From positions 3,648,001 through 3,712,000 of the forward strand of contig OY969695.1 of the NCBI GenBank assembly GCA_963701965.1: a stretch of DNA of 64,000 nt, in the 5' to 3' direction. This DNA is from an uncultured Gemmatimonadales bacterium (lineage in GTDB: Bacteria > Gemmatimonadota > Gemmatimonadetes > Gemmatimonadales > Gemmatimonadaceae). Both the position numbers and the translations under genes were made by a program. Position 1 is the first letter of the stretch. Each line of letters starts with the position of its first letter. Below the pieces are notes generated by a model. It had not been told where the DNA came from. It saw only the letters and a list, made by a program, of their open reading frames with translations, and ran no database searches. Below are positions 1-64,000 of this stretch, piece by piece.

Positions 1-148
1 AATGCGCCGCATCCGCGATCGTCGCTGCGCTCTGGGTCGTCGCCGCGCGCGCGGGTGCGATATCCTCTCGCACGGCGTCCGCTTGCGCAGCAATCCACCC
101 GCCCATCGTCAGAAAGACGGCGATGAGCACCACGTCCGTTCGCTTCAT
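1..148 (-). CDS. N-terminal part of a secreted/membrane-anchored hypothetical protein, truncated by the window edge
   Basis: Manual translation from ATG at 148: MKRTDVVLIAVFLTMGGWIAAQADAVREDIAPARAATTQSAA..., basic N-terminus plus hydrophobic stretch; open to position 1; absent from the ORF track. Confidence 0.6.
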   Translation of the reverse strand, partial: MKRTDVVLIAVFLTMGGWIAAQADAVREDIAPARAATTQSAATIADAAH

Positions 149-548
149 CCACTAATCGACGATCAGGCGCACCGGGACGGCACGCCTGAATAAACAAATG
201 CGTATGTTTTGTGCCGCGGGCGCGGCACAGCTACGATAACTCGACCATTACCCTCTCAAACGCAAGCACGTTCCCTGGTTTTCCCGATCTTTTTATGCGC
301 GGCGGTCGCCGCGTGTTCGAGCGCCACATCCCCCGCCGATCGTGGCCCGGAGGGCGAGGTCTAGACCACATTCCCGCCAAACCGTCTCAGATCACCGTCT
401 ATCTCTCCCCGGGTAGCTACTCGGTGGCGGCGTGCGACGTGACGAGTAACCACACCGTTTACTGTGGCCAGGCGATGCCCGTTATCGTGACGCCGTAGCC
501 GCGACCCGCCGGAGCGCCCACGAGGCGTGGTCGCGGATTCTGACATCG

Positions 549-1130
549 CTAACGGCGCACGAAAGCGAGTAGCGGGGTGAAGTCGCCTCTGTCGGCCGCG
601 CGCAGCGCATCGAGATAAGTCCGTCGCGCGTTGCTTGCCGCAACGAGATCACCGCTGCCCCATGAAAATCGCGGCTGGTCGTCGGCATGTAAAAGCGCAT
701 CCGCCATGAGTCGAGCCCAGCGACCATTGCCGTTGGGCCAGGGATGCACGATCACCAACTGGTAGTGGAGTCGCGCCGCCGTGTCGTCGAGCGAGTACGC
801 TTGGTCGACTCGCCATTGCATGGCATCCGCGAGGCGCTCGCGGAGCGCGACGCGTACCTGGCTGGCGGGGACGCCCATGTTCTTGTCCGTACGCCGATAG
901 TGCCCCGACCACGCCCAGGTCTCATCGAACATCCGACAATGCAGTTGCTCGGCAAACCGGGGAGTGAGGATCGTCGACGCCGAACGGCGCCGGCGCGAAA
1001 TCGCCCATTCATCCGCGCGTGCAATGTTCAGCTGCTCCCACGCGTTCAACTCCGCTTGCGTCGTGATATGGGTTGGCAAGAGCCCCTCGGCCTCATCATG
1101 GTCGAGGGGCGTGGAGCGCGGACCTGCCAT
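549..1130 (-). CDS. Fic-domain protein, mobile mystery protein B type
   Basis: Fic motif HPWPNGNGRWAR; N-terminus TPLDHDEAEGLLPTHITTQAELNAWEQLNI; directly downstream of the HTH partner; start taken at ATG 1130. Confidence 0.9.
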   Translation of the reverse strand: MAGPRSTPLDHDEAEGLLPTHITTQAELNAWEQLNIARADEWAISRRRRSASTILTPRFAEQLHCRMFDETWAWSGHYRRTDKNMGVPASQVRVALRERLADAMQWRVDQAYSLDDTAARLHYQLVIVHPWPNGNGRWARLMADALLHADDQPRFSWGSGDLVAASNARRTYLDALRAADRGDFTPLLAFVRR

Positions 1131-1131
1131 A

Positions 1132-1647
1132 TCACTTCGGCCGGTATCGGCGACCCGCGGCCTGTCGCTTGGTTGGCGAGGGCTCGATATCCCAGAGGCG
1201 TCGCGGATTCTCGACCAATGCGGCCGCCAAGTCGGCGATCTGCGCGTCGAGATCGACGTCTCGCACGGCCTGGTCTTCGAGTGCCATGCTGTGCGCGACC
1301 CCCTGTAGCTTCTGAACTGCCACCTCGCGGGCACGCCGTTCGAGCACGCCGTCCAATGGGAGGCGAGGCACTATGGCGTACACGAGATCGCTGTCCAACG
1401 CCTCGGCAGCGCGTCGTAGCGCGCCAAGCGTAATGGTGTCCTCCCGCTCCCGTTGCTCGAGGCGGAGGGCATTGGACGGCGTGATGCGGAGACGCGCCGC
1501 GAACTGGCGGACCGTCATATCGAGAGCACCGCGCAGCGCGGCAATCCAGCCGTCACGCGGGCGGGGCGTGGCCGCCGCGGCGTAACGCGTGAGGGTCTCG
1601 GACAGCTGTCGCCTCGCAAGGCGCTGAAATTTGCCGGGGGGAGCCAT
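1132..1647 (-). CDS. XRE-family HTH protein, mobile mystery protein A type
   Basis: PRDGWIAALRGALDMTVRQFAARL, ITLGALRRAAEALDSDLVYAIVP and HSMALEDQ motifs; paired with the Fic gene. Confidence 0.9.
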   Translation of the reverse strand: MAPPGKFQRLARRQLSETLTRYAAAATPRPRDGWIAALRGALDMTVRQFAARLRITPSNALRLEQREREDTITLGALRRAAEALDSDLVYAIVPRLPLDGVLERRAREVAVQKLQGVAHSMALEDQAVRDVDLDAQIADLAAALVENPRRLWDIEPSPTKRQAAGRRYRPK

Positions 1648-1662
1648 GCTTCTCTTTGAAGA

Positions 1663-1717
1663 TGTTGCTATATAGCGCAACAAGAGATATAGCAGAATGT
1701 TGCTATATATAGCAACA
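1663..1717. promoter_or_regulatory. Pair of 20-bp palindromic operator-like sites upstream of the HTH/Fic operon
   Basis: TGTTGCTATATAGCGCAACA (1663-1682, imperfect) and TGTTGCTATATATAGCAACA (1698-1717, perfect palindrome) in an AT-rich patch. Confidence 0.75.
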
Positions 1718-1722
1718 CCGCC

Positions 1723-2736
1723 CTAGGCTAGGGTCTTCCTCAGGGCCCACGCGGCGTGGTCGCGGACCATCGGATCGGGGTCGTGGGTCGCCGCTTTGGC
1801 GAGCGCGACGGCGTCTCCCGCCTGCCCACGGTTCCCGAGCACCACGGCGGCGTTGCGGGCCAGGCCGCGGCGCTTGGCGCGGGCGAGCGGCGTGTCGCGA
1901 TAGCGGGCGCGGAACGCGGCGTCGTCGAGCGACAGGAACTCGACCGGGTCTGGCTTGGCCAGGGAGTCGCGCCCGGCCAAGGCGGTGTCGCGCGGCGCGG
2001 TGGCGAACCGCGCGTTCCACGGGCAGACGTCCTGGCAAATGTCGCAGCCATAGAGATGGTCGCCCATGGACTCACGGAGCGGCTCCGGGATGGGGCCTTT
2101 GAGCTCGATCGTGAGATAGGAGATGCACCGGCGCGCATCCATCACCCGCGCCTCGACAAACGCGCCCGTGGGACACGCATCCAGGCACCGCGTGCAGGTG
2201 CCACAGTGATCGGGCGCGAACGGCGTATCGGACTCCAACGGCAAGTCGACGAAGAGCGCGCCCAGAAAGAAGAACGAGCCAAGGCGCGGATGGATCAACA
2301 TGGTGTTCTTGCCGAACCAGCCGAGTCCCGCCCGTCGGGCCAGGTCCCGCTCCAGGATCGGACCCGTGTCGACGTACGCCTTGCCCGGCACGGCGTGACC
2401 CACATCATGGTCGATCCACCCGTGCAGCTCGGCGAGCCGCTCCAACATGACATCGTGGTAGTCCCGCCCGCGCGCGTAGCGCGCGACGGGACCGGCAGGC
2501 GCCTTGCCGCCGTAGTCGAGCGCCACCACGATCGCGTGCGTGGCGCCGGGCACCGGGAGGCGGGTATCGCGCCGGCGCTCCGCGCCGCGCGCCAGATATC
2601 CCATCTCCCCCGCATACCCATCGGCCAGCCACGCGTCGAATGCGCTAGCGGTGGGAGCTGGACCGAGCGTGGTGATCCCGCAGAGCTGAAATCCCAGGCC
2701 GTAGGCCTGGGATTTGATGCGGGATTCGAGCGTCAT
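1723..2736 (-). CDS. queG: tRNA epoxyqueuosine(34) reductase
   Basis: ARYARGRDYH, YVDTGPILER, GLGWFGKN, CGTCTRCLDACPT, CISYLTIE, GCDICQDVCPWN. Confidence 0.95.
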   Translation of the reverse strand: MTLESRIKSQAYGLGFQLCGITTLGPAPTASAFDAWLADGYAGEMGYLARGAERRRDTRLPVPGATHAIVVALDYGGKAPAGPVARYARGRDYHDVMLERLAELHGWIDHDVGHAVPGKAYVDTGPILERDLARRAGLGWFGKNTMLIHPRLGSFFFLGALFVDLPLESDTPFAPDHCGTCTRCLDACPTGAFVEARVMDARRCISYLTIELKGPIPEPLRESMGDHLYGCDICQDVCPWNARFATAPRDTALAGRDSLAKPDPVEFLSLDDAAFRARYRDTPLARAKRRGLARNAAVVLGNRGQAGDAVALAKAATHDPDPMVRDHAAWALRKTLA

Positions 2737-2975
2737 CGCGTCGACCATCGGGCGTAGCGCTCGACGTCGCGCGGCGGCGGCACCGCATCCGCGTCGCCGT
2801 ATGCCGTGTACATCCGCCAGCGGATGTACGCCCGGTCAGGCAGCGGCAAAAACGGTGGACGCCACGGCCATCCGCGCGAGCGGAAGCGCCAGGCCACGCG
2901 GACGAGGGCGATCGCCAGCGCCGGCCGAAGTGCGGCCCGCCCGGCGAGCGCGGCGGCTAGTCGGAACCATCGCAT
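2733..2975 (-). CDS. Small hypothetical protein (80 aa)
   Basis: MRWFRLAA...PPFLPLPDRAYIRWRMYTAYG...; its stop overlaps the queG start (ATGA). Confidence 0.7.
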   Translation of the reverse strand: MRWFRLAAALAGRAALRPALAIALVRVAWRFRSRGWPWRPPFLPLPDRAYIRWRMYTAYGDADAVPPPRDVERYARWSTR

Positions 2976-4168
2976 GCTCCCGCAATCTCGCGCCTGGACG
3001 CGGGACTGGGGAGCCATCCCAATGACAGGACGCCGTACGGGTCGACCACCGTATGATCGTACCGGACCACCCAATGCAGGTGCGGCCCCGTGACCCGCCC
3101 CGAATGACCCACCAGGCCAATGACCTGGCCCCGCTCGACCGTGTCGCCGATGGCGACGCGCGTGGCGCTCAAGTGGAAGTAGCCCGTCACCAGGCCGGCG
3201 CCATGGACGACATAGACCACGGTGCCCGCGAGAAAGAAATCGGCGACGAGCGCCACCACGCCCCGATTCGACGCCACGACCGTGTCGCCCGTCGCCCCGC
3301 GAAAATCGAGGCCGGTGTGCCGCGACGTCAGCGTGCCGTTGAAACGGCGGCCGCTGGCGAATGGGCTGGTGATGCGGCTCGAGCGCGGACGCGCGAAAGG
3401 GGCACGCCACAGCGGCGGCGTCGCCAGGGCAATGGTGCCTACCGTCCGGGCCAGATCGTTCTCGCCATCGATCCGGAGCGTCAGGTCGGACGTCGGCGGC
3501 CGGCTGAACTCCGGCGCCACGCGTAGCGGCTCCGCTTTCGCGGCCCGGGCGGCGACCGCCGGTGGTGGCGCCGAGATGGGGATCAGCGTGTCGTGCGCTA
3601 CTGTCAGACTGTCACCCGTCGTGTACGCAAGCCGCAAGCGCACCGTCGGACCCGAATCGAGCGGCACCGCGGCCAGCGCAATGTATCGGGCGGAGCTGTC
3701 GCGCCGGAAAATGACGGGCTCACCCGCGAACACGCCGCGCACCGGCGCGACGCCCGGTGATTCCGCACGGACCGTCAGCGTGACGAGCGTACCGGGCGTC
3801 GGCGAAGCCGGCGCGACGACGACGCGCGGCGGTGCAGCCGTCGTCGCGCCAGCGCGCGGTGGCTCGGCCGGGTGCCCGCGCGGACAGGGAGCAAAGCGCA
3901 CGGGGACGTCGATCGTGGCCGTTGCCCCGTCCGTCACGTCCGCCAGCGCGAGCCCCAAGCCGAGCGGTGTGCGCGCCGTCACGATCCAACGTCCGGAGGG
4001 AACGGCGTCGAACGCGAATCGGCCGCTGTCGTCGGCGAATGCCCCACGACCAAGTTGCGGAATCGCCACGCGCGCCCGCGCGGCCGTGTGACCGGTGAGT
4101 GGCGCCGGTAGCGGCCACCCACGGAGCGCGGCAATGACGAGCAGTGTCGTGCGAATCAGCGTGCGCAA
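2957..4168 (-). CDS. M23 family metallopeptidase with N-terminal carboxypeptidase-regulatory-like domain
   Basis: HTGLDF (HxxxD), YFHLS and GPHLHW (HxH); signal-peptide-like N-terminus. Confidence 0.88.
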   Translation of the reverse strand: MRTLIRTTLLVIAALRGWPLPAPLTGHTAARARVAIPQLGRGAFADDSGRFAFDAVPSGRWIVTARTPLGLGLALADVTDGATATIDVPVRFAPCPRGHPAEPPRAGATTAAPPRVVVAPASPTPGTLVTLTVRAESPGVAPVRGVFAGEPVIFRRDSSARYIALAAVPLDSGPTVRLRLAYTTGDSLTVAHDTLIPISAPPPAVAARAAKAEPLRVAPEFSRPPTSDLTLRIDGENDLARTVGTIALATPPLWRAPFARPRSSRITSPFASGRRFNGTLTSRHTGLDFRGATGDTVVASNRGVVALVADFFLAGTVVYVVHGAGLVTGYFHLSATRVAIGDTVERGQVIGLVGHSGRVTGPHLHWVVRYDHTVVDPYGVLSLGWLPSPASRREIAGACDGSD

Positions 4169-4197
4169 TTGAAGGCGCCGATACCGAGGGGTAGACT
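4169..4197 (+). promoter_or_regulatory. Sigma70-type promoter for a probably leaderless LOG gene
   Basis: TTGAAG(4169-4174)-N17-TAGACT(4192-4197)-N5-ATG(4203); no Shine-Dalgarno. Confidence 0.55.
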
Positions 4198-4202
4198 ACC
4201 GC

Positions 4203-5153
4203 ATGGCGAAGAAGCGCGCCGCACGCCCACGCGTGCCACGCACCGCGACCGGAAAGAAGCTCGATCCCGACGCGCTGGCAACCGTCGAACGCGCGGCGAT
4301 CGCCGGCGTTCGCGCTCGCACGGAGGAAGGCCATATGCTCGCCGGCCGCACGCCTCCGTCGCAGCTCAACGCGTCGGGCCGGCGCTCCGGTTCGGTCAAG
4401 ATCATCGACGAAGCGATCCGCGACCGGCCGCCGATCACCGAGGACGAAAAGCTCCTCCAGCAGATCGGCCCGCACATCGATTTCACGCGGACCGACCCCT
4501 GGCGCGTGCTCAAGATCATGAGCGAGATCATCGAGGGGTTCGACACGCTGGCGTCCGTCGAGAAAGGCGTGTCGATCTTCGGCTCGGCGCGTACGGGCCC
4601 CGACGATCCGCAATACAAGCTCGCCGAGGAGACCGCGCGTCTGCTCGCCCGTGCCGGCTTCTCCATCATCACGGGCGCCGGGCCCGGCATCATGGAAGCG
4701 GGCAACAAGGGATGCCGCGAGGGCGGGGGACATTCGGTCGGCTGCAACATCGAGCTGCCGTTCGAGCAGGGCGCCAACCCGTACGTCGATACGCTCATCA
4801 ACTTCCGCTACTTCTTCGTGCGGAAGACGATGTTCATCAAGTATTCAGTGGCCTTCATCATCTTCCCAGGCGGCTACGGGACGCTGGACGAGTTGTTCGA
4901 GGCGGTCACCCTGATCCAGACGGGGAAGATCTACCAGTTCCCGGTCATACTGTTCGGCCGCCGCTATTGGGCGGGCCTGCTGCGTTGGCTGCAGGCCCGC
5001 GTGCTCACGGAGAAGAAGATCTCCCCGGGCGATCTCGACCTGATGCTACTGACCAATGACCCCGCCGAGGCGGCCGCCGCGGTCACTGCCGCGTACGCCG
5101 CTCAGACTCGTGCTGCTGGGGCGCGCATGTCCAACGGTCGCCGCGGGATGTAA
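4203..5153 (+). CDS. LOG family (TIGR00730-type) nucleotide monophosphate nucleosidase
   Basis: VSIFGSAR, ITGAGPGIMEAGNKG, FRYFFVRK, PGGYGTLDELFE. Confidence 0.92.
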   Translation: MAKKRAARPRVPRTATGKKLDPDALATVERAAIAGVRARTEEGHMLAGRTPPSQLNASGRRSGSVKIIDEAIRDRPPITEDEKLLQQIGPHIDFTRTDPWRVLKIMSEIIEGFDTLASVEKGVSIFGSARTGPDDPQYKLAEETARLLARAGFSIITGAGPGIMEAGNKGCREGGGHSVGCNIELPFEQGANPYVDTLINFRYFFVRKTMFIKYSVAFIIFPGGYGTLDELFEAVTLIQTGKIYQFPVILFGRRYWAGLLRWLQARVLTEKKISPGDLDLMLLTNDPAEAAAAVTAAYAAQTRAAGARMSNGRRGM

Positions 5154-5816
5154 CGGCAGCACGCGCTGCTGCAGCGCGGTGCCCCGGCGCTTGTAGGTGA
5201 AGTCCGTCGCCGAGCAAACGTCCAGGGTGCCAACGCTATCGGTGAAGGTGCAGTCGACAGGGCCGTAGAGGGAGTCGGCCAGGAAGTTGAACTGCTGTGT
5301 CGAGACTCGCGAGCCGGCGCCGTACGTGATCAACTCGCCCAGTCCAGTCGTGACCGACCATGCCCCGACGGAGGTATCGACCACCAAGGGGCGAATGTAG
5401 GTGAACTTCGGGCCCAGGAACGCGTTCCGAACGTCGCGGATGTGATAGTAGTCGTACTGTAGGACCGACGAGTCAGTGTTCAGCGAGAGGATCGAGCTGT
5501 CGAGGGCGAAGACCTTGACGTGCGTCGAGTCGTTCGTCGCGATGCTATCGCTGTCGAGGTAGAACGGCAGCGCCGCGCCGTTGGCGGTGATCAACTTGAA
5601 GAGCCCCGGGGCCGCACCATTGCTGGAGCCGCCGCCTCCACCGCCACCACCCGAGCCGTTCAGGCTGTCCTGATTGAGGCAGTTGGAGTAGTTATTGGCG
5701 TTCTGTGACAACTGGATAGCGGTGCACGCCGGCCCCGTGAAGTCCTGGGTCGCCGTGGTGCATGCCGCCGCTGCCCCAACCGCCACAGCAACAGCTACGA
5801 GTGTGATGCGCCTCAC
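5046..5816 (-). CDS. Hypothetical lipoprotein
   Basis: Lipobox-like AAAC after a hydrophobic stretch; Gly linker; C-terminus overlaps the LOG gene convergently by 108 bp, so the end is uncertain. Confidence 0.7.
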   Translation of the reverse strand: MRRITLVAVAVAVGAAAACTTATQDFTGPACTAIQLSQNANNYSNCLNQDSLNGSGGGGGGGGSSNGAAPGLFKLITANGAALPFYLDSDSIATNDSTHVKVFALDSSILSLNTDSSVLQYDYYHIRDVRNAFLGPKFTYIRPLVVDTSVGAWSVTTGLGELITYGAGSRVSTQQFNFLADSLYGPVDCTFTDSVGTLDVCSATDFTYKRRGTALQQRVLPLHPAATVGHARPSSTSLSGVRGSDRGGRLGGVIGQ

Positions 5817-5985
5817 TGATTTCGCTCCATTTATCCCGTCAACAGACGACGCGAAAGTCGCCCGATAGTCACGGTGCCCTTCCCTCGAAGGCTCCCGGGC
5901 CCTACGATTCGAGAAACGGATGACGCGGTCGCGCCGGAGGCGCGGTTTGCGGGGGGTGCTTGTGGCGCGGTATGTTTTTGGTCGG

Positions 5986-6017
5986 GCCCGGCCCTGTAAC
6001 GGCCGGGCTTTGTCTTT
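5986..6017 (+). terminator. Intrinsic terminator/attenuator in the greA leader
   Basis: GCCCGGCC-CTGTAAC-GGCCGGGC stem-loop followed by TTTGTCTTT, ending 20 nt before the greA ATG. Confidence 0.7.
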
Positions 6018-6037
6018 CCATATATTCGGCTAGCCTC

Positions 6038-6520
6038 ATGATAGAAGCACTAAAAGCGAAGTTGGGCGAAGAAGTCGGGAAGCTGCAGCATGAGCTCAAC
6101 GTCACTTTGCCGAATGAGATCCGGAAAGCGGTGGAGTTGGGTGACCTCCGCGAGAACAGCGAGTACAAGGCGGCACTCGAACGCCAGCAGTTTGTGCAGG
6201 CGCGCCTTGGGCAGCTGCACGAGCGACTGAGCAAACTGTCCTCCATCGACGTGACCCAGATCCCGGCCGACAAGGTCGGACTCGGCTCCCGGGTCGTGGT
6301 CGAGGATCATTCGACGAAGACCGTCGAAACGTACCACCTGGTGTTCGGCGACTCCGTCGAGCTCGAGGATGGGCACGTCAGCATGTCGTCACCGATCGGC
6401 CGTGCGCTCGTGGGCAAGAGCCTCGGGGACTCGACGGTGCTCAAGCTCCCGTCACTCACCCGGCGCCTCAAGATCATCGAGCTCCGGACGATCCACGATC
6501 TCCCCGGCGAATCGGCCTAA
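6038..6520 (+). CDS. greA: Transcription elongation factor GreA/GreB family
   Basis: ELGDLRENSEYKAA and VSMSSPIGRALVGK motifs. Confidence 0.93.
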   Translation: MIEALKAKLGEEVGKLQHELNVTLPNEIRKAVELGDLRENSEYKAALERQQFVQARLGQLHERLSKLSSIDVTQIPADKVGLGSRVVVEDHSTKTVETYHLVFGDSVELEDGHVSMSSPIGRALVGKSLGDSTVLKLPSLTRRLKIIELRTIHDLPGESA

Positions 6521-6582
6521 GGCGAATCGGCCTAAGGCGAGTCGGCCTTAGCGCTCGGTTCAGCGCTACTCGGTTCAGCGCT
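6506..6582. repeat. Short tandem duplications of both convergent gene ends
   Basis: GGCGAATCGGCCTAA x2 plus a degenerate third copy (6506-6550); CTCGGTTCAGCGCT x2 (6554-6582). Confidence 0.8.
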
Positions 6583-8239
6583 GATCGATCGAGAAAATGC
6601 GTTCGGCGTCCGCGCCGTACGCGTCGACGGCCGCCGCAATGGCGGCGTCATCCCAGCCCCGCGCCGGCGCCAGCAACTGGGCGATCCGTCGGGCGACGGA
6701 GCGTCCGGCGTCGCGCGTCTCGAACGCGATCTGCGTCCGGCGCATGAGCACGTCGGCGACCGTGCACGCCATCTCCCACTCCGCCGCGTAGACCACCTCG
6801 GCCTCCACATAGGGAAGGCCCGGCACGAGGCGCCGGCCGAGCGTGGGCTCGCGCTCGGCGATGGTCCAGACCGCGTTCCACCGGTCCCCATACGCCCTTA
6901 TGAGCCGCTCGGCGACGTCCCGGGCCCGTACGCGCGCGGCGACGGCGTCGAGCGCTCCCTCCGTCGCGCCCAGCGACCCGCCGGGTAACAGTCGCGCGGC
7001 CGTCAGGGCCGGCGTCGGCGTCCGACCCAGCGCGCGCTCGACGGCATCGACCGTCTCGGCCGCCATCGACCGGTACGTCGTCAGCTTCCCGCCGCTGATC
7101 GTGACTACCCCCGCCGAGCTGGTATCGAGCGCGTGCTCGCGCGACGCCGAGCCGGGATCGCCGGGATGCCCACCGGCCGCGATCAGCGGCCGGATGCCGG
7201 CCCACGCGCTCACGACGTCGGCCCGCGTCAACGCCGCCGCGGGGAAGCACGCATTGACCGACTCCAGCAGATACGCGACATCGGCTTCGCTGGCCCGGAC
7301 CACGTCGGGCGCCGATGTCGTCGCGGTCTCCGTCGTCCCGATGATGGTCAGCGCGCCAAACGGCAGCACGAACATGACGCGCCCGTCGACGACGGACAGG
7401 AGCGTGACGGCGCCGCGGTTGCCCACCCGCGCCGCGGGCACGGCAATGTGCACGCCTTTGGACCCCTGGACCGCCGGCGGCACGTTGGGATGATCGAGGC
7501 GGCGGATGCGGTCGCTCCACGGCCCCGCCGCATTCACGATGACGCGCGCCCGGACCGTGACCCGCCCCCGGCCGAGCGTATCGGCGATCACGGCCCCCGT
7601 AGCCCGCGGCGGCCCGCCATTCGACTCGTGCGTCAGCGCGTCGACCACCGCGTGATTCAGGACTACGGCGCCGGCGTCCGCCGCCGCCAGCGCGTTGGCT
7701 AGCGTCAGCCGCGCGTCGTCCGTCGCCGCGTCGTAGTACCGCGCGCCCCCTTCCAAGCCGTCTGAGCGGAGTGCCGGCTCACTCGCCAAAACGTCGGTGA
7801 CCGACAGCCGGCGGTGATGTCCCACGTTGCGGAACAACGCCAGTGCGTCATACAGCAAGAGTCCGGCGCCGAGCTTCCACCGTGGCACGCGCGCGCCGGT
7901 GTACACCGGCCACGTGAAGGCCAGCGGGCGCACCAGGTGCGGCGCGATCGTGAGCAGCGTCCGCCGCTCCCGGCTGGCCTCGAACACGAGATGGAGGTAG
8001 CCGTGCTCGAGATAGCGCACGCCGCCGTGGACCAACCGCGAGGACCGGCTCGACGTGCCGCTGGCAAAGTCATCGCGTTCGACGAGCGCCGTCGACAATC
8101 CGCGCAGCGCCGCATCGCGCGCGATGCCGGCTCCCGTGATGCCGCCGCCGATCACCAGCAGGTCGAAGGGCGATGCCCCCAACGCCGTGAGCGCCGCGGC
8201 TCGCGTGTTCGAAGGTGGCACGGACCCAGTCACGGCCAT
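6575..8239 (-). CDS. glpD: FAD-dependent glycerol-3-phosphate dehydrogenase
   Basis: IGGGITGAGIARDA, GTSSRSSRLVHGGVRYL, WAGIRPL, SGGKLTTYR; start trimmed from the ORF track. Confidence 0.93.
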   Translation of the reverse strand: MAVTGSVPPSNTRAAALTALGASPFDLLVIGGGITGAGIARDAALRGLSTALVERDDFASGTSSRSSRLVHGGVRYLEHGYLHLVFEASRERRTLLTIAPHLVRPLAFTWPVYTGARVPRWKLGAGLLLYDALALFRNVGHHRRLSVTDVLASEPALRSDGLEGGARYYDAATDDARLTLANALAAADAGAVVLNHAVVDALTHESNGGPPRATGAVIADTLGRGRVTVRARVIVNAAGPWSDRIRRLDHPNVPPAVQGSKGVHIAVPAARVGNRGAVTLLSVVDGRVMFVLPFGALTIIGTTETATTSAPDVVRASEADVAYLLESVNACFPAAALTRADVVSAWAGIRPLIAAGGHPGDPGSASREHALDTSSAGVVTISGGKLTTYRSMAAETVDAVERALGRTPTPALTAARLLPGGSLGATEGALDAVAARVRARDVAERLIRAYGDRWNAVWTIAEREPTLGRRLVPGLPYVEAEVVYAAEWEMACTVADVLMRRTQIAFETRDAGRSVARRIAQLLAPARGWDDAAIAAAVDAYGADAERIFSIDQR

Positions 8240-8251
8240 AATTTCCGATAG

Positions 8252-9547
8252 ATGCCGACCTTTGGAAATGGCCGCCGGGTGGCGATCGTCGCCGGCCTGC
8301 GGACGCCGTTCGCCAAAGCGGGGACGGTTTTCAAGACCATGAGCGCGATCGAGCTCGGCCGCCTCTGCGTCACGGAGTTGGTCGAGCGGGCGAATCTCGC
8401 GGGCGAGAAGGTCGATGCCCTCATCTTCGGCACCGTCATTCCGTCGGTCCTGGCGCCCAACATCGCGCGCGAAGTCGCGTTGCTGCCGATCTTTCCAAAG
8501 GGCATCCCGGCGTTTACCGTGGGCCGCGCCTGCGCATCCGCCAACCAGGCGATCACCAATGCGGCCGACCAGATCGCGCTGGGCCAAGCCAACGTCGTCA
8601 TCGCCGGCGGCGCCGAGTCGCTATCGAATGTACCAATCCTGCATTCGCGCGGATTCAGCGACATTCTGGTGACCGCGAACCGCGCCAAGACGTTGCCCGC
8701 GAAGATTCAGGCCCTGGCCCGCACCCGACCGGCCGACCTCGTGCCGATCACGCCGGCGATCGCGGAACCATCGACGGGCGAGACGATGGGTGAGTCCGCC
8801 GAGAAGATGGCTAAGATCAACCACATCCCGCGCGACGAGCAGGACCAGTTCGCGCTGCGCTCCCACCGGCTCGCCGCGGCGGGTACGACCGACGGGCGCC
8901 TGACCGCGGAGATTGCCCCGGTCTATGTGACGCCCAAATACGACACCGTGGCCACGTCCGACAACGGGATTCGCGAGACGACGAGCTTCGAGCAGCTCGC
9001 CGTGCTCAAGCCCGTGTTCGACCGCAAGTACGGCTCGGTGACCGCGGGCAACGCGTCGCCGCTCACCGATGGCGCGGCGGCGGTGGTGCTGATGGGTGAA
9101 GACACGGCCAAAGCGCTGGGCTACGCGCCGCTCGCCTTCATCCGGTCGTATGCCTATGCAGCGCTGGATCCCGGCGAGCAGCTCTTGATGGCGCCGGTGC
9201 TCGCGGCCCCCGATGCGCTGCGGCGCGCCGGGCTCACGCTGGCCGACATGGACCTCATCGAGATGCACGAGGCGTTCGCCGCCCAGGTCCTGTCCAATCT
9301 CTGCGGGTTCGAGTCCCAGTCGTGGGCCGAGCGCGCGGGGCTGAGCCGGCCGCTGGGCGCGGTCGACCGCGCGCGCCTCAATGTCATGGGCGGATCGATC
9401 GCCATCGGCCACCCGTTCGGCGCGACCGGCGCCCGGATCGCGACGACGCTCGCCAACGAACTGCGGCGCCGCGACGGGCAGTTTGGGCTTTTGACCGTCT
9501 GTGCGGCCGGCGGGATGGGACACGCGATGGTACTCGAGCGCGCATGA
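8252..9547 (+). CDS. fadI: Acetyl-CoA C-acyltransferase (thiolase)
   Basis: GLRTPFAK, RACASANQA, MHEAFAAQ, GHPFGATG, CAAGGMG; paired with fadJ. Confidence 0.93.
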   Translation: MPTFGNGRRVAIVAGLRTPFAKAGTVFKTMSAIELGRLCVTELVERANLAGEKVDALIFGTVIPSVLAPNIAREVALLPIFPKGIPAFTVGRACASANQAITNAADQIALGQANVVIAGGAESLSNVPILHSRGFSDILVTANRAKTLPAKIQALARTRPADLVPITPAIAEPSTGETMGESAEKMAKINHIPRDEQDQFALRSHRLAAAGTTDGRLTAEIAPVYVTPKYDTVATSDNGIRETTSFEQLAVLKPVFDRKYGSVTAGNASPLTDGAAAVVLMGEDTAKALGYAPLAFIRSYAYAALDPGEQLLMAPVLAAPDALRRAGLTLADMDLIEMHEAFAAQVLSNLCGFESQSWAERAGLSRPLGAVDRARLNVMGGSIAIGHPFGATGARIATTLANELRRRDGQFGLLTVCAAGGMGHAMVLERA

Positions 9548-11721
9548 GTCTCGGCGCCGCGCCCGACTTGACGCCGGGGCTCAGGCCGGCGTTGTCCGTC
9601 GAGGTGCGCGATACGATCGCGCTCATCACGTTCGACCTGCCGCAGTCGCCCGTCAACATCTTCTCGCGCCCCGTGCGCGAGGAGTTCGTGGCGATTCTCG
9701 AGCGGCTGGAGCGCGACGACAACCTGCGGGCCGCGATCCTGTTCAGCGGTAAACCCGACGTCTGGATCGCGGGCGCCGATATCGAGGAGCTGGTCGCGTT
9801 ATCGACGGCGACGGACGCCGAGCGGTTGAGTCGCGAGGGACAGGCGCTGCTGCGGCGTGTCGAGCTCCTCCGGACCCCGCTCATCGCCGCGATTCAAGGC
9901 GCGTGCGTGGGCGGGGGACTCGAGCTGGCGCTGGCCTGCGCCTACCGGATCGCCGCCGACACGCCGAAAACGACGCTCTCGCTGCCCGAGGTCAACCTGG
10001 GCCTCATCCCCGGCACCGGGGGCACGCAGCGGCTGCCGCGCACGGTCGGCATCCGCACGGCGCTGGACATGATCCTACGGGGTGGAAGCGTCCGGCCGCG
10101 CAAAGCGCTGCAGACGGCGCTGATCGATGAGCTCGTGCATCCGGCGATCTTGCGGGATATCGCGCTCGCCCGCGCGCGGGAATTCGCCGGGGGGCGGCCG
10201 CCCGCGCGCCGCCGGCCCAGTGGTTCCGCCGCGCAACGGCTGCTGCTGGAAGCCAATCCGGTGGGACGCGCCGTCGTCTTCCGGCAGGCCCGCCAACAGA
10301 TCCTCGCCAAGACCAAAGGCCACTACCCGGCGCCACTGGCCGCCATCGCGGCGGTCGCCGCGGGCTACACCGGCGGCGATCGCGGGTACCGCGAAGAGGC
10401 CCGGGCGTTCGGCGCCTGTGCCGCGACCGATGTGGCCAAGAACCTGATCTACATCTTCTTCGCGCAAAATGCACTCAAGAAGAGCGACGCCACCGCGCCA
10501 CTGCCGGCCCCTGTGCAGAAAATCGGGGTCCTGGGGACGGGGTTCATGGGCGCCGGGATCGCGTCGGTCGCGGCGCAGCAGGGGATCGCCGTGCGATTCA
10601 AGGACACGGAGCACGGTCGCGTGCTCAAAGGCCTGGCCTCGGTCCGCGGCGTCATTCGCGAGCGCCTGACGCGCAAGCAGATCACGCGATCGCAGTTCGA
10701 CGACATGATGTCGCTCGTCGAAGGCACGATCTCGTACACGGGATTCGCCAACGTCCAAGTCGTCATCGAGGCGGTGTTCGAGAAACTGGACGTCAAGCAG
10801 GGGGTCATCCGCGAGGTGGCGCGCGTGCTGCCGCGCGACGCGATCACGGCGACGAACACGAGCACGATTCCGATCGCCAGTATCGCCCAGGCATCGCGGG
10901 ACGCATCCCGGGTCATCGGCATGCACTTCTTCTCGCCGGTGAACAAGATGCCGTTGCTGGAAGTGATCGTGACGCCGGCGACCGATCCGGGGGTCACCGC
11001 GACGGTCCGCGCGCTCGGCGCCCGCATGGGCAAGACGGTCATCGTCGTGAACGACAGCCCGGGCTTCTACGTCAATCGCATTCTGGCGCCGTACGTGAAT
11101 GAGGCCGGACGCATGCTCGATGAGGGCGTCGCCATCGACGCCATCGACCGGGCACTGGTCGCGTTCGGATTCCCGGTCGGTCCCATCACGCTCATCGACG
11201 AAGTCGGCTTGGACGTGGCCGGCGAATCGGGCAAGACCATGAGCCAGGCGTTCGGCGCACGCTTGACGCCGTCGGCGTCACTCGAACGCGTCATCAGTGC
11301 CGGGCGGTTGGGCCGGAAAAATCGCAAGGGGTTCTATTTGTACGACGAGCAGGGCGAGAAGAAGGGGGTGGACTCGTCGGTCTACACGATCCTGCCCACG
11401 GGCGCGCAGCGCAGCACGATCCCCGAAGAGGACATCCAGCGGCGGGCCGTGCTCGCCATGGTGAACGAAGCGGTGCGGTGTCTGGAAGAGGGGGTCATCC
11501 GCTCGGCGCGCGACGGCGACATCGGCGCGGTCATGGGGATCGGGTTCCCGCCGTTCCGCGGTGGGCCGTTCCGATATCTCGACAGTCTCGGCGCCGAGCA
11601 GGTGGTGCGGCAACTCGAAGAGCTCAATGATCGCTACGCGCCCCGGTTCCAGGCAGCGGAACTGCTGATCGAGATGGCGCGCAAGAAAACTCCCTTCACC
11701 ACAACATCGTCCACTCCGTGA
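9544..11721 (+). CDS. fadJ: Fatty acid oxidation complex alpha subunit (enoyl-CoA hydratase/3-hydroxyacyl-CoA dehydrogenase)
   Basis: GGGLELALAC, LPEVNLGLIPG, GTGFMGAG, TNTSTIP, GMHFFSPV; ATGA overlap with fadI. Confidence 0.93.
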   Translation: MSLGAAPDLTPGLRPALSVEVRDTIALITFDLPQSPVNIFSRPVREEFVAILERLERDDNLRAAILFSGKPDVWIAGADIEELVALSTATDAERLSREGQALLRRVELLRTPLIAAIQGACVGGGLELALACAYRIAADTPKTTLSLPEVNLGLIPGTGGTQRLPRTVGIRTALDMILRGGSVRPRKALQTALIDELVHPAILRDIALARAREFAGGRPPARRRPSGSAAQRLLLEANPVGRAVVFRQARQQILAKTKGHYPAPLAAIAAVAAGYTGGDRGYREEARAFGACAATDVAKNLIYIFFAQNALKKSDATAPLPAPVQKIGVLGTGFMGAGIASVAAQQGIAVRFKDTEHGRVLKGLASVRGVIRERLTRKQITRSQFDDMMSLVEGTISYTGFANVQVVIEAVFEKLDVKQGVIREVARVLPRDAITATNTSTIPIASIAQASRDASRVIGMHFFSPVNKMPLLEVIVTPATDPGVTATVRALGARMGKTVIVVNDSPGFYVNRILAPYVNEAGRMLDEGVAIDAIDRALVAFGFPVGPITLIDEVGLDVAGESGKTMSQAFGARLTPSASLERVISAGRLGRKNRKGFYLYDEQGEKKGVDSSVYTILPTGAQRSTIPEEDIQRRAVLAMVNEAVRCLEEGVIRSARDGDIGAVMGIGFPPFRGGPFRYLDSLGAEQVVRQLEELNDRYAPRFQAAELLIEMARKKTPFTTTSSTP

Positions 11722-13277
11722 GAAAACTTTTCGGTGTCGCGACCGCCGTCGTGCTCGTGGGCTGCGGCGACCACCTGACCACGCGGGCCGAACGCTCCGC
11801 GTACGCCGAGACCTCCCACTACACCGACGTCATCGCGTTCTTGGACGCCCTGAGCGGTCACATCGATCCGTCGATCCATACCGAGCGCGGCACGCTGGGC
11901 ATGACGACGGAAGGGCGGGCCATTCCCTACCTGATATTGTCCCGCGCCGCGACATCGCCCGCCGACGCGCACGCGCACGGTGTGCCGGTGATCTACGTCC
12001 AGGCCAACATCCACGCCGGCGAGGTCGAAGGGAAGGAAGCCCTGATGGCCCTGCTGCGCGACATCACGGCGCGCACCAACCCCGGCGCCAGCGTGCTGGA
12101 CTCCGTCCTGCTCATCGCCGTCCCCATCTACAACGCCGACGGGAACGAGAAGTTCGCGCCGCAGGCCGTGAACCGTACGGAGCAGAACGGCCCGGAGATG
12201 GTCGGGCAGCGGCCCAATGCCCAGGGCCTCGACCTCAATCGGGACTACGTCAAGGCCGAGGCGCCGGAGACCCGCGCGTCGCTGGCCGCGTTCGACCGGT
12301 GGGACCCCGACGTCTTCGTCGATCTGCACACCACGGACGGCAGCTTTCACGGATACGCGCTGACGTACGCGCCGTCGCTCTCGCCCGCCGCGTTCGGCGC
12401 CGGCGCCTACACGCGCGACTCGCTGTTGCCCGAGCTGCGCCGCCGCATGCAGGCGCGGCATGGATTCGCGGTGTTCGACTATGGCAACTTCGATACCCTG
12501 CCCGTGCGGGCGTGGAAGACCTACGATCACCGGCCGCGGTTCGGTACGAACTACGTGGGGCTGCGCGGGCGCGTCGCCATCCTGAGCGAAGCGTATTCGC
12601 ACGATCCGTTCGAGCGCCGCGTCCAGAGCACCTACGCGTTCGTCCGCGAGATTCTGTCGTTGGTCGCCGAGCGCCGGACCGGGGTCACCCACCTGAGCGC
12701 CCCGCGGACGGATAGCGTGCCGATCCGCTCCCAGCTGACCCGCACGCCGTTCACCGCCCCCGTCATTGCCGAATCCCTGCGGGCCACGGGCGACACGTCA
12801 TTGACCCAGCCCGGTGTGCCGCGCGGGCGCCGGCGCGCCGGCCATTTCGATACCATTGCCATGCCGGTGTACGACCGGTTCGAGCCCACGTTGACTGTGG
12901 ACATCCCGCCGGGCTACGTCATTCCGGCGGGCGACAGCGCGGCCGTGGGCCTCCTGCGGTTGCACGGGATTACCGTGGACGGCCCCCGCAACATCTGCGG
13001 GACGGCGCGGCGGTTCGTCATCGACAGCGTGACGCACGCGCCGGAGATTTTCCAGGGCCACCACCAGGCGCGGGTGTTCGGTCGTTGGACGCCGGGCGCC
13101 GCGCCCGTCCGGGCGCCGTGTTATCTGGTCAACACGAAACAACGGCTCGGCGCGCTCGCGGTGTATCTTTTGGAGCCCGAGAGCGACGACGGTCTGGTCA
13201 CGTGGAACGTCTTCGACCGGGATGCGATGCATCAGGGTGCGGCGTATCCAGTCCAGCGAGTCGTCGAGCCGAACTGA
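11718..13277 (+). CDS. M14 family zinc carboxypeptidase, probable lipoprotein
   Basis: IHAGEVEG (HxxE), DLNRD, DLHTT; lipobox LVGC; GTGA overlap with fadJ. Confidence 0.88.
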   Translation: MRKLFGVATAVVLVGCGDHLTTRAERSAYAETSHYTDVIAFLDALSGHIDPSIHTERGTLGMTTEGRAIPYLILSRAATSPADAHAHGVPVIYVQANIHAGEVEGKEALMALLRDITARTNPGASVLDSVLLIAVPIYNADGNEKFAPQAVNRTEQNGPEMVGQRPNAQGLDLNRDYVKAEAPETRASLAAFDRWDPDVFVDLHTTDGSFHGYALTYAPSLSPAAFGAGAYTRDSLLPELRRRMQARHGFAVFDYGNFDTLPVRAWKTYDHRPRFGTNYVGLRGRVAILSEAYSHDPFERRVQSTYAFVREILSLVAERRTGVTHLSAPRTDSVPIRSQLTRTPFTAPVIAESLRATGDTSLTQPGVPRGRRRAGHFDTIAMPVYDRFEPTLTVDIPPGYVIPAGDSAAVGLLRLHGITVDGPRNICGTARRFVIDSVTHAPEIFQGHHQARVFGRWTPGAAPVRAPCYLVNTKQRLGALAVYLLEPESDDGLVTWNVFDRDAMHQGAAYPVQRVVEPN

Positions 13278-13289
13278 TCCCCGAGGCGT

Positions 13290-14225
13290 ATGCTGCGCAG
13301 CGCGCTGCTCTATCTGTCCGATCAACCGCAAGTCTTCAAATTCGTCAGGCACAACAAGCTCGCCCGCAAGTTCGCCGAACGTTTCGTGGCGGGCGAGACG
13401 CTGGAGGAAGTGCTGGATTCGGTCGCCGCGCTCAACGCCAAGGGGATCTCCGCTTCGTTGGATCTCCTGGGCGAGAGCGTGCATGCCGAACAGGAAGCGC
13501 GGGCCGCCGGCCGGGAATACCTCCACATGCTCGACCGGATCCGCGAGCGGAAGCTCAATGCCAATGTCTCCGTGAAGCTCACGGCCATGGGGCTCGACCT
13601 CTCCGAAGAGCTGTGCGTGGAGATCATGCACGACATCCTGGGCCGGGCTCGCGACTATCGCACGTTTGTGCGCCTGGACATGGAGTCGAGCGCCTACACG
13701 GACCGCACGCTGCGATTGTTCTACGACCGCCTCTACCCGGCGTACGATGGGCACGTGGGCATCGTGCTCCAGAGCGCGCTCCGGCGCACCGAAGCGGACG
13801 TCGCCCGCGCGGTCGGGGCCAAGTGCCGGGTGCGGATCTGTAAGGGCGCCTATCGGGAAGCACCCGCGGTCGCCTTTCCCGACAAAAAGGACGTGGACGA
13901 GCACTATGTGCGGTGCATGCAGACGCTGATGCGGGACGGCAATTATCCCGGCATCGCCACCCACGATGAGCGCATCATCGCGCGGGCCAAGCAGTTCGCG
14001 GCCGCCGAGAAGATCGGCACCGACCGGTTCGAGTTTCAGATGCTGTACGGCGTGCGGCGCGACTTGCAGGAGGCCTTGGTGCGGGCGGGCTACCGCGTGC
14101 GCGTGTACGTGCCGTTCGGCACCCAGTGGTATCCGTATCTGATGCGCCGGCTCGCGGAGCGGCCGGCCAACGTCGCGTTCATCACCGGCAACGTGTTGCG
14201 GGAGATGGTGAGCGGACACCGGTGA
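13290..14225 (+). CDS. Monofunctional proline dehydrogenase
   Basis: RFVAGE, RLDME, RICKGAY, ATHD, FQMLYG, VYVPFG...YLMRRLAE. Confidence 0.93.
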   Translation: MLRSALLYLSDQPQVFKFVRHNKLARKFAERFVAGETLEEVLDSVAALNAKGISASLDLLGESVHAEQEARAAGREYLHMLDRIRERKLNANVSVKLTAMGLDLSEELCVEIMHDILGRARDYRTFVRLDMESSAYTDRTLRLFYDRLYPAYDGHVGIVLQSALRRTEADVARAVGAKCRVRICKGAYREAPAVAFPDKKDVDEHYVRCMQTLMRDGNYPGIATHDERIIARAKQFAAAEKIGTDRFEFQMLYGVRRDLQEALVRAGYRVRVYVPFGTQWYPYLMRRLAERPANVAFITGNVLREMVSGHR

Positions 14226-15424
14226 GAGATGAGTCGACGTTGGGCGGCTATGTCGCCGTCCACGCGCGGCCGCCGGCGTTCACCGGGGTCGATGGGCTCG
14301 CCTACACGGTCGACGTCACCGTCGACGACACCGGGGTCACGGAGGCCCCGGTTGGGGCGTCCCTGCTCTTCATTCGTTGGAGCGGGGAGCCGCCGGTGAT
14401 CAGCGGCCATCTGGAGTCCGATTTTCTCTCGCGCGGCGCGACCGAGGCCGCGGTCCGTGCCGACATTGCCCGGCTTCCGCTGCTCGACGTGAAATCGACG
14501 CTCGACGCGCTCATCGCCGCGCCCGGGTCGCGGCGCGGCGTGGTGTTGAACGGCACGGGCGGGGTGTGGGTCGTGCGCACCAGCACCGGCGAGACGCACG
14601 AGGTGTCGCTCCGCGGCCGTCTCAAGACATTGGCCGACACCAAGCTCGCCGTGGGCGACCACGTCACGCTGGAGCGCGACGAGCGGGGCGGGGCGTGGGC
14701 CATCGCCGAGATCCTGCCGCGGCGCTCGGTGCTGGCCCGGCGATCGCCGGGCGGATACGGCGAACGCGTGGTCGCGGCCAACGTCGACCAAGTGGTCGTC
14801 GTGTTCGCCGTGGCGAACCCGGAGCCGCATTTGCGCATGGTGGACCGGTTTCTGGTCATTGCCGAGGCGAACGAGCTGGCCGCGCGCATCGTGGTCAACA
14901 AGGTGGACCTGGCCGACGAAGCGGACGTGCGGGCGCGGTTCGCGGATTATACGGCCGCGGGATACCCGGTCCATATCACGAGCACGATCACCGGGGCGGG
15001 ACTCGCCGCGCTGGCCGAGGCGCTGCGGGGCCGGACGTCGGCGCTGAGCGGCCCGTCAGGCGTCGGGAAATCGTCGCTGCTCAACGCGCTCTATCCCGGG
15101 CTCGACCTGCGGGTCGGCGCCATCTCGGCGTCGGTCAACAAGGGGCGTCATACCACTGTCGGCGCGCTCTTGCATCCGCTGCCGGACGGGGGATTCGTGG
15201 CCGACACGCCGGGATTGCGGGAGGTGGGCGTCTGGGGGCTGTCGCCGGATTCCCTCGACCAGTGTTTTCCGGAATTCGGACCGTACTTGGGTGAGTGCCG
15301 GTTTGGCGACTGCCATCACATTGTCGAGCCGGGGTGCGCAGTGCGGGCGGCGGTTGAAGCGCGCGAGATCAGTGCGGCGCGATACGACAGCTACAGCCGG
15401 CTGCGCGCCGAGCTGTCGGAGTGA
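14222..15424 (+). CDS. rsgA: Ribosome small subunit-dependent GTPase A with an extra ~100-aa N-terminal region
   Basis: Circularly permuted GTPase: NKVD, GPSGVGKSS, GRHTT, DTPG; zinc finger CRFGDCHHIVEPGC; GTGA overlap with the upstream gene. Confidence 0.92.
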   Translation: MRDESTLGGYVAVHARPPAFTGVDGLAYTVDVTVDDTGVTEAPVGASLLFIRWSGEPPVISGHLESDFLSRGATEAAVRADIARLPLLDVKSTLDALIAAPGSRRGVVLNGTGGVWVVRTSTGETHEVSLRGRLKTLADTKLAVGDHVTLERDERGGAWAIAEILPRRSVLARRSPGGYGERVVAANVDQVVVVFAVANPEPHLRMVDRFLVIAEANELAARIVVNKVDLADEADVRARFADYTAAGYPVHITSTITGAGLAALAEALRGRTSALSGPSGVGKSSLLNALYPGLDLRVGAISASVNKGRHTTVGALLHPLPDGGFVADTPGLREVGVWGLSPDSLDQCFPEFGPYLGECRFGDCHHIVEPGCAVRAAVEAREISAARYDSYSRLRAELSE

Positions 15425-16197
15425 GGGCCGGGCCCGCGTTGGCGATGGCGCTGACGCTGGGCTGTGCCGGGATGTCGCCCTCGCCTCAGCCGGCTCCGAC
15501 CGGCTGGCGGGTCGCCTTCCAGTCGACGTTCGATCGCCTGGACACCGCGGTGTGGCAGGCGAGCACGCATACCTTCGAGGGCAGCGCGTCGCGATTCACG
15601 CCGCGCAACGTCGCCGCGCGCCGTGGCCGCCTCGTGCTCACGCTCGGCACCGACTCCCTCGGCGACCGGGCGTTCACGGGTGCCGAGATCGCCACCTGCT
15701 CGTCCGTGGGCCCGCTGCGCTATGGGCGCTACGAAGTCCGCATGCGCGCGGCCCGCGGCAGCGGCGTCGTCTCCGCGTTCTTCGCCTATCGCCCTGAGCC
15801 CTGGCAGGAGATCGACGTCGAGTTCCTGGGGCGGGCGCGGGACTCCGTACAGGTCAATGTCTACAACTCGCCGACCGGCACGCCCGTGGAGCAGCCGCCG
15901 TTTCCGCTGCGCGCGAGTCTGGGGTTCGATGCCAGCGCCGACTTCCATACCTACGCCTACGAGTGGGACCCGGCGGCGATTCGCTGGTACGTCGACGATC
16001 GCCTCATCGGCCAAACCACAGCTCCCGCGCAGGTGCCCACGCGGCCGCTGCGCATTGCGCTCAACGTGTGGCTCTCGACCACCGAAGCCTGGGCCGGCCC
16101 CATCGACCGCGCCGTGCTCCCCGCGCGCGCCGAGTACACTCTGGATTCGGCTATTGGTGCCCGAGAAAGGGGCTCGCGGTCGCCCTGCTGGGGGTAG
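15421..16197 (+). CDS. Glycoside hydrolase family 16 (lichenase-like), probable lipoprotein; C-terminus possibly frameshifted
   Basis: WQEIDVEFLG catalytic ExDxE, YGRYEVRM, DFHTYAYEW; lipobox TLGC. Confidence 0.88.
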   Translation: MRAGPALAMALTLGCAGMSPSPQPAPTGWRVAFQSTFDRLDTAVWQASTHTFEGSASRFTPRNVAARRGRLVLTLGTDSLGDRAFTGAEIATCSSVGPLRYGRYEVRMRAARGSGVVSAFFAYRPEPWQEIDVEFLGRARDSVQVNVYNSPTGTPVEQPPFPLRASLGFDASADFHTYAYEWDPAAIRWYVDDRLIGQTTAPAQVPTRPLRIALNVWLSTTEAWAGPIDRAVLPARAEYTLDSAIGARERGSRSPCWG

Positions 16198-16216
16198 ACA
16201 CTAGCCTGCCTGGCAC

Positions 16217-16269
16217 CTATAATTGTCTGTTGTGGAACTATTATTGTCACAGAACAAACTATCATAGGC
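16217..16269 (+). promoter_or_regulatory. Three direct repeats with 21-bp period in an AT-rich promoter region
   Basis: CTATAATTGTC (16217), CTATTATTGTC (16238), CTATCATAGGC (16259); each contains a TANNNT hexamer. Confidence 0.55.
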
Positions 16270-16857
16270 ATGTCGTTACCAGCACTCTCCGATGCCTCGC
16301 GCATAGCTGATGCCCTGAGTCGTGTCGGCCTCCTGCTGGAGGCCGAGGGCGAGGCGATCGGGATCGTCGTGATCGGCGGGGCCGCGCTCAATCTGCTCGG
16401 GATCGTTTCGCGCCCGACTGTGGACGTCAATGTCGTGGCGTTTGGCGATCCGGATCATCTGACGGAGCCACCTGAGCCGTTGCCCGCCGCGCTGACGCGC
16501 GCCGTGCGTGATGTCGCGGTCCGCTTCTCGATGCCCACTGATTGGCTCAATGCGATGGCTGCGCTTCAGTGGAAGCAAGGCTTTCCTCCCGGCTTCGCGG
16601 CGCGTATCGTGTGGCGCCAGTACGCCGGCCTCGCGGTCGGCCTGGCCAGCAGAGAAGACCTGATATTCTTCAAACTGTACGCGGCGGCGGACCATGCATC
16701 CACCACCAGCAATCACTTCAAGGATCTGCTGGCACTCGAGCCGACCCGCCGAGAACTCAATGTCGCGGCCGACTGGGTTCGCACGCAGGACCCGTCGCCC
16801 GGATTCGCGGATCTCCTGAACGCCGCCTTGCGCCATGCCCGCTCGCGAATCGGCTAG
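16270..16857 (+). CDS. DUF6036-like nucleotidyltransferase-fold protein
   Basis: VVIGGAAL...GIVSRPTVDVN, DWLN, DLIFFKLYAAAD, HFKDL pattern of AbiEii-like nucleotidyltransferases. Confidence 0.8.
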   Translation: MSLPALSDASRIADALSRVGLLLEAEGEAIGIVVIGGAALNLLGIVSRPTVDVNVVAFGDPDHLTEPPEPLPAALTRAVRDVAVRFSMPTDWLNAMAALQWKQGFPPGFAARIVWRQYAGLAVGLASREDLIFFKLYAAADHASTTSNHFKDLLALEPTRRELNVAADWVRTQDPSPGFADLLNAALRHARSRIG

Positions 16858-17788
16858 CGCTCTGGTCGAGTTGGAGGCTGCGGCTGCCGCCTTGCGCGAG
16901 GCGACCCTCAACGCTCTGTGGCGACAGTGGGCGACGCTCGGGGCATCGGCGGCCGCCGATCGTCCAGCCCGTGCGGCGATAGACCCGGAAGCGCTGATTC
17001 TCGCGTCGCTGAATTTCGTCGACGAGGAGCCGCGCCTCTCCGACATGATCGCCCACTGGGGTATCCTCAACAGCGCCCTGCTGAGCGTGCAGCGAATCAA
17101 GAATCTCGCCGACCGCTTTCCGCGCGAGGCGAGCGCCCGCCTGCCCGCAGTTGCTCGACTCCTGTCCGATGACGGCAAAGACGCGCGCTGGAGTTCGCTT
17201 TTGGAAACGAATACGCCGGCGCTCGAGTACCGCCGTGGACGCGTTCGCAGTGTCGAGACGCCCCTCCGTCGTCTCCCGGCCCTTCTCCTCCGCCTGCGCG
17301 TATTGTTCGGCGTGGGTGCTCGTGCCGACGCGATCGCTTTCCTGCTGTGCGATAAGCGACCGGGGGAGTATGTCGATCCGGATGATGTCGCTGCCGCCAC
17401 GGCGTACAATCGGGCCGCGATGCGTCGGGTATTGGTGGCACTCGGTGGTGCGGGGTGGCTCAACGTCTCGGCTGGCACGCATTCGGGCTATTCGACCAAA
17501 CGCCTACCGATCGCCACTCTTCCCGGCGTGGCGGAGCCGGACATCCCCCGCTGGTGCTACTGCGCCGAGGTCTTTTCGTTCGTGCCGGACCTCCTATCGT
17601 TGGCCGGCGCGTTGGTCGGGCGGCACGCTCAAGAGTTTGTGAGGCAAGTGCAGCTGGAAGATCTGCTGAAGAAACATTGCCGGGCGTTCGTGGAGAATGG
17701 GCTGCTCCGCCCGCACGAGCAGGGAGTTGTCGAGCGCGCGCCGGAGCTCGTTCATGCGCTCACGCAATTGATCCGTGAGTCTATCTAG
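16835..17788 (+). CDS. Hypothetical protein, putative DNA-binding partner of the nucleotidyltransferase
   Basis: LWRQWATLG, IDPEALIL, LRLRVLFGVGARADAIAFL followed by a possible HTH; overlaps the upstream gene. Confidence 0.7.
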   Translation: MPARESASALVELEAAAAALREATLNALWRQWATLGASAAADRPARAAIDPEALILASLNFVDEEPRLSDMIAHWGILNSALLSVQRIKNLADRFPREASARLPAVARLLSDDGKDARWSSLLETNTPALEYRRGRVRSVETPLRRLPALLLRLRVLFGVGARADAIAFLLCDKRPGEYVDPDDVAAATAYNRAAMRRVLVALGGAGWLNVSAGTHSGYSTKRLPIATLPGVAEPDIPRWCYCAEVFSFVPDLLSLAGALVGRHAQEFVRQVQLEDLLKKHCRAFVENGLLRPHEQGVVERAPELVHALTQLIRESI

Positions 17789-17855
17789 AAGCTTCCCACA
17801 AGCCGGCGAGAGCGGTCGCCAATGAGAACGACCGCGCGCCGTCGTCGTGATGGCC

Positions 17856-18500
17856 TTAGGGCGAGAGGCGTTCCCGGCGCCACGCCTCGCCGGCACGCGC
17901 ATAGCGAATGCGATCGTGCAGGCGGCTGGCGCGGCCCTGCCAGAATTCGATGGCGACCGGTGCCAGGCGATAGCCACCCCAGTGGGGCGGGAGGGGGACT
18001 AACCCATCACCATACTGCGCCGTCAGCTCTTGGTAGCGCCTTTCCAATATCTCGCGTCCAACGATGGGCTGCGACTGGTGCGACGTCCAGGCGCCGATGC
18101 GGCTCCCGACCGGGCGCGACTGGAAATAGGCATCGGACTCGGCGCGCGTGAGATGGGTGACGGTGCCCTCGACCCGCACCTGCCGCTCCAACTCGGCCCA
18201 ATACAGCACCAGTGCGGCGCGCGGGTTGGCCTCGAGCTCGCGGCCCTTGCGGCTCCGATAGTCCGTGAAGAACACGAACCCGCGCCCATCAACGCCCTTG
18301 AGCAAGACGATGCGCGCCGACGGCGTGCCGTCCGGTGTCGCCGTCGCCAACGTCATCGCATTCGGTTCCGCCGCCAATCGCGCGCCGCGCGCCTCGGCGA
18401 ACCAGCGCTCGAACTGCCGAATCGGATCGGGATCGACATCGTCCTCGTTCAACGCCGCTTGCCCGTACTCCCGGCGGGGATCGGCCGGATAGTCAGACAA
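17856..18500 (-). CDS. pdxH: Pyridoxine/pyridoxamine 5'-phosphate oxidase
   Basis: [35 protein letters not shown]. Confidence 0.96.
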
Positions 18501-19536
18501 CGGGCATCGGCAGCGGCGCCCGCGGATACGCCACGGCCTCCGGAATCCCGGACAGCGGCTCGCCGTCCGGCGTCTCCAATACGAACCCCGCGTCCTGGAT
18601 CATCGCGTAGTCGGCGCTCGCGGGCTGCCCGCGCGATGTGAGATAGTCCCCCACGAAGATCGAGTTCGCCGGATACAGGCCCAGCGGCTGCAGGGACCGG
18701 AGGTGCGCCTCGCGCCCGCCCGCGATCCGGATCTCCTGCGAGGGCAGCAGCAACCGGTACAACGACAGCACGCGGAGACACCGCCGGGGATCCAGGAGTC
18801 GCCGGTCATCGAACGGCGTACCGGGCAAGGGCAGCAGAAAGTTCACGGGCACGCTGCGGACATCCAACTGGCGCAGGCTGAGCGCGAGATCAATGACATC
18901 ATCGTCCGATTCGCCCATGCCAATGATGCCGCCGGAGCACGTCTTGATCCCGGCCGCTTTGACGTGCTCGACTGTCGCGACGCGGTCATCGAACGTGTGC
19001 GTCGTGCAGACTTCGCCGTGGTACGCGGCCGACGTGTTCAGGTTGTGATTGACCGTCTCGACCCCGGCCTCTTTGAGTCGCACGGCCTGGTCGGCGTTCA
19101 ACAGTCCGAGGCACGCGCACACCTTGAGGTCGTAGGCCGAGCGAATCTCGCGCACCGCATCCAGCACTTTGCCGAAGACCCGTTCCCCGGGCGAACGCCC
19201 CGAGATCACGAGACAGAACGTCCCCGCCTTGAGCGCCGCTGCCCGACCCGCCGCCGCCAGAATCTTGTCGCGGGCCAGCATCGGGTACTTCTCGATCTCC
19301 GCCGTCGACACGCTGGATTGCGTGCAGTAGTGGCAATCCTCCGGGCACAACCCGCTCTGGGCGTTGAGCAGGAAGTGCAGCCGCACGCGGTTGCCCCAGT
19401 ACTGGCGGCGCACGCGATAGGCCGCGGCGAGGACGTCGAGCAGATCCTCGTCGGGGGACGCGAGCACGGCGCGCGCGTCCGCGCGGCTGAGACACGACCC
19501 GGCGAGCGCCTGGTCGGCCAAATGCTGATAGCTCAT
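18493..19536 (-). CDS. bioB: Biotin synthase
   Basis: CPEDCHYC radical SAM motif, [28 protein letters not shown]. Confidence 0.96.
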
Positions 19537-20225
19537 CGTTGCACGAGAGAAGGGACTATGGCGTCGATCAGTGCGCCGAGCGCCCAGGCGCCGGCCCGGT
19601 GATCGCTGCCTGGCGTCACGTAGGGAAAGGGCAACACCATCGCGCTCGGTACCAAGCGACGGATCGTATCGAGGTTCGTATGCTCGGCCGTGGTCGGGGT
19701 GTCCGGCGAGAGCGTATTGACAATGATCGCCCGGAGCGTGAGCCCCGCGTGCTGCGCCGCGCGCACTGTCAGCAGCGTGTGGTTCACCGCACCCAACCGG
19801 TTGCCGGCGACGACGATCAACTCCATGCGCCAGCGCCGGAACAGAGTGTCATAGGCGACGCCATCGGCGATCGGCACCAGCAGCCCGCCCGCGCCTTCCA
19901 CGACCAGCGCGTCGCGTCCCGCCTCCAGTCGCGCCCGCGCCGCCTCCATCGCCGGTAGATCGATGGCCCGGCCGGCCAGCCGCGCCGCGACCCACGGCGC
20001 CAACGGCGCGGCGAACTGTTCCGGGCAGACATCCGACATCGCATCGGTTCCCCCGGCCGCCTCCCACAACTGCCGGCCGTCCAGCGGGTCGCCTTCGACG
20101 CCCGTCTCCACGGGCTTCATGGCGGCGACCGAGAGTCCCCGATCACGGAGCGCCGTCACCAGGGCGCGCGCGACGACCGTCTTGCCGACGTTGGTGTCCG
20201 TGCCGGTGACGCCGAGGCGTATCAC
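19533..20225 (-). CDS. bioD: Dethiobiotin synthase
   Basis: [37 protein letters not shown] start overlaps the bioA stop. Confidence 0.95.
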
Positions 20226-21481
20226 GAGATGCAGTCCAAGAAGGCGGTGATCACGGCGTAAATCTGTTCGAGCTGCCCCTCGGTCGTGCAGTAGGGGGGG
20301 AGCACATAAACCACGTTGCCGAGTGGGCGCAGCAGCACGCCGCGCTCGAGCGCAAAGGCGGCCAGGTCCCCGCCCACCGGTGCCAGATACCCGGTACGCG
20401 CACCCGGCGCGGCGAGATCGAATGCCGCAACCGTGCCAGTAATCCGGGGCGCGACCACGCGCGGGTGCGACGCGATCCGCGCCAGAAAGGCGCCATGCGC
20501 GCGCTCGATCGCGGTACGACGCGCGGCCAATGCCTCGTCCAGCAACGCCAAGCTGGCCTGCCCGGCGGCACAGGCCAGGGGATTGGCGGTGAAGCTGTGC
20601 CCGTGGAACAGCGTGAAGCGGCGATCGGTACTCAGGAAAGCCTCGAATATCGCCTCGCGCGCCACCGTCGCCCCGAGGGGCATGAACCCGCCGCTCAGGC
20701 CTTTGGAGAGACAGACGATATCCGGTACGATCCCCGCCCGCTCGCAGGCGAACAACGGGCCGGTCCGCCCGAACCCCGTCAGCACCTCGTCGGCGATCAG
20801 GAGGACCCCGTGGGCGGCGGTCATCTCGCGCATGGTGCGCAGTGTCGCTTCGCTCCACATCCGCATGCCGGTAGCGCCCTGCAACAGCGGCTCGACGATG
20901 AGGGCGGCGAGGGGCGTGCGCAGCGCCAGCTCCAGCGCCTCGATCACCTGCTCATCCGGATAGGGCAGCCGGACCACGTCGAACAGTTGGGAATCGTACG
21001 GTTCCGTAAACAGGCCGCGGGCGCTGGCGCTCATCGCCCCGAAGGTGTCGCCGTGATAGGCGCCCTCCAACGCGGCGATGCGCGTGCGCGGCTCGCCGCG
21101 ATTGCGCCAGTACTGCAACGCCATTTTGATGGCGACTTCGACCGCGGTCGAGCCGTTGTCGGAGTAGAACACCCGCGACAGGCCCGGAGGCAGGCGGGCG
21201 ACCAGCGCCGCGGCGAGATCCGCCGCCGGCGCATGGGTGAAACCCGCGAAGATCACCTGTTCCAGCGTGCGCGCCTGCTCGGCGATCGCCGCCGCGATCG
21301 CGGGCTGCGCGTGCCCGTGCAGCGTGACCCACCAGGACGAGATGCCGTCGATGATCTCGCGGCCGTGGGCGTCGAAGAGGAGCGCGCCTTCGGCGCGCTG
21401 GATCTCGATCGGGGCCGCCGCCGTGGCATGTTGCGTATACGGATGCCAGACGTGCCGGAGGTCGCGCTCGCGGACGGTCAT
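20222..21481 (-). CDS. bioA: Adenosylmethionine-8-amino-7-oxononanoate aminotransferase
   Basis: VWHPYTQ, DGISSWW, GSTAVEVAIK, YHGDT, DEVLTGFGRTG, LRPLGN. Confidence 0.96.
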   Translation of the reverse strand: MTVRERDLRHVWHPYTQHATAAAPIEIQRAEGALLFDAHGREIIDGISSWWVTLHGHAQPAIAAAIAEQARTLEQVIFAGFTHAPAADLAAALVARLPPGLSRVFYSDNGSTAVEVAIKMALQYWRNRGEPRTRIAALEGAYHGDTFGAMSASARGLFTEPYDSQLFDVVRLPYPDEQVIEALELALRTPLAALIVEPLLQGATGMRMWSEATLRTMREMTAAHGVLLIADEVLTGFGRTGPLFACERAGIVPDIVCLSKGLSGGFMPLGATVAREAIFEAFLSTDRRFTLFHGHSFTANPLACAAGQASLALLDEALAARRTAIERAHGAFLARIASHPRVVAPRITGTVAAFDLAAPGARTGYLAPVGGDLAAFALERGVLLRPLGNVVYVLPPYCTTEGQLEQIYAVITAFLDCIS

Positions 21482-22701
21482 GTCGGGGACGGCAACACGC
21501 CGTCCAGCGCATCGAGCAAGCGGTCAATGTCCCCGTCGGTATGCGCCGCGCTCACGGTAATGCGCAGGCGCGCCGAGCCCATCGGCACCGTCGGCGGCCT
21601 GACGGCGCCGACCAGGATCCCGCGCTGGCGCAGCGCGACGCCGATCCGCGCCGTCGCGTCGCTTTCCCCGATGATGAGCGGGACGATGTGGCCATCGTCG
21701 GGACCCGTCGCGGGGCGACCGCGCGCGCGTAACGCTTCGCGTACGCGCCTCGCGTTGCGCCGAAGGCGTACGCGGCGATCGTCCCCGGTAGCGACCAAGC
21801 GCAGGGCGGTCGACGCGGCGACGGCCAGCACGGACGGCTGGGCCGTCGTGAAGACAAACGAGCGGGCCCGGTGCATCAAGTAGTCGATGAGCACGCGGGA
21901 GCCGGTGACGAACGCCCCGGCCACGCCGAACGCCTTGCCCAGCGTGCCCATGACGACGTCGATCTGGCCTTCCATCTTCCAGTGTTCGACCGAGCCCCGC
22001 CCGGTCGGGCCGATGACGCCCGATCCGTGGGCGTCGTCCACCAGGGTCCAGGCGTCATAGGCCCGCGCGATCGTCACCAGATCGCACAGCGGAAAGAGAT
22101 CGCCGTCCATCGAGAACACCCCGTCGACGACGACGAGCCGGCGCCGAAACGTGCCGCGGTCGGCCTCGAGCAGATCCGCCAGTTGCGCGAGATCGCTGTG
22201 GCCGAAGGTGCGCACGGTGGCGCGGGAGAGGGCGCAGCCATCGATGAGCGACGCGTGGTTCAGGGCATCGGCATAGATGACGTCCCGCCGTCCCACCAGG
22301 GCCGGAATGGTGCCGGCGTTGGCGAGATACCCGCTGCCGAAGAGCAGCGCGGCCTCGGCGCGCTTGAACTCCGCCAGCTCGCGCTCCAGCGCCTCGTGCC
22401 GCGGATGATTGCCGGAGATGAGGCGCGCCGCGCCGGCGCCGATGGCGTCGTCGCGCAGCGCCTGGGCCACCGCCTCGGCGATCCGGGGATCGGACGCCAA
22501 ACCCAGGTAGTCGTTCGACGAGAAATCGATCGCCTCCCGCCCGTCGAGCACGACATGCGCCCCGCGGCGCCCCTGTACCGACCGGAGCACGCGCCTCAAG
22601 CCGGCGCGATCGAGCGTGTCCAGTTCTGCCGCCAAGGCGGCATCGATGCCCGGCGCCATGGTCGCCTCATTGGCGGTCGCCTCACTGGACACGATGGCCA
22701 T
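21478..22701 (-). CDS. bioF: 8-amino-7-oxononanoate synthase
   Basis: FSSNDYLGL, SGYLAN, NHASLIDG, VFSMDGD, DDAHG, GTLGKA; start at 22701 or 22659. Confidence 0.95.
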   Translation of the reverse strand: MAIVSSEATANEATMAPGIDAALAAELDTLDRAGLRRVLRSVQGRRGAHVVLDGREAIDFSSNDYLGLASDPRIAEAVAQALRDDAIGAGAARLISGNHPRHEALERELAEFKRAEAALLFGSGYLANAGTIPALVGRRDVIYADALNHASLIDGCALSRATVRTFGHSDLAQLADLLEADRGTFRRRLVVVDGVFSMDGDLFPLCDLVTIARAYDAWTLVDDAHGSGVIGPTGRGSVEHWKMEGQIDVVMGTLGKAFGVAGAFVTGSRVLIDYLMHRARSFVFTTAQPSVLAVAASTALRLVATGDDRRVRLRRNARRVREALRARGRPATGPDDGHIVPLIIGESDATARIGVALRQRGILVGAVRPPTVPMGSARLRITVSAAHTDGDIDRLLDALDGVLPSPT

Positions 22702-24088
22702 CCTCCACGGCGCGCCGCAGCGCGTCCAACTCGTACGGCCGGTCGAGCGCGATGTCCGCCGCCGTCGCCTGGCCGTTGGGCAACACGAACCGCGCGCCCT
22801 GGCACGTCGGCAGAGTGCGGAGCCCGCGGACCTGGTCGGCCGCATCGCTCACCACCACATCGATCCGCGTCGTGACCGCGTCGGGCAGCGCGATGATCCG
22901 ATGCCCGCGTCCCGCGAGGAACCTCCGGACCATCTGGGCGACCGACGGCTCGCCGTCGATGACGAGCACGTGCAGCGCCCCGGCGCCCGGCGCTGTCTCG
23001 CCGCTCGCGGGCAGGAGCTCCCCGGCCAACAGCTTGAGGATGAACCGTGTCCCGACGCCCACCTGTGTCTCGACGTCAATGGTGCCGCCATACGTCGTGA
23101 CAATGCCGTGCACGACGGAGAGCCCGAGTCCGGAGCCGTGGCTGTCCGCGCGCGTGGTCCAGAAAGGATCCCAGATGCGCGGGCGATGGTCGGCACGGAT
23201 GCCGGGGCCATTGTCCCAGACTTCGACGACGACGATGCCGGGCTCGCTTCTCGTGCGAATCCCCATGGCGTGGGTCTTCCCGTCGTCCCGCCGCCAGGTC
23301 TCCAGCGCTTGGCGCGCGTTCACCACCAGGTTGAGCACCACCAGCTCCAGCTGCGATGACTGGCCCAAGACCGGCGGTAGCCCGGGCGCCAGATCCAACT
23401 CGCACGCGATGCCCAGCACCGCCAGCTGGCGGCCGAGGGGATCGAGCACGCTGCGGACCACGGTGTTGACGTCGATCGGCACGGCGCGCTCGGTGTCCGG
23501 CTTCCGGGCGAACGCCAGCAGATCCTTGACGATGCGTGCCGCGCGCACGGACTCGTTATGGATCGTCGTCAGCGCTTGGCGGTCATCGCTGGCCAACCCC
23601 TTGGCCTTGAGTACCAGTTGCGAGAATCCGCCGATGGCCGCCAGCGGGTTGTTGAGCTCGTGGGCCACGCCCGCCAGCATCTTGCTCAAGCTGGCCATCC
23701 GCTCATTGCGCCGTTTGACCTCATCCTGCCGCAGACGCTCGGTCAGGTCCTCGACCATCCCGTCGAGCCACTGGATCGCGCCGTTGGCATCGCGGACCGC
23801 ATCGATCGTGAGTCGGACGGTGATGGGCGCGCCGCTCTTCCGGCGCCAGATCAACTCGACCCATCCGTCGAACCGGTTCTTGATGATGTCGTCCATGAGC
23901 GCGACGCGGTGCTCGGCTTCGCGATAGATGTCCTGCGCCAGGTCGGCCGCCAGGAGCGCGTCGGCCGAGTCGTAGCCCAGCATGTCGACCAGGACTCCGT
24001 TGACCTCGAGGAAGCGGCCATCGAGGGTCGAGCGGAACACTCCAAATCCGGTCCGGTCGATGAGTCTCCGGTGCCGGTCGTCAGGCAC
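22682..24088 (-). CDS. PAS-domain sensor histidine kinase with a degenerate C-terminal receiver domain
   Basis: PAS region; H-box AGVAHELNNPL; N-box NLVVNA; DNGPGI; GSGLGLS; no transmembrane segment. Confidence 0.9.
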   Translation of the reverse strand: MPDDRHRRLIDRTGFGVFRSTLDGRFLEVNGVLVDMLGYDSADALLAADLAQDIYREAEHRVALMDDIIKNRFDGWVELIWRRKSGAPITVRLTIDAVRDANGAIQWLDGMVEDLTERLRQDEVKRRNERMASLSKMLAGVAHELNNPLAAIGGFSQLVLKAKGLASDDRQALTTIHNESVRAARIVKDLLAFARKPDTERAVPIDVNTVVRSVLDPLGRQLAVLGIACELDLAPGLPPVLGQSSQLELVVLNLVVNARQALETWRRDDGKTHAMGIRTRSEPGIVVVEVWDNGPGIRADHRPRIWDPFWTTRADSHGSGLGLSVVHGIVTTYGGTIDVETQVGVGTRFILKLLAGELLPASGETAPGAGALHVLVIDGEPSVAQMVRRFLAGRGHRIIALPDAVTTRIDVVVSDAADQVRGLRTLPTCQGARFVLPNGQATAADIALDRPYELDALRRAVEDGHRVQ

Positions 24089-25175
24089 CGGCGGCCGCGG
24101 GCTCGAATGCGCGGTAGCGAAACGTCGGCACGGGTGCGCCCGCGAGCGCGTCGTCGATGACCTGATGATGCGGACTCAGCGTGCAGACCGGATCGGCATT
24201 GCGGGCGTCGCCCGTCAGCTGGAAGGCCTGGCAGCGGCATCCGCCGTAGTCGATGGTCTTGCGCGCGCAGCTCTTGCACGGCTCGCGCATCCACGCGTCG
24301 CCCCGGAACGCGCGAAACGCGTCCGACTCGTTCCAGATCCAATTCAGCCCATGATCGCGGACGTTCGCGAACGTCAGGGACTCGATCTGCCACGCGGCCT
24401 GGCACGGCAGCACGCGTCCGTCCGGCGCTACCACGATGTACACGCTGCCCCAACCTCCCATGCACGGCTTGGGATATTGCTGGTAATAGTCGGGCAGCAC
24501 GTAGATGATCTGCATCCGCCCGCGATAGCGCGCCACGGCCGCCGCGACGACCGGCTCGGCCGCCGCCAGTTGTTCGCGCGTGGGCATGAGCGCGGCCCGG
24601 TTCTCGAACGCCCACCCGTAGTACTGCGTGTTGGCCAGCTCCAGCCGGTCGGCGCCGAGTGAGGCCGCCAACGCGATGATCTCGCCAATGTGATCGAGGT
24701 TGGCGCGGTGCAGCACGACGTTGACCGTGAACGCGAACCCCAACTCGCGGACCACCGCCGCCGCCGCCCGCTTCTTGTCCACCGACTTGATACCGGCGAT
24801 CCGCTCGGCGACGCCCGGATCCGAGTCTTGAAATGAGATCTGCACGTGCTCGAGGCCCGCGTCCTTGAGGCGTTGCGCCCGCGCCGGCGTCAGGCCGAGG
24901 CCGGACGTCACCAGCGTCTGATACAGGCCCGCATCGTGCGCATGGCCGACGATCTCTTCCAGATCCTTGCGCAACATCGGCTCGCCGCCGGAGAGGCCCA
25001 GCTGCAGGACGCCCAGCGCGCGCGCCTCACTGAACACGCGCTTCCAATCGGCGGTCGTCAGTTCGGCCGCGGCCCGCGCCAGATCGACGGGATTGGAGCA
25101 ATAGGGGCAGTGCAGCGGACAGCGATAGGTGAGCTCCGCCAGCAGTGTCGTAGGGGCTTTCGCTTCATGTGGCAT
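24081..25175 (-). CDS. pqqE: PqqA peptide cyclase (radical SAM/SPASM)
   Basis: AELTYRCPLHCPYCSNP, ELANTQYYGWA, PKPCMGGWG, DYGGCRCQA. Confidence 0.97.
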   Translation of the reverse strand: MPHEAKAPTTLLAELTYRCPLHCPYCSNPVDLARAAAELTTADWKRVFSEARALGVLQLGLSGGEPMLRKDLEEIVGHAHDAGLYQTLVTSGLGLTPARAQRLKDAGLEHVQISFQDSDPGVAERIAGIKSVDKKRAAAAVVRELGFAFTVNVVLHRANLDHIGEIIALAASLGADRLELANTQYYGWAFENRAALMPTREQLAAAEPVVAAAVARYRGRMQIIYVLPDYYQQYPKPCMGGWGSVYIVVAPDGRVLPCQAAWQIESLTFANVRDHGLNWIWNESDAFRAFRGDAWMREPCKSCARKTIDYGGCRCQAFQLTGDARNADPVCTLSPHHQVIDDALAGAPVPTFRYRAFEPAAAGA

Positions 25176-25443
25176 CGGACACCAACTCCCGCTCGACCAA
25201 CGCCGAGAGATACTCGGTGACATCCGCGGTCACGTCGGCGCCGTACTTGGCGGCCAACTGCGCGGCGATCTCGCCGAGCGTCCGCTGGCCGTCGCACAGC
25301 GACAGGATCTCCGCGCCCGTCGGATTGAGCAACATCGCGCCTTCGGGATACAGCAAGACCGGCTTGTTGCGGACCGGATCGAACCCGACCCGCGCCAACC
25401 GCCACAAGGCGGGTTTCGACGACGGACCGAGTGTGGCGTTCAC
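25165..25443 (-). CDS. pqqD: PQQ biosynthesis peptide chaperone
   Basis: VLLYPEGAMLLNPTGAEILSLCDG; GTG start overlaps the pqqC stop. Confidence 0.93.
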   Translation of the reverse strand: MNATLGPSSKPALWRLARVGFDPVRNKPVLLYPEGAMLLNPTGAEILSLCDGQRTLGEIAAQLAAKYGADVTADVTEYLSALVERELVSDAT

Positions 25444-26198
25444 GCGTACGCGTGGTGAATGGTATCGATCATGACCCACAGCATCTCGATCTTGAACGCG
25501 AGCGCCGCGAAGGCGCGGTACTGCGACTCGACCGTCGTGCAGCGCGTCGTCACGATCGCCAACCCCTGTGCGCTGTCGCGCGGGGCCTGGATGAGGCGGC
25601 CGCGGAAGTACGCGAGTCCCGCGCTGTCGACCCAAGGGTAGTGCTTGGGAAAAGCGGCCAGTCGTTCGTGCATGAGGCTGGGTGCGAACAGCTCGGTCAG
25701 GGAGCTGGCGACCGCTTCCACCCAATGGTGGGTCTTGCAGAACGTGACGTACGACTCGGCGGCCATCCGGACGCCGGGCAGCACGTGGCGCTCGTCTTCC
25801 ATCTCCATGCGGGGAACGCCGAGGGCGACGCCGAGCGTGATCCAAAGCTCAATGCCCCCGGTGCCGGCCTCCGTCCCGTCGTGATCGATGATCCGCTGCA
25901 ACCACTCGCGGCGGACCGCCGGATCCGGGCAATTCGAGAGGATCGCTCCGTCTTTGCGCGGTACGGCTCGTTGGTAGGCCAGGCGATTCGCTACCCAACC
26001 CTGGAGCTGCCTTTTCGACAGCGTCCCGTCGTTCATCATGCGGTGGAACGGGTGGATCGCGTAGTACGAGCTGTGGAATGCCCGCAGGGCATCGGCCAGC
26101 TCGGCCGGTGACAGCGGGCGATCCAGCAGCGGGATCGGCGGTCGTGGCGGGGCCGCGAGTATGGACTGCGCCAGCGAGGGCGGGGCCAGTGTCGCCAT
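25440..26198 (-). CDS. pqqC: Pyrroloquinoline-quinone synthase
   Basis: HPFH, WVANRLAYQ, RIIDHDG, GGIELW, SSLTELFAP. Confidence 0.96.
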   Translation of the reverse strand: MATLAPPSLAQSILAAPPRPPIPLLDRPLSPAELADALRAFHSSYYAIHPFHRMMNDGTLSKRQLQGWVANRLAYQRAVPRKDGAILSNCPDPAVRREWLQRIIDHDGTEAGTGGIELWITLGVALGVPRMEMEDERHVLPGVRMAAESYVTFCKTHHWVEAVASSLTELFAPSLMHERLAAFPKHYPWVDSAGLAYFRGRLIQAPRDSAQGLAIVTTRCTTVESQYRAFAALAFKIEMLWVMIDTIHHAYA

Positions 26199-26229
26199 GC
26201 GATGAAATATACCCCTTTCGCCGCGCTCG

Positions 26230-27150
26230 TCAGACCAAGAACTCGGCGCCGTCGACGCCGACAATGACGCCGGCGTCGGTCACGGCGCGCCGCTCCAGCG
26301 CATCTTCGATCAACATCGGGTTCGAGTTGTTGATATGGGTGTACACGCGCCGGGCGGGGCGAAAGGCGGCGAGGGCCGCCAGGCTGCCATCGGGGCCCGA
26401 GATCGGCACGTGGCCCATGGCCCGCGCCGTGGATGGCGACAGGCCAAGGCGGATCATCTCGTCGTCCGTCCAGAACGTGCCGTCGAACAGAATCAACCCG
26501 GCGTCGCCGAGGCGCTCGACGAGCGCCGCGTCTATCGCGCCACAGCCTGGCACGAACGCCATCGTGCCGCCGGTGGACGCATCGGCCACCATGAGGCCGA
26601 TCGTGTGGCCGACATCGGATGTGGTCGCGAAGCGGGGCGGGTCGCCCGCCACCGGGAATGCCTCAGCAGTGAGGCCTGTGGGCCTCCCGTCGCGGTCCAG
26701 CAGCGGGATCGCCCGGTTGAGTGGGAGGCGGGCGACGCGGACGTCGGCAAAGGCCCGGGTGGTGGGCAGGAGCCGGGAATCGTGCTCGAGGATCCGTTCC
26801 ACGGCTTCTGTCGCGTACAGCGTGAGCGCACGGGCCTCGCGCAGCAGTGGGACACCGAGAGTATGGTCCAGTTCGGCGTCCGTGAGGAGCACCGCTTCGA
26901 TCGGCACGCGACGCATCGCGTTCGACCCCGACGCGATCCCGCGGTCTGTCAGCCAATGCAGTTGCTCGCGGATATCGGGGGATGCGTTGCAGAGGAACCA
27001 GCGCTCCCCGTCGGCGCTCACCGCGAGCGACGACTGCGTGCGGGAGAACGCGCGATTGGGCGTTTCGCGCGCTACGCGGCAGGTGGGACACCAGCAGTTC
27101 CACTGGGGGAACCCGCCGCCCGCGGCCGTCCCGAGGAGAAGAACCCGCAT
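26230..27150 (-). CDS. pqqB: PQQ biosynthesis protein B
   Basis: LGTAAGGGFPQWNCWCPTC, RTQSS, NASPD, DGTFW, THINNSNP. Confidence 0.97.
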   Translation of the reverse strand: MRVLLLGTAAGGGFPQWNCWCPTCRVARETPNRAFSRTQSSLAVSADGERWFLCNASPDIREQLHWLTDRGIASGSNAMRRVPIEAVLLTDAELDHTLGVPLLREARALTLYATEAVERILEHDSRLLPTTRAFADVRVARLPLNRAIPLLDRDGRPTGLTAEAFPVAGDPPRFATTSDVGHTIGLMVADASTGGTMAFVPGCGAIDAALVERLGDAGLILFDGTFWTDDEMIRLGLSPSTARAMGHVPISGPDGSLAALAAFRPARRVYTHINNSNPMLIEDALERRAVTDAGVIVGVDGAEFLV

Positions 27151-27170
27151 CCGTGGTCAGGAAAGCACGA

Positions 27171-27192
27171 GGGGCCCGCTCGCGCGGGCCCC
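27171..27192 (-). terminator. Stem-loop between pqqA and pqqB (partial terminator or mRNA stabiliser)
   Basis: Minus strand GGGGCCCGC-GCGA-GCGGGCCCC: 9-bp stem, GNRA loop, weak U tail. Confidence 0.6.
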
Positions 27193-27211
27193 CCGATATC
27201 GCGCCCGGCGC

Positions 27212-27286
27212 TTAGCGGCGAGCGACGTAGGCGGTCACTTCCATCGTCACTTCGACGACTTCAAACTCGGGCTTGGTCCACGTCAT
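27212..27286 (-). CDS. pqqA: PQQ precursor peptide (24 aa)
   Basis: Manual translation MTWTKPEFEVVEVTMEVTAYVARR; WxKP and EVTAY (ExxxY) core; GGGGGAG Shine-Dalgarno; below the ORF-track size cutoff. Confidence 0.95.
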   Translation of the reverse strand: MTWTKPEFEVVEVTMEVTAYVARR

Positions 27287-27395
27287 TCTGTTACTCCCCC
27301 AAAATGAGGACGTGCAACTATTATCGACAATGTTCGCTATGGGCGCAAGATGGTGCACGGGAACCTTTTTTTGACAAACGCGCTAAGTTGCGGGC

Positions 27396-28010
27396 ATGGC
27401 ATTGACGCCCGAGGAACAACGCGAGTACGACCGGAGCTTCAATGAGGAGGCCCTGCCGTGGCTGGACGACGTGTACCGCTTCGCCCTGTCGTTGACCCGA
27501 AACGAAGCCGATGCCGATGATGTCGTCCAGGAGACCTATTTGCGGGCCTATCGTTCGTGGCACACGTTCGAACGGGGCAGCGATGCCCGCCGTTGGCTCT
27601 TCACCATCTGTCGCAACGCCTTTCTGCGCACGCGCGAACGGGCGCGCCACCAGGTGGAGCTGGAGGACGGCGACGTCGAGGCTGTGGCGCACAACGTCAG
27701 CCAGGCCGACGGCGTGGTCAGCGGCGACGAGCGGTTGCTGACCCGTCTGGATTTGGCGCCCGCGCTGTCCGATGCCCTCGACCGGCTCCAAGAGCCGTTT
27801 CGCTCCGCCGTCATGCTGGTGGACGTCGAAGACCAATCCTACGAAGCCGCGTCGAGCATTCTTCACGTGCCGATCGGCACCGTCCGGTCCCGCCTCTTTC
27901 GCGGGCGGCGACTGTTGCAGAACATGCTCGCGACCTACGCCCGCGATGCCGGGTTCGCGACCGCGAAAACGCGTTCCGAAGAGGACGCAACTCCCGCCAC
28001 TCATGAGTGA
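27396..28010 (+). CDS. ECF sigma factor (SigH/SigR-like)
   Basis: DADDVVQETYLRAY, WLFTICRN, PIGTVRSRLFRGR. Confidence 0.93.
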   Translation: MALTPEEQREYDRSFNEEALPWLDDVYRFALSLTRNEADADDVVQETYLRAYRSWHTFERGSDARRWLFTICRNAFLRTRERARHQVELEDGDVEAVAHNVSQADGVVSGDERLLTRLDLAPALSDALDRLQEPFRSAVMLVDVEDQSYEAASSILHVPIGTVRSRLFRGRRLLQNMLATYARDAGFATAKTRSEEDATPATHE

Positions 28011-28302
28011 GCCCATTCCTCCCACCCACAACCACGCCCCCAGCGACGAGTGTGGTCCCCTCGATTGCAAGGCCGTCATCGAGCAGCTCTGGGAATATCT
28101 CGACGGCGAGCTGGGCGACGAGCAGTCGGATCTCATCCGCCAGCACCTCAAGATCTGCGCGCACTGCTATCCGCATTACGATTTCGAGAAGGCGTTTCTC
28201 GAAGCGTTGAGCGATTGCCGCTGCACGCAGTGCGCGCCGAACGAGTTGCGCGGACGGGTGTTGGAAATGCTGCGGTCCGCGGGCTTCTCGGCGACGGCGT
28301 AA
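28003..28302 (+). CDS. Zinc-binding anti-sigma factor (ZAS/zf-HC2)
   Basis: C...LWEYLDGEL...HLKICAHC (HxxxCxxC); overlaps the end of the sigma gene. Confidence 0.9.
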   Translation: MSEPIPPTHNHAPSDECGPLDCKAVIEQLWEYLDGELGDEQSDLIRQHLKICAHCYPHYDFEKAFLEALSDCRCTQCAPNELRGRVLEMLRSAGFSATA

Positions 28303-28309
28303 CCGGCGC

Positions 28310-28750
28310 TCAGGCCGTCCGGAACGCTCCCGCCTGACCGTTCAGGGTCAGCGCGTATTCGACGGGTATGGCCGGATCGAGCGAGTCGCGCACCGAGCAG
28401 TACTTCGTGATCGCCAGCTCAATGGCGCGCTCCGCGTTCTCCCGGTCGACATCGGGCCCCTCGATCTGATAGTCGAGCCGGACGCGGGTGACGCGGGCCG
28501 GCACGCCGGCCGCCCGGTCGGCGGCCGCGTCGATCGTCAATGTGGCGGGCGGCGTGCGGCGTTTTTCCAGAATCCCGACCACATCGACCGCGGTGCAGGC
28601 GGCCAGCGCCGAGACCAGCGCATCGACCGGGCTTGGACCGGTCTCTCCCGATCCGTCGATCCGCGCGATCGGCCCTCCCGGCCGCCCCGCGTCAAATCGT
28701 TTGCCGCCGGCCCACGCCACGTGCACTCTCGCAGGAGGTTTATTCGTCAT
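28310..28750 (-). CDS. OsmC/YhfA family protein
   Basis: GPSPVDALVSALAACTAVDV and ITKYCSV cysteine motifs. Confidence 0.9.
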   Translation of the reverse strand: MTNKPPARVHVAWAGGKRFDAGRPGGPIARIDGSGETGPSPVDALVSALAACTAVDVVGILEKRRTPPATLTIDAAADRAAGVPARVTRVRLDYQIEGPDVDRENAERAIELAITKYCSVRDSLDPAIPVEYALTLNGQAGAFRTA

Positions 28751-28778
28751 GTCGAAACGTACCTGGTAGATTCCGGTC

Positions 28779-29114
28779 ATGCCCCGCCTCGATCCCTACA
28801 CGCGACACGTCCTGGTCTGCACCGGCGATTTCTGCTCGCCCGATCGCCGCGGCCGCGCGCTGTACGCCGAGTTGGCGCGGCTGCTGGAGCGCGAGGGCTT
28901 GCTGTTCGGACCGACGCGCGTGAAGCGGGGCGAGACACCGTGCCTCGGCGTCTGCGCCGGTGGACCGATCGTCGTCGTGTATCCCGAGGGCGTGTGGTAC
29001 GCCGGCGTCACGCCGGCGCTGCTGGATCGGATCGTCGTCGAGCATCTGAAGCACGGCCGCGTCGTGGAGGACGCAGTGTTTCACCGCCTCAGCGACGTTC
29101 CATCGCATCTCTGA
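28779..29114 (+). CDS. Thioredoxin-like [2Fe-2S] ferredoxin
   Basis: HVLVCTGDFC...CLGVCAGGPIVVVYPEGVWY. Confidence 0.9.
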   Translation: MPRLDPYTRHVLVCTGDFCSPDRRGRALYAELARLLEREGLLFGPTRVKRGETPCLGVCAGGPIVVVYPEGVWYAGVTPALLDRIVVEHLKHGRVVEDAVFHRLSDVPSHL

Positions 29115-29400
29115 TGTCGAGCAGGATCTCGAAGTAGAGCTGCTCGCGGCGATAGGCGAAGTCCAGCGTCGTCATCTGGGATTGGTCGCCGGATATCTTC
29201 GCGCGCTCGAACGCTTCGCGGTACATCTCGTCGAGATTGTTCAGAATCCGGTCGCGGGCTCGGGACATGTGAATTGGGGCGAGAGTGAGACGAGGGGGGA
29301 CGAACGGCGCCTCGGGGGCCGGCGTGGCCCGTTCGGCTACATCGAGAACCCGGCGCGCTGCCTCACGGAGAAACCCCCGGGGAGTCAGGGGATCAGACAT
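29089..29400 (-). CDS. Hypothetical protein
   Basis: 103-aa helical-looking ORF whose start overlaps the TerC-family gene end. Confidence 0.65.
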   Translation of the reverse strand: MSDPLTPRGFLREAARRVLDVAERATPAPEAPFVPPRLTLAPIHMSRARDRILNNLDEMYREAFERAKISGDQSQMTTLDFAYRREQLYFEILLDIRDAMERR

Positions 29401-30220
29401 TCCGTTGGCGGAATTTACGCGCTGAAATGGCGGTCGTCACCACGAGCGTGGCGATGACGAAGAGCAGCGTCGCCCCGGGCGGGACTTCGATGACCGACTC
29501 GAGCGCGATGGTGAGACCGACGAACACCAGGATGACCGCCAGGCCCTTGTCGAGATAGACGACTTTCTGGGTCGCGGACGCGAGGAGGACGTAGAGCGAC
29601 CGCAGACCGATCACGGCCAGGATGTTCGCCGTGTAGATGAGAAACGGGTCCCGCGTGACGGCGAACGCGGCCGGCACCGAATCCACCGCGAAGATGAGAT
29701 CGGCGGTTTCGATCAAGAGCAGCGTCGAGAGAAATGGCGACAGGCCGGGGAAGGCTTTCGCGGGCGCTTTGTGCTGGCGCCCGATGCCCATGCGGATCCC
29801 CGCCCAGATCAGGATCGCCGCGAACACGTAGGAGACCCAGTCGAGCCGGTCCAATAAGAGGGATCCCGTCAGGATGAACGCGCCGCGCATGATGACCGCG
29901 CCCAGCACGCCCCAGAGCAGCATGCGTCGTTGGTCCGGCTCGCTCACGTTCCGCGACGTGAAGATGAACAGCATGACGACGAGGTTGTCGACGCTGAGCG
30001 ACAGCTCCAGCAGGTAGCAGGTGATGAACGAGACCGCGGGCTGGGGGCCCCGGGTTTTCAGGAGCCACACGCCCATGGCCAACGCGAGGGTCACCCAGAC
30101 CGCGGTCCAGATGGCCGCCCGCCGGCGCCCGCCGGCGCCGGCGAAGGCCAAATCGAGTCCCAGCGCCGCGAGCACGACGCCATGAAAAGCGATCCACACC
30201 CACAACGGAACGCCCATCAC
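29393..30220 (-). CDS. TerC/Alx family membrane protein
   Basis: LELSLSVDNL, DLIFAVDSVPA, NILAVIGLRSLY; multiple TM segments. Confidence 0.92.
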   Translation of the reverse strand: MMGVPLWVWIAFHGVVLAALGLDLAFAGAGGRRRAAIWTAVWVTLALAMGVWLLKTRGPQPAVSFITCYLLELSLSVDNLVVMLFIFTSRNVSEPDQRRMLLWGVLGAVIMRGAFILTGSLLLDRLDWVSYVFAAILIWAGIRMGIGRQHKAPAKAFPGLSPFLSTLLLIETADLIFAVDSVPAAFAVTRDPFLIYTANILAVIGLRSLYVLLASATQKVVYLDKGLAVILVFVGLTIALESVIEVPPGATLLFVIATLVVTTAISARKFRQRNV

Positions 30221-30233
30221 GGCGGTCGCCTCC

Positions 30234-32354
30234 CTAGAACGTATTCAGCTCCTCGTACGCGCGGACGAAATCGCTGACTTGCGGCAGTGTCGCATCCTCG
30301 AGCCGAGGCGCGTATCCCACGAACGCATCGAGCGACGCGACGCGCTTGACCGGCGCGTCGAGCCACGCGAAGCACTCATCGGCGATCGCCGCCGCGATCT
30401 CGGCCCCGTACCCCCACGACACGGAGTCCTCATAAGCCACGATCACGCGCGATGTCTTCTTGACGGAGGCGAAGACCGTCTCCCGATCCCACGGCGACAA
30501 CGTGCGCAGGTCGATGACCTCGACATCGATCGGCCGCTCGGCGCGATCGGCGACGGTGTTGGCCGCCGTCAGCGCCCGCTGAACGGTGGCGCCATAGGTC
30601 ACCACCGTGATGTCCGCGCCCGCCCGAACGGTCCGCGCTTTGCCAAACGGGATCATGAAATTGGCGCCCGGCACGCGCCCCTTGTTGTACGTCTGCCGAT
30701 ACAGATGCTTGTGTTCCAGGAACATGACCGGGTCGTCGCAACGGATCGCCGTCCGGAGAAGGCCGTTGGCGTCGAGCGCCGACGACGGGCACACGACCCG
30801 CAACCCGGGGCAGTGCGTGAACAGCGACGCGCCGGTCTGCGAGTGATAGATGGCGCCGCGGATGTATCCACCGTAGGTCACGCGGACGACGACCGGGGCC
30901 GTGAACGCGTTGTTCGACCGCCACCGCATCGTCGCCAATTCATCGCGGAGCTGCATGTACGCGGGCCAGATGTAGTCGAAGAACTGGATCTCGACCACGG
31001 GCTTGAACCCGCGCCCCGCCAACCCGATCGCGCGGCCGATGATGTTGGCCTCGGCCAGTGGCGAGTTGTACACCCGATCTCCGCCGAACTCCCGCTGGAG
31101 TCCCCAGGTGACCTTGAACACGCCGCCCTTGCCTTTCACGGTCTCGAGGGCGTCCTCCCGGGTGGCATCGGCGACGTCTTCGCCGAAAATCAGAATGCGG
31201 GGATCGCGGCGCATCTCCTCGCGCATGCAGGCGTTCAGGAGATCGACCATCGTCGTTGGCTCGCCGGTCGCCTGCGGATCGTCTTCGGTATCGAACTGCT
31301 CGCCGGTGGGGTCGACGTCCGGCGAATACACGCCAAACAGCGCCGTCCCCGCCTCCGGCTGCGGCTGGGCCAGCGCGTCGTCGGTCGCCGCCTGAACTTC
31401 GGTGTCGGCCGCTTCGCGGACCCCGGCCAGCTCCTCCTCGGTCGCCAGCCCCTCAGCAATGAGCCACCGCGGGAACGTCGTCAGCGGATCGCGCTGCGCA
31501 TCGGCGTCCCGCTCGGCAGCCGGCCGGTACAGCTTCTCGTCATCGGACAGCGAGTGCGAGTAGGGCCGGATCACCGAGGCGTGCACCAGCGCCGGCCCCT
31601 TCCGCGCGCGCGTGTACGCGATGGCGCGTTGCATGGTGGCGTAGCTGGCGAGGAAATCGCAGCCATCGACCTCTTCGATGAAGAGACCGGGGAAGCCGCT
31701 GACCAGCTTGGAGATCGACCCGCCGGGCGTGTTGACCTCGACGGGGACGGAGATGGCGTACCCGTTGTCCTCGACGAGATAGATGACCGGCAGCTTGAGA
31801 TTACAGGCGGTGCTGAGCGACTCCCAGAACTCGCCTTCGCTCGTGGCGCCATCGCCGGTCGAGACGTACACGACTTCGTCGCGCGTGAACCCGTCACTAA
31901 TGTCTAGTCGTGAGGCGCGCAGCCACCCTTCGGCGCAACCGACGGCTTGCAGGAACTGCGTACCGGTCGGTGACGACGAGGAGACGATGTTGAGCGCCTT
32001 GGCGCCCCAGTGGCTCGGCATCTGGCGGCCGCCCGATGCCGGATCGACGGCGGCGCCGACGGCCTCGTACAGCATCTCGGCCGGCGTGACGCCCAGCGCC
32101 AGACAGAGAGCGCGATCGCGGTAATAGGGATAGAACCAATCAGACGCGGGGCGCAGGGCCATGCCGGCCGCGGCGCAGACGGCCTCGTGGCCGGCTCCCG
32201 AGATCTGAAAGAAGATCTTGTTCTGTCCTTTGAGTTGGATTTCTTTGTCGTCGAGGCGCCGCGAGATGTACATGGTACGGTACGCGGCGAGGAGTTGCTC
32301 GCGGTGGAGGCCGCCGGCGGCGGCGTCACGCTCAAGGTCGGTGTGCACAGCCAT
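30234..32354 (-). CDS. 2-oxoacid (probably branched-chain) dehydrogenase E1, fused alpha/beta
   Basis: [14 protein letters not shown] motif GDGATSEG...[34 protein letters not shown]. Confidence 0.93.
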
Positions 32355-32448
32355 GGGGGAAAAAGATAGTCGCGCTGGCGATTTCTTGACAGCCAAGCGC
32401 CCGTTCTCGACATTGTCTTGGGTACCGACTGACGGAGCGGGCCCTCCC

Positions 32449-32916
32449 ATGACCAAACCCAACGCGCACTGCATATTCTGCGACCTCATCCGAGGGGCCG
32501 CGGAGGTATCCATCTGTTACGAGGACGCGACGGCGCTGGCGTTCATGGACATCCAGCCCGTGAACGCGGGACATGTGCTCGTGGTGCCCAAGGCGCACTA
32601 TGAGACGCTCCATGACGTGCCGCACAATGTGGCCATGCATCTGTTCGACGTCGCCATGCGCATCGCGCCGGTCATCCGCCGGGTCTCGAACTCCCACGAC
32701 ATGAACATCGTCGTGAACAGTGGCGCGGCCGCCGGGCAGAACATCTTTCACTACCATGTCCATTTGATCCCGCGACTCGTGGGTGATGGGTTCGACATCC
32801 CGCTGCCCTTCGACCATTCGCTCATGCCCGATCGCACGCTGCTCGATGCCATGGCCGTCCGCATCATTACCGCGCTCCGGGATCCGGTGCGGGGCGATCC
32901 GGTGCGCGTAGCTTGA
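32449..32916 (+). CDS. HIT family hydrolase
   Basis: [29 protein letters not shown]. Confidence 0.93.
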
Positions 32917-33377
32917 CGACGGACGTGAGACCGGAAAAGGATCCCGCCGTCACGCTGTGGGCAGCGCTCGCCGATGCGCATGCCGCGCTCTCGGCGCGCG
33001 CCTCGGCGGACGCGGCCCGCCATGGCTTCAGCCTCGCCGAGTTGGCGGTCCTCGGCGTCCTCCGCCAGCGCGGGCCGCTCCTGCTCGGCGAGTTGCAGCG
33101 CCATGTGTTCGTCTCCAGCGGCGGCGCCACGTTCCTCGTCGACCGGCTGGAGGCGAAAGGGCTGGTGCGCCGGCGGAGCTGCGAGGACGACCGGCGCGCC
33201 ACGTACGCGACACTGACGGCGAAAGGCACGCGCCTCCTGCAGCGCATCCTGCCGAAGCACATTGATATCATTCGGCAAGCGACCAAAGGCCTCTCCGCCC
33301 GCCGCCAACGCGCCGCCACGGCCCTACTGCGCGATCTCGTCGCGCACGCCAACGGCGCCCACGACCGCGACGACTAA
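32913..33377 (+). CDS. MarR family transcriptional regulator
   Basis: TFLVDRLEAKGLVRR...DDRR...LTAKG; overlaps the HIT stop. Confidence 0.9.
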   Translation: MTTDVRPEKDPAVTLWAALADAHAALSARASADAARHGFSLAELAVLGVLRQRGPLLLGELQRHVFVSSGGATFLVDRLEAKGLVRRRSCEDDRRATYATLTAKGTRLLQRILPKHIDIIRQATKGLSARRQRAATALLRDLVAHANGAHDRDD

Positions 33378-33400
33378 CTGCTTGACGGTCTGTGCAGCCT

Positions 33401-33612
33401 ACGCGGCGGCTTGGCCGCCCGGCGTTGTCCAACCGACCGGATTACGAGAAACGCGAAGCGATTGCGACGCGGCGGCTTGGCCGCCCGCGTTGTCCAACCG
33501 ACAGGATTACGAGAAACGCGAAGCGATTTCGACGCGGCGGCTTCGCCGCCCGCGTTGTCCAACCGACCGGATTACTAGAAACGCGAAGCGTTTCCTAGTA
33601 ATCCACGGGTCG
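33401..33612. repeat. Three tandem 65-bp units of a hairpin-TGTCCAACCGAC-hairpin element
   Basis: Cores at 33426, 33491 and 33556; units nearly identical; the last hairpin overlaps the nadE stop codon. Confidence 0.9.
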
Positions 33613-35391
33613 TAGATACGATTCGCCGATCGCGGTCGGACTGATCAGCGCGACCGTCGAAAGCCGCCGCTTCCAGTGCGTGCCCGAGAGCCGATCGTAC
33701 ACGAGATCGACGTCGGCGCGCGCAAACCCTCGCGCCACCAAATCCGCGGGCGCATATCCCGCCAGCAGCCAATTGAGAATCGCATCGGCTTTGGCATAGC
33801 TGATGCCAAAGTCGGCTTCGTCCGTCTGCCCGCGAATGAGATCGGCCGAGGCGGGCTTCTCGACGATGACCGCCGGCACGCCGAGATGCCGCGCCAGCGC
33901 CCAGACCTGCGTCTTGTACAGATCGCCGAGCGCATTGACCGGCGGCGAGTCGTCCGCGTGCCACGTGAAGTACCCGAACAAGCGCTCCGTCTTGTTCCCG
34001 GTACCCAACGGCAGCGCCGCATATCGCGCCGAGAGATCGAACAGCACGATCATCCGCTGGCGCGCCATGACGTTGCCCCGGCGCGCCGCGTCCGCGTCCG
34101 GCTCGCCCGCCAGGTAGGCGTCGACCGCCGGCGAGATGTCGACCGTGCGCGACTCAATGCCGAGCGCGTCGATCACCATCTGCGCATGGACGAGACTCTC
34201 GGGATTCGACGTGCGATACGGCATGCGCACGCCGATGACGTTCTTGGGCCCCAGCGCGCGCGCCGCCAGATACGCCGTCACCGCCGAGTCGACGCCTCCA
34301 GATAACCCAATGACGGCCTTGTCGAACCCCCGGCGCGCCAACTCATCGCGCAGGAACGTCCCCAGCCACTGCTCCAGCAGCGGCCCGTCGATCTCGAGCG
34401 GAGCCGGTCCGCCGCCCGCCTGCTTCGCGTCGCACGCCGGCGGCGCCGCCTCGTCATAGGCCACGGGCGCCGGCGCGGCCGCGCCATTGGCCACGCGGGC
34501 CAGCGCGTCCTGCAGAAACGGCAACGCCGTGCGGAGGTCGGACAGGAGCGGCGTTTCGACCCGGGCCCGCGCAATGTCCGCGAGATCGATCGTCTCGGCG
34601 ATCACCGCCGGCGCGAACAGCGGCGCCCGGGCCCGCACATCGCCGCCCGGCCCCACCAGCACCGAATCGCCGGCGAATGCCTTGCCGCCCTCCATGCCCA
34701 CCAAATTCGTAAACGAAACAAAAACCCCGTGTTCCTCCGCCGTGCCGCGGACCAACCGTTCCCACCGCGCGACCGTCGCCGGCCCCGGGATCCCGTCATC
34801 GCGCGGCCAGGTCCCGCGCGCCGGCGCGGCCGCCGAGACAAACAGCACCTCCGCGCCGTCGAGCGCGAGGATCGTCGCGGGGAGCGCGTGCCACAGGTCT
34901 TCGCAGACCAGAATCCCCGCCCGTCCCCACGGCGTGTCGAACGCCCGCACATCGTGCCCCCGCTCGACGAATCGCTCCTCGTCGAACAACCCGTAGGTCG
35001 GCAAGAACGTCTTCCGGTGCACGTGGCGGATGACCGGCGCGATCGCCGGATCGCCGCCCAGCGTTGCGTACATGGCGCTGTTGTACAAAGTGTTCTGCCA
35101 CCGCTCGTAAAATCCGATGACCACGTCGAGCGGGATCGCCGGATCGGCGACCGCCCGGATGTACACCCGCTGCAGGTCGGCGGCCAGCGCTCCGGCCGGC
35201 AGCGCCACGTCCTGGGTCCCGCCCTCGAGGAAGTAGCCGGTCAATGCCGTCTCGGGGAGATGCAGCACGTGGGGCCGCGGCCCCGTGGCCCCCAGGCGGC
35301 CGAACAACTGGCCCAGTTGCGCGAGATTCGCGGCGTAGTCTGCCTTGCGGGGGGAGAGCTGCCCGATGGCGACGTGCAGGACCGGCGGCAT
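33595..35391 (-). CDS. nadE: Glutamine-dependent NAD+ synthetase
   Basis: Nitrilase domain (LPE, RKTFLP, VCEDLW) plus GLSGGVDS, NVMARQRM, GTGNKTE, KPASADL. Confidence 0.95.
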   Translation of the reverse strand: MPPVLHVAIGQLSPRKADYAANLAQLGQLFGRLGATGPRPHVLHLPETALTGYFLEGGTQDVALPAGALAADLQRVYIRAVADPAIPLDVVIGFYERWQNTLYNSAMYATLGGDPAIAPVIRHVHRKTFLPTYGLFDEERFVERGHDVRAFDTPWGRAGILVCEDLWHALPATILALDGAEVLFVSAAAPARGTWPRDDGIPGPATVARWERLVRGTAEEHGVFVSFTNLVGMEGGKAFAGDSVLVGPGGDVRARAPLFAPAVIAETIDLADIARARVETPLLSDLRTALPFLQDALARVANGAAAPAPVAYDEAAPPACDAKQAGGGPAPLEIDGPLLEQWLGTFLRDELARRGFDKAVIGLSGGVDSAVTAYLAARALGPKNVIGVRMPYRTSNPESLVHAQMVIDALGIESRTVDISPAVDAYLAGEPDADAARRGNVMARQRMIVLFDLSARYAALPLGTGNKTERLFGYFTWHADDSPPVNALGDLYKTQVWALARHLGVPAVIVEKPASADLIRGQTDEADFGISYAKADAILNWLLAGYAPADLVARGFARADVDLVYDRLSGTHWKRRLSTVALISPTAIGESYLRPVDY

Positions 35392-35400
35392 AATTTAAAT

Positions 35401-37413
35401 ATGCACCCGACGGATGCCCTTCGGTTGGCTGTAGCGATCGCCGTGCTTGCGGGGCCGGTGCCGGCGCAGCAGTCGGCCGGCTCTGGCCCGCCCTGGCAGA
35501 TCGTCGACCCCCCGCAGTCGTCGCTCGTCTACGCCCGCGACGGGAGCGTGATCGGCGAGCTCGGACGCCAGGTCCGCACGAGCGTGCCCCTGGCATCGCT
35601 ACCGGCCTACGTGCCCCAGGCATTCGTCGCGGTCGAAGACCGCCGATTCTACCAGCACGACGGCGTCGATCTGGGTGGGATCCTGGGCGTGCTCAAGGAT
35701 GCGCTCAAGGGGCACGCCAGGGGCGGTAGCACCATCACCATGCAGCTCGTGGGCAACATGCATCCCGACGTCGTGAGCCGTCGCGACCGGAGCGTGGACC
35801 GCAAGCTCCGCGAGCAGGCCGCGGCCCGGGAGATGGAGCGGCACTACTCGAAGCAACAGATCCTCGAGGCGTATCTCAACGACATCGAGCTGGGGCACGG
35901 GTGGTACGGGATCGACGCCGCCGCGCGGCACTACTTCGGCGTCGATGCCGCGCACCTGTCTCTGGCCCAGGCGGCGACCCTGGCGGCGCTGCCCAAGAGC
36001 CCTCCCCAGTACGACCCCATTCGGCATCCCGATCGGGCCAAAGGGCGGCGCGATCTCGTGTTGGCGCTCATGGCCCAACAAGGGCTCGTGCCGGCGGCGG
36101 ACGCCCAGCGGGCCAAACAGCAGCCGGTGGTCACGAACCCCAATGTGCATGGCGTCGCGCCCTATTTCGTCGACGCGGTGCGCGCCGCCGCGGAGAAAAT
36201 GGGCATCCCCGTGGCCGCGGGAGGGTACCGGGTGTTCACCACGCTCGACCCGGGCCTCCAGCGCGCCGCCGTCGCGGCGCTACGCGACGGCGCGGGGGCC
36301 GTCGAGCGCCGACCCGGGTACAAGAACCCGCGTTACGGGGCGCCGGGCGTCCGCGCCGGGGAATACCTGCAAGGGCTGGTGGTGTCGCTCGATCCGGCGA
36401 CGGGTGAGGTGCGGTCGCTGGTCGGCGGCCGCGACTACCAAGACTCGCCGTACGATCGGGCGCTCTCGGCGATTCGACAGCCTGGCTCGGCGTTCAAGCC
36501 GATCGTCTACGCGACCGCCATCGCTGATAGCATTCCCGCCAACGCCACGGTGTACGACACGGCGCTGGCGATCCCGCTCCCGGACGGGTCAGTGTATCGA
36601 CCCGACAATGCCGACCACCAGTTCCTGGGGCCAATGACATTGCGCGACGCCCTGGCCCGGTCGCGGAACGCGGTCGCCGTGCAGATCGGCCAACGCGTCG
36701 GGATCGACTCGATCGGCGCGCTGGCCGCGCGGCTCGGCCTCACCACACCGATCGCCCCGTATCCCGCGTCGGCGATTGGCGCCTCCGAGATCCGGCCGAT
36801 CGAGCTCGTGGCCGCGTATGCGGCGTTCGCCAATGGGGGCATCGCCATCACGCCGCGGCTCATCGCGCACATCGACGACCGCGCGGGGCGTCTGGTGTGG
36901 GCCGGCGACGGCGGACCGGGAGCGCCCGCGATCGACTCGGGCGTGGCGTTCATCGTCCGCGACATGATGCGCGACGTCATCGATCGGGGCACCGCGGCTG
37001 GCGTGCGGCGCCTCATCGGGACCGCCTTGCCCGCGGCCGGCAAGACGGGGACGACCAACGACGATAGCGACGTGTGGTTCGTCGGCTTGACCCCCGACCT
37101 CGTGACTGGTGTCTGGCTGGGGTTCGACACCCCGCGGCCGATTGCGCCCGGCGCCGCCGGCGGCGCGTTCGCCGCGCCGATCTGGGGGCGCCTCATGGCC
37201 CAGTACTACGCCGCCGGCCGCCCGGTCGGCGAGTGGACGCCGCCCACCACCCTCGTCACCGCCGAGCTGGATCGGCGCTCGGGCGCGCTGGCCGATGCCA
37301 ACACGCCGCCCGACCAGCGCTATACCGAGTACTTCCTGCCCGGCACCGAGCCCCTCGAGCTCCGCTTCGATCCGCGGAGCATCTTCTCCGGCGGCGGCAT
37401 CCCGGTGAGCTGA
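35401..37413 (+). CDS. Class A penicillin-binding protein (PBP1A family)
   Basis: EDRRFYQHDG, GGSTITMQL, RQPGSAFKP (SxxK), SRN, KTG. Confidence 0.93.
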   Translation: MHPTDALRLAVAIAVLAGPVPAQQSAGSGPPWQIVDPPQSSLVYARDGSVIGELGRQVRTSVPLASLPAYVPQAFVAVEDRRFYQHDGVDLGGILGVLKDALKGHARGGSTITMQLVGNMHPDVVSRRDRSVDRKLREQAAAREMERHYSKQQILEAYLNDIELGHGWYGIDAAARHYFGVDAAHLSLAQAATLAALPKSPPQYDPIRHPDRAKGRRDLVLALMAQQGLVPAADAQRAKQQPVVTNPNVHGVAPYFVDAVRAAAEKMGIPVAAGGYRVFTTLDPGLQRAAVAALRDGAGAVERRPGYKNPRYGAPGVRAGEYLQGLVVSLDPATGEVRSLVGGRDYQDSPYDRALSAIRQPGSAFKPIVYATAIADSIPANATVYDTALAIPLPDGSVYRPDNADHQFLGPMTLRDALARSRNAVAVQIGQRVGIDSIGALAARLGLTTPIAPYPASAIGASEIRPIELVAAYAAFANGGIAITPRLIAHIDDRAGRLVWAGDGGPGAPAIDSGVAFIVRDMMRDVIDRGTAAGVRRLIGTALPAAGKTGTTNDDSDVWFVGLTPDLVTGVWLGFDTPRPIAPGAAGGAFAAPIWGRLMAQYYAAGRPVGEWTPPTTLVTAELDRRSGALADANTPPDQRYTEYFLPGTEPLELRFDPRSIFSGGGIPVS

Positions 37414-37473
37414 TCATCGGGGGTAATATCGCCCTCGCTCGGCCGCCGCGATCTTGGTAAGTTGCCGACCCTC

Positions 37474-38130
37474 ATGGCGCGTCGATTTATTTTCGCTGAC
37501 GAGTGCGGGAACTTCGACTTCTCGCGTACGAGAGGAGCGTCCGCGTTCTTCATTCTCGTGACGTTGTGCGCCGATGACTGTGCCGTCGGCGATGCCCTGT
37601 TGACACTACGCCGCGCGCTCGCATGGGAGGGAGTCGGACTCGGGAACGAATTCCATGCGTCGACGGATGCGCAAGCGGTGCGCGACCGGGTGTTCGCGAT
37701 CATCACGCCGTACGATTTTCGAATCGACGCCACGCTCCTCGAGAAGGCGAAGGCTCAGCCGGAGATTCGACAAACCCAAGAGCGGTTCTACCAGACCGCG
37801 TGGTACTTGCACATGAAGTATCTGGCGCCGAGGCTGGTTTGCGCGGATGACGAGCTCCTCGTCGTCGGAGCTTCTCTCGGTACTAGGAACAAGCGGGCCA
37901 CGTTCCATGCCGCAGTCGATAGTGTCATTCGGCAGGTATCTCCCACGGCGTCGCATCGAGTGGCCAGTTGGGATGCCGCGAGTGACCCATGCCTACAGGT
38001 GGCTGATTACTGCGCCTGGGCAATTCAACGCAAGTGGGAGACAGGGGACACGCGGTCCTACGCCTTGGTCAGTCCCAAGATCCACACGGAATTTTCCCCG
38101 TTTGCGTCGGGGCTGATTCGCTACTACTAG
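37474..38130 (+). CDS. DUF3800 family protein
   Basis: N-terminal FADECG (DE motif) and C-terminal LQVADY (QxxD); codon usage less GC-skewed than neighbours. Confidence 0.85.
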   Translation: MARRFIFADECGNFDFSRTRGASAFFILVTLCADDCAVGDALLTLRRALAWEGVGLGNEFHASTDAQAVRDRVFAIITPYDFRIDATLLEKAKAQPEIRQTQERFYQTAWYLHMKYLAPRLVCADDELLVVGASLGTRNKRATFHAAVDSVIRQVSPTASHRVASWDAASDPCLQVADYCAWAIQRKWETGDTRSYALVSPKIHTEFSPFASGLIRYY

Positions 38131-38138
38131 AAACACAG

Positions 38139-38193
38139 GCGGCTGACTAGCCAGGGATCCTGGCAGAGCCCAGGGGCTCTTGTCGTCAGCCGC
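38139..38193. ncRNA. Structured RNA candidate immediately downstream of DUF3800 (DUF3800-motif-like)
   Basis: Outer stem GCGGCTGAC/GTCAGCCGC enclosing GCCAGG/CCTGGC and AGAGCC/GGCTCT stems, with a possible CCTGG/CCAGG pseudoknot. Confidence 0.6.
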
Positions 38194-38255
38194 GCAAAAA
38201 CCTGCTCTACTGTGTTCTGTTGCCCAATCTAACGACTCTAGGCGCCGCTAGAAAG

Positions 38256-40859
38256 TCACGACTGGAGCCGTCGTCGGGTTATCCGGCGACCGCCGCTTCC
38301 TCCTCGGCCTCTTCCATTCTCGGTCTTCCGCGTGGTCACCGGCTTGGACGCCGGCAGCAGGGCGATCTCGAAGACCTCGTCGAGCGTCTCCACGGGGTGG
38401 AAGGAGAGCGCGTTCCGGACCTCTTCCGGAATATCCTCCTCGTCCGCCTCGTTGGCTTTCGGCAGGATGATGGTGCTGATGCCCGCGCGGTGGGCGCCGA
38501 GGACTTTCTCCTTGAGGCCACCGATCGGCAACACCCGCCCGCGCAGGGTGATCTCGCCCGTCATGGCGACGTCCCGCCGGACCGGCCGCCCGGACATGGC
38601 ACTGACCAGCGCTGTCGCCATGGTCACGCCCGCCGACGGCCCGTCTTTCGGGATGGCCCCGGCCGGCACGTGGACGTGCACTTCCATGGAGCCAAGCCGC
38701 TCCTCCGGGATCTGGAGCCGCGACGCATGCGTCGCCGCATACGTCAGCGCGGCGCGCGCCGACTCCTTCATGACATCGCCCAGCTGCCCGGTGAGAATGA
38801 GCGAGACATTGCCGCCACCACTCACCTGCTCGCGCTCCTCGTCGGTCCGCGGCGCCGAGCCCAGGCGGCGGATGGCGGCCTCGACGAACATGATGTCGCC
38901 CCCCATGGGCGTGTAGAACATGCCCGTGGCCACGCCGACCTCGTTCTGCTCGTTCGCGCGTTCGGGATGCACCCTCGGCCGCCCCAGCAGCTCGCGCACG
39001 TCTTCCGCCGTGATCCGGAGGTCGTCCGCCGTACCCGACGCCAGCCGCCGCGCGATCTTCCGCGCCACGGCGCCGACTTGGCGCTCCAACTGGCGCACGC
39101 CGGCTTCCCGCGTGTACTCGGAGACAATCCGCATGACCGCATCATCGTCGAACGTCACGGTGCGCCCGCCACCGGCGAGCCCGGACTCCTCCAGCTGCCG
39201 CGGGATCAGATACTTCTTGGCGATCTCCGCCTTCTCCCGCTCGGTGTACCCGGCAAAATCCACGACTTCCATGCGGTCGAGAAGCGGACCCGGAATGTTC
39301 TGGATGAAGTTCGCCGTCGCGATGAACAGCACTTCGCTCAAGTCGAACGGCACACCCAGGTAGTGGTCCGTGAAGGTGTCGTTCTGCGCCGGGTCCAGCA
39401 CTTCGAGCAACGCGCTCGCGGGATCGCCCTGGTACGACGTCCCCAGCTTGTCGACCTCGTCGAGCAGGAACACCGGGTTCTTGGTTCCCGCCTGCTTGAT
39501 CCCCTGGATGATCCGGCCCGGCATGGCGCCGACATACGTGCGCCGGTGCCCGCGGATGTCGGCCTCATCGCGCGTGCCACCAAGGGCGACGCGCACGTAC
39601 TCGCGGCCGAGCGACCGCGCGATCGACTTGGCGATGGACGTTTTGCCTACGCCCGGCGGTCCCACGAACAGGAGGATCGGTCCGCGCGCCATCGCCCGCG
39701 CCTTCGCTTCCTTCGTGTCGGTGACAGTCCGCTCCTCGTCGCCAGTCTTGAGCGTCGGGGTCGCGTCCTCTTTGTTCGCCCGGAGCTTGAACGCCGGCAC
39801 CTCGCCGGTCTTTTCGACCTCTTCGGCGAGCTGCTGCGCCCGGAGCTGGCGCACGGCCAGGAACTCCAGCACGCGATCCTTCACATCCTGCAGCCCATAG
39901 TGGTCTTCGTTGAGCACCGTTTCCGCCCGTCCCAGCTCCAGCTTGTCGTCCGAGCGCGCGTTCCACGGCAGCTCGGCGATCCACTCCAGGTACGTGCGGA
40001 TGACCTGCGCTTCCATCGACTCGCGGCCGGCACGCTCCAAGCGCCCCAGCTCGCGCTCGACTTCCTGGCGCGCCTCCTTGGGGAGCTCCAGCTTGTTCAG
40101 CTTTTCGCGTAGCTCGGTGATCTCGCGGGCCGAGTCGTCGTCGCCCAGCTCCTTCTGAATCGCCTTCATCTGTTCGCGCAGGTACATCTCCCGCTGCCGC
40201 TCGCCCAGTTCTTCCTGGACCTGCGACTTGATGTCCTCCTGCGCTTCCAACAACCCGATCTGCCGTTGCACGTGCACGAGCACACGCCGGAGCCGCTCCT
40301 CGACGCTCAGCGTCTCCAGGAGCCCCTGCTTCTCGGCCACGCTCAGCTCGATGTAACCGGCGACGAGGTCGGCGAACTTGCCCGGCTCCGTGACCGAGTC
40401 CAGGACTTGGTGCACGACCTCCTCGGGCAGACCGCGCCGCTCGCCGAGCTCGGCGGCCCGCTCGCGGATCTCCTTATGGAGGGCCTCGAACGCCGGATCG
40501 TGCTCGTTCAGCGGCGACATCTCCTCGACCGGCATGACCACCGCCGCCAAGTAGTTGTCCGTCGTTTGATACTGGAGGGCCGTGGCGCGCTGCTCACCCT
40601 GGAGCAGCAGCTGGACGCCCCCCAAGCCGCGCTGAATCTGGCCGATGCGGGCGATGACCCCCATCGAGTACAGGATGTCCGGCGTCGGCTCATCGGTGTT
40701 ATCGCGCTGCGCAACCGCGAACACGAGCCGGTCGCCCTTGAGCGCCGCCTCGATCGCGCGCAGCGTGCCCGGCCGGCCGGCCGCGATCGGCGCGGTCAAC
40801 CCCGGGAAGATCACCGTTCCGCGAAGGGGCAAAACGGGAAGTGTCTGACGTTGTGCCAT
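38256..40859 (-). CDS. lon: ATP-dependent Lon protease
   Basis: GPPGVGKT, RGHRRTYVGAMPG, LLDEVDK, PKDGPSAG, IGGLKEK; true end may be 38279 if there is an indel near 38318. Confidence 0.97.
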   Translation of the reverse strand: MAQRQTLPVLPLRGTVIFPGLTAPIAAGRPGTLRAIEAALKGDRLVFAVAQRDNTDEPTPDILYSMGVIARIGQIQRGLGGVQLLLQGEQRATALQYQTTDNYLAAVVMPVEEMSPLNEHDPAFEALHKEIRERAAELGERRGLPEEVVHQVLDSVTEPGKFADLVAGYIELSVAEKQGLLETLSVEERLRRVLVHVQRQIGLLEAQEDIKSQVQEELGERQREMYLREQMKAIQKELGDDDSAREITELREKLNKLELPKEARQEVERELGRLERAGRESMEAQVIRTYLEWIAELPWNARSDDKLELGRAETVLNEDHYGLQDVKDRVLEFLAVRQLRAQQLAEEVEKTGEVPAFKLRANKEDATPTLKTGDEERTVTDTKEAKARAMARGPILLFVGPPGVGKTSIAKSIARSLGREYVRVALGGTRDEADIRGHRRTYVGAMPGRIIQGIKQAGTKNPVFLLDEVDKLGTSYQGDPASALLEVLDPAQNDTFTDHYLGVPFDLSEVLFIATANFIQNIPGPLLDRMEVVDFAGYTEREKAEIAKKYLIPRQLEESGLAGGGRTVTFDDDAVMRIVSEYTREAGVRQLERQVGAVARKIARRLASGTADDLRITAEDVRELLGRPRVHPERANEQNEVGVATGMFYTPMGGDIMFVEAAIRRLGSAPRTDEEREQVSGGGNVSLILTGQLGDVMKESARAALTYAATHASRLQIPEERLGSMEVHVHVPAGAIPKDGPSAGVTMATALVSAMSGRPVRRDVAMTGEITLRGRVLPIGGLKEKVLGAHRAGISTIILPKANEADEEDIPEEVRNALSFHPVETLDEVFEIALLPASKPVTTRKTENGRGRGGSGGRRITRRRLQS

Positions 40860-41054
40860 GCTGCGATACCCCTGGATGTTCCCTGTGAGAATGCCTCACC
40901 AGGTACACGCACAATGCGGGCTACCCGAGTTACGCCAAGGAGGCGGGAACCGCAATCTCCATGCGCCGCGATGGCACGGGTGGGCTGCCGGCGTGACAAT
41001 AGCTGAGGGCGTCTCCTTTCCGTCCCGAACGTCTGGTGCTACACTAGGTAGGCT

Positions 41055-43136
41055 GTGGCTCCCACCCCTCCCGAATCAGCCGACGTCGAGCTGCAAGCTC
41101 GTGTCGCCAGCGTCCTTGCGCCGGCCTACGTGGTCGAGCGCGAGGTGGGACGCGGGGGCATGGGTATTGTCTACCGGGCGAAAGATGTCCGCCTGAAGCG
41201 GGTGGTGGCGGTAAAACTCCTCCCGCCGGAGCTCGCGTACCGCACGGAAATCCGGACGCGATTTCTGCAGGAGGCCGAGACGGCCGCCCAGCTTTCGCAT
41301 CCGAACATCGTCCCGATCTACACCGTCGATGAGAAGGAGGGCCTGGTCTACTTCGTCATGGCCTTCGTCGACGGCGACAATCTGGGCGCCCGTCTCCGGG
41401 CCTCGGGGCCCATGGCGCCCGACCCCACGCGGCGCGTCCTTCGCGAGGTGGCCCAGGCGTTGGCGTTCGCCCACGCGCGGGGCGTCATCCACCGCGACAT
41501 CAAACCCGACAACATCCTGCTCGCGTCGGACGACGGGCGTGCGATGGTCACCGATTTCGGCATCGCCCGGGCCGTCGATGAGACGACCGGCACGCGCCTC
41601 ACGGCGACGGGCGTGGCGATCGGGACACCGGCCTACATGTCCCCGGAGCAATGCGCCGGCGACCGGGCTATCGATGGGCGCAGCGATCTGTACGCGCTAG
41701 GGGTCGTCGGCTATCAAATGCTCTCCGGCGCGCCCCCGTTCACCGGGTCGAGCACGCCGGCGCTCCTCGTCAAGCAGATCTCCGAGGCGCCCGTCCCATT
41801 GCGGGAGCGGGTGCCGGAGGTGCCGGAGTCGTTGGCGCGGGTGGTCATGATCCTCCTGGCGAAGGCGCCGGCCGACCGGTTCGCCGATGCCGGGGCGATG
41901 GTGGCGGCGCTCGATGGCGCGCCGGTGCCCGAGCCGCGGTACGTCCCTTCGGCCGCGCCGGTGTTGCCCGCGGGCCCGGCGTCCGCGCCAGTCCCCGCGC
42001 CGGCGCCGTCGGCCGCGGTGGTCAGCGCGTTCACGAGCGAAGACATCGCCCGGTGGTCGGCGCCGCCCGTGAACAAGTTCCGGAAGCGATTTACGAGCTA
42101 CGCGATTATTAACGCAGTCATCGTCGTCCTGGCGATCGTGTCCGACTCGGATCTCTTCGGGATTACGGCCATCTGGTCGGTCATCATGGCGTTCTGGTAC
42201 GCGCGACTGTGGACGGACGGCTACGACTGGCACGACGTCTTCAAGCAGCCGCGGGATCGCCTCTTCTTCGACGTCGCCGCCGAGGCGATCGACGATGCCC
42301 GCGCCATGTTCGACAAGGACAAGCGCGCCGAGGTGAGGGAGCGCCAGCGGCAGCTCCGCCAGAGCGCCAGTCTGTCCGTCCCGTATGCGATCGCGCCGCC
42401 GCGCCAGCGCGTGGTGGATTCCACCGATCCGGCCGTAGAGTCCTCGCGGCAGTCGGCGCGGGAGGAGCGGCGCGCCGAGCAGCGGGCCCGCAAGGAAGGG
42501 CGCCGGAGCAGCGCCTCGGGCAACTCCGTGGCGTCCGCCCCCGCCGCCCCGACGCCCACCACGCCGACCGCGGCTACGGACGCGGTCGCGAAGGCCGCCG
42601 AGGCGCTGGTCGGCGTCGACGTCCTGGCGGGAACCCACGGGCCGATCGTGCGGCGCGCGGTCGCCGATCGCATCGCGGTCAAGGAGATCGTCGACAAGCT
42701 GGGCGCGGCCGACCGGGCCATGCTTCCGGACGTCGTCCAGACCGTCGGGGCGCTCGTCGACCGCATCGCGTCGCTGGCGATCGCGTTGCACCGCCTCGAC
42801 GGCGACGTCGTGCCGGACGCGCTCCCCGCCCTGGATCAGCGCATCGCCGGCACGGAGTCGGAAGCCGAGTCGCCCGAGCGGGAGCGGAAGCTCGTGCTCC
42901 TGCGGCGCCAGCGGGCGACCCTGCGCGACTTGGCCGATCGCCGCGCCATCCTCTATGCGCAGCTGGAGAACGCGGGCCTCGTGCTCCAGACCATTCGCTT
43001 TGATCTCCTCAAGCTCCGCTCGGCCGGAGTCCAGTCGGCGATCGACGACGTCGCCAGCGCGACCCAGGAGGCGCGTGCCCTCTCGCGCGAGATTACCAAC
43101 GTGCTCAGTGTCGCGCAGGAGCTGAAGGCGATCTGA
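41055..43136 (+). CDS. Hanks-type Ser/Thr protein kinase with TM pair and C-terminal coiled coil
   Basis: GRGGMG, VAVK, HRDIKPDN, DFG, GTPAYMSPE. Confidence 0.93.
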   Translation: MAPTPPESADVELQARVASVLAPAYVVEREVGRGGMGIVYRAKDVRLKRVVAVKLLPPELAYRTEIRTRFLQEAETAAQLSHPNIVPIYTVDEKEGLVYFVMAFVDGDNLGARLRASGPMAPDPTRRVLREVAQALAFAHARGVIHRDIKPDNILLASDDGRAMVTDFGIARAVDETTGTRLTATGVAIGTPAYMSPEQCAGDRAIDGRSDLYALGVVGYQMLSGAPPFTGSSTPALLVKQISEAPVPLRERVPEVPESLARVVMILLAKAPADRFADAGAMVAALDGAPVPEPRYVPSAAPVLPAGPASAPVPAPAPSAAVVSAFTSEDIARWSAPPVNKFRKRFTSYAIINAVIVVLAIVSDSDLFGITAIWSVIMAFWYARLWTDGYDWHDVFKQPRDRLFFDVAAEAIDDARAMFDKDKRAEVRERQRQLRQSASLSVPYAIAPPRQRVVDSTDPAVESSRQSAREERRAEQRARKEGRRSSASGNSVASAPAAPTPTTPTAATDAVAKAAEALVGVDVLAGTHGPIVRRAVADRIAVKEIVDKLGAADRAMLPDVVQTVGALVDRIASLAIALHRLDGDVVPDALPALDQRIAGTESEAESPERERKLVLLRRQRATLRDLADRRAILYAQLENAGLVLQTIRFDLLKLRSAGVQSAIDDVASATQEARALSREITNVLSVAQELKAI

Positions 43137-43138
43137 GC

Positions 43139-44614
43139 TTGCGGTTCGGGCAACTTCTCAGTCTGGCCCTGGCCGTCGCGCTCGCGCCTGCGGCGCTTGC
43201 GCTTTCGGCGCACGCGCAACCCTCGCCGACGCCGCGTCAGGGACCCGCTCAGCCGCGTCAGCCTGTCGCCGCGACGGGTGATTCGTCGGGTGCGCCGAAT
43301 CGGCGACTGGCCACGACGCCGGGTCAGACACTCGCCCAGACGGGCGATTCTTTGCGTGAGCCGCATCGGTCAGTCGCCGACACGGGCGATTCTTTGCGTG
43401 CGCCGAAGGCGCCGCTACAGAAAACGCCGTCCCCCGTGCGGGGCCTCTACGTGAACCGCTGGGCGGCGCTCGGCAAGCGCGTCTGGGAGCTCGTGGACGT
43501 GGCCGAGCACACCGAGGTCAACGCCCTCGTGATCGACGTCAAGGACGACCGGGGCTTCGTCCTCTACCGGTCCCGCGTCGCCTTGGCGCGCGCCATCGGC
43601 GCCGACACGGTGAGCCCGCTGCCCGCGGTGCGGCTCCGCGCCCTGCTCGATACGATGCGCGCGCACCGGATCTATCCGATCGCGCGGATCGTGGTGGCCA
43701 AGGATCCGCTCCTGGCTGAACGACGGCCCGAGTGGGCGATCCGCCTCCGGGCCGATACCAGCCGCCCCTGGCGCGACAAAAAAGGCCACGCCTGGTTGGA
43801 CGCGCACCAGTGGGATGTCTGGCAGTACGCCGTCGACTTGGCCCACGAGGCGGTGGACCTGGGCTTCTCCGAAGTCCAGTTCGACTACGTGCGATTCCCG
43901 GACGACAAGAATCTGGTGCGCGAAGCGGCGTTCCCACTGGCGCACGGCCGCGTGCGGGCGGCCGTGATTCGCGAGCAGCTGGGGCGCGCCCACGCGGCCC
44001 TGGCCCCACTCGGCGTGCCGGTCACCGCCGACGTATTCGGCCTTACGGCCACGGACACGACCGACATGGGGATCGGACAGCGCTGGGAGATGTTCGTGGA
44101 CCGCGTCGACGTGGTCCTGCCCATGAGCTATCCCTCGCACTACGCGCCGGGGACCTACGGCTACACGTCCCCCAACGCCCACCCGTACGCCGTGATCGAC
44201 CGGACCCTCAAGGACGCCAAGCGCCGGTCGGCGGGCATCGCGGGCGCGGCATCGATCCGACCGTGGTATCAGGACTTCACGCTGGGCCCTCCGCACTACG
44301 GCGCCGCCGAAGTGCGGGCCCAGATCAAGGCCGGCTACGACAACGGCGTTGATGGCTGGATCCTGTGGAACCCCGGCAGCCGCTTCTCGACCGCGGCCTT
44401 GGCGCTTGGCGGAGCCAAGCGCTGTCCAACCGACACAGGCTCTAGCAGTGCGAAGCGCTGCGTAGAGCCTTACAACGCGTCCAGGCGCTCTTCGAGCTCC
44501 GTGGCGAGCGACTCGTGCCCGAACCGGTGCGCCGACTCGATGCCTTTCCGGAGCGCCGCGCCCGCGTCCTCGACTCGGCCCAGCGACTCCAGCGCCGCGG
44601 CCAGCCGGCCGTAG
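43139..44614 (+). CDS. Putative glycoside hydrolase (DUF4015-like), secreted; C-terminus uncertain
   Basis: VRGLY, VIDVKDDRG, IARIVVAKD, EVQFDYVRFP, PMSYPSHY, RPWYQDF, WILWNP; reads through a repeat element and 145 bp into the convergent gene. Confidence 0.8.
   Translation: MRFGQLLSLALAVALAPAALALSAHAQPSPTPRQGPAQPRQPVAATGDSSGAPNRRLATTPGQTLAQTGDSLREPHRSVADTGDSLRAPKAPLQKTPSPVRGLYVNRWAALGKRVWELVDVAEHTEVNALVIDVKDDRGFVLYRSRVALARAIGADTVSPLPAVRLRALLDTMRAHRIYPIARIVVAKDPLLAERRPEWAIRLRADTSRPWRDKKGHAWLDAHQWDVWQYAVDLAHEAVDLGFSEVQFDYVRFPDDKNLVREAAFPLAHGRVRAAVIREQLGRAHAALAPLGVPVTADVFGLTATDTTDMGIGQRWEMFVDRVDVVLPMSYPSHYAPGTYGYTSPNAHPYAVIDRTLKDAKRRSAGIAGAASIRPWYQDFTLGPPHYGAAEVRAQIKAGYDNGVDGWILWNPGSRFSTAALALGGAKRCPTDTGSSSAKRCVEPYNASRRSSSSVASDSCPNRCADSMPFRSAAPASSTRPSDSSAAASRP
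44402..44470. repeat. Single copy of the hairpin-TGTCCAACCGAC-hairpin element
   Basis: GCGCTTGGC-GGA-GCCAAGCGC, core at 44423-44434, then AGGCTCTA-GCAGTGC-GAA-GCGCTGC-G-TAGAGCCT. Confidence 0.8.
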
Positions 44615-44778
44615 CCGTTGCCCTCATCGTCGTATCCGGCCAGATACGTCTCCAGGTGGGTCAGGGCTTCCGCCCACAGGGATTCTTTCAGAGCCTCGTT
44701 GGCCAGTCCGTAGTGCGCGAGCAGGTTGGTCGGATCTTTCACGACCATGCGGCGAAACGTCTCCAGGCGTGCGTTCAT
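44470..44778 (-). CDS. Small TPR-repeat protein
   Basis: DPTNLLAHYGLANE...YGRLAAALESLGRVEDA; ATGA overlap with the upstream gene. Confidence 0.85.
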   Translation of the reverse strand: MNARLETFRRMVVKDPTNLLAHYGLANEALKESLWAEALTHLETYLAGYDDEGNGYGRLAAALESLGRVEDAGAALRKGIESAHRFGHESLATELEERLDAL

Positions 44779-45572
44779 CGGGCGAGCAGTCCGGTGAGGA
44801 CGCGCGCCACGTGCTCCGGCGACTCCTCCGGCGCGTAGTGACGCGAGTCGGTCAAGAGCTCCACGGTCGCCTTAGGGAAGCTCGCTTCGAGCGCGCGCAG
44901 CTGGTCCGCCGGGACGAAGGGATCGTGCGTCCCCCCAATGATCGCCGCCGGCACCGTGATCGGCCCGGACGCCGGGCCGGGCGGCGTGCGCTCGTCGGCC
45001 AGCGCGTCCAGATGCGCGTGGAGCGCCGCGTGTCCTGCCGGCGTGCAGAAAGGCCGGAGATACTGGTCCAGGGACCGCGCGGCCCGTTCCGGATCGATGA
45101 ACCCGCGCGCCAGCCGCGACCGGATCGCCGGTAAGAGCAGCGCCGCCGGCAGACGTCCGACTCCGCGCAGGAGAGCGAACGTCGGCGGGCCGGGAACTGC
45201 CGTGTCGACCAGCCCCAATCGGGAGACCAGGGTCGGAGCCTTTCGGGCCATCAGTTGGGCGACTTGTCCGCCCAGCCCGTGGCCGACGACGCACGCCCGC
45301 TCGATGCCGAGGATGCCCGCCAGCGCCACCAGCCGGTCGCCGTGGGCGCCGGCGCTCAGATCATGATCGCCGGGCGGATCGCTGCGGCCGTGGCCCAGGA
45401 GATCCACGACCACTACGCGATGCCCGGCCGGCAGGCACGGCACGACCGCGGACCAGAGTCGCGAGGACGTGAGCGACCCATGAACGAGGAGCACCGGATC
45501 GCCGGCCCCGCGCGTGCCGGCGGCATAGTAATAGAGACGCGCGCCCCCGACGTCGACGAACTCTCCCCTCAT
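44775..45572 (-). CDS. Alpha/beta hydrolase fold protein (nucleophile position is Gly)
   Basis: LLVHG, VDLLGHGRSD, VVGHGLGG, GTHDPF, SRHYAPEE. Confidence 0.85.
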   Translation of the reverse strand: MRGEFVDVGGARLYYYAAGTRGAGDPVLLVHGSLTSSRLWSAVVPCLPAGHRVVVVDLLGHGRSDPPGDHDLSAGAHGDRLVALAGILGIERACVVGHGLGGQVAQLMARKAPTLVSRLGLVDTAVPGPPTFALLRGVGRLPAALLLPAIRSRLARGFIDPERAARSLDQYLRPFCTPAGHAALHAHLDALADERTPPGPASGPITVPAAIIGGTHDPFVPADQLRALEASFPKATVELLTDSRHYAPEESPEHVARVLTGLLAR

Positions 45573-47516
45573 GGCGCCGCCCCCTCCCAAGCCACGATGC
45601 GACCCGCGATCGCCGACGCGGCCACCGTGTACGGCGACGCCAGATAGAGACTCCCCGGTCCCGATCGTCCCGGAAAGTTACGGTTGATCGCCGAGATCGT
45701 GACATCGCTCTCCCGCCGGGAGACACCGGGACCCGCGTTGATGCAGGCCCCGCACGATGGCGCGATCAACGTGGCGCCCACCGCGGCGAACAGCTGGTCG
45801 TACCCCCGTTCGACGCAGTACGCATAGACATCCTGCGATCCACACTGGACGAAGCAACGCACGTGGGGCGCAACCCGGGCGCCGGCGCGGCGCGCGGCGC
45901 CGAAGACGCGCGCGTACATGTCCATGTCGTCGCGTTTGCCCGCGGTGCACGACCCCGCGTAGGCGATGTCGATGGCGATCTCCCGGTCCAACTCGGCCAC
46001 CGCCCGGCCATTGCCGGGATCACCGGGCAGCGCGACCATGGGCCTGAGCGCCGCCGCGTCGATCTCGATCTCGTACGCATACGCGGCGTCCCGGTCCGAC
46101 TGGAACCGCGCACAGTGCGCGTCGGCGTCCGCGGGCGACAGCCCGCGGCGCTGGACGAGAAAATCCACCGTCACCGCATCCGGCGCGACGATCCCGGTGA
46201 AGGCGCCCACTTCGGCCGCCATGTTGGTCAGCGTCGCCCGCTCATCGATCGACCACTGCGCGACCGCCTCGCCCGCGTACTCGATGATCGTGCCGATGGC
46301 CGCGCCCGAACGCACAAAGGGGTGGCGCAGCAACTCCAGCATGACGTCCTTCGCCGTGACGTTGGCCGCGGGGCGGCCGCGGACGAGGACGCGGCACACG
46401 GGCGGCACCTCGACGAGCACGTCGCGCGTATACCAGGCGTTGCACACCGCCGTGGTGCCGATGCCAAACGCCACGCACCCGACCGCGCCCGCGTGCGGCG
46501 TGTGGGAGTCGGACCCGACGATGACCTGCCCCGGCAGCGCGTGATCTTCGAGGATCTTGGAGTGGCAGATGGCCTCCGAACCGCCGCGCGCGACTTCGCC
46601 GTACAGCCGGATCCCCTGGTCGGCGGCGAACGCGCGCTGCTTGGCCTCGAGCGACCGCGCGACGTCGAGCAGGCCTTGGGCCACGTGCTCCGGGCGCATG
46701 GCGTCGGCGAGGAACGTCAGGTGGTCGCGAAAGAGCAGGACCGACGCCGGGTCGGCGACGCGGGCGGCAGGCCCGAACTGCTCCGCGAACAACATGGCCG
46801 CCATCGGCGTCACGTACTCGTGGCTGAACCGGAGATCGACCTGGACGAACCCCTGATCCCCGGGTCCCACCGCGCTGGCCCCGCCCACCCAGTGCGCCGC
46901 CAGGATTTTCTGGGCGATGGTCATCGGTACCGGCGCTTTCGGGGCTGGGGGCCAGGTCTCCCGTCCGGCGAGCCGCGCCACGTTGTAATTGCCGAGTCCG
47001 CCATATTCGACAATGCGGCGGCCGATCGCGCCCTCGTCCCGCGTGAATGCGCTGACTGGCACTGCCTCACCAGCGAGCAACCGCTCGAGCAAACTGAAAT
47101 CGGTCGAGGTCAGAAGGCCCAGGTTGCGACAGTTCTCGCGATAAATGCGCTCGAAGCTTTCGGCGAACACCACGCGAATCCCCGCGGCCCACTCCGCGTA
47201 CGGCGACTGCTCGCGCGACGAGCCCTTGCCGCGCCGGCGCCCGGCAACGGAGGCCGTGAACCCTCCGCGCGCGACCGAGCCACGGGTAACGACCGCCTCG
47301 CCCGCGGACCGGAGACCCAGGTAGGCAAACTCGCCCAGCGTCCGGTCGTGGTAATAGCAGATCGAATGCCGGCGTGATCTCGTCGGTCGAGATGTCATCG
47401 CGCAGGGCGACGCCCGGCGGGAGCGGCCACGGCAGGTCAATGCCATCCAACTGTTGCCGTACGCGAGCCGCATCATCGACGAGAAAGAGCACCCGCCCGT
47501 CTAGCGATTTGCTCAA
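45569..47516 (-). pseudogene. Aconitase/isopropylmalate-isomerase family protein (swivel domain fused before the Fe-S domain), split by an apparent 1-bp insertion near 47363
   Basis: Frame 1 RDDISTDEITPAF continues as ICYYHDRTLG in frame 2; GSSREQS, SFERIY, GSDSHT, NMAAE, GSCT, CGACIN, AINRNFPGR; may be a sequencing error; start uncertain. Confidence 0.8.
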
Positions 47517-47535
47517 AAGGTGCCTAACGTTACGC

Positions 47536-48672
47536 GTGACCGTGCCGCTCCAGCCTGCTCCATCGCTCCCAATCGCGGCCGCCCCGGCTCCGCCCGTCAA
47601 GTTTCCGCTCGGCTGGCTGCTCGAACATGGAGCACCACCGCTTCAGTATCGTGCCATTGCCGACGTTGCGCGACTGCAAGGCCCCATCACTGCTGGCGTG
47701 GCACTGTTGCCATACGCTTATACGCCGGCTGTTCGGCTGGCGCTGAGTCAGCAGGCGGACGGTGCGTGGGGTAACACCATGCTCGAGCTACCGACCGGAC
47801 GGGCCGACTGGTTCGAGGGCATTGGCACCATCCTGGCCGTGCGCCGGCTCCTCGAGTACGGCTGGGATCGGGAATCGCCGCCGTTGGCGCGCGTCCGCCG
47901 GCTGCTCTTCCGTTTGCTCGCCGAGGACGAGGATCCGGCCTACTTGTACGAGTTCGCGCCGGGGGGGAACCCGATCGACGAGGACCTCGCCCGACGGGGC
48001 CGCGGGATCCTGCGCGAGGCCGCGGCCAGCGTGCTGGCGCAGGCGGGATACGAGCACGACCCGCGTCTGCGTGGCGCGGCGCGGCGCATCATCGAGCGGA
48101 TAAACGCGTATCTCAAGTCGCCGCTCGCGCTCAAGCCGTGGGTCCGTGTCGGCAACCGCCAGGTACTGGCGCCCGAGGCAACGCCGCCGTCGACGCACGC
48201 CATCATGATGCTGGCGTTCATGCCACAGTTCCGGAGCGAGTTCCACGAGCATGTGGAGCGGCTGTACCAGTTCCTGACGCAGCCGCTGCCGCGGCAAGAG
48301 TCCGCCCAACTCGTGGGCACTACCATCGTCGCGCAGCCGCATTTCGTGCTCGGCGACCTGCTGCCCCATCGCAATGCCGTCGATGCCGACGTGCCCTTCG
48401 CGTTGGTCTGGATCGAGATGCTGGCGCGCCTCGGCTTTCTGCGGCGCAATGAGAACTGGTCGCGCCTCTACGAGCGCTTTCTCGACGACCGGGATCGCCT
48501 CGGCGTCTGGCATCCCCACAAGGGCTCGGGCCCCCCGACATCGACCAACCCCATGGCCTGGCCGAGCCACCCGCTGGAATCGGCGGCGGCGGGCGAGGAA
48601 CGGTGGGCGGATATCACCTTCCGCCTCGGGCTCATCGCCCGCCTGTCGGGGCGCGCGATCGAACTGATCTGA
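47536..48672 (+). CDS. Conserved hypothetical protein, possibly alpha/alpha-toroid fold
   Basis: Long ORF with host-like codon usage; SQQADGAW resembles a prenyltransferase-type QW repeat; GTG start 5 nt after TAACGT. Confidence 0.7.
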   Translation: MTVPLQPAPSLPIAAAPAPPVKFPLGWLLEHGAPPLQYRAIADVARLQGPITAGVALLPYAYTPAVRLALSQQADGAWGNTMLELPTGRADWFEGIGTILAVRRLLEYGWDRESPPLARVRRLLFRLLAEDEDPAYLYEFAPGGNPIDEDLARRGRGILREAAASVLAQAGYEHDPRLRGAARRIIERINAYLKSPLALKPWVRVGNRQVLAPEATPPSTHAIMMLAFMPQFRSEFHEHVERLYQFLTQPLPRQESAQLVGTTIVAQPHFVLGDLLPHRNAVDADVPFALVWIEMLARLGFLRRNENWSRLYERFLDDRDRLGVWHPHKGSGPPTSTNPMAWPSHPLESAAAGEERWADITFRLGLIARLSGRAIELI

Positions 48673-48701
48673 CCCGCGCGGGACGGTTGGCGCCGGCCGC
48701 C

Positions 48702-49523
48702 ATGTTCCCCGCGGGCCTGGCGGAGTATCAGACCCATTTTCTTGATGTCGGCGGGCTCACGGTGCGCGTCGTCGAGCACGTCGCCCCTGGCCGCGCGTCC
48801 GGCCCGGCCGTGATGTGTATCCACGGCTGGGGATGCTCGGCCTTCGTCTGGCGCAAGAACCTGCCCGCGTTGCACGCGGCCGGCCTCCGCGCCCTGGCGA
48901 TGGATCTCCCGGGCCACGGACTCTCCGACAAACCACTCACGCCCGCGCGTTATACCGCAGGGGCCATGGCCGAGCGCGTGCTGGCGACGCTCGATGCATT
49001 GGGCGTCGAGCGCGCGGCGCTGGTCGCCCACTCGATGGGCGCCATCGTCGCGTCGCGCGCCGCCGCGATGGCGCCGGAGCGCATCAGCGCACTCGTGCTG
49101 CTCGCGCCGGCCGGGGTCGGCGTGGTGCCGTATGTCGCGCTCACGCGGGCGCTCACCCCGCGGGCCCTTGGCCGGATTGCCCCGCATCTCGCCTGGCGCT
49201 GGGTCATCGCCGCCGGGCTACGCCTCGCGCGGGCGGGCACGGTCGGCGAACCGCTGAGCGAGCGGGAAGTAGACGAGTATTGGGCGCCCACGCAGTTCCC
49301 GGCCGCCGTCACGATCGCCTGGAATCTGCTCCACGATTTCGACTGGACCGTGGCGCCGCGTGCCGCGAACGTGAGGACGCTCGTCATCCTCGGGAGTCGA
49401 GATCACCTCGTGCACGCGCGCGCCGAACCGACGGATCATATCATCCCCGGAGCAGGGCATAACGTGCAGGAGCAGGCTCCGGAAGTGGTGAACGCCCTGG
49501 TGTCATCATTTCTTACCCCTTAG
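48702..49523 (+). CDS. Alpha/beta hydrolase
   Basis: IHGWG, DLPGHGLSDKP, AHSMG nucleophile elbow, GAGHNVQE. Confidence 0.88.
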   Translation: MFPAGLAEYQTHFLDVGGLTVRVVEHVAPGRASGPAVMCIHGWGCSAFVWRKNLPALHAAGLRALAMDLPGHGLSDKPLTPARYTAGAMAERVLATLDALGVERAALVAHSMGAIVASRAAAMAPERISALVLLAPAGVGVVPYVALTRALTPRALGRIAPHLAWRWVIAAGLRLARAGTVGEPLSEREVDEYWAPTQFPAAVTIAWNLLHDFDWTVAPRAANVRTLVILGSRDHLVHARAEPTDHIIPGAGHNVQEQAPEVVNALVSSFLTP

Positions 49524-49588
49524 GTTTCAGAAACGGGCTTGCGGCGCGTGCCACACTGGTGCGAGCCTCCCGATCAACCGATTGTGCA

Positions 49589-50740
49589 TTGACGAAAACT
49601 GAAGTGACGTTCGACGCCCTCGGCCTCCGTGCCGAGGTGCTCGCGGCGGTGCGTGACGCTGGGTATACGCACCCCACACCGATACAACTAGAGGCCATTC
49701 CGCTCGCCCTGCGCGGGCGCGACTTGATCGGCCTCGCCCAGACGGGCACTGGCAAGACCGCTGCATTTACGCTGCCGATCATCGACCGGATCATCGACGG
49801 TCCACGGCGCACGCGGGTGCTCATCCTCACGCCGACGCGCGAGTTGGCGGCGCAGGTGGAGGAGAGCTTCACCAAGTACAGTAGAGGCAGCGGCCTCTCC
49901 GTCGTCGCGGTGTACGGCGGCGTGGCTCTCGACCCGCAGGAAAAGAAGCTGCGGCGCGGGGTCGACGTGGTCGTCGCGACGCCGGGCCGGCTGCTCGATC
50001 ACCTGGAGCGCGGCAACGTGTCGTTCGCCGATCTCGAGGTCTTGGTGCTCGACGAAGCCGACCGCATGCTCGACATGGGATTCGCGCCCCAGATCAACCG
50101 GGTCGTGTCGCAGATCCCACACTACCGGCAGACGCTCTTGTTCAGCGCGACAATGCCGCCCGAAGTCGAGGCCCTGGCGCGGAAATACCTCCGAAAACCC
50201 CAGGTCGTGCAGGTGGGACGCCGCTCGGAAGCGGCCAGCACCGTGACGCACGCGGTCTATCCGGTGCCGCGCGAAAAGAAGAGCGCCTTGTTGATCGAGC
50301 TGCTCAAGAAAGACGACATGGATTCCGTGCTCGTGTTCACGCGCACGAAGCACGGCGCCGACCGCGTCGTCCGGCATCTCGAGCGCGGCGGGATCGACGC
50401 GACCGCGATGCACGCCGACAAGTCGCAAGGGCAGCGCACGAAGGCGCTCGAGGACTTCAAGAGCGGCCGCGTGCGGGTTTTGGTGGCCACCGACATCGCG
50501 CAGCGCGGTCTCGACATCTCGGGCATCTCGCACGTCATCAACTACGACGTCCCGCAACAGCCCGAGGACTATGTGCACCGCATCGGCCGCACGGGCCGCG
50601 CGGCGCAGACGGGCAATGCGTTCACGTTCATGTCGACCGACGAGATCGCAATGGTGCGTACGATCGAGCGCATTATCGGGCAGCAAATTCAGCGTATCTC
50701 TGTCCCGGGGTACGATTTCGGCACCGTCGCGGCCGACTAG
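49589..50740 (+). CDS. DEAD-box RNA helicase (RhlE-like)
   Basis: Q motif PTPIQ, AQTGTGKT, PTRELA, DEAD, SAT, HRIGRTGR; start at 49589 or 49604. Confidence 0.95.
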   Translation: MTKTEVTFDALGLRAEVLAAVRDAGYTHPTPIQLEAIPLALRGRDLIGLAQTGTGKTAAFTLPIIDRIIDGPRRTRVLILTPTRELAAQVEESFTKYSRGSGLSVVAVYGGVALDPQEKKLRRGVDVVVATPGRLLDHLERGNVSFADLEVLVLDEADRMLDMGFAPQINRVVSQIPHYRQTLLFSATMPPEVEALARKYLRKPQVVQVGRRSEAASTVTHAVYPVPREKKSALLIELLKKDDMDSVLVFTRTKHGADRVVRHLERGGIDATAMHADKSQGQRTKALEDFKSGRVRVLVATDIAQRGLDISGISHVINYDVPQQPEDYVHRIGRTGRAAQTGNAFTFMSTDEIAMVRTIERIIGQQIQRISVPGYDFGTVAAD

Positions 50741-50744
50741 CCGG

Positions 50745-53202
50745 ATGCGCATGCGCGCCTTGCGCGGCCTTGTCGCGCTCTGCGCGCTGCTGCTGGCGGC
50801 GCCGGCCTTCGCGCAGGATTCGCTCATCACGTGGGGCCCGCTGCCCCCCGGCACGCCGCACGGAGAGCGGAAGCGCACGTTTGACCTGCAGCATCAAGTC
50901 GTCCACGTGCGGTTCGACTGGGCGCGTCACGCCGTCGTCGGCGCGACATCCCTCACGGTCGCCGGCCTGGCCGACGCCCCGACGCGCGACGTGGCGATCA
51001 ATGCCGTCGGGATGCGCATCAACGCCGTCACCGCCACCGGCGGTGCGGCGCTGCCCCACGAGTATGACGGCAAGACGCTGACGGTCAGACTGCCCAGCGC
51101 GCTCAGAGTAGGGAGACCGGTGACATTCACCGTGGCCTACGAGACGGTCAAGCCCAAGAAGGGCGCGTATTTCATCGATCGGCGCCACGTCGTGTGGACG
51201 CAGGGCGAAATGGAAGACACCCGATACTGGGTGCCGACCTACGACGAGCCGAACGACAAGGAGACCTGGGAGTTTTTCGTCCGGACAGCCCGCACCGAGA
51301 AGGCGCTCTCCAACGGGCGGCTCGCGGGCTCCCGCGACGTCGACGGCGAGACGGAATGGCACTGGGTGCAGGACACGCCGGCGTCCACGTATCTCATGAC
51401 GGCGGTCACGGGCGACTACGTCGTGGTGCAGGACAAATGGCACACCGTGCCGCTCGGCTACTGGACGTATCCGGACTCGGTCGCGGCCGCCTGGCGAGGG
51501 TTCGGGGAGACGCCGCACGCCGTGGATCTCTTCTCGACGAAGACGGGCGTCGATTATCCGTGGGCCAAGTACGATCAGATCGTGGCGCCGGACTACATCT
51601 TCGGCGGGATGGAGAACGTCACGGCCACCACGCAAAACGACGATGAGATCCTGCACCCGGCGTGGGCGGAGCCGGACGCCAACGCGGTGGATCTCATGTC
51701 CCACGAGCTGGGGCACCAGTGGTATGGCGACTTCCTGACGATGGCCTCTTGGAAGGACGCGTGGCTCAACGAAGGCTTCGCGACTTTCATGGAGGAGTAC
51801 TACCGCGAAGCAGCCCACGGCGCCGATGAGGGCACGCGCGACCGCATGGAGGCGCAGGACCAGATCGTGGCCGCGGACCGCCAAGCGCGGCGCCCGGTCG
51901 TCTACGATCGGTGGGTCAACGACCCGCTGGAGTTGTTCACGATCATCTATCCGAAGGGCGCCACCGTCCTCCAGATGCTCCGGCACCAGCTCGGCGACTC
52001 GACGTTCTGGGCGGCCATGCACCGCTACACGGTCGATCACGCGCATGGCGTCGTCACCACCGCGGATTTCGAGAAATCGGTGGAGCAGGCCACGGGGCGC
52101 GATCTGGCGACGTTCTTCCGCCAGTGGGTCTACGGGGCCGGCCTGCCGGCGTTCCGCGTGTCGGCGACGTACGACTCGGCCGCCCATCAGGTCACGTTCA
52201 CCGCCCGCCAGGTCCAGCCGCGCGACAGCCTCACGGGGTTTTTCGACGCCGACGTGGACGTGGCCGTCTACACGGACCACGGCGTGACGCGGGCCGTCGT
52301 TCCGGTGCACGGCGAGGTGTCGACCGCGGTTGTCGCCGCCAATGGTGCGCCACGGGCGCTCCGGTGGGACGTCGGGCGGTGGGTGCTTCAGGTCTATGAT
52401 TTTCCGCGGACGACGCCGATGCTGGCGTACCAGCTGGCGCACGATGATGACGTGGCGGGGCGCATCGAAGCGGTGAACCTGTTGGCGCACTCCACCGATC
52501 CCACCGCGGGCGCGGCGATCGCCGACGCGGGCACACACAATGCGTTTTGGTCCGTGCGGGCAACGGCCGCGCGCGCGCTGCACGCGTCGCGCGATTCTAC
52601 GGCCGTGCGCGCGCTGCTGTCCGCGGCGAACGATCGCGATTCCCGCGTGCGCGAAGCGGCGGCCACGGCGCTGGGTGCTGGTGGCGCCTCAACCCCCGCG
52701 GTACTGGCACGCCTCACCGCGATGGCCAGCGGCGATTCGTCGCTCTACGCGCGGGGCGAGGCGTTGTTCACCCTGGCGCGCCTCGACACGGCGGCCGCGA
52801 TGCCCCTGATCCGCGCGGCGCTGGGCGTCGATTCGTGGATGGACCTGGAACGCGTCTCGGCGCTGGGCGCGCTCGCGCTCACGCATTCGCCAGAATGCGT
52901 TCGCGCTGGCCGCGCGCTTCACGGGACCCAACGCGACGCGATTCGCGCGCTTGGCGGCGATTCAACCGCTGGTGCAATCGGCGCGTGAGACATGCCGACA
53001 GGCGGATGCGTTGGCCGCGCTCACCCCGAGCCTCGGCGATCGCGATCTCTTCGTGCGCGAAGCCGCGGCCCAGGCGCTCGGCACCCTCGGCTCCCAGGGC
53101 AGCGTGGAGCCGCTGGAATCGCGGAAACGCGTGGAAGCCGAGGGCCGCGTCCTCACCGCCATCGACGATGCCCTTGCGGCGATCCGCGCGGGGAGCCATT
53201 AG
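50745..53202 (+). CDS. M1 family aminopeptidase with C-terminal HEAT repeats; apparent 1-bp insertion near 52896
   Basis: GGMEN, HELGH (HExxH), WLNEGFA; HEAT repeats continue in the next frame to 53202 (DRDLFVREAAAQALG); first frame stops at 52988. Confidence 0.88.
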
Positions 53203-53246
53203 GATCTGCTGGGCACCGCTTGCCACCTTTGGGGTAGACCTCCCGC

Positions 53247-53810
53247 ATGGTACTGCGCCGGCTGTTGTCCTGTGTCGAGCTCGCGCTGGCCGTTGCCTTT
53301 GTGGCGGCCAGCGGCTGTGTCTTGAGCTCGGCGCTGCCGGCCACCGCGGCGGCCCAACACCCGCGCCCCACCCCTCCGCCGCCCCCGCCCAAACCGGTGC
53401 CGCGGGCCGTGCACCCAAAGGCCCTGCCCGCTCAGCCCCAGGTCAGTGCGCCGCAGAACGGTGCGCTCAAGAACGGCCTCCCGCAGGGCACCCGCGTGAT
53501 GCCGGAGGAAGGCTCGAGCGTGCCCCATCCGCCGCCCCACCCGTGGGAGTCGCGCAACACCGACATCCCCGCGGCCGAACGGCCGCCGCCGGGCCAGTGC
53601 CGCGTCTGGCTCAACAACGTGCCGGCCGGCAGCCAACCGGCCCCCACGACGTGCAGCCGGGCGATCCAGATGCGCCCGCCCAACGGGCGCGTGGTCTTCG
53701 GCGACGACACGCGCCGGCCGACGGCCACGCGCGTCCCGCCGGCCTCGGGCGGCTCGGAATCCACGCCGGTGCCGGCACCGCCTGGCGACCGGCCTCAGGG
53801 CGAGCAGTAA
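53247..53810 (+). CDS. Proline-rich secreted hypothetical protein
   Basis: Signal-peptide-like N-terminus; PPPGQCRVW...PAGSQPAPTTC two-Cys module. Confidence 0.7.
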   Translation: MVLRRLLSCVELALAVAFVAASGCVLSSALPATAAAQHPRPTPPPPPPKPVPRAVHPKALPAQPQVSAPQNGALKNGLPQGTRVMPEEGSSVPHPPPHPWESRNTDIPAAERPPPGQCRVWLNNVPAGSQPAPTTCSRAIQMRPPNGRVVFGDDTRRPTATRVPPASGGSESTPVPAPPGDRPQGEQ

Positions 53811-53813
53811 GCG

Positions 53814-56234
53814 TTACTCGCCCCGCAACGCTCTGGCTGGGTCAATCTTGGTCGCGCGTTGGGCTGGAATGATTGTGGCGGCAAGGGTCACCAGCGCCAT
53901 GAGTGCAGCCGCCCCCGCGAAAACCTGCGGATCGCTGGGGCTCGTGTCGTATAGCATGCTTTGTAGCACCTGCGTGGCGACGTAGGCACCAGCGAGCCCT
54001 AACGCGACGCCAGCGCCGACAATCACGAGCGCCGAGCGCAGATGCTCCACGAGCACGCGGCGCCGTGCTGCGCCCAACGCCATCCGAATGCCTATCTCCG
54101 TGGTGCTCTCATGAACGAGGTACGAGACGACCCCATAGAGGCCCACGGCGGCAATCACGAGGCTCATGATAGCGAACGCGCCAAACACGACTGCGTTGGT
54201 CCGAAGCGGGGAGAGCCTACGTTCGCGCACCGCGGTCATACTCGTCACACCGACGACGGGTGCCGTCGGAAGAGAGCTCCTGACGACCGAACGGACGGCA
54301 CTCACGAGACTCGCGGACGGGCCGGCGGTACGAACGAAGATGCGCAGGTGCGTCGTACCGACTTGGGCCAGAGGACGATAAAGAACCGGGTTGTAGTGCC
54401 GGATCGCGCTCAACGCGCCGTCTGGGGCCGGCTCGCCAGCAATGCCAACGATCGTCATCCAAGGCGATGGGCTCGATGGTGGCCCGAATCTGATTCGCCT
54501 GCCGATCGCATTTTCGCGCGGAAAGAGACTCCGGGCGGTGGAATCCGACAGTATCGCGACGGGTGGTGCCAGAGGGCCGTCCACAGTGGAGAACTCTCGG
54601 CCGCGAATGGGGAGCGTCGTGACAGTTCGGAAATATCCGGCTGAAATCACCTCTGCGGATGTCGGCACGGCGGAGCCGGAAAGCATCGCTCGGTCACCCT
54701 CGCGTGTCATACCTTCCGCATCCGGGTCTGAAGCGGCTCCTCGACCAGCCACTCCTTGCACGCCCGGCAATCCGGAGAGGCGCTGCAACAGCTCGAAGGC
54801 GGTAACCCGTTGGTCCGTTGCCTGATTGCCATGGCGTTTGGTCAAGTCTACCAGGCCGGTGACGAGCTGCCCTTCGGCTAAGCCGGTGTTTCTGCTTGCC
54901 GCCCTGAGGAAGGACTTTCCGAGGAGTCCTGCGCACGTCAGCAATACCAAGGTGCAGGCCATCTGAGCGCAGAGGATGTGACGGCGTGTCGTCATGGCGC
55001 TCCTCGTAAGGCCCGACGAGAGATCTGTCCGCGTCAGAACATGCGCGCCTCCGTTCGTTGCGATGATCGCGGGCCACACGCTGGCAGCCAGCGCGCTTAG
55101 CGCCGAGGCTGCCAGCGCGAATACGAGCACGCGTGCGTCGATCGTAAAGCGCGTCCAATACGGTATGTCCCGGGCAGGCAACGCATACGCCAACCGGATG
55201 CCCCAGACCGACAGCGCTACGCCAATGGCGCCGCCCGCCATCGATACACAGACTCCCTCGGCGAGCAGCTCCCTCCACACTCTTGCTCGCGGAGCGCCCA
55301 GCGCCATGCGGATCGCGATCTCGCGTCGCCGAGCGCTGAATCGGGCCACGAACAATCCGGCGAGGTTGCCGCAAGCGACGGCAAGCACGAGGATGACGGC
55401 ACCCAAGAAAAGGGGATACGACGCCGTATACTCCCGGGCGAACAAGTAGCGGAGCGAGTGTACCGTCGGACGCGCCGGCGGTCGGAGAAGAGTCGAGACC
55501 CGCGATTGCAATTGGGCCGAACTGTATCCAGCCCCGAGACGACCCACGACGCGAGCCTCGGCTGGCGGCCGGTCGTGGGCGCCGACCTCGGACGACGCCA
55601 GCGCGATGAAGAACGGGACTCCGGGAGAGATGGCCGGGTCATCCACATCGAGGATGGGCCTGCCGACCGGCAGATCACGCGCCGCAACACCAACCACGCG
55701 GTACGTGCGATTGTCTAGGGACACCGAGCTGCCGATGACCGTCGAGTCGCCGTGGAACGCGTCCTGCCAGAACGCGTGACTCAGCACCATCACCAATTGC
55801 GCCGAGGCGCGATCGTCATCTGCCGTCAATCCACGGCCAAGGGCGGGGCGAAGCCCCAACAATGAGAAGAAGTTGCCCGACACGGCGGCTCCGACGCCGT
55901 AGGTCGTCTCGAATCGCGTGCTGAGCACGCCCCAATACTCGACGCCGTAGGCAACGTCCGCGACAGGGCCCAGATGGTCGCTCCACTGCGGCAGGTCTGA
56001 CGGTGGAATGGGGATCGAGCAGCCGTTGACGCAGGCGTGGCCGGGCGTGACCTGCTGGGCCATGACCAGGAGTGACGCATCGCGATATGGAAGCGGCCGG
56101 AAATACACGGCGTTCACGATGCTGAATACCACCGTGCATGCCGCGACGCCGAGCGCGATCAGGGACGCCGCGACGACTACGAAGCTCGGGGTTCGAGTCA
56201 GCGCTCGAATGGCGTATCGAAAATCTCGTCCCAT
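53814..56234 (-). CDS. Duplicated MacB/FtsX-type ABC permease (ADOP-like orphan permease)
   Basis: DFRYAIRAL, two EIxIRMALGA motifs, two extracytoplasmic domains, IPAQRATKIDPARALR; no ATPase gene adjacent. Confidence 0.92.
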   Translation of the reverse strand: MGRDFRYAIRALTRTPSFVVVAASLIALGVAACTVVFSIVNAVYFRPLPYRDASLLVMAQQVTPGHACVNGCSIPIPPSDLPQWSDHLGPVADVAYGVEYWGVLSTRFETTYGVGAAVSGNFFSLLGLRPALGRGLTADDDRASAQLVMVLSHAFWQDAFHGDSTVIGSSVSLDNRTYRVVGVAARDLPVGRPILDVDDPAISPGVPFFIALASSEVGAHDRPPAEARVVGRLGAGYSSAQLQSRVSTLLRPPARPTVHSLRYLFAREYTASYPLFLGAVILVLAVACGNLAGLFVARFSARRREIAIRMALGAPRARVWRELLAEGVCVSMAGGAIGVALSVWGIRLAYALPARDIPYWTRFTIDARVLVFALAASALSALAASVWPAIIATNGGAHVLTRTDLSSGLTRSAMTTRRHILCAQMACTLVLLTCAGLLGKSFLRAASRNTGLAEGQLVTGLVDLTKRHGNQATDQRVTAFELLQRLSGLPGVQGVAGRGAASDPDAEGMTREGDRAMLSGSAVPTSAEVISAGYFRTVTTLPIRGREFSTVDGPLAPPVAILSDSTARSLFPRENAIGRRIRFGPPSSPSPWMTIVGIAGEPAPDGALSAIRHYNPVLYRPLAQVGTTHLRIFVRTAGPSASLVSAVRSVVRSSLPTAPVVGVTSMTAVRERRLSPLRTNAVVFGAFAIMSLVIAAVGLYGVVSYLVHESTTEIGIRMALGAARRRVLVEHLRSALVIVGAGVALGLAGAYVATQVLQSMLYDTSPSDPQVFAGAAALMALVTLAATIIPAQRATKIDPARALRGE

Positions 56235-56298
56235 CGCCGCCGTGGTGGAGCGAAGATCAGTCTACGGCACCCCAGGCAGACCATCAAGGTTCAGAGTT

Positions 56299-56952
56299 TC
56301 ACCGCTCCGCAGCCATGGTACGCACCAGGCTGTCCAACATCTTTTGACTCTCGCTGTTGTAACCGAGCATGAGCACGTTATTGACCAGAAAGGTCGGTGT
56401 GCCTCGAACGGTGAGCGCCGTCGCCGCGAGAGTATCGCGCACCACGATCCTGGCTGCCGAGTCGTCCGTCAGACACCGAACGAACGTCAATGTGTCGTTG
56501 ATCCCGGCCATACGGGCGAATCTGACCCATGGCAATTTGCCGATCGCATCGGCGTGCGCGTAGAGGACGTCGTGCATGGCTTCGAAGGCTCCTTGTCGGG
56601 CAGCACACTCCGACGCCACGGCCGCGAGGAATGAGAACTCGTGGCCAGGGTAGTGGCGATAGATGACGGCGACATCGTTTGGGTGCTGCTGCCTGATCGC
56701 ACTCAGGCCGGCCACGGCGCGCCGGCAAAACGGGCACTGATAGTCGGCGAATTCTACGATGGTGACCGGTGCCCTTTGCGGACCGACGCGATTCCCGGCC
56801 GTGCCATATTGCTTCCAGTCTCGCACCAAGCGCGGAGCCAGAGGGTCCGCCGGTGCGTGATGGAAGCGTAGGCCCGTGATGACCAGCGCGGACAACACCA
56901 GGAGGCCAATGGCGCCATCTACGATCCACCGCAGCACGGCCCGAGCGGGCAT
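56299..56952 (-). CDS. DsbA/thioredoxin-fold disulfide oxidoreductase with N-terminal membrane anchor
   Basis: APVTIVEFADYQCPFC, YRHYP, VRGTPTFLVN; ATG overlaps the upstream peptide stop (TGATG). Confidence 0.9.
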   Translation of the reverse strand: MPARAVLRWIVDGAIGLLVLSALVITGLRFHHAPADPLAPRLVRDWKQYGTAGNRVGPQRAPVTIVEFADYQCPFCRRAVAGLSAIRQQHPNDVAVIYRHYPGHEFSFLAAVASECAARQGAFEAMHDVLYAHADAIGKLPWVRFARMAGINDTLTFVRCLTDDSAARIVVRDTLAATALTVRGTPTFLVNNVLMLGYNSESQKMLDSLVRTMAAER

Positions 56953-57143
56953 CAGCCGCACATGTTCTCGGGGTGGAAGCAGACAACGCACCCGTCCGCG
57001 CCACAATTGGACGAGTTTGAGCAGGGAATCGGGCAGAGCTTTCGTGCGTGAGAGGGGGCTTGTTGTTGGGCGGCCACGGGACGCGAACGGCCGGCAGCAA
57101 TGAGGGCAACCGAGGCGAGAATCAGGAGAAACCTGCGCGTCAT
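56952..57143 (-). CDS. Secreted six-cysteine peptide (knottin-like), 63 aa
   Basis: MTRRFLLILASVALIAAGRSRPVAA|QQQAPSHARKLCPIPCSNSSNCGADGCVVCFHPENMCG; GGAG Shine-Dalgarno; stop/start overlap with the DsbA-like gene. Confidence 0.8.
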   Translation of the reverse strand: MTRRFLLILASVALIAAGRSRPVAAQQQAPSHARKLCPIPCSNSSNCGADGCVVCFHPENMCG

Positions 57144-57281
57144 ACCTACTCCGGGTCGGGGTACCTGACGCTAGCCCATGGTTGTGGCAGCTCCGAGTTC
57201 GTCTCCAAGCGAGAATATGAAGCGTGGACGGCACAGATCTGCCGCATTCACGTACTTTTCGTCGATGGTCCGCCAAGCCCA

Positions 57282-59885
57282 ATGACACGTAAGCCGGTCG
57301 ACCGCTTCCTGCCGCCGGACCACGCGGCGTTCGTCGCGGCCGAGCCGCCGACGGGCCGCGTCATCGTCATCGCGCCGACGCGCGCCGCCTGCGAGACGAT
57401 CGAGCTGGCCCTGGGCCTCCAGCTGGACACGTTCCTGGAGCGCGAGCACGGCGCCGATGTGCGGCGTCTCGCGGCATCGCGGCAGGGGTTCGGCATCGTG
57501 GCCGGCACGGGCACCGGCAAGACGCTGGCGATTCGCCCGATCGCCGAGGCGATTCTGCGCGCGCCGCTCCGCGTCGGGGTCGTCAACCGCGAGCGCGAGG
57601 CGACGCCGGAGACGCCGACGTGGAACGTCGTCATCGTGACGACCGGCATCGCCCGCCGCTGGTTTCAGGCCGGCGACATCCTGCCGACCGATACGCTGGT
57701 CGTCGACGAGATTCACCAGACGTCGGCCGAATTGGAGCTCTGTCTCGCCCTCGGTCTTCGAACAGGATGCCGCTTCATCTGGCTCTCGGCGACCGTCGAC
57801 CCCCGCTTCTACGCGCGCTATCTCGGATCGGCCGAAGTGATCGAGAGCACGGCGTTCGATCCGACGAAGGCGGCGCGGGTGACCATCGTGCGGAAGGATC
57901 CGACGGAGTTTCTGGACGACAAGTTCCTGAAAGACGTCGCCCGCGAGAAGCGCGGCGTCGGCGTGTTTCTTCCGACGCGGGCCATCGTCGAGCAGGTGGC
58001 CGAGGACGTGGCGACGAAATTTCCGCGCATCAATGCCGCCTACTATCACGGCGGTGAGCCGATCCGCGTCATCCGCCCCTTTCTCGAAACCGACGACGCG
58101 CGGCCCTACGTGCTGGCGATGACGGCCGCGGGGCAAAGTGCGCTCAACGTCCGCGGGTTGAACACGGTCGTCATCGACGACACGCGCTTTACCAACGTCA
58201 TCGAGCGCGGGCGCAACGTACTCACCCGCCTCCATCTCGGTGCCAACGAGATCCTGCAGATGGCGGGACGGGTGCACGGCCGCGTCGCGGGCGGGCGCGT
58301 GTTCATCCTGTCCGACCGCGACATCCACTTCGCGGCGCTCCGGCCGGTAGAGCCGGAGTTCCAGCTGGCGGGCGACTCCGAGCGGGTCGCGCTGGCCTGC
58401 GCCGCGCTGGGCGTCCGGGCCGACGAGCTGGATCTGCCGGTGCCACTCGACCGGCCGGCGTACCGGCGCGCCGTGGACCTGTTGGAGTGGCGGGGCATTA
58501 TCGAAGCGGGGCGACTCACGGCCTACGGGCGCGCCATCGAGTCGCTGCCCGTGGAGCGGGCGTGGGCCGAGTTGGTGGTGAACGCCGAGGATGACCTGCT
58601 GCCCGTCGTGGCGGTGATGAGCGCCATCGAGTCGCTGCACCGGATGACGCGCGACGAGCGCGACCTGAGCGGATTGATCGTGGCCGGCAGCGACCATCTC
58701 TCGGCGTATAACGTGTACGCCGAGGCGTTCCGCCTCCACGGGTCCATAGGAGAAGTCTACGGACTGCCCCGGCACGTCTTCGCTCCCGAGCTCGACGAGT
58801 GGGCGGAGCGCCGCGGCGTGCTCGTCAAGGCGATCGAGGACGCGGCGTTGGGCGTGGCCAGCGTGTATCGCAGCGTCGCCCTGCCACTGCCGGCCGATCT
58901 TCCCCCGGCGCGCGATGCGACGTTCCGCAAATTCGCGGATCTCCTCGCCCGGTTCATGCCCTTCGATCTCGTGATCGACGAGGAGACGGCCGACGGACAG
59001 CCGGCCCGCGTCTCGCGGAGCAGCGTCGCCGGGAGCTGGGGGGCCATCGCCGGCACCCTCCGCTATTTCGCGGACAAGTTCGGCATCGCGCGCGCCGCCA
59101 TCGAAGGGACCCAGGTCTCCATGGATCTCATCCGCCGATACGCGCGTCGCTCGGCGCCCGAGGTCGTGTACGACGCGAGCCGCAAGCATCAGGCACTCGT
59201 GGTCCGACGCCGGCTGGAGTACTTCGGGTTCGAGCTCGAGCGCGAGACAGAGTCCCTGGAGGACTTTGGCGAGCAGGCCGACGCGGCGCGCGATGCCCTC
59301 GCCGGGGCGCTCGCCTCCGGTGAAGCGCGCCATCCCGCCGTCCGTCGCCATCAGCGCGTGGTCGACGAGATCCGGGACGCGTATCGTCGCTCCGGCGGCC
59401 AGACGCCGCGGCTCGGCGCCGCCGAGTTGGCCGCGCTGTATCGGCGCGCACTCGAACCCGTCGGCTCCTACGCTGAATTTCGTAGTGCGCCGCTGACCAT
59501 CGATCTCGACGCGGTGCTCGCGCCGGAGGCGCGGCACCGCTATCGCGATCTGCCGTCCGAGGCCATGGTGCGCGGGCAGAGCGTCCCGATCGACTACGAT
59601 GTCGAGGAGACGGAACGCGGTCCGCTCGGGGTGGCCCGGTTGAGGCTCCCGGCAAAAATTGCGCGCACGTTGACCGAGGCCGAGCTACCGGTGCTGGATC
59701 GGCCGCTCCGCTTCATCGTCACCCGCGGCCAGCTCGGCGCCGTGCGCGCCGATACGCTCGACGCGCTGCAGGACAAGCTCGACGAGCCCTGGTCGCCGCC
59801 CAAGCGCGCGCGGCCCCACCCGAACCCGAACCTCCGGCACGGCAAGCACGCCAAGCACCACAAGCGCGGCCGTCGCCGGCGGTAG
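57282..59885 (+). CDS. DExH-box helicase (HrpA/HrpB-like)
   Basis: AGTGTGKT, DEIH, SAT, FLPT, QMAGRVHGR, HA2-like LTAYGRAIESLPV. Confidence 0.88.
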   Translation: MTRKPVDRFLPPDHAAFVAAEPPTGRVIVIAPTRAACETIELALGLQLDTFLEREHGADVRRLAASRQGFGIVAGTGTGKTLAIRPIAEAILRAPLRVGVVNREREATPETPTWNVVIVTTGIARRWFQAGDILPTDTLVVDEIHQTSAELELCLALGLRTGCRFIWLSATVDPRFYARYLGSAEVIESTAFDPTKAARVTIVRKDPTEFLDDKFLKDVAREKRGVGVFLPTRAIVEQVAEDVATKFPRINAAYYHGGEPIRVIRPFLETDDARPYVLAMTAAGQSALNVRGLNTVVIDDTRFTNVIERGRNVLTRLHLGANEILQMAGRVHGRVAGGRVFILSDRDIHFAALRPVEPEFQLAGDSERVALACAALGVRADELDLPVPLDRPAYRRAVDLLEWRGIIEAGRLTAYGRAIESLPVERAWAELVVNAEDDLLPVVAVMSAIESLHRMTRDERDLSGLIVAGSDHLSAYNVYAEAFRLHGSIGEVYGLPRHVFAPELDEWAERRGVLVKAIEDAALGVASVYRSVALPLPADLPPARDATFRKFADLLARFMPFDLVIDEETADGQPARVSRSSVAGSWGAIAGTLRYFADKFGIARAAIEGTQVSMDLIRRYARRSAPEVVYDASRKHQALVVRRRLEYFGFELERETESLEDFGEQADAARDALAGALASGEARHPAVRRHQRVVDEIRDAYRRSGGQTPRLGAAELAALYRRALEPVGSYAEFRSAPLTIDLDAVLAPEARHRYRDLPSEAMVRGQSVPIDYDVEETERGPLGVARLRLPAKIARTLTEAELPVLDRPLRFIVTRGQLGAVRADTLDALQDKLDEPWSPPKRARPHPNPNLRHGKHAKHHKRGRRRR

Positions 59886-59953
59886 GCTTGGCGCCGTCGC
59901 ATGCGCCTTACGAACGGCTGAGGCCCACGAAGATTCCGTCGCGGTGCCGAGAG

Positions 59954-60913
59954 TTACTGGACCTGCCAGGCACCGCCTTTCTCGGACGCTCCCACGTATC
60001 CCAGGACAAGATCCCAAGATTCGACAGCGTGACGTATTGCCTCACTGGACTGTGCTGTGTTGCGATCCACGGAGTGTCGATCATAGCCGTGGGTGACCCA
60101 CGTCGATAGGGCACGGAGGGCGAGTTCTTTTGGCAATTCGCACAGGTCGTCGAAATACCAAACCAGGAATGTGTCCAACACTCGCAGGGCGGCTATCGCG
60201 TTGTCAGCATTCCAGTCCGTTGGGACGCGACTGAATTTGAGCTTCGGAAAAAGGTCGATCTTCGTCGGCCGTGTATTGATTGGTCTCACCCTTACCTTGA
60301 TGTGCACATTCTCGTTCCGTAGCTCCGTCAATTCTCCCAATGCTTTTGTTCGCGAATCTGTGCGAGGAAGGGCCTTATCGGGCCGGCGTAGCTGCAGGAA
60401 GAAGTCGAGTTTGTCGAGCATCGACAACTTCTCCAGGCCTGTTTCCAGGCTCTTTGCAAAGCCGAGGTGATGTAGCAGCGCGTTGGCGGCGGCCTCCGGC
60501 AGCAGGGCGGTAACCCTCATGCTCGCACGGGCATTGAGAGAAGAATATCTCTTGTCGCCCGAAGCCTCGGAGAGCCTCGCGAGATTCACGGCGTCCTCAA
60601 CGGTGGAAATGAAGCTAGCGATTTCGACCACCTGATTTGGTCGCGTCGCCGGCCAGGGTTTTGGCTTTCGCGGTGGCAACAATGGTCGAATGCGCTCCGC
60701 AATGTCATCGATGACCCCATTTCCAGATCGCCGTGTCTGCGACCACAATCTATCGAGCATGTCCCACGTGAATCCGAAGGGCTGGCCGAAGAGGCTCCTC
60801 GCCGCGGACGCGTGAGCTGCTGCCATTTCTGTTGGACTCGAGGGGGAAACGGCGGTCCGTTCGACGCTCTCCCATTCTTCCGGAGTCAAGGGTGAGTCGA
60901 AGTGCACGCGCAT
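59954..60913 (-). CDS. Hypothetical protein with atypical, AT-richer codon usage
   Basis: 319-aa ORF filling the gap between the helicase and dacB; no motif recognised. Confidence 0.7.
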   Translation of the reverse strand: MRVHFDSPLTPEEWESVERTAVSPSSPTEMAAAHASAARSLFGQPFGFTWDMLDRLWSQTRRSGNGVIDDIAERIRPLLPPRKPKPWPATRPNQVVEIASFISTVEDAVNLARLSEASGDKRYSSLNARASMRVTALLPEAAANALLHHLGFAKSLETGLEKLSMLDKLDFFLQLRRPDKALPRTDSRTKALGELTELRNENVHIKVRVRPINTRPTKIDLFPKLKFSRVPTDWNADNAIAALRVLDTFLVWYFDDLCELPKELALRALSTWVTHGYDRHSVDRNTAQSSEAIRHAVESWDLVLGYVGASEKGGAWQVQ

Positions 60914-61216
60914 CCGGCCATCTCACTTTTTTCAGTACAGTCGCCCAAACGACGGTGATCGCGATAAGCTACCGCTAACGATCTGACGTGCGAAGCCGCT
61001 GCCCCTCTGCGTGAATGACGACATGAGGAGGGTCGGCGAGTCGTTCATTGCGGTCCGGACAGTTGGTGTTGCTCGCGGATCGCGCGCGTACCGATCTCCG
61101 CGTCGCCAGGATCGATCGCGTTCGGCTCGTCTGCGGCAACCGCGTCCCTCCTTCACGCGGGCCGCGGCCGTTACTGGTGCGAATAGAACTGGGCGCGCCG
61201 TGGCGACTAACGAAAA

Positions 61217-61252
61217 TCCCAACCGGCTCGGCCAGCGCAAGGCCGGCCGGGA
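61217..61252 (-). terminator. Probable terminator hairpin after dacB
   Basis: Minus strand CCGGCCGGCC-TTGCGCT-GGCCGAGCCGG followed by TTGGGATTTT. Confidence 0.45.
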
Positions 61253-61257
61253 CCGTG

Positions 61258-62772
61258 CTACTGGCGAATAAACGACGCCAGCGTGGCGCCCATCCCGTCG
61301 ATCGTCGACTTCGCGTTCCAACGGTCGTAGCCGTTGTAGATGAAGCTGAACGCGAGCACTTCGCCGTCCATCGCCGTGACGTATCCGCCCAGGGAGATCA
61401 CGTCGTTCGTCGTGCCGGTCTTGGCGTGCAGGTTGCCCTGCGCCGGCGTGTATCGCATGCGGTTCCGCAGCAGCTCGGACTCGCCGGCGACGGGCAGCGA
61501 CGCGTGGAGCGCCGGGCCCCACGGCGCCCGATGCGCGTAGGCCAGCAGGTCGACCATCGCCCGCGGGGTGATGCGGTCGAGGGTGGAGAGCCCGCTGCCG
61601 TCGGTGACGGTCACCGCGTCGCGAGGGGCATCGACCTTCTGGTTCAGGAAATCCCGCAGCATCGCGCCGCCCAGCTCGGCGGACCCGATCTCCGTCCGTG
61701 CCGGCCCGCGGACCGCATCGCGAAATAACAGTTCAGCGTAGCAATTGATACTCTCACGATTCATCGCCGCGACGATACGGGCCAATGGCGGGGAGGCGAG
61801 CGAGGCGACACCGACCGCGCCGGCCGTCGTCGGCGCCAGGCGCACGTGCCCGCCCACGATGACCCCCTGTGAGGCCAGGGCATCGCGCAGAGCGCCCGTG
61901 GCGAAAAGCGCCGGGTCCTCGATGACCAGTTCCACGGTCTTGGTGGAGGCGCGCTCGCCGATCCAACCCCGGGCCTCGACCCCGCCATCGACTCGCGCCC
62001 GCACCACGATCGACGACCCCCGGCTGTCGGCGACCGTCTTGACCGAGTTCGCCAAGGGAATCGCGCTGGATGACGGTTCGAGCCCCACGATGGCCGCCCG
62101 CCCGGGCTGTCCGGGCGACACCGCGACCCATGCCAGGTTGTCGTTCAGCGACAGCGCCGACACGCGGGGCGCATAGCCCGCGGTGAGCCACCGCGGCAAC
62201 CAGCCCAGCGGCACCCGCTGCGCCTCGAACGCCGTCGCGTCGCCGATCAGATCCCCGTCGACGTGCTTGATGCCGGCACTCTTCACATAGCGCGCGAGCA
62301 GTTGCATGGGCGCGTCCGGCTCGCCCCGCAGAAACCGGTTCGACAGCGACGGGTCCCCGTCGCCCCGCAGGATCAAGTTGCCGTGCAGCGTGCCCGCCGA
62401 GTCGAGCGGTCCGTCGCGCAGCACATCGGTGCTGAACTCGAACTCGGGGCCAAACCGCTCGAACGCCAACGCCGACGTGAAGAGCTTCATCGTCGACGCC
62501 GGCTGCAGGGCCAGGTCCGGGTTCACGGAGTACAGCGTGTCGCCCCGCGTCAGGGACACCACGATGACGCCCCAGCGCCCGCCGCGCGTGCGCCGCGTCA
62601 GCTGGCCCGCGAGGTCACCCGCCAGCGCCTCCGTGGTGCGGGGCGCGTCGTACCGCACCGCCGGCACCGCGGTCGAGACCGCGCGCCGGCGCCGATGCCG
62701 GGGACGGGCAGGGGGATTGAAGCCGACCGATGCGGCCAGCACAAGGGCGAACGTAGCGCGAAGTATGAGCAC
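61258..62772 (-). CDS. dacB: D-alanyl-D-alanine carboxypeptidase/endopeptidase (PBP4, S13 family)
   Basis: PASTMKL (SxxK), GDGDPSL, SIN (SxN), DGSGLS, AKTGT. Confidence 0.94.
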   Translation of the reverse strand: MLILRATFALVLAASVGFNPPARPRHRRRRAVSTAVPAVRYDAPRTTEALAGDLAGQLTRRTRGGRWGVIVVSLTRGDTLYSVNPDLALQPASTMKLFTSALAFERFGPEFEFSTDVLRDGPLDSAGTLHGNLILRGDGDPSLSNRFLRGEPDAPMQLLARYVKSAGIKHVDGDLIGDATAFEAQRVPLGWLPRWLTAGYAPRVSALSLNDNLAWVAVSPGQPGRAAIVGLEPSSSAIPLANSVKTVADSRGSSIVVRARVDGGVEARGWIGERASTKTVELVIEDPALFATGALRDALASQGVIVGGHVRLAPTTAGAVGVASLASPPLARIVAAMNRESINCYAELLFRDAVRGPARTEIGSAELGGAMLRDFLNQKVDAPRDAVTVTDGSGLSTLDRITPRAMVDLLAYAHRAPWGPALHASLPVAGESELLRNRMRYTPAQGNLHAKTGTTNDVISLGGYVTAMDGEVLAFSFIYNGYDRWNAKSTIDGMGATLASFIRQ

Positions 62773-62782
62773 GACCCGAGCT

Positions 62783-63997
62783 TCAGATTTTCAGAACGAT
62801 TTTGCGACGATACAGCACTGTGAGGACGCCCAGCCACAGGAGTACGAAACCCAGCGCGAAGGCCACCGAGGCGACCTTCGGACTGAGCCACGACGCCAAC
62901 ATCACATTATACACGGCAGTCTCGAGCGAGACAGACTTTCCGTCCATCTGGACCAGGACGACCGAGTAGATGAGCCGGGCCATCACTTCGGCCCCCACGA
63001 ACGCCACGATCGGGTTGACGCCGAACGGCAGGAACGGCCGCGTCCACCACCGGATCCCCACCACGTCGACCAACCAGATGCAGAGGCCAAGCGAAACGGC
63101 CGCCATCCCTCCGGTAAAGAGTACGTACGAGCTGGTCCACAGGTTTTTGTTGATTGGAAACCACCAATTCCCGATGAGCCCGGCCACCATCAAGAGCGCG
63201 CCCGCCGCGAACAGACCGTTGAGCCGCTCGGCGATGGGCCGCGGCGAGCCGATCCAGCGACCCGCGAGCACCCCGAGCAGCACCGTTCCCACCGCCGGAA
63301 GCGTCGTGAGGACCCCTTCGGGGTCCCACGTGACGCTCTGATTCCAGATGTGGTTTCCGTAGGGGCCCCAGTCCAACAGCGCCCGATCGACGCTCGCGGC
63401 CACGGTGGCTGCCGCGGGAGACAAAGGGCCCAGGGACATCACGAGCCAGTAGCCGACCAGGATCACGCACAGCGCGACGATCAGCGTGCGCGCACTCGCG
63501 CGCAGCGCGAGCAGCGCCCCCAGCAGGTACGCGATCCCAATGCGCTGGAGCACTCCCATGAATCGGACGTGGTACAACCGGTCGACGACGCGGGCACCAA
63601 ACGACGGGAAGTCCCCGGTCCACGTATAGAACGGGAACCAGTTGATCAGCAGTCCAAGCGCGAAGATGATACCCGCCCGCCGCACGATCTGTCGGACGAG
63701 CGCCGCGTCGTCCTGTCCCCGCGCCCGCCGCGCGGCGGCGGAAAGGGACGTCGTGATGCCGACGATGAACAGAAAGAACGGGAAAACGAGATCGGTGGGG
63801 GTCCAGCCGTTCCACGCCGCGTGCTGCAGCGGCGGATAGATGTGTCCCCAGCTGCCCGGATCATTGACCAACAGCATGCCCGCGACCGTGATGCCGCGGA
63901 ACACGTCGAGCGAGACCAGCCGCTCGCTAGCGGCCGGCGTCGGCGACGGGATGGACTGAGGCCGGACTATGCCATCCGGCGCTATCGCACTCGACAC
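62783..63997 (-). CDS. HGSNAT/NagX-like membrane acyltransferase; start near the window edge
   Basis: [43 protein letters not shown]. Confidence 0.9.
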
Positions 63998-64000
63998 GCA

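Follow-up and report, generated by a model that had tools for sequence, protein, structure and literature searches.

A putative cystine-knot peptide encoded with a DsbA-family oxidoreductase and an ADOP-type permease in a Gemmatimonadota bacterium

Sequence comparison within a window of 64,000 nucleotides, the whole stretch of DNA analysed here, confirms a real bacterial gene for the precursor of a small six-cysteine peptide. Three genes that run in one direction form a cassette, in which the peptide gene is followed by genes for a DsbA-family oxidoreductase and for a duplicated, MacB/FtsX-type ADOP permease. We lean, by a modest degree, towards the reading that the precursor is exported, tied into an inhibitor cystine knot and presented outside the cell as a stable, strain-specific ligand.

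The peptide gene and its predicted fold

The features to which we refer are, in order along the window:

53247–53810, plus strand: proline-rich ORF, a flanking host gene outside the cassette; relatives retain its 3′ part next to the helicase
53770–57281, no strand: inserted cassette, approximate extent, of lower GC (comparison with same-genus genomes)
53814–56234, minus strand: ADOP-family duplicated MacB/FtsX-type permease, 806 amino acids, without ATPase domain (TIGR03434)
56299–56952, minus strand: DsbA-family oxidoreductase, 217 amino acids, with N-terminal hydrophobic anchor and TPT loop (Pfam)
56725–56736, minus strand: CPFC active site of the DsbA (sequence)
56952–57143, minus strand: six-cysteine peptide ORF, 63 codons (ORF list and translation)
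56952–57035, minus strand: six-cysteine core, spacing 3-5-4-2-6, with single terminal glycine and TGA stop (sequence; pLDDT ~80)
57036–57068, minus strand: mature-peptide linker, residues 26–36, starting QQQ (variable; low model confidence over the first seven residues)
57069–57143, minus strand: predicted Sec signal peptide, residues 1–25, ending V-A-A (read from sequence; leader conservation)
57149–57152, minus strand: Shine-Dalgarno-like GGAG, 5 nucleotides ahead of the peptide ATG (sequence)
57282–59885, plus strand: HrpB-like helicase, a flanking host gene outside the cassette (domain scans; relatives)

On re-reading the sequence, we found the gene as the original prediction had described it: a 63-residue ORF with a Shine-Dalgarno sequence, a leader ending in VAA, a QQQ linker and a six-cysteine core. 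The N-terminus is basic-hydrophobic up to VAA, and the core, C-x3-C-x5-C-x4-C-x2-C-x6-C-G-stop, has a net charge of −2. Pfam returned no family for the peptide at E up to 10, no sigma-70 promoter-like site was found at the peptide cassette, where terminators are at chance level, and a sequencing-run search for the stretch had no RNA run among the matches listed, which included one DNA run with a share of 0.06.

A homologue in the same-genus genome G004 (locus L002) is 49% identical to the window peptide, with six residues in loop 3, and locus L080 carries a metagenome variant of it. Between the L002 and L080 peptide genes dS is 0.13 and dN 0.03; between those of the window and L002 synonymous sites are saturated, with a dN of 0.46. 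The homologues retain the reading frame and the cysteines and are likewise preceded by GGAG or GGAGG. Conservation and dN/dS rule out a spurious ORF. Two finer suggestions did not survive the comparison, as RK, proposed as a processing site, is not retained in homologues, and the QQQ start, put forward as a source of pyroglutamate, is reduced to a single Q behind the presumed signal-peptidase cut of L002 and L080 and is absent from another relative, L195.

A six-frame search of the 5.1-Mb genome yields a single instance of the pattern C-x3-C-x5-C-x(3-6)-C-x2-C-x(4-13)-C, and the window peptide is the sole six-cysteine ORF among 38 short genome ORFs that start with a hydrophobic stretch and carry four or more late cysteines. 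When the pattern is relaxed to a loose knottin type close to a stop, the six frames yield 18 instances, so that loose spacing by itself proves little. A word-index homologue search with the window peptide gave no match, and a two-sequence profile searched in the same way found just one near-copy of L002. Over 400 genomes of the phylum, the two-sequence profile had no full-length match besides the window's own; the best of its other matches, with E-values of 1e-4 and weaker, consisted mainly of signal-like stretches, and we rejected them. Among five metagenome loci inspected, L079 and L080 are true homologues, and L081–L083, with neither the six-cysteine framework nor a DsbA, were discarded. 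The ESM Atlas offered no usable named match for the window peptide, and two clusters without names (at 0.81 and 0.78) serve as a lead only. An NCBIfam match to GspL (E 0.18) and PDB matches to DAHP synthase were dismissed as chance.

The window peptide is likely to fold as an inhibitor cystine knot. In line with the original prediction of a secreted-type, disulfide-rich miniprotein with this probable fold, spacing, PDB matches and model agree. Its loops (3-5-4-2-6) lie within knottin-compatible length ranges, which we set ourselves. All six PDB sequence matches to the mature peptide are chains of potato carboxypeptidase inhibitor (PCI) or its scaffold (E 0.33–1.7). The structure model reaches a pLDDT of 71.6 overall and ~80 in the six-cysteine core, and all 12 Foldseek matches listed are knottins (best probability 0.84, rmsd 2.0 over 29 residues), none of them significant.

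The likeness to PCI appears real but weak. As in PCI and the tomato miniproteins (MEROPS I37; 1H20, 4CPA, 7EQZ, 2HLG), there are a signal-type precursor, six cysteines with loops 3-5-x-2-6, a proline ahead of Cys II, a terminal C-G and a predicted knot. Unlike PCI, the window peptide has four instead of five residues in loop 3, N instead of D before Cys III and no hydrophobic tail, glycine alone following the last cysteine; it is also bacterial and encoded with an oxidase and a permease. The first two differences break the I37 consensus CxxxCxxxxDCxxxxxCxxC for plant metallocarboxypeptidase inhibitors (PMC10687636, in excerpt). An HMM scan of the carboxypeptidase-inhibitor family, proposed at the outset as a check, came back empty, the Pfam PCI-type family matching neither the window peptide (E up to 10) nor 53 relatives (E up to 0.1). 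Tail, consensus and profile thus all fail, and the expectation of a function other than carboxypeptidase inhibition stands. The PCI-like framework originally proposed fares less well: every PDB match is of PCI type, at the weak E-values given, but the peptide is unlikely to have any special link with the potato protein, since its family uses several spacings and 8 of 56 clusters have the PCI-like one (see below).

A true relative of the plant inhibitors, acquired by transfer and inhibiting metallocarboxypeptidases, would seem to be announced by the 12 identities with PCI over 33 aligned residues, six of them non-cysteine, and by L002, whose five PDB matches are all the PCI scaffold and tomato 2HLG and which has 8 of its first 12 residues in common with the latter. 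We regard such kinship as extremely improbable in view of the E-values, the missing Pfam match, the 8 of 56 clusters and a tail of one residue after the last cysteine, seen in 25 of 57 family proteins, where PCI acts by inserting a hydrophobic C-terminal tail into the active site of the enzyme (PMC10687636, in excerpt).

The linked DsbA lineage and the peptide family

The stop codon of the peptide gene overlaps the ATG of the DsbA gene (TGATG), whose product matches Pfam Thioredoxin_4 (E 1e-19) and DSBA (E 3e-16). We collected 201 DsbA loci, 177 of them distinct, and called a peptide where an ORF on the same strand within 1.5 kb had a ribosome site, a signal and at least six cysteines; an ATG was required, so some were missed. 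On a cassette DsbA profile of 13 proteins, most of them picked because they lie beside such peptides, a peptide was called at 45 of 72 loci scoring at least 200 bits (37 of 59 when training loci are left out), 5 of 38 at 160–200 bits and 2 of 67 below 160. Cassette-type DsbA genes are present in 48 of 400 genomes of the window's family (E 1e-60), and the wider DsbA group accompanies exported-type peptides with 6, 8 and 10 cysteines in many frameworks. Cysteine counts are even in 65 of 68 cassette peptides, a statistic inflated by kinship, as expected of disulfide-bonded proteins; this tally excludes the myxobacterial loci L101, L108, L111 and L129 as another family and includes L195, L237, L239 and L243, added by hand. 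A DsbA-family gene is linked to, and co-inherited with, the precursor gene, and the cassette DsbA is likely to be a dedicated disulfide-forming enzyme for the peptide.

Knottin-type spacing tracks one branch of this oxidase. In a FastTree phylogeny of 176 DsbA domains, the first of our trees, the window's DsbA falls in a clade of seven (support 0.98). Six of the seven loci had knottin-compatible peptides and L195 had none called at first; re-inspection revealed a GTG-start peptide there, spaced 3-5-4-2-13 and 39% identical to the window peptide. Run over 400 genomes of the order, a profile of the clade's DsbA matched 12 others at E 1e-62; in three cases the E-value was below 1e-80. The sole new locus among these three, L237 in genome G151, has a peptide spaced 5-6-3-2-10, and in a second tree, also made with FastTree, its DsbA joins the clade with support 0.95. 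The search for similar small ORFs upstream of homologous DsbA genes, a test set beforehand, therefore succeeded at all eight subclade loci. Spacing is knottin-compatible at 8 of 8 subclade loci and at 2 of 60 other loci (2 of 16 for 6–7-cysteine peptides alone), under a rule that random loop lengths satisfy 8% of the time and that was fixed after some peptides had been seen; two pairs among the clade loci are close kin, and the L195 and L237 peptides were found after the clade had been drawn. Branch members differ from the wider DsbA group in this spacing, in a leader motif of their own and in a third gene that is mostly an ADOP permease.

Three observations on neighbouring loci fall outside this comparison. 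The DsbA gene of L237 contains an in-frame TAG stop. At L175, L196, L197 and L199, one DsbA gene accompanies a tandem pair of related, diverged cysteine-rich peptides. A conserved myxobacterial eight-cysteine protein (spacing 5-5-14-3-5-5-22..25) lies ~550 bases upstream of a generic DsbA gene and forms a separate family:

L101, 4119–4466; L108, 4091–4429; L111, 4115–4459; L129, 4081–4419: myxobacterial eight-cysteine protein

An eight-peptide profile, run at E up to 0.001 against 1.84 billion proteins clustered at 50% identity, recovered a family of 56 clusters, relatives of the query peptides included; ten clusters looked up were singletons without names or annotated 'hypothetical protein'. 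Six cysteines are present in 43 clusters, 42 fit the spacing rule and 8 the PCI-like pattern, counts that are partly circular since the profile was built from knottin-spaced peptides. The leader is the best-conserved region outside the cysteines across 57 family proteins (M 96%, K 74%, R 75%, L 79%, W 77%) and the loops are not conserved. Cores are acidic in 51 of the 57. Six-cysteine members fall into C-x2-C (27), C-x1-C (11) and adjacent-CC (6) types, which we take to match PCI, squash inhibitors and venom knottins. An adjacent-cysteine peptide at L084 (6-5-0-3-8) has a venom peptide as its only PDB match (E 0.039); the same peptide occurs in genome G430, flagged as unpublished, on which the DsbA and permease context of L084 rests.

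Conserved leaders and variable, cysteine-framed cores also characterise the inhibitor cystine knots of squash inhibitors, cyclotides, cone snails, spiders and scorpions. Sub-threshold Pfam matches to knottin types (Squash, Conotoxin, Toxin_21, Toxin_27, Toxin_29 and UPF0506) occur in 8 of 53 relatives; the bacterial cores differ from knottins in general in being mostly acidic. Weak matches to defensin-like (AtDEF-like) families occur in 3 of the 53, one of which is also among the eight, and L195 has a weak trefoil match. Together with the lack of a significant structural match and the many other frameworks in the wider cassette class, these would fit a peptide that is disulfide-bonded yet unknotted, with a defensin-like, trefoil-like or other three-disulfide fold. 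We consider such a fold unlikely, since three spacing types, all of them found among knottins, occur under one leader, and the window peptide's own sequence and structure matches are to knottins only.

A histidine two residues past the fifth cysteine is invariant in five of five close homologues. With the acidic cores and the CxxC pair, it could point to a periplasmic Cu- or Zn-binding peptide whose thiols the DsbA-fold protein keeps reduced. That reading appears very unlikely to us: the even cysteine counts speak for disulfides, no more than roughly one in four members of the wider family have the histidine, loop lengths vary freely, and CxxC-F-H differs from the CxxCH haem motif. We note separately a seven-cysteine subfamily (11-3-0-3-2-7) with the same leader, a DGHY motif and, in most members, a first-loop histidine; its odd cysteine suggests metal binding or a dimer in these proteins:

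L203, 3238–3447; P0006, P0009, P0010, P0034, P0035, P0039 and P0057: seven-cysteine subfamily members

The permease, the proposed route and known systems

The permease gene starts 64 bases past the DsbA gene. Its product scores 652 bits against TIGR03434 (cut-off 622) and consists of two MacB/FtsX halves without an ATPase, which identifies it as ADOP. It groups with the permeases of L034, L080, L229 and L194 (support 1.00), apart from the 32 other full-length copies in its own genome, which encodes 33 full-length ADOP-like permeases in all; the L084 permease is unrelated. An ADOP gene comes after DsbA at 5 of 8 subclade loci (the third gene of L237 lies outside the scan), at 11 of 51 peptide-bearing loci, at 3 of the 27 high-scoring loci where no peptide was called and at none of 96 low-scoring loci. 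The third gene is a weak propeller match at L086 and encodes a solute-binding protein at L195. At L087 and L194, an ECF-type sigma factor lies upstream of a knottin-spaced peptide, and beyond the peptide come two DsbA genes, a PadR regulator and a permease of the window's ADOP clade.

The arrangement suggests how the cassette may work. Peptide, DsbA and ADOP genes lie in the same direction and are inherited together. Sec would export the precursor, and signal peptidase would cleave after VAA. The membrane-anchored DsbA, probably re-oxidised by VKOR, would then form and sort three disulfides into a 1-4, 2-5, 3-6 knot. The weakest step is the last one in the cell, in which the ADOP permease would borrow an ATPase, an adaptor and a TolC-type channel encoded elsewhere, collect the folded peptide in the periplasm and eject it, as MacAB-TolC does with E. 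coli STII. Outside, the knot may show its variable loops to a protein target, in signalling or strain rivalry. Killing by membrane breakage is disfavoured because the cores are acidic, and carboxypeptidase inhibition because the tail is missing.

The folded peptide may instead never leave the periplasm; there it would act on the third cassette protein, as its small partner, its plug or its cognate ligand, and tune its binding or sensing. We consider this rather unlikely, though several facts invite it: peptide and DsbA are constant while the third gene varies (ADOP, likely propeller, solute-binding protein), the ADOP clade tracks the knottin-type peptide even at L087 and L194, where the DsbA lies outside the subclade, and the cassette itself has no ATPase, adaptor or outer-membrane channel. 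Cores that vary under a constant leader, by contrast, are typical of ligands under outside selection, and the window genome (G000) encodes adaptors and TolC-type proteins, as well as VKOR, elsewhere. Ejection of the peptide as an extracellular ligand is the reading that we prefer.

The STII route has the same outline, with a Sec signal, disulfides formed by periplasmic DsbA and ejection through MacAB-TolC, a MacB-type permease being the last step that we propose here; STII, which has two disulfides, relies on housekeeping forms of DsbA and MacB (PMC5985334, in excerpt). The cassette, in contrast, brings its own oxidase and permease genes, the latter coding for a doubled protein without an ATPase. 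We do not mean to imply any toxin activity. The sublancin bacteriocin cluster has a DsbA-like oxidase of its own, BdbAB. In the TMcin cluster, the DsbA-like TmcD is needed for the product's disulfide, and precursor peptide, cluster-encoded DsbA, transporter and mobile unit all recur in our cassette; TMcin differs in that it is a membrane peptide, has a single disulfide and comes with a protease and an ABC exporter (PMC13712780, in excerpt). The cassette, for its part, has a Sec leader, three predicted disulfides and neither protease nor immunity gene among its three genes.

Knottins are prized scaffolds for drugs and engineering, known mostly from plants, animals and fungi. Bacterial knottin sequences exist without experimental structure, according to parts of the 2018 KNOTTIN database paper (PMC5753296), and knot-like chains are rare in bacteria in a PDB survey (PMC4491269, in excerpt). 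Knottins are already known, and so are peptide clusters that bring a DsbA of their own (PMC13712780, in excerpt); what is new here is a family-level picture of bacterial knottin-type peptides. Titles and abstract openings, with partial coverage of subscription journals, contained no description of the six-cysteine family or the cassette. Because the family comprises 56 or more divergent sequences under one fixed leader, with an oxidase linked to it, it becomes testable whether bacteria make true knots in vivo, whether knottins fold better in bacterial hosts that have a specialised DsbA, and what the numerous ADOP permeases carry or sense. A bolder reading, which we put forward only tentatively, is of a Gemmatimonadota knottin superfamily with a conserved leader, venom-like variable cores of plant and animal types, a knot-tying DsbA lineage and an orphan MacB-type exporter. 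If true, the knot would be a bacterial invention, ADOP would gain its first substrate class, and the DsbA would be a natural bacterial knottin foldase.

The insertion site and its flanks

Similarity to all five same-genus genomes ends near 53710–53770 and restarts at 57283–57299, and in each of them the proline-rich gene and the helicase adjoin without cassette genes. G004 carries the cassette at another site, beside folate and pantothenate genes. GC3 is 0.71–0.76 in the three cassette genes against 0.85–0.87 in three flanking genes. From its absence at this site in five of five relatives, its presence elsewhere in G004 and its low GC3, we conclude that the cassette is a mobile insert. No terminal repeats stood out at its ends.

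The flanks yielded several minor observations. The helicase more likely starts at the ATG at 57282 than at the GTG at 57048, which leaves ~140 bases of divergent promoter region ahead of the peptide gene. The proline-rich ORF has no Pfam match. Past the helicase, a 319-residue ORF (59954–60913, minus strand; GC ~0.56; no Pfam or NCBIfam match) is likely a second insert. An M1 aminopeptidase gene (50571–53202) looks frameshifted near 52900–52990, by a sequencing error or a recent break: its HEAT tail runs on in an ORF at 52951–53202, and similarity to relatives extends up to 53195.
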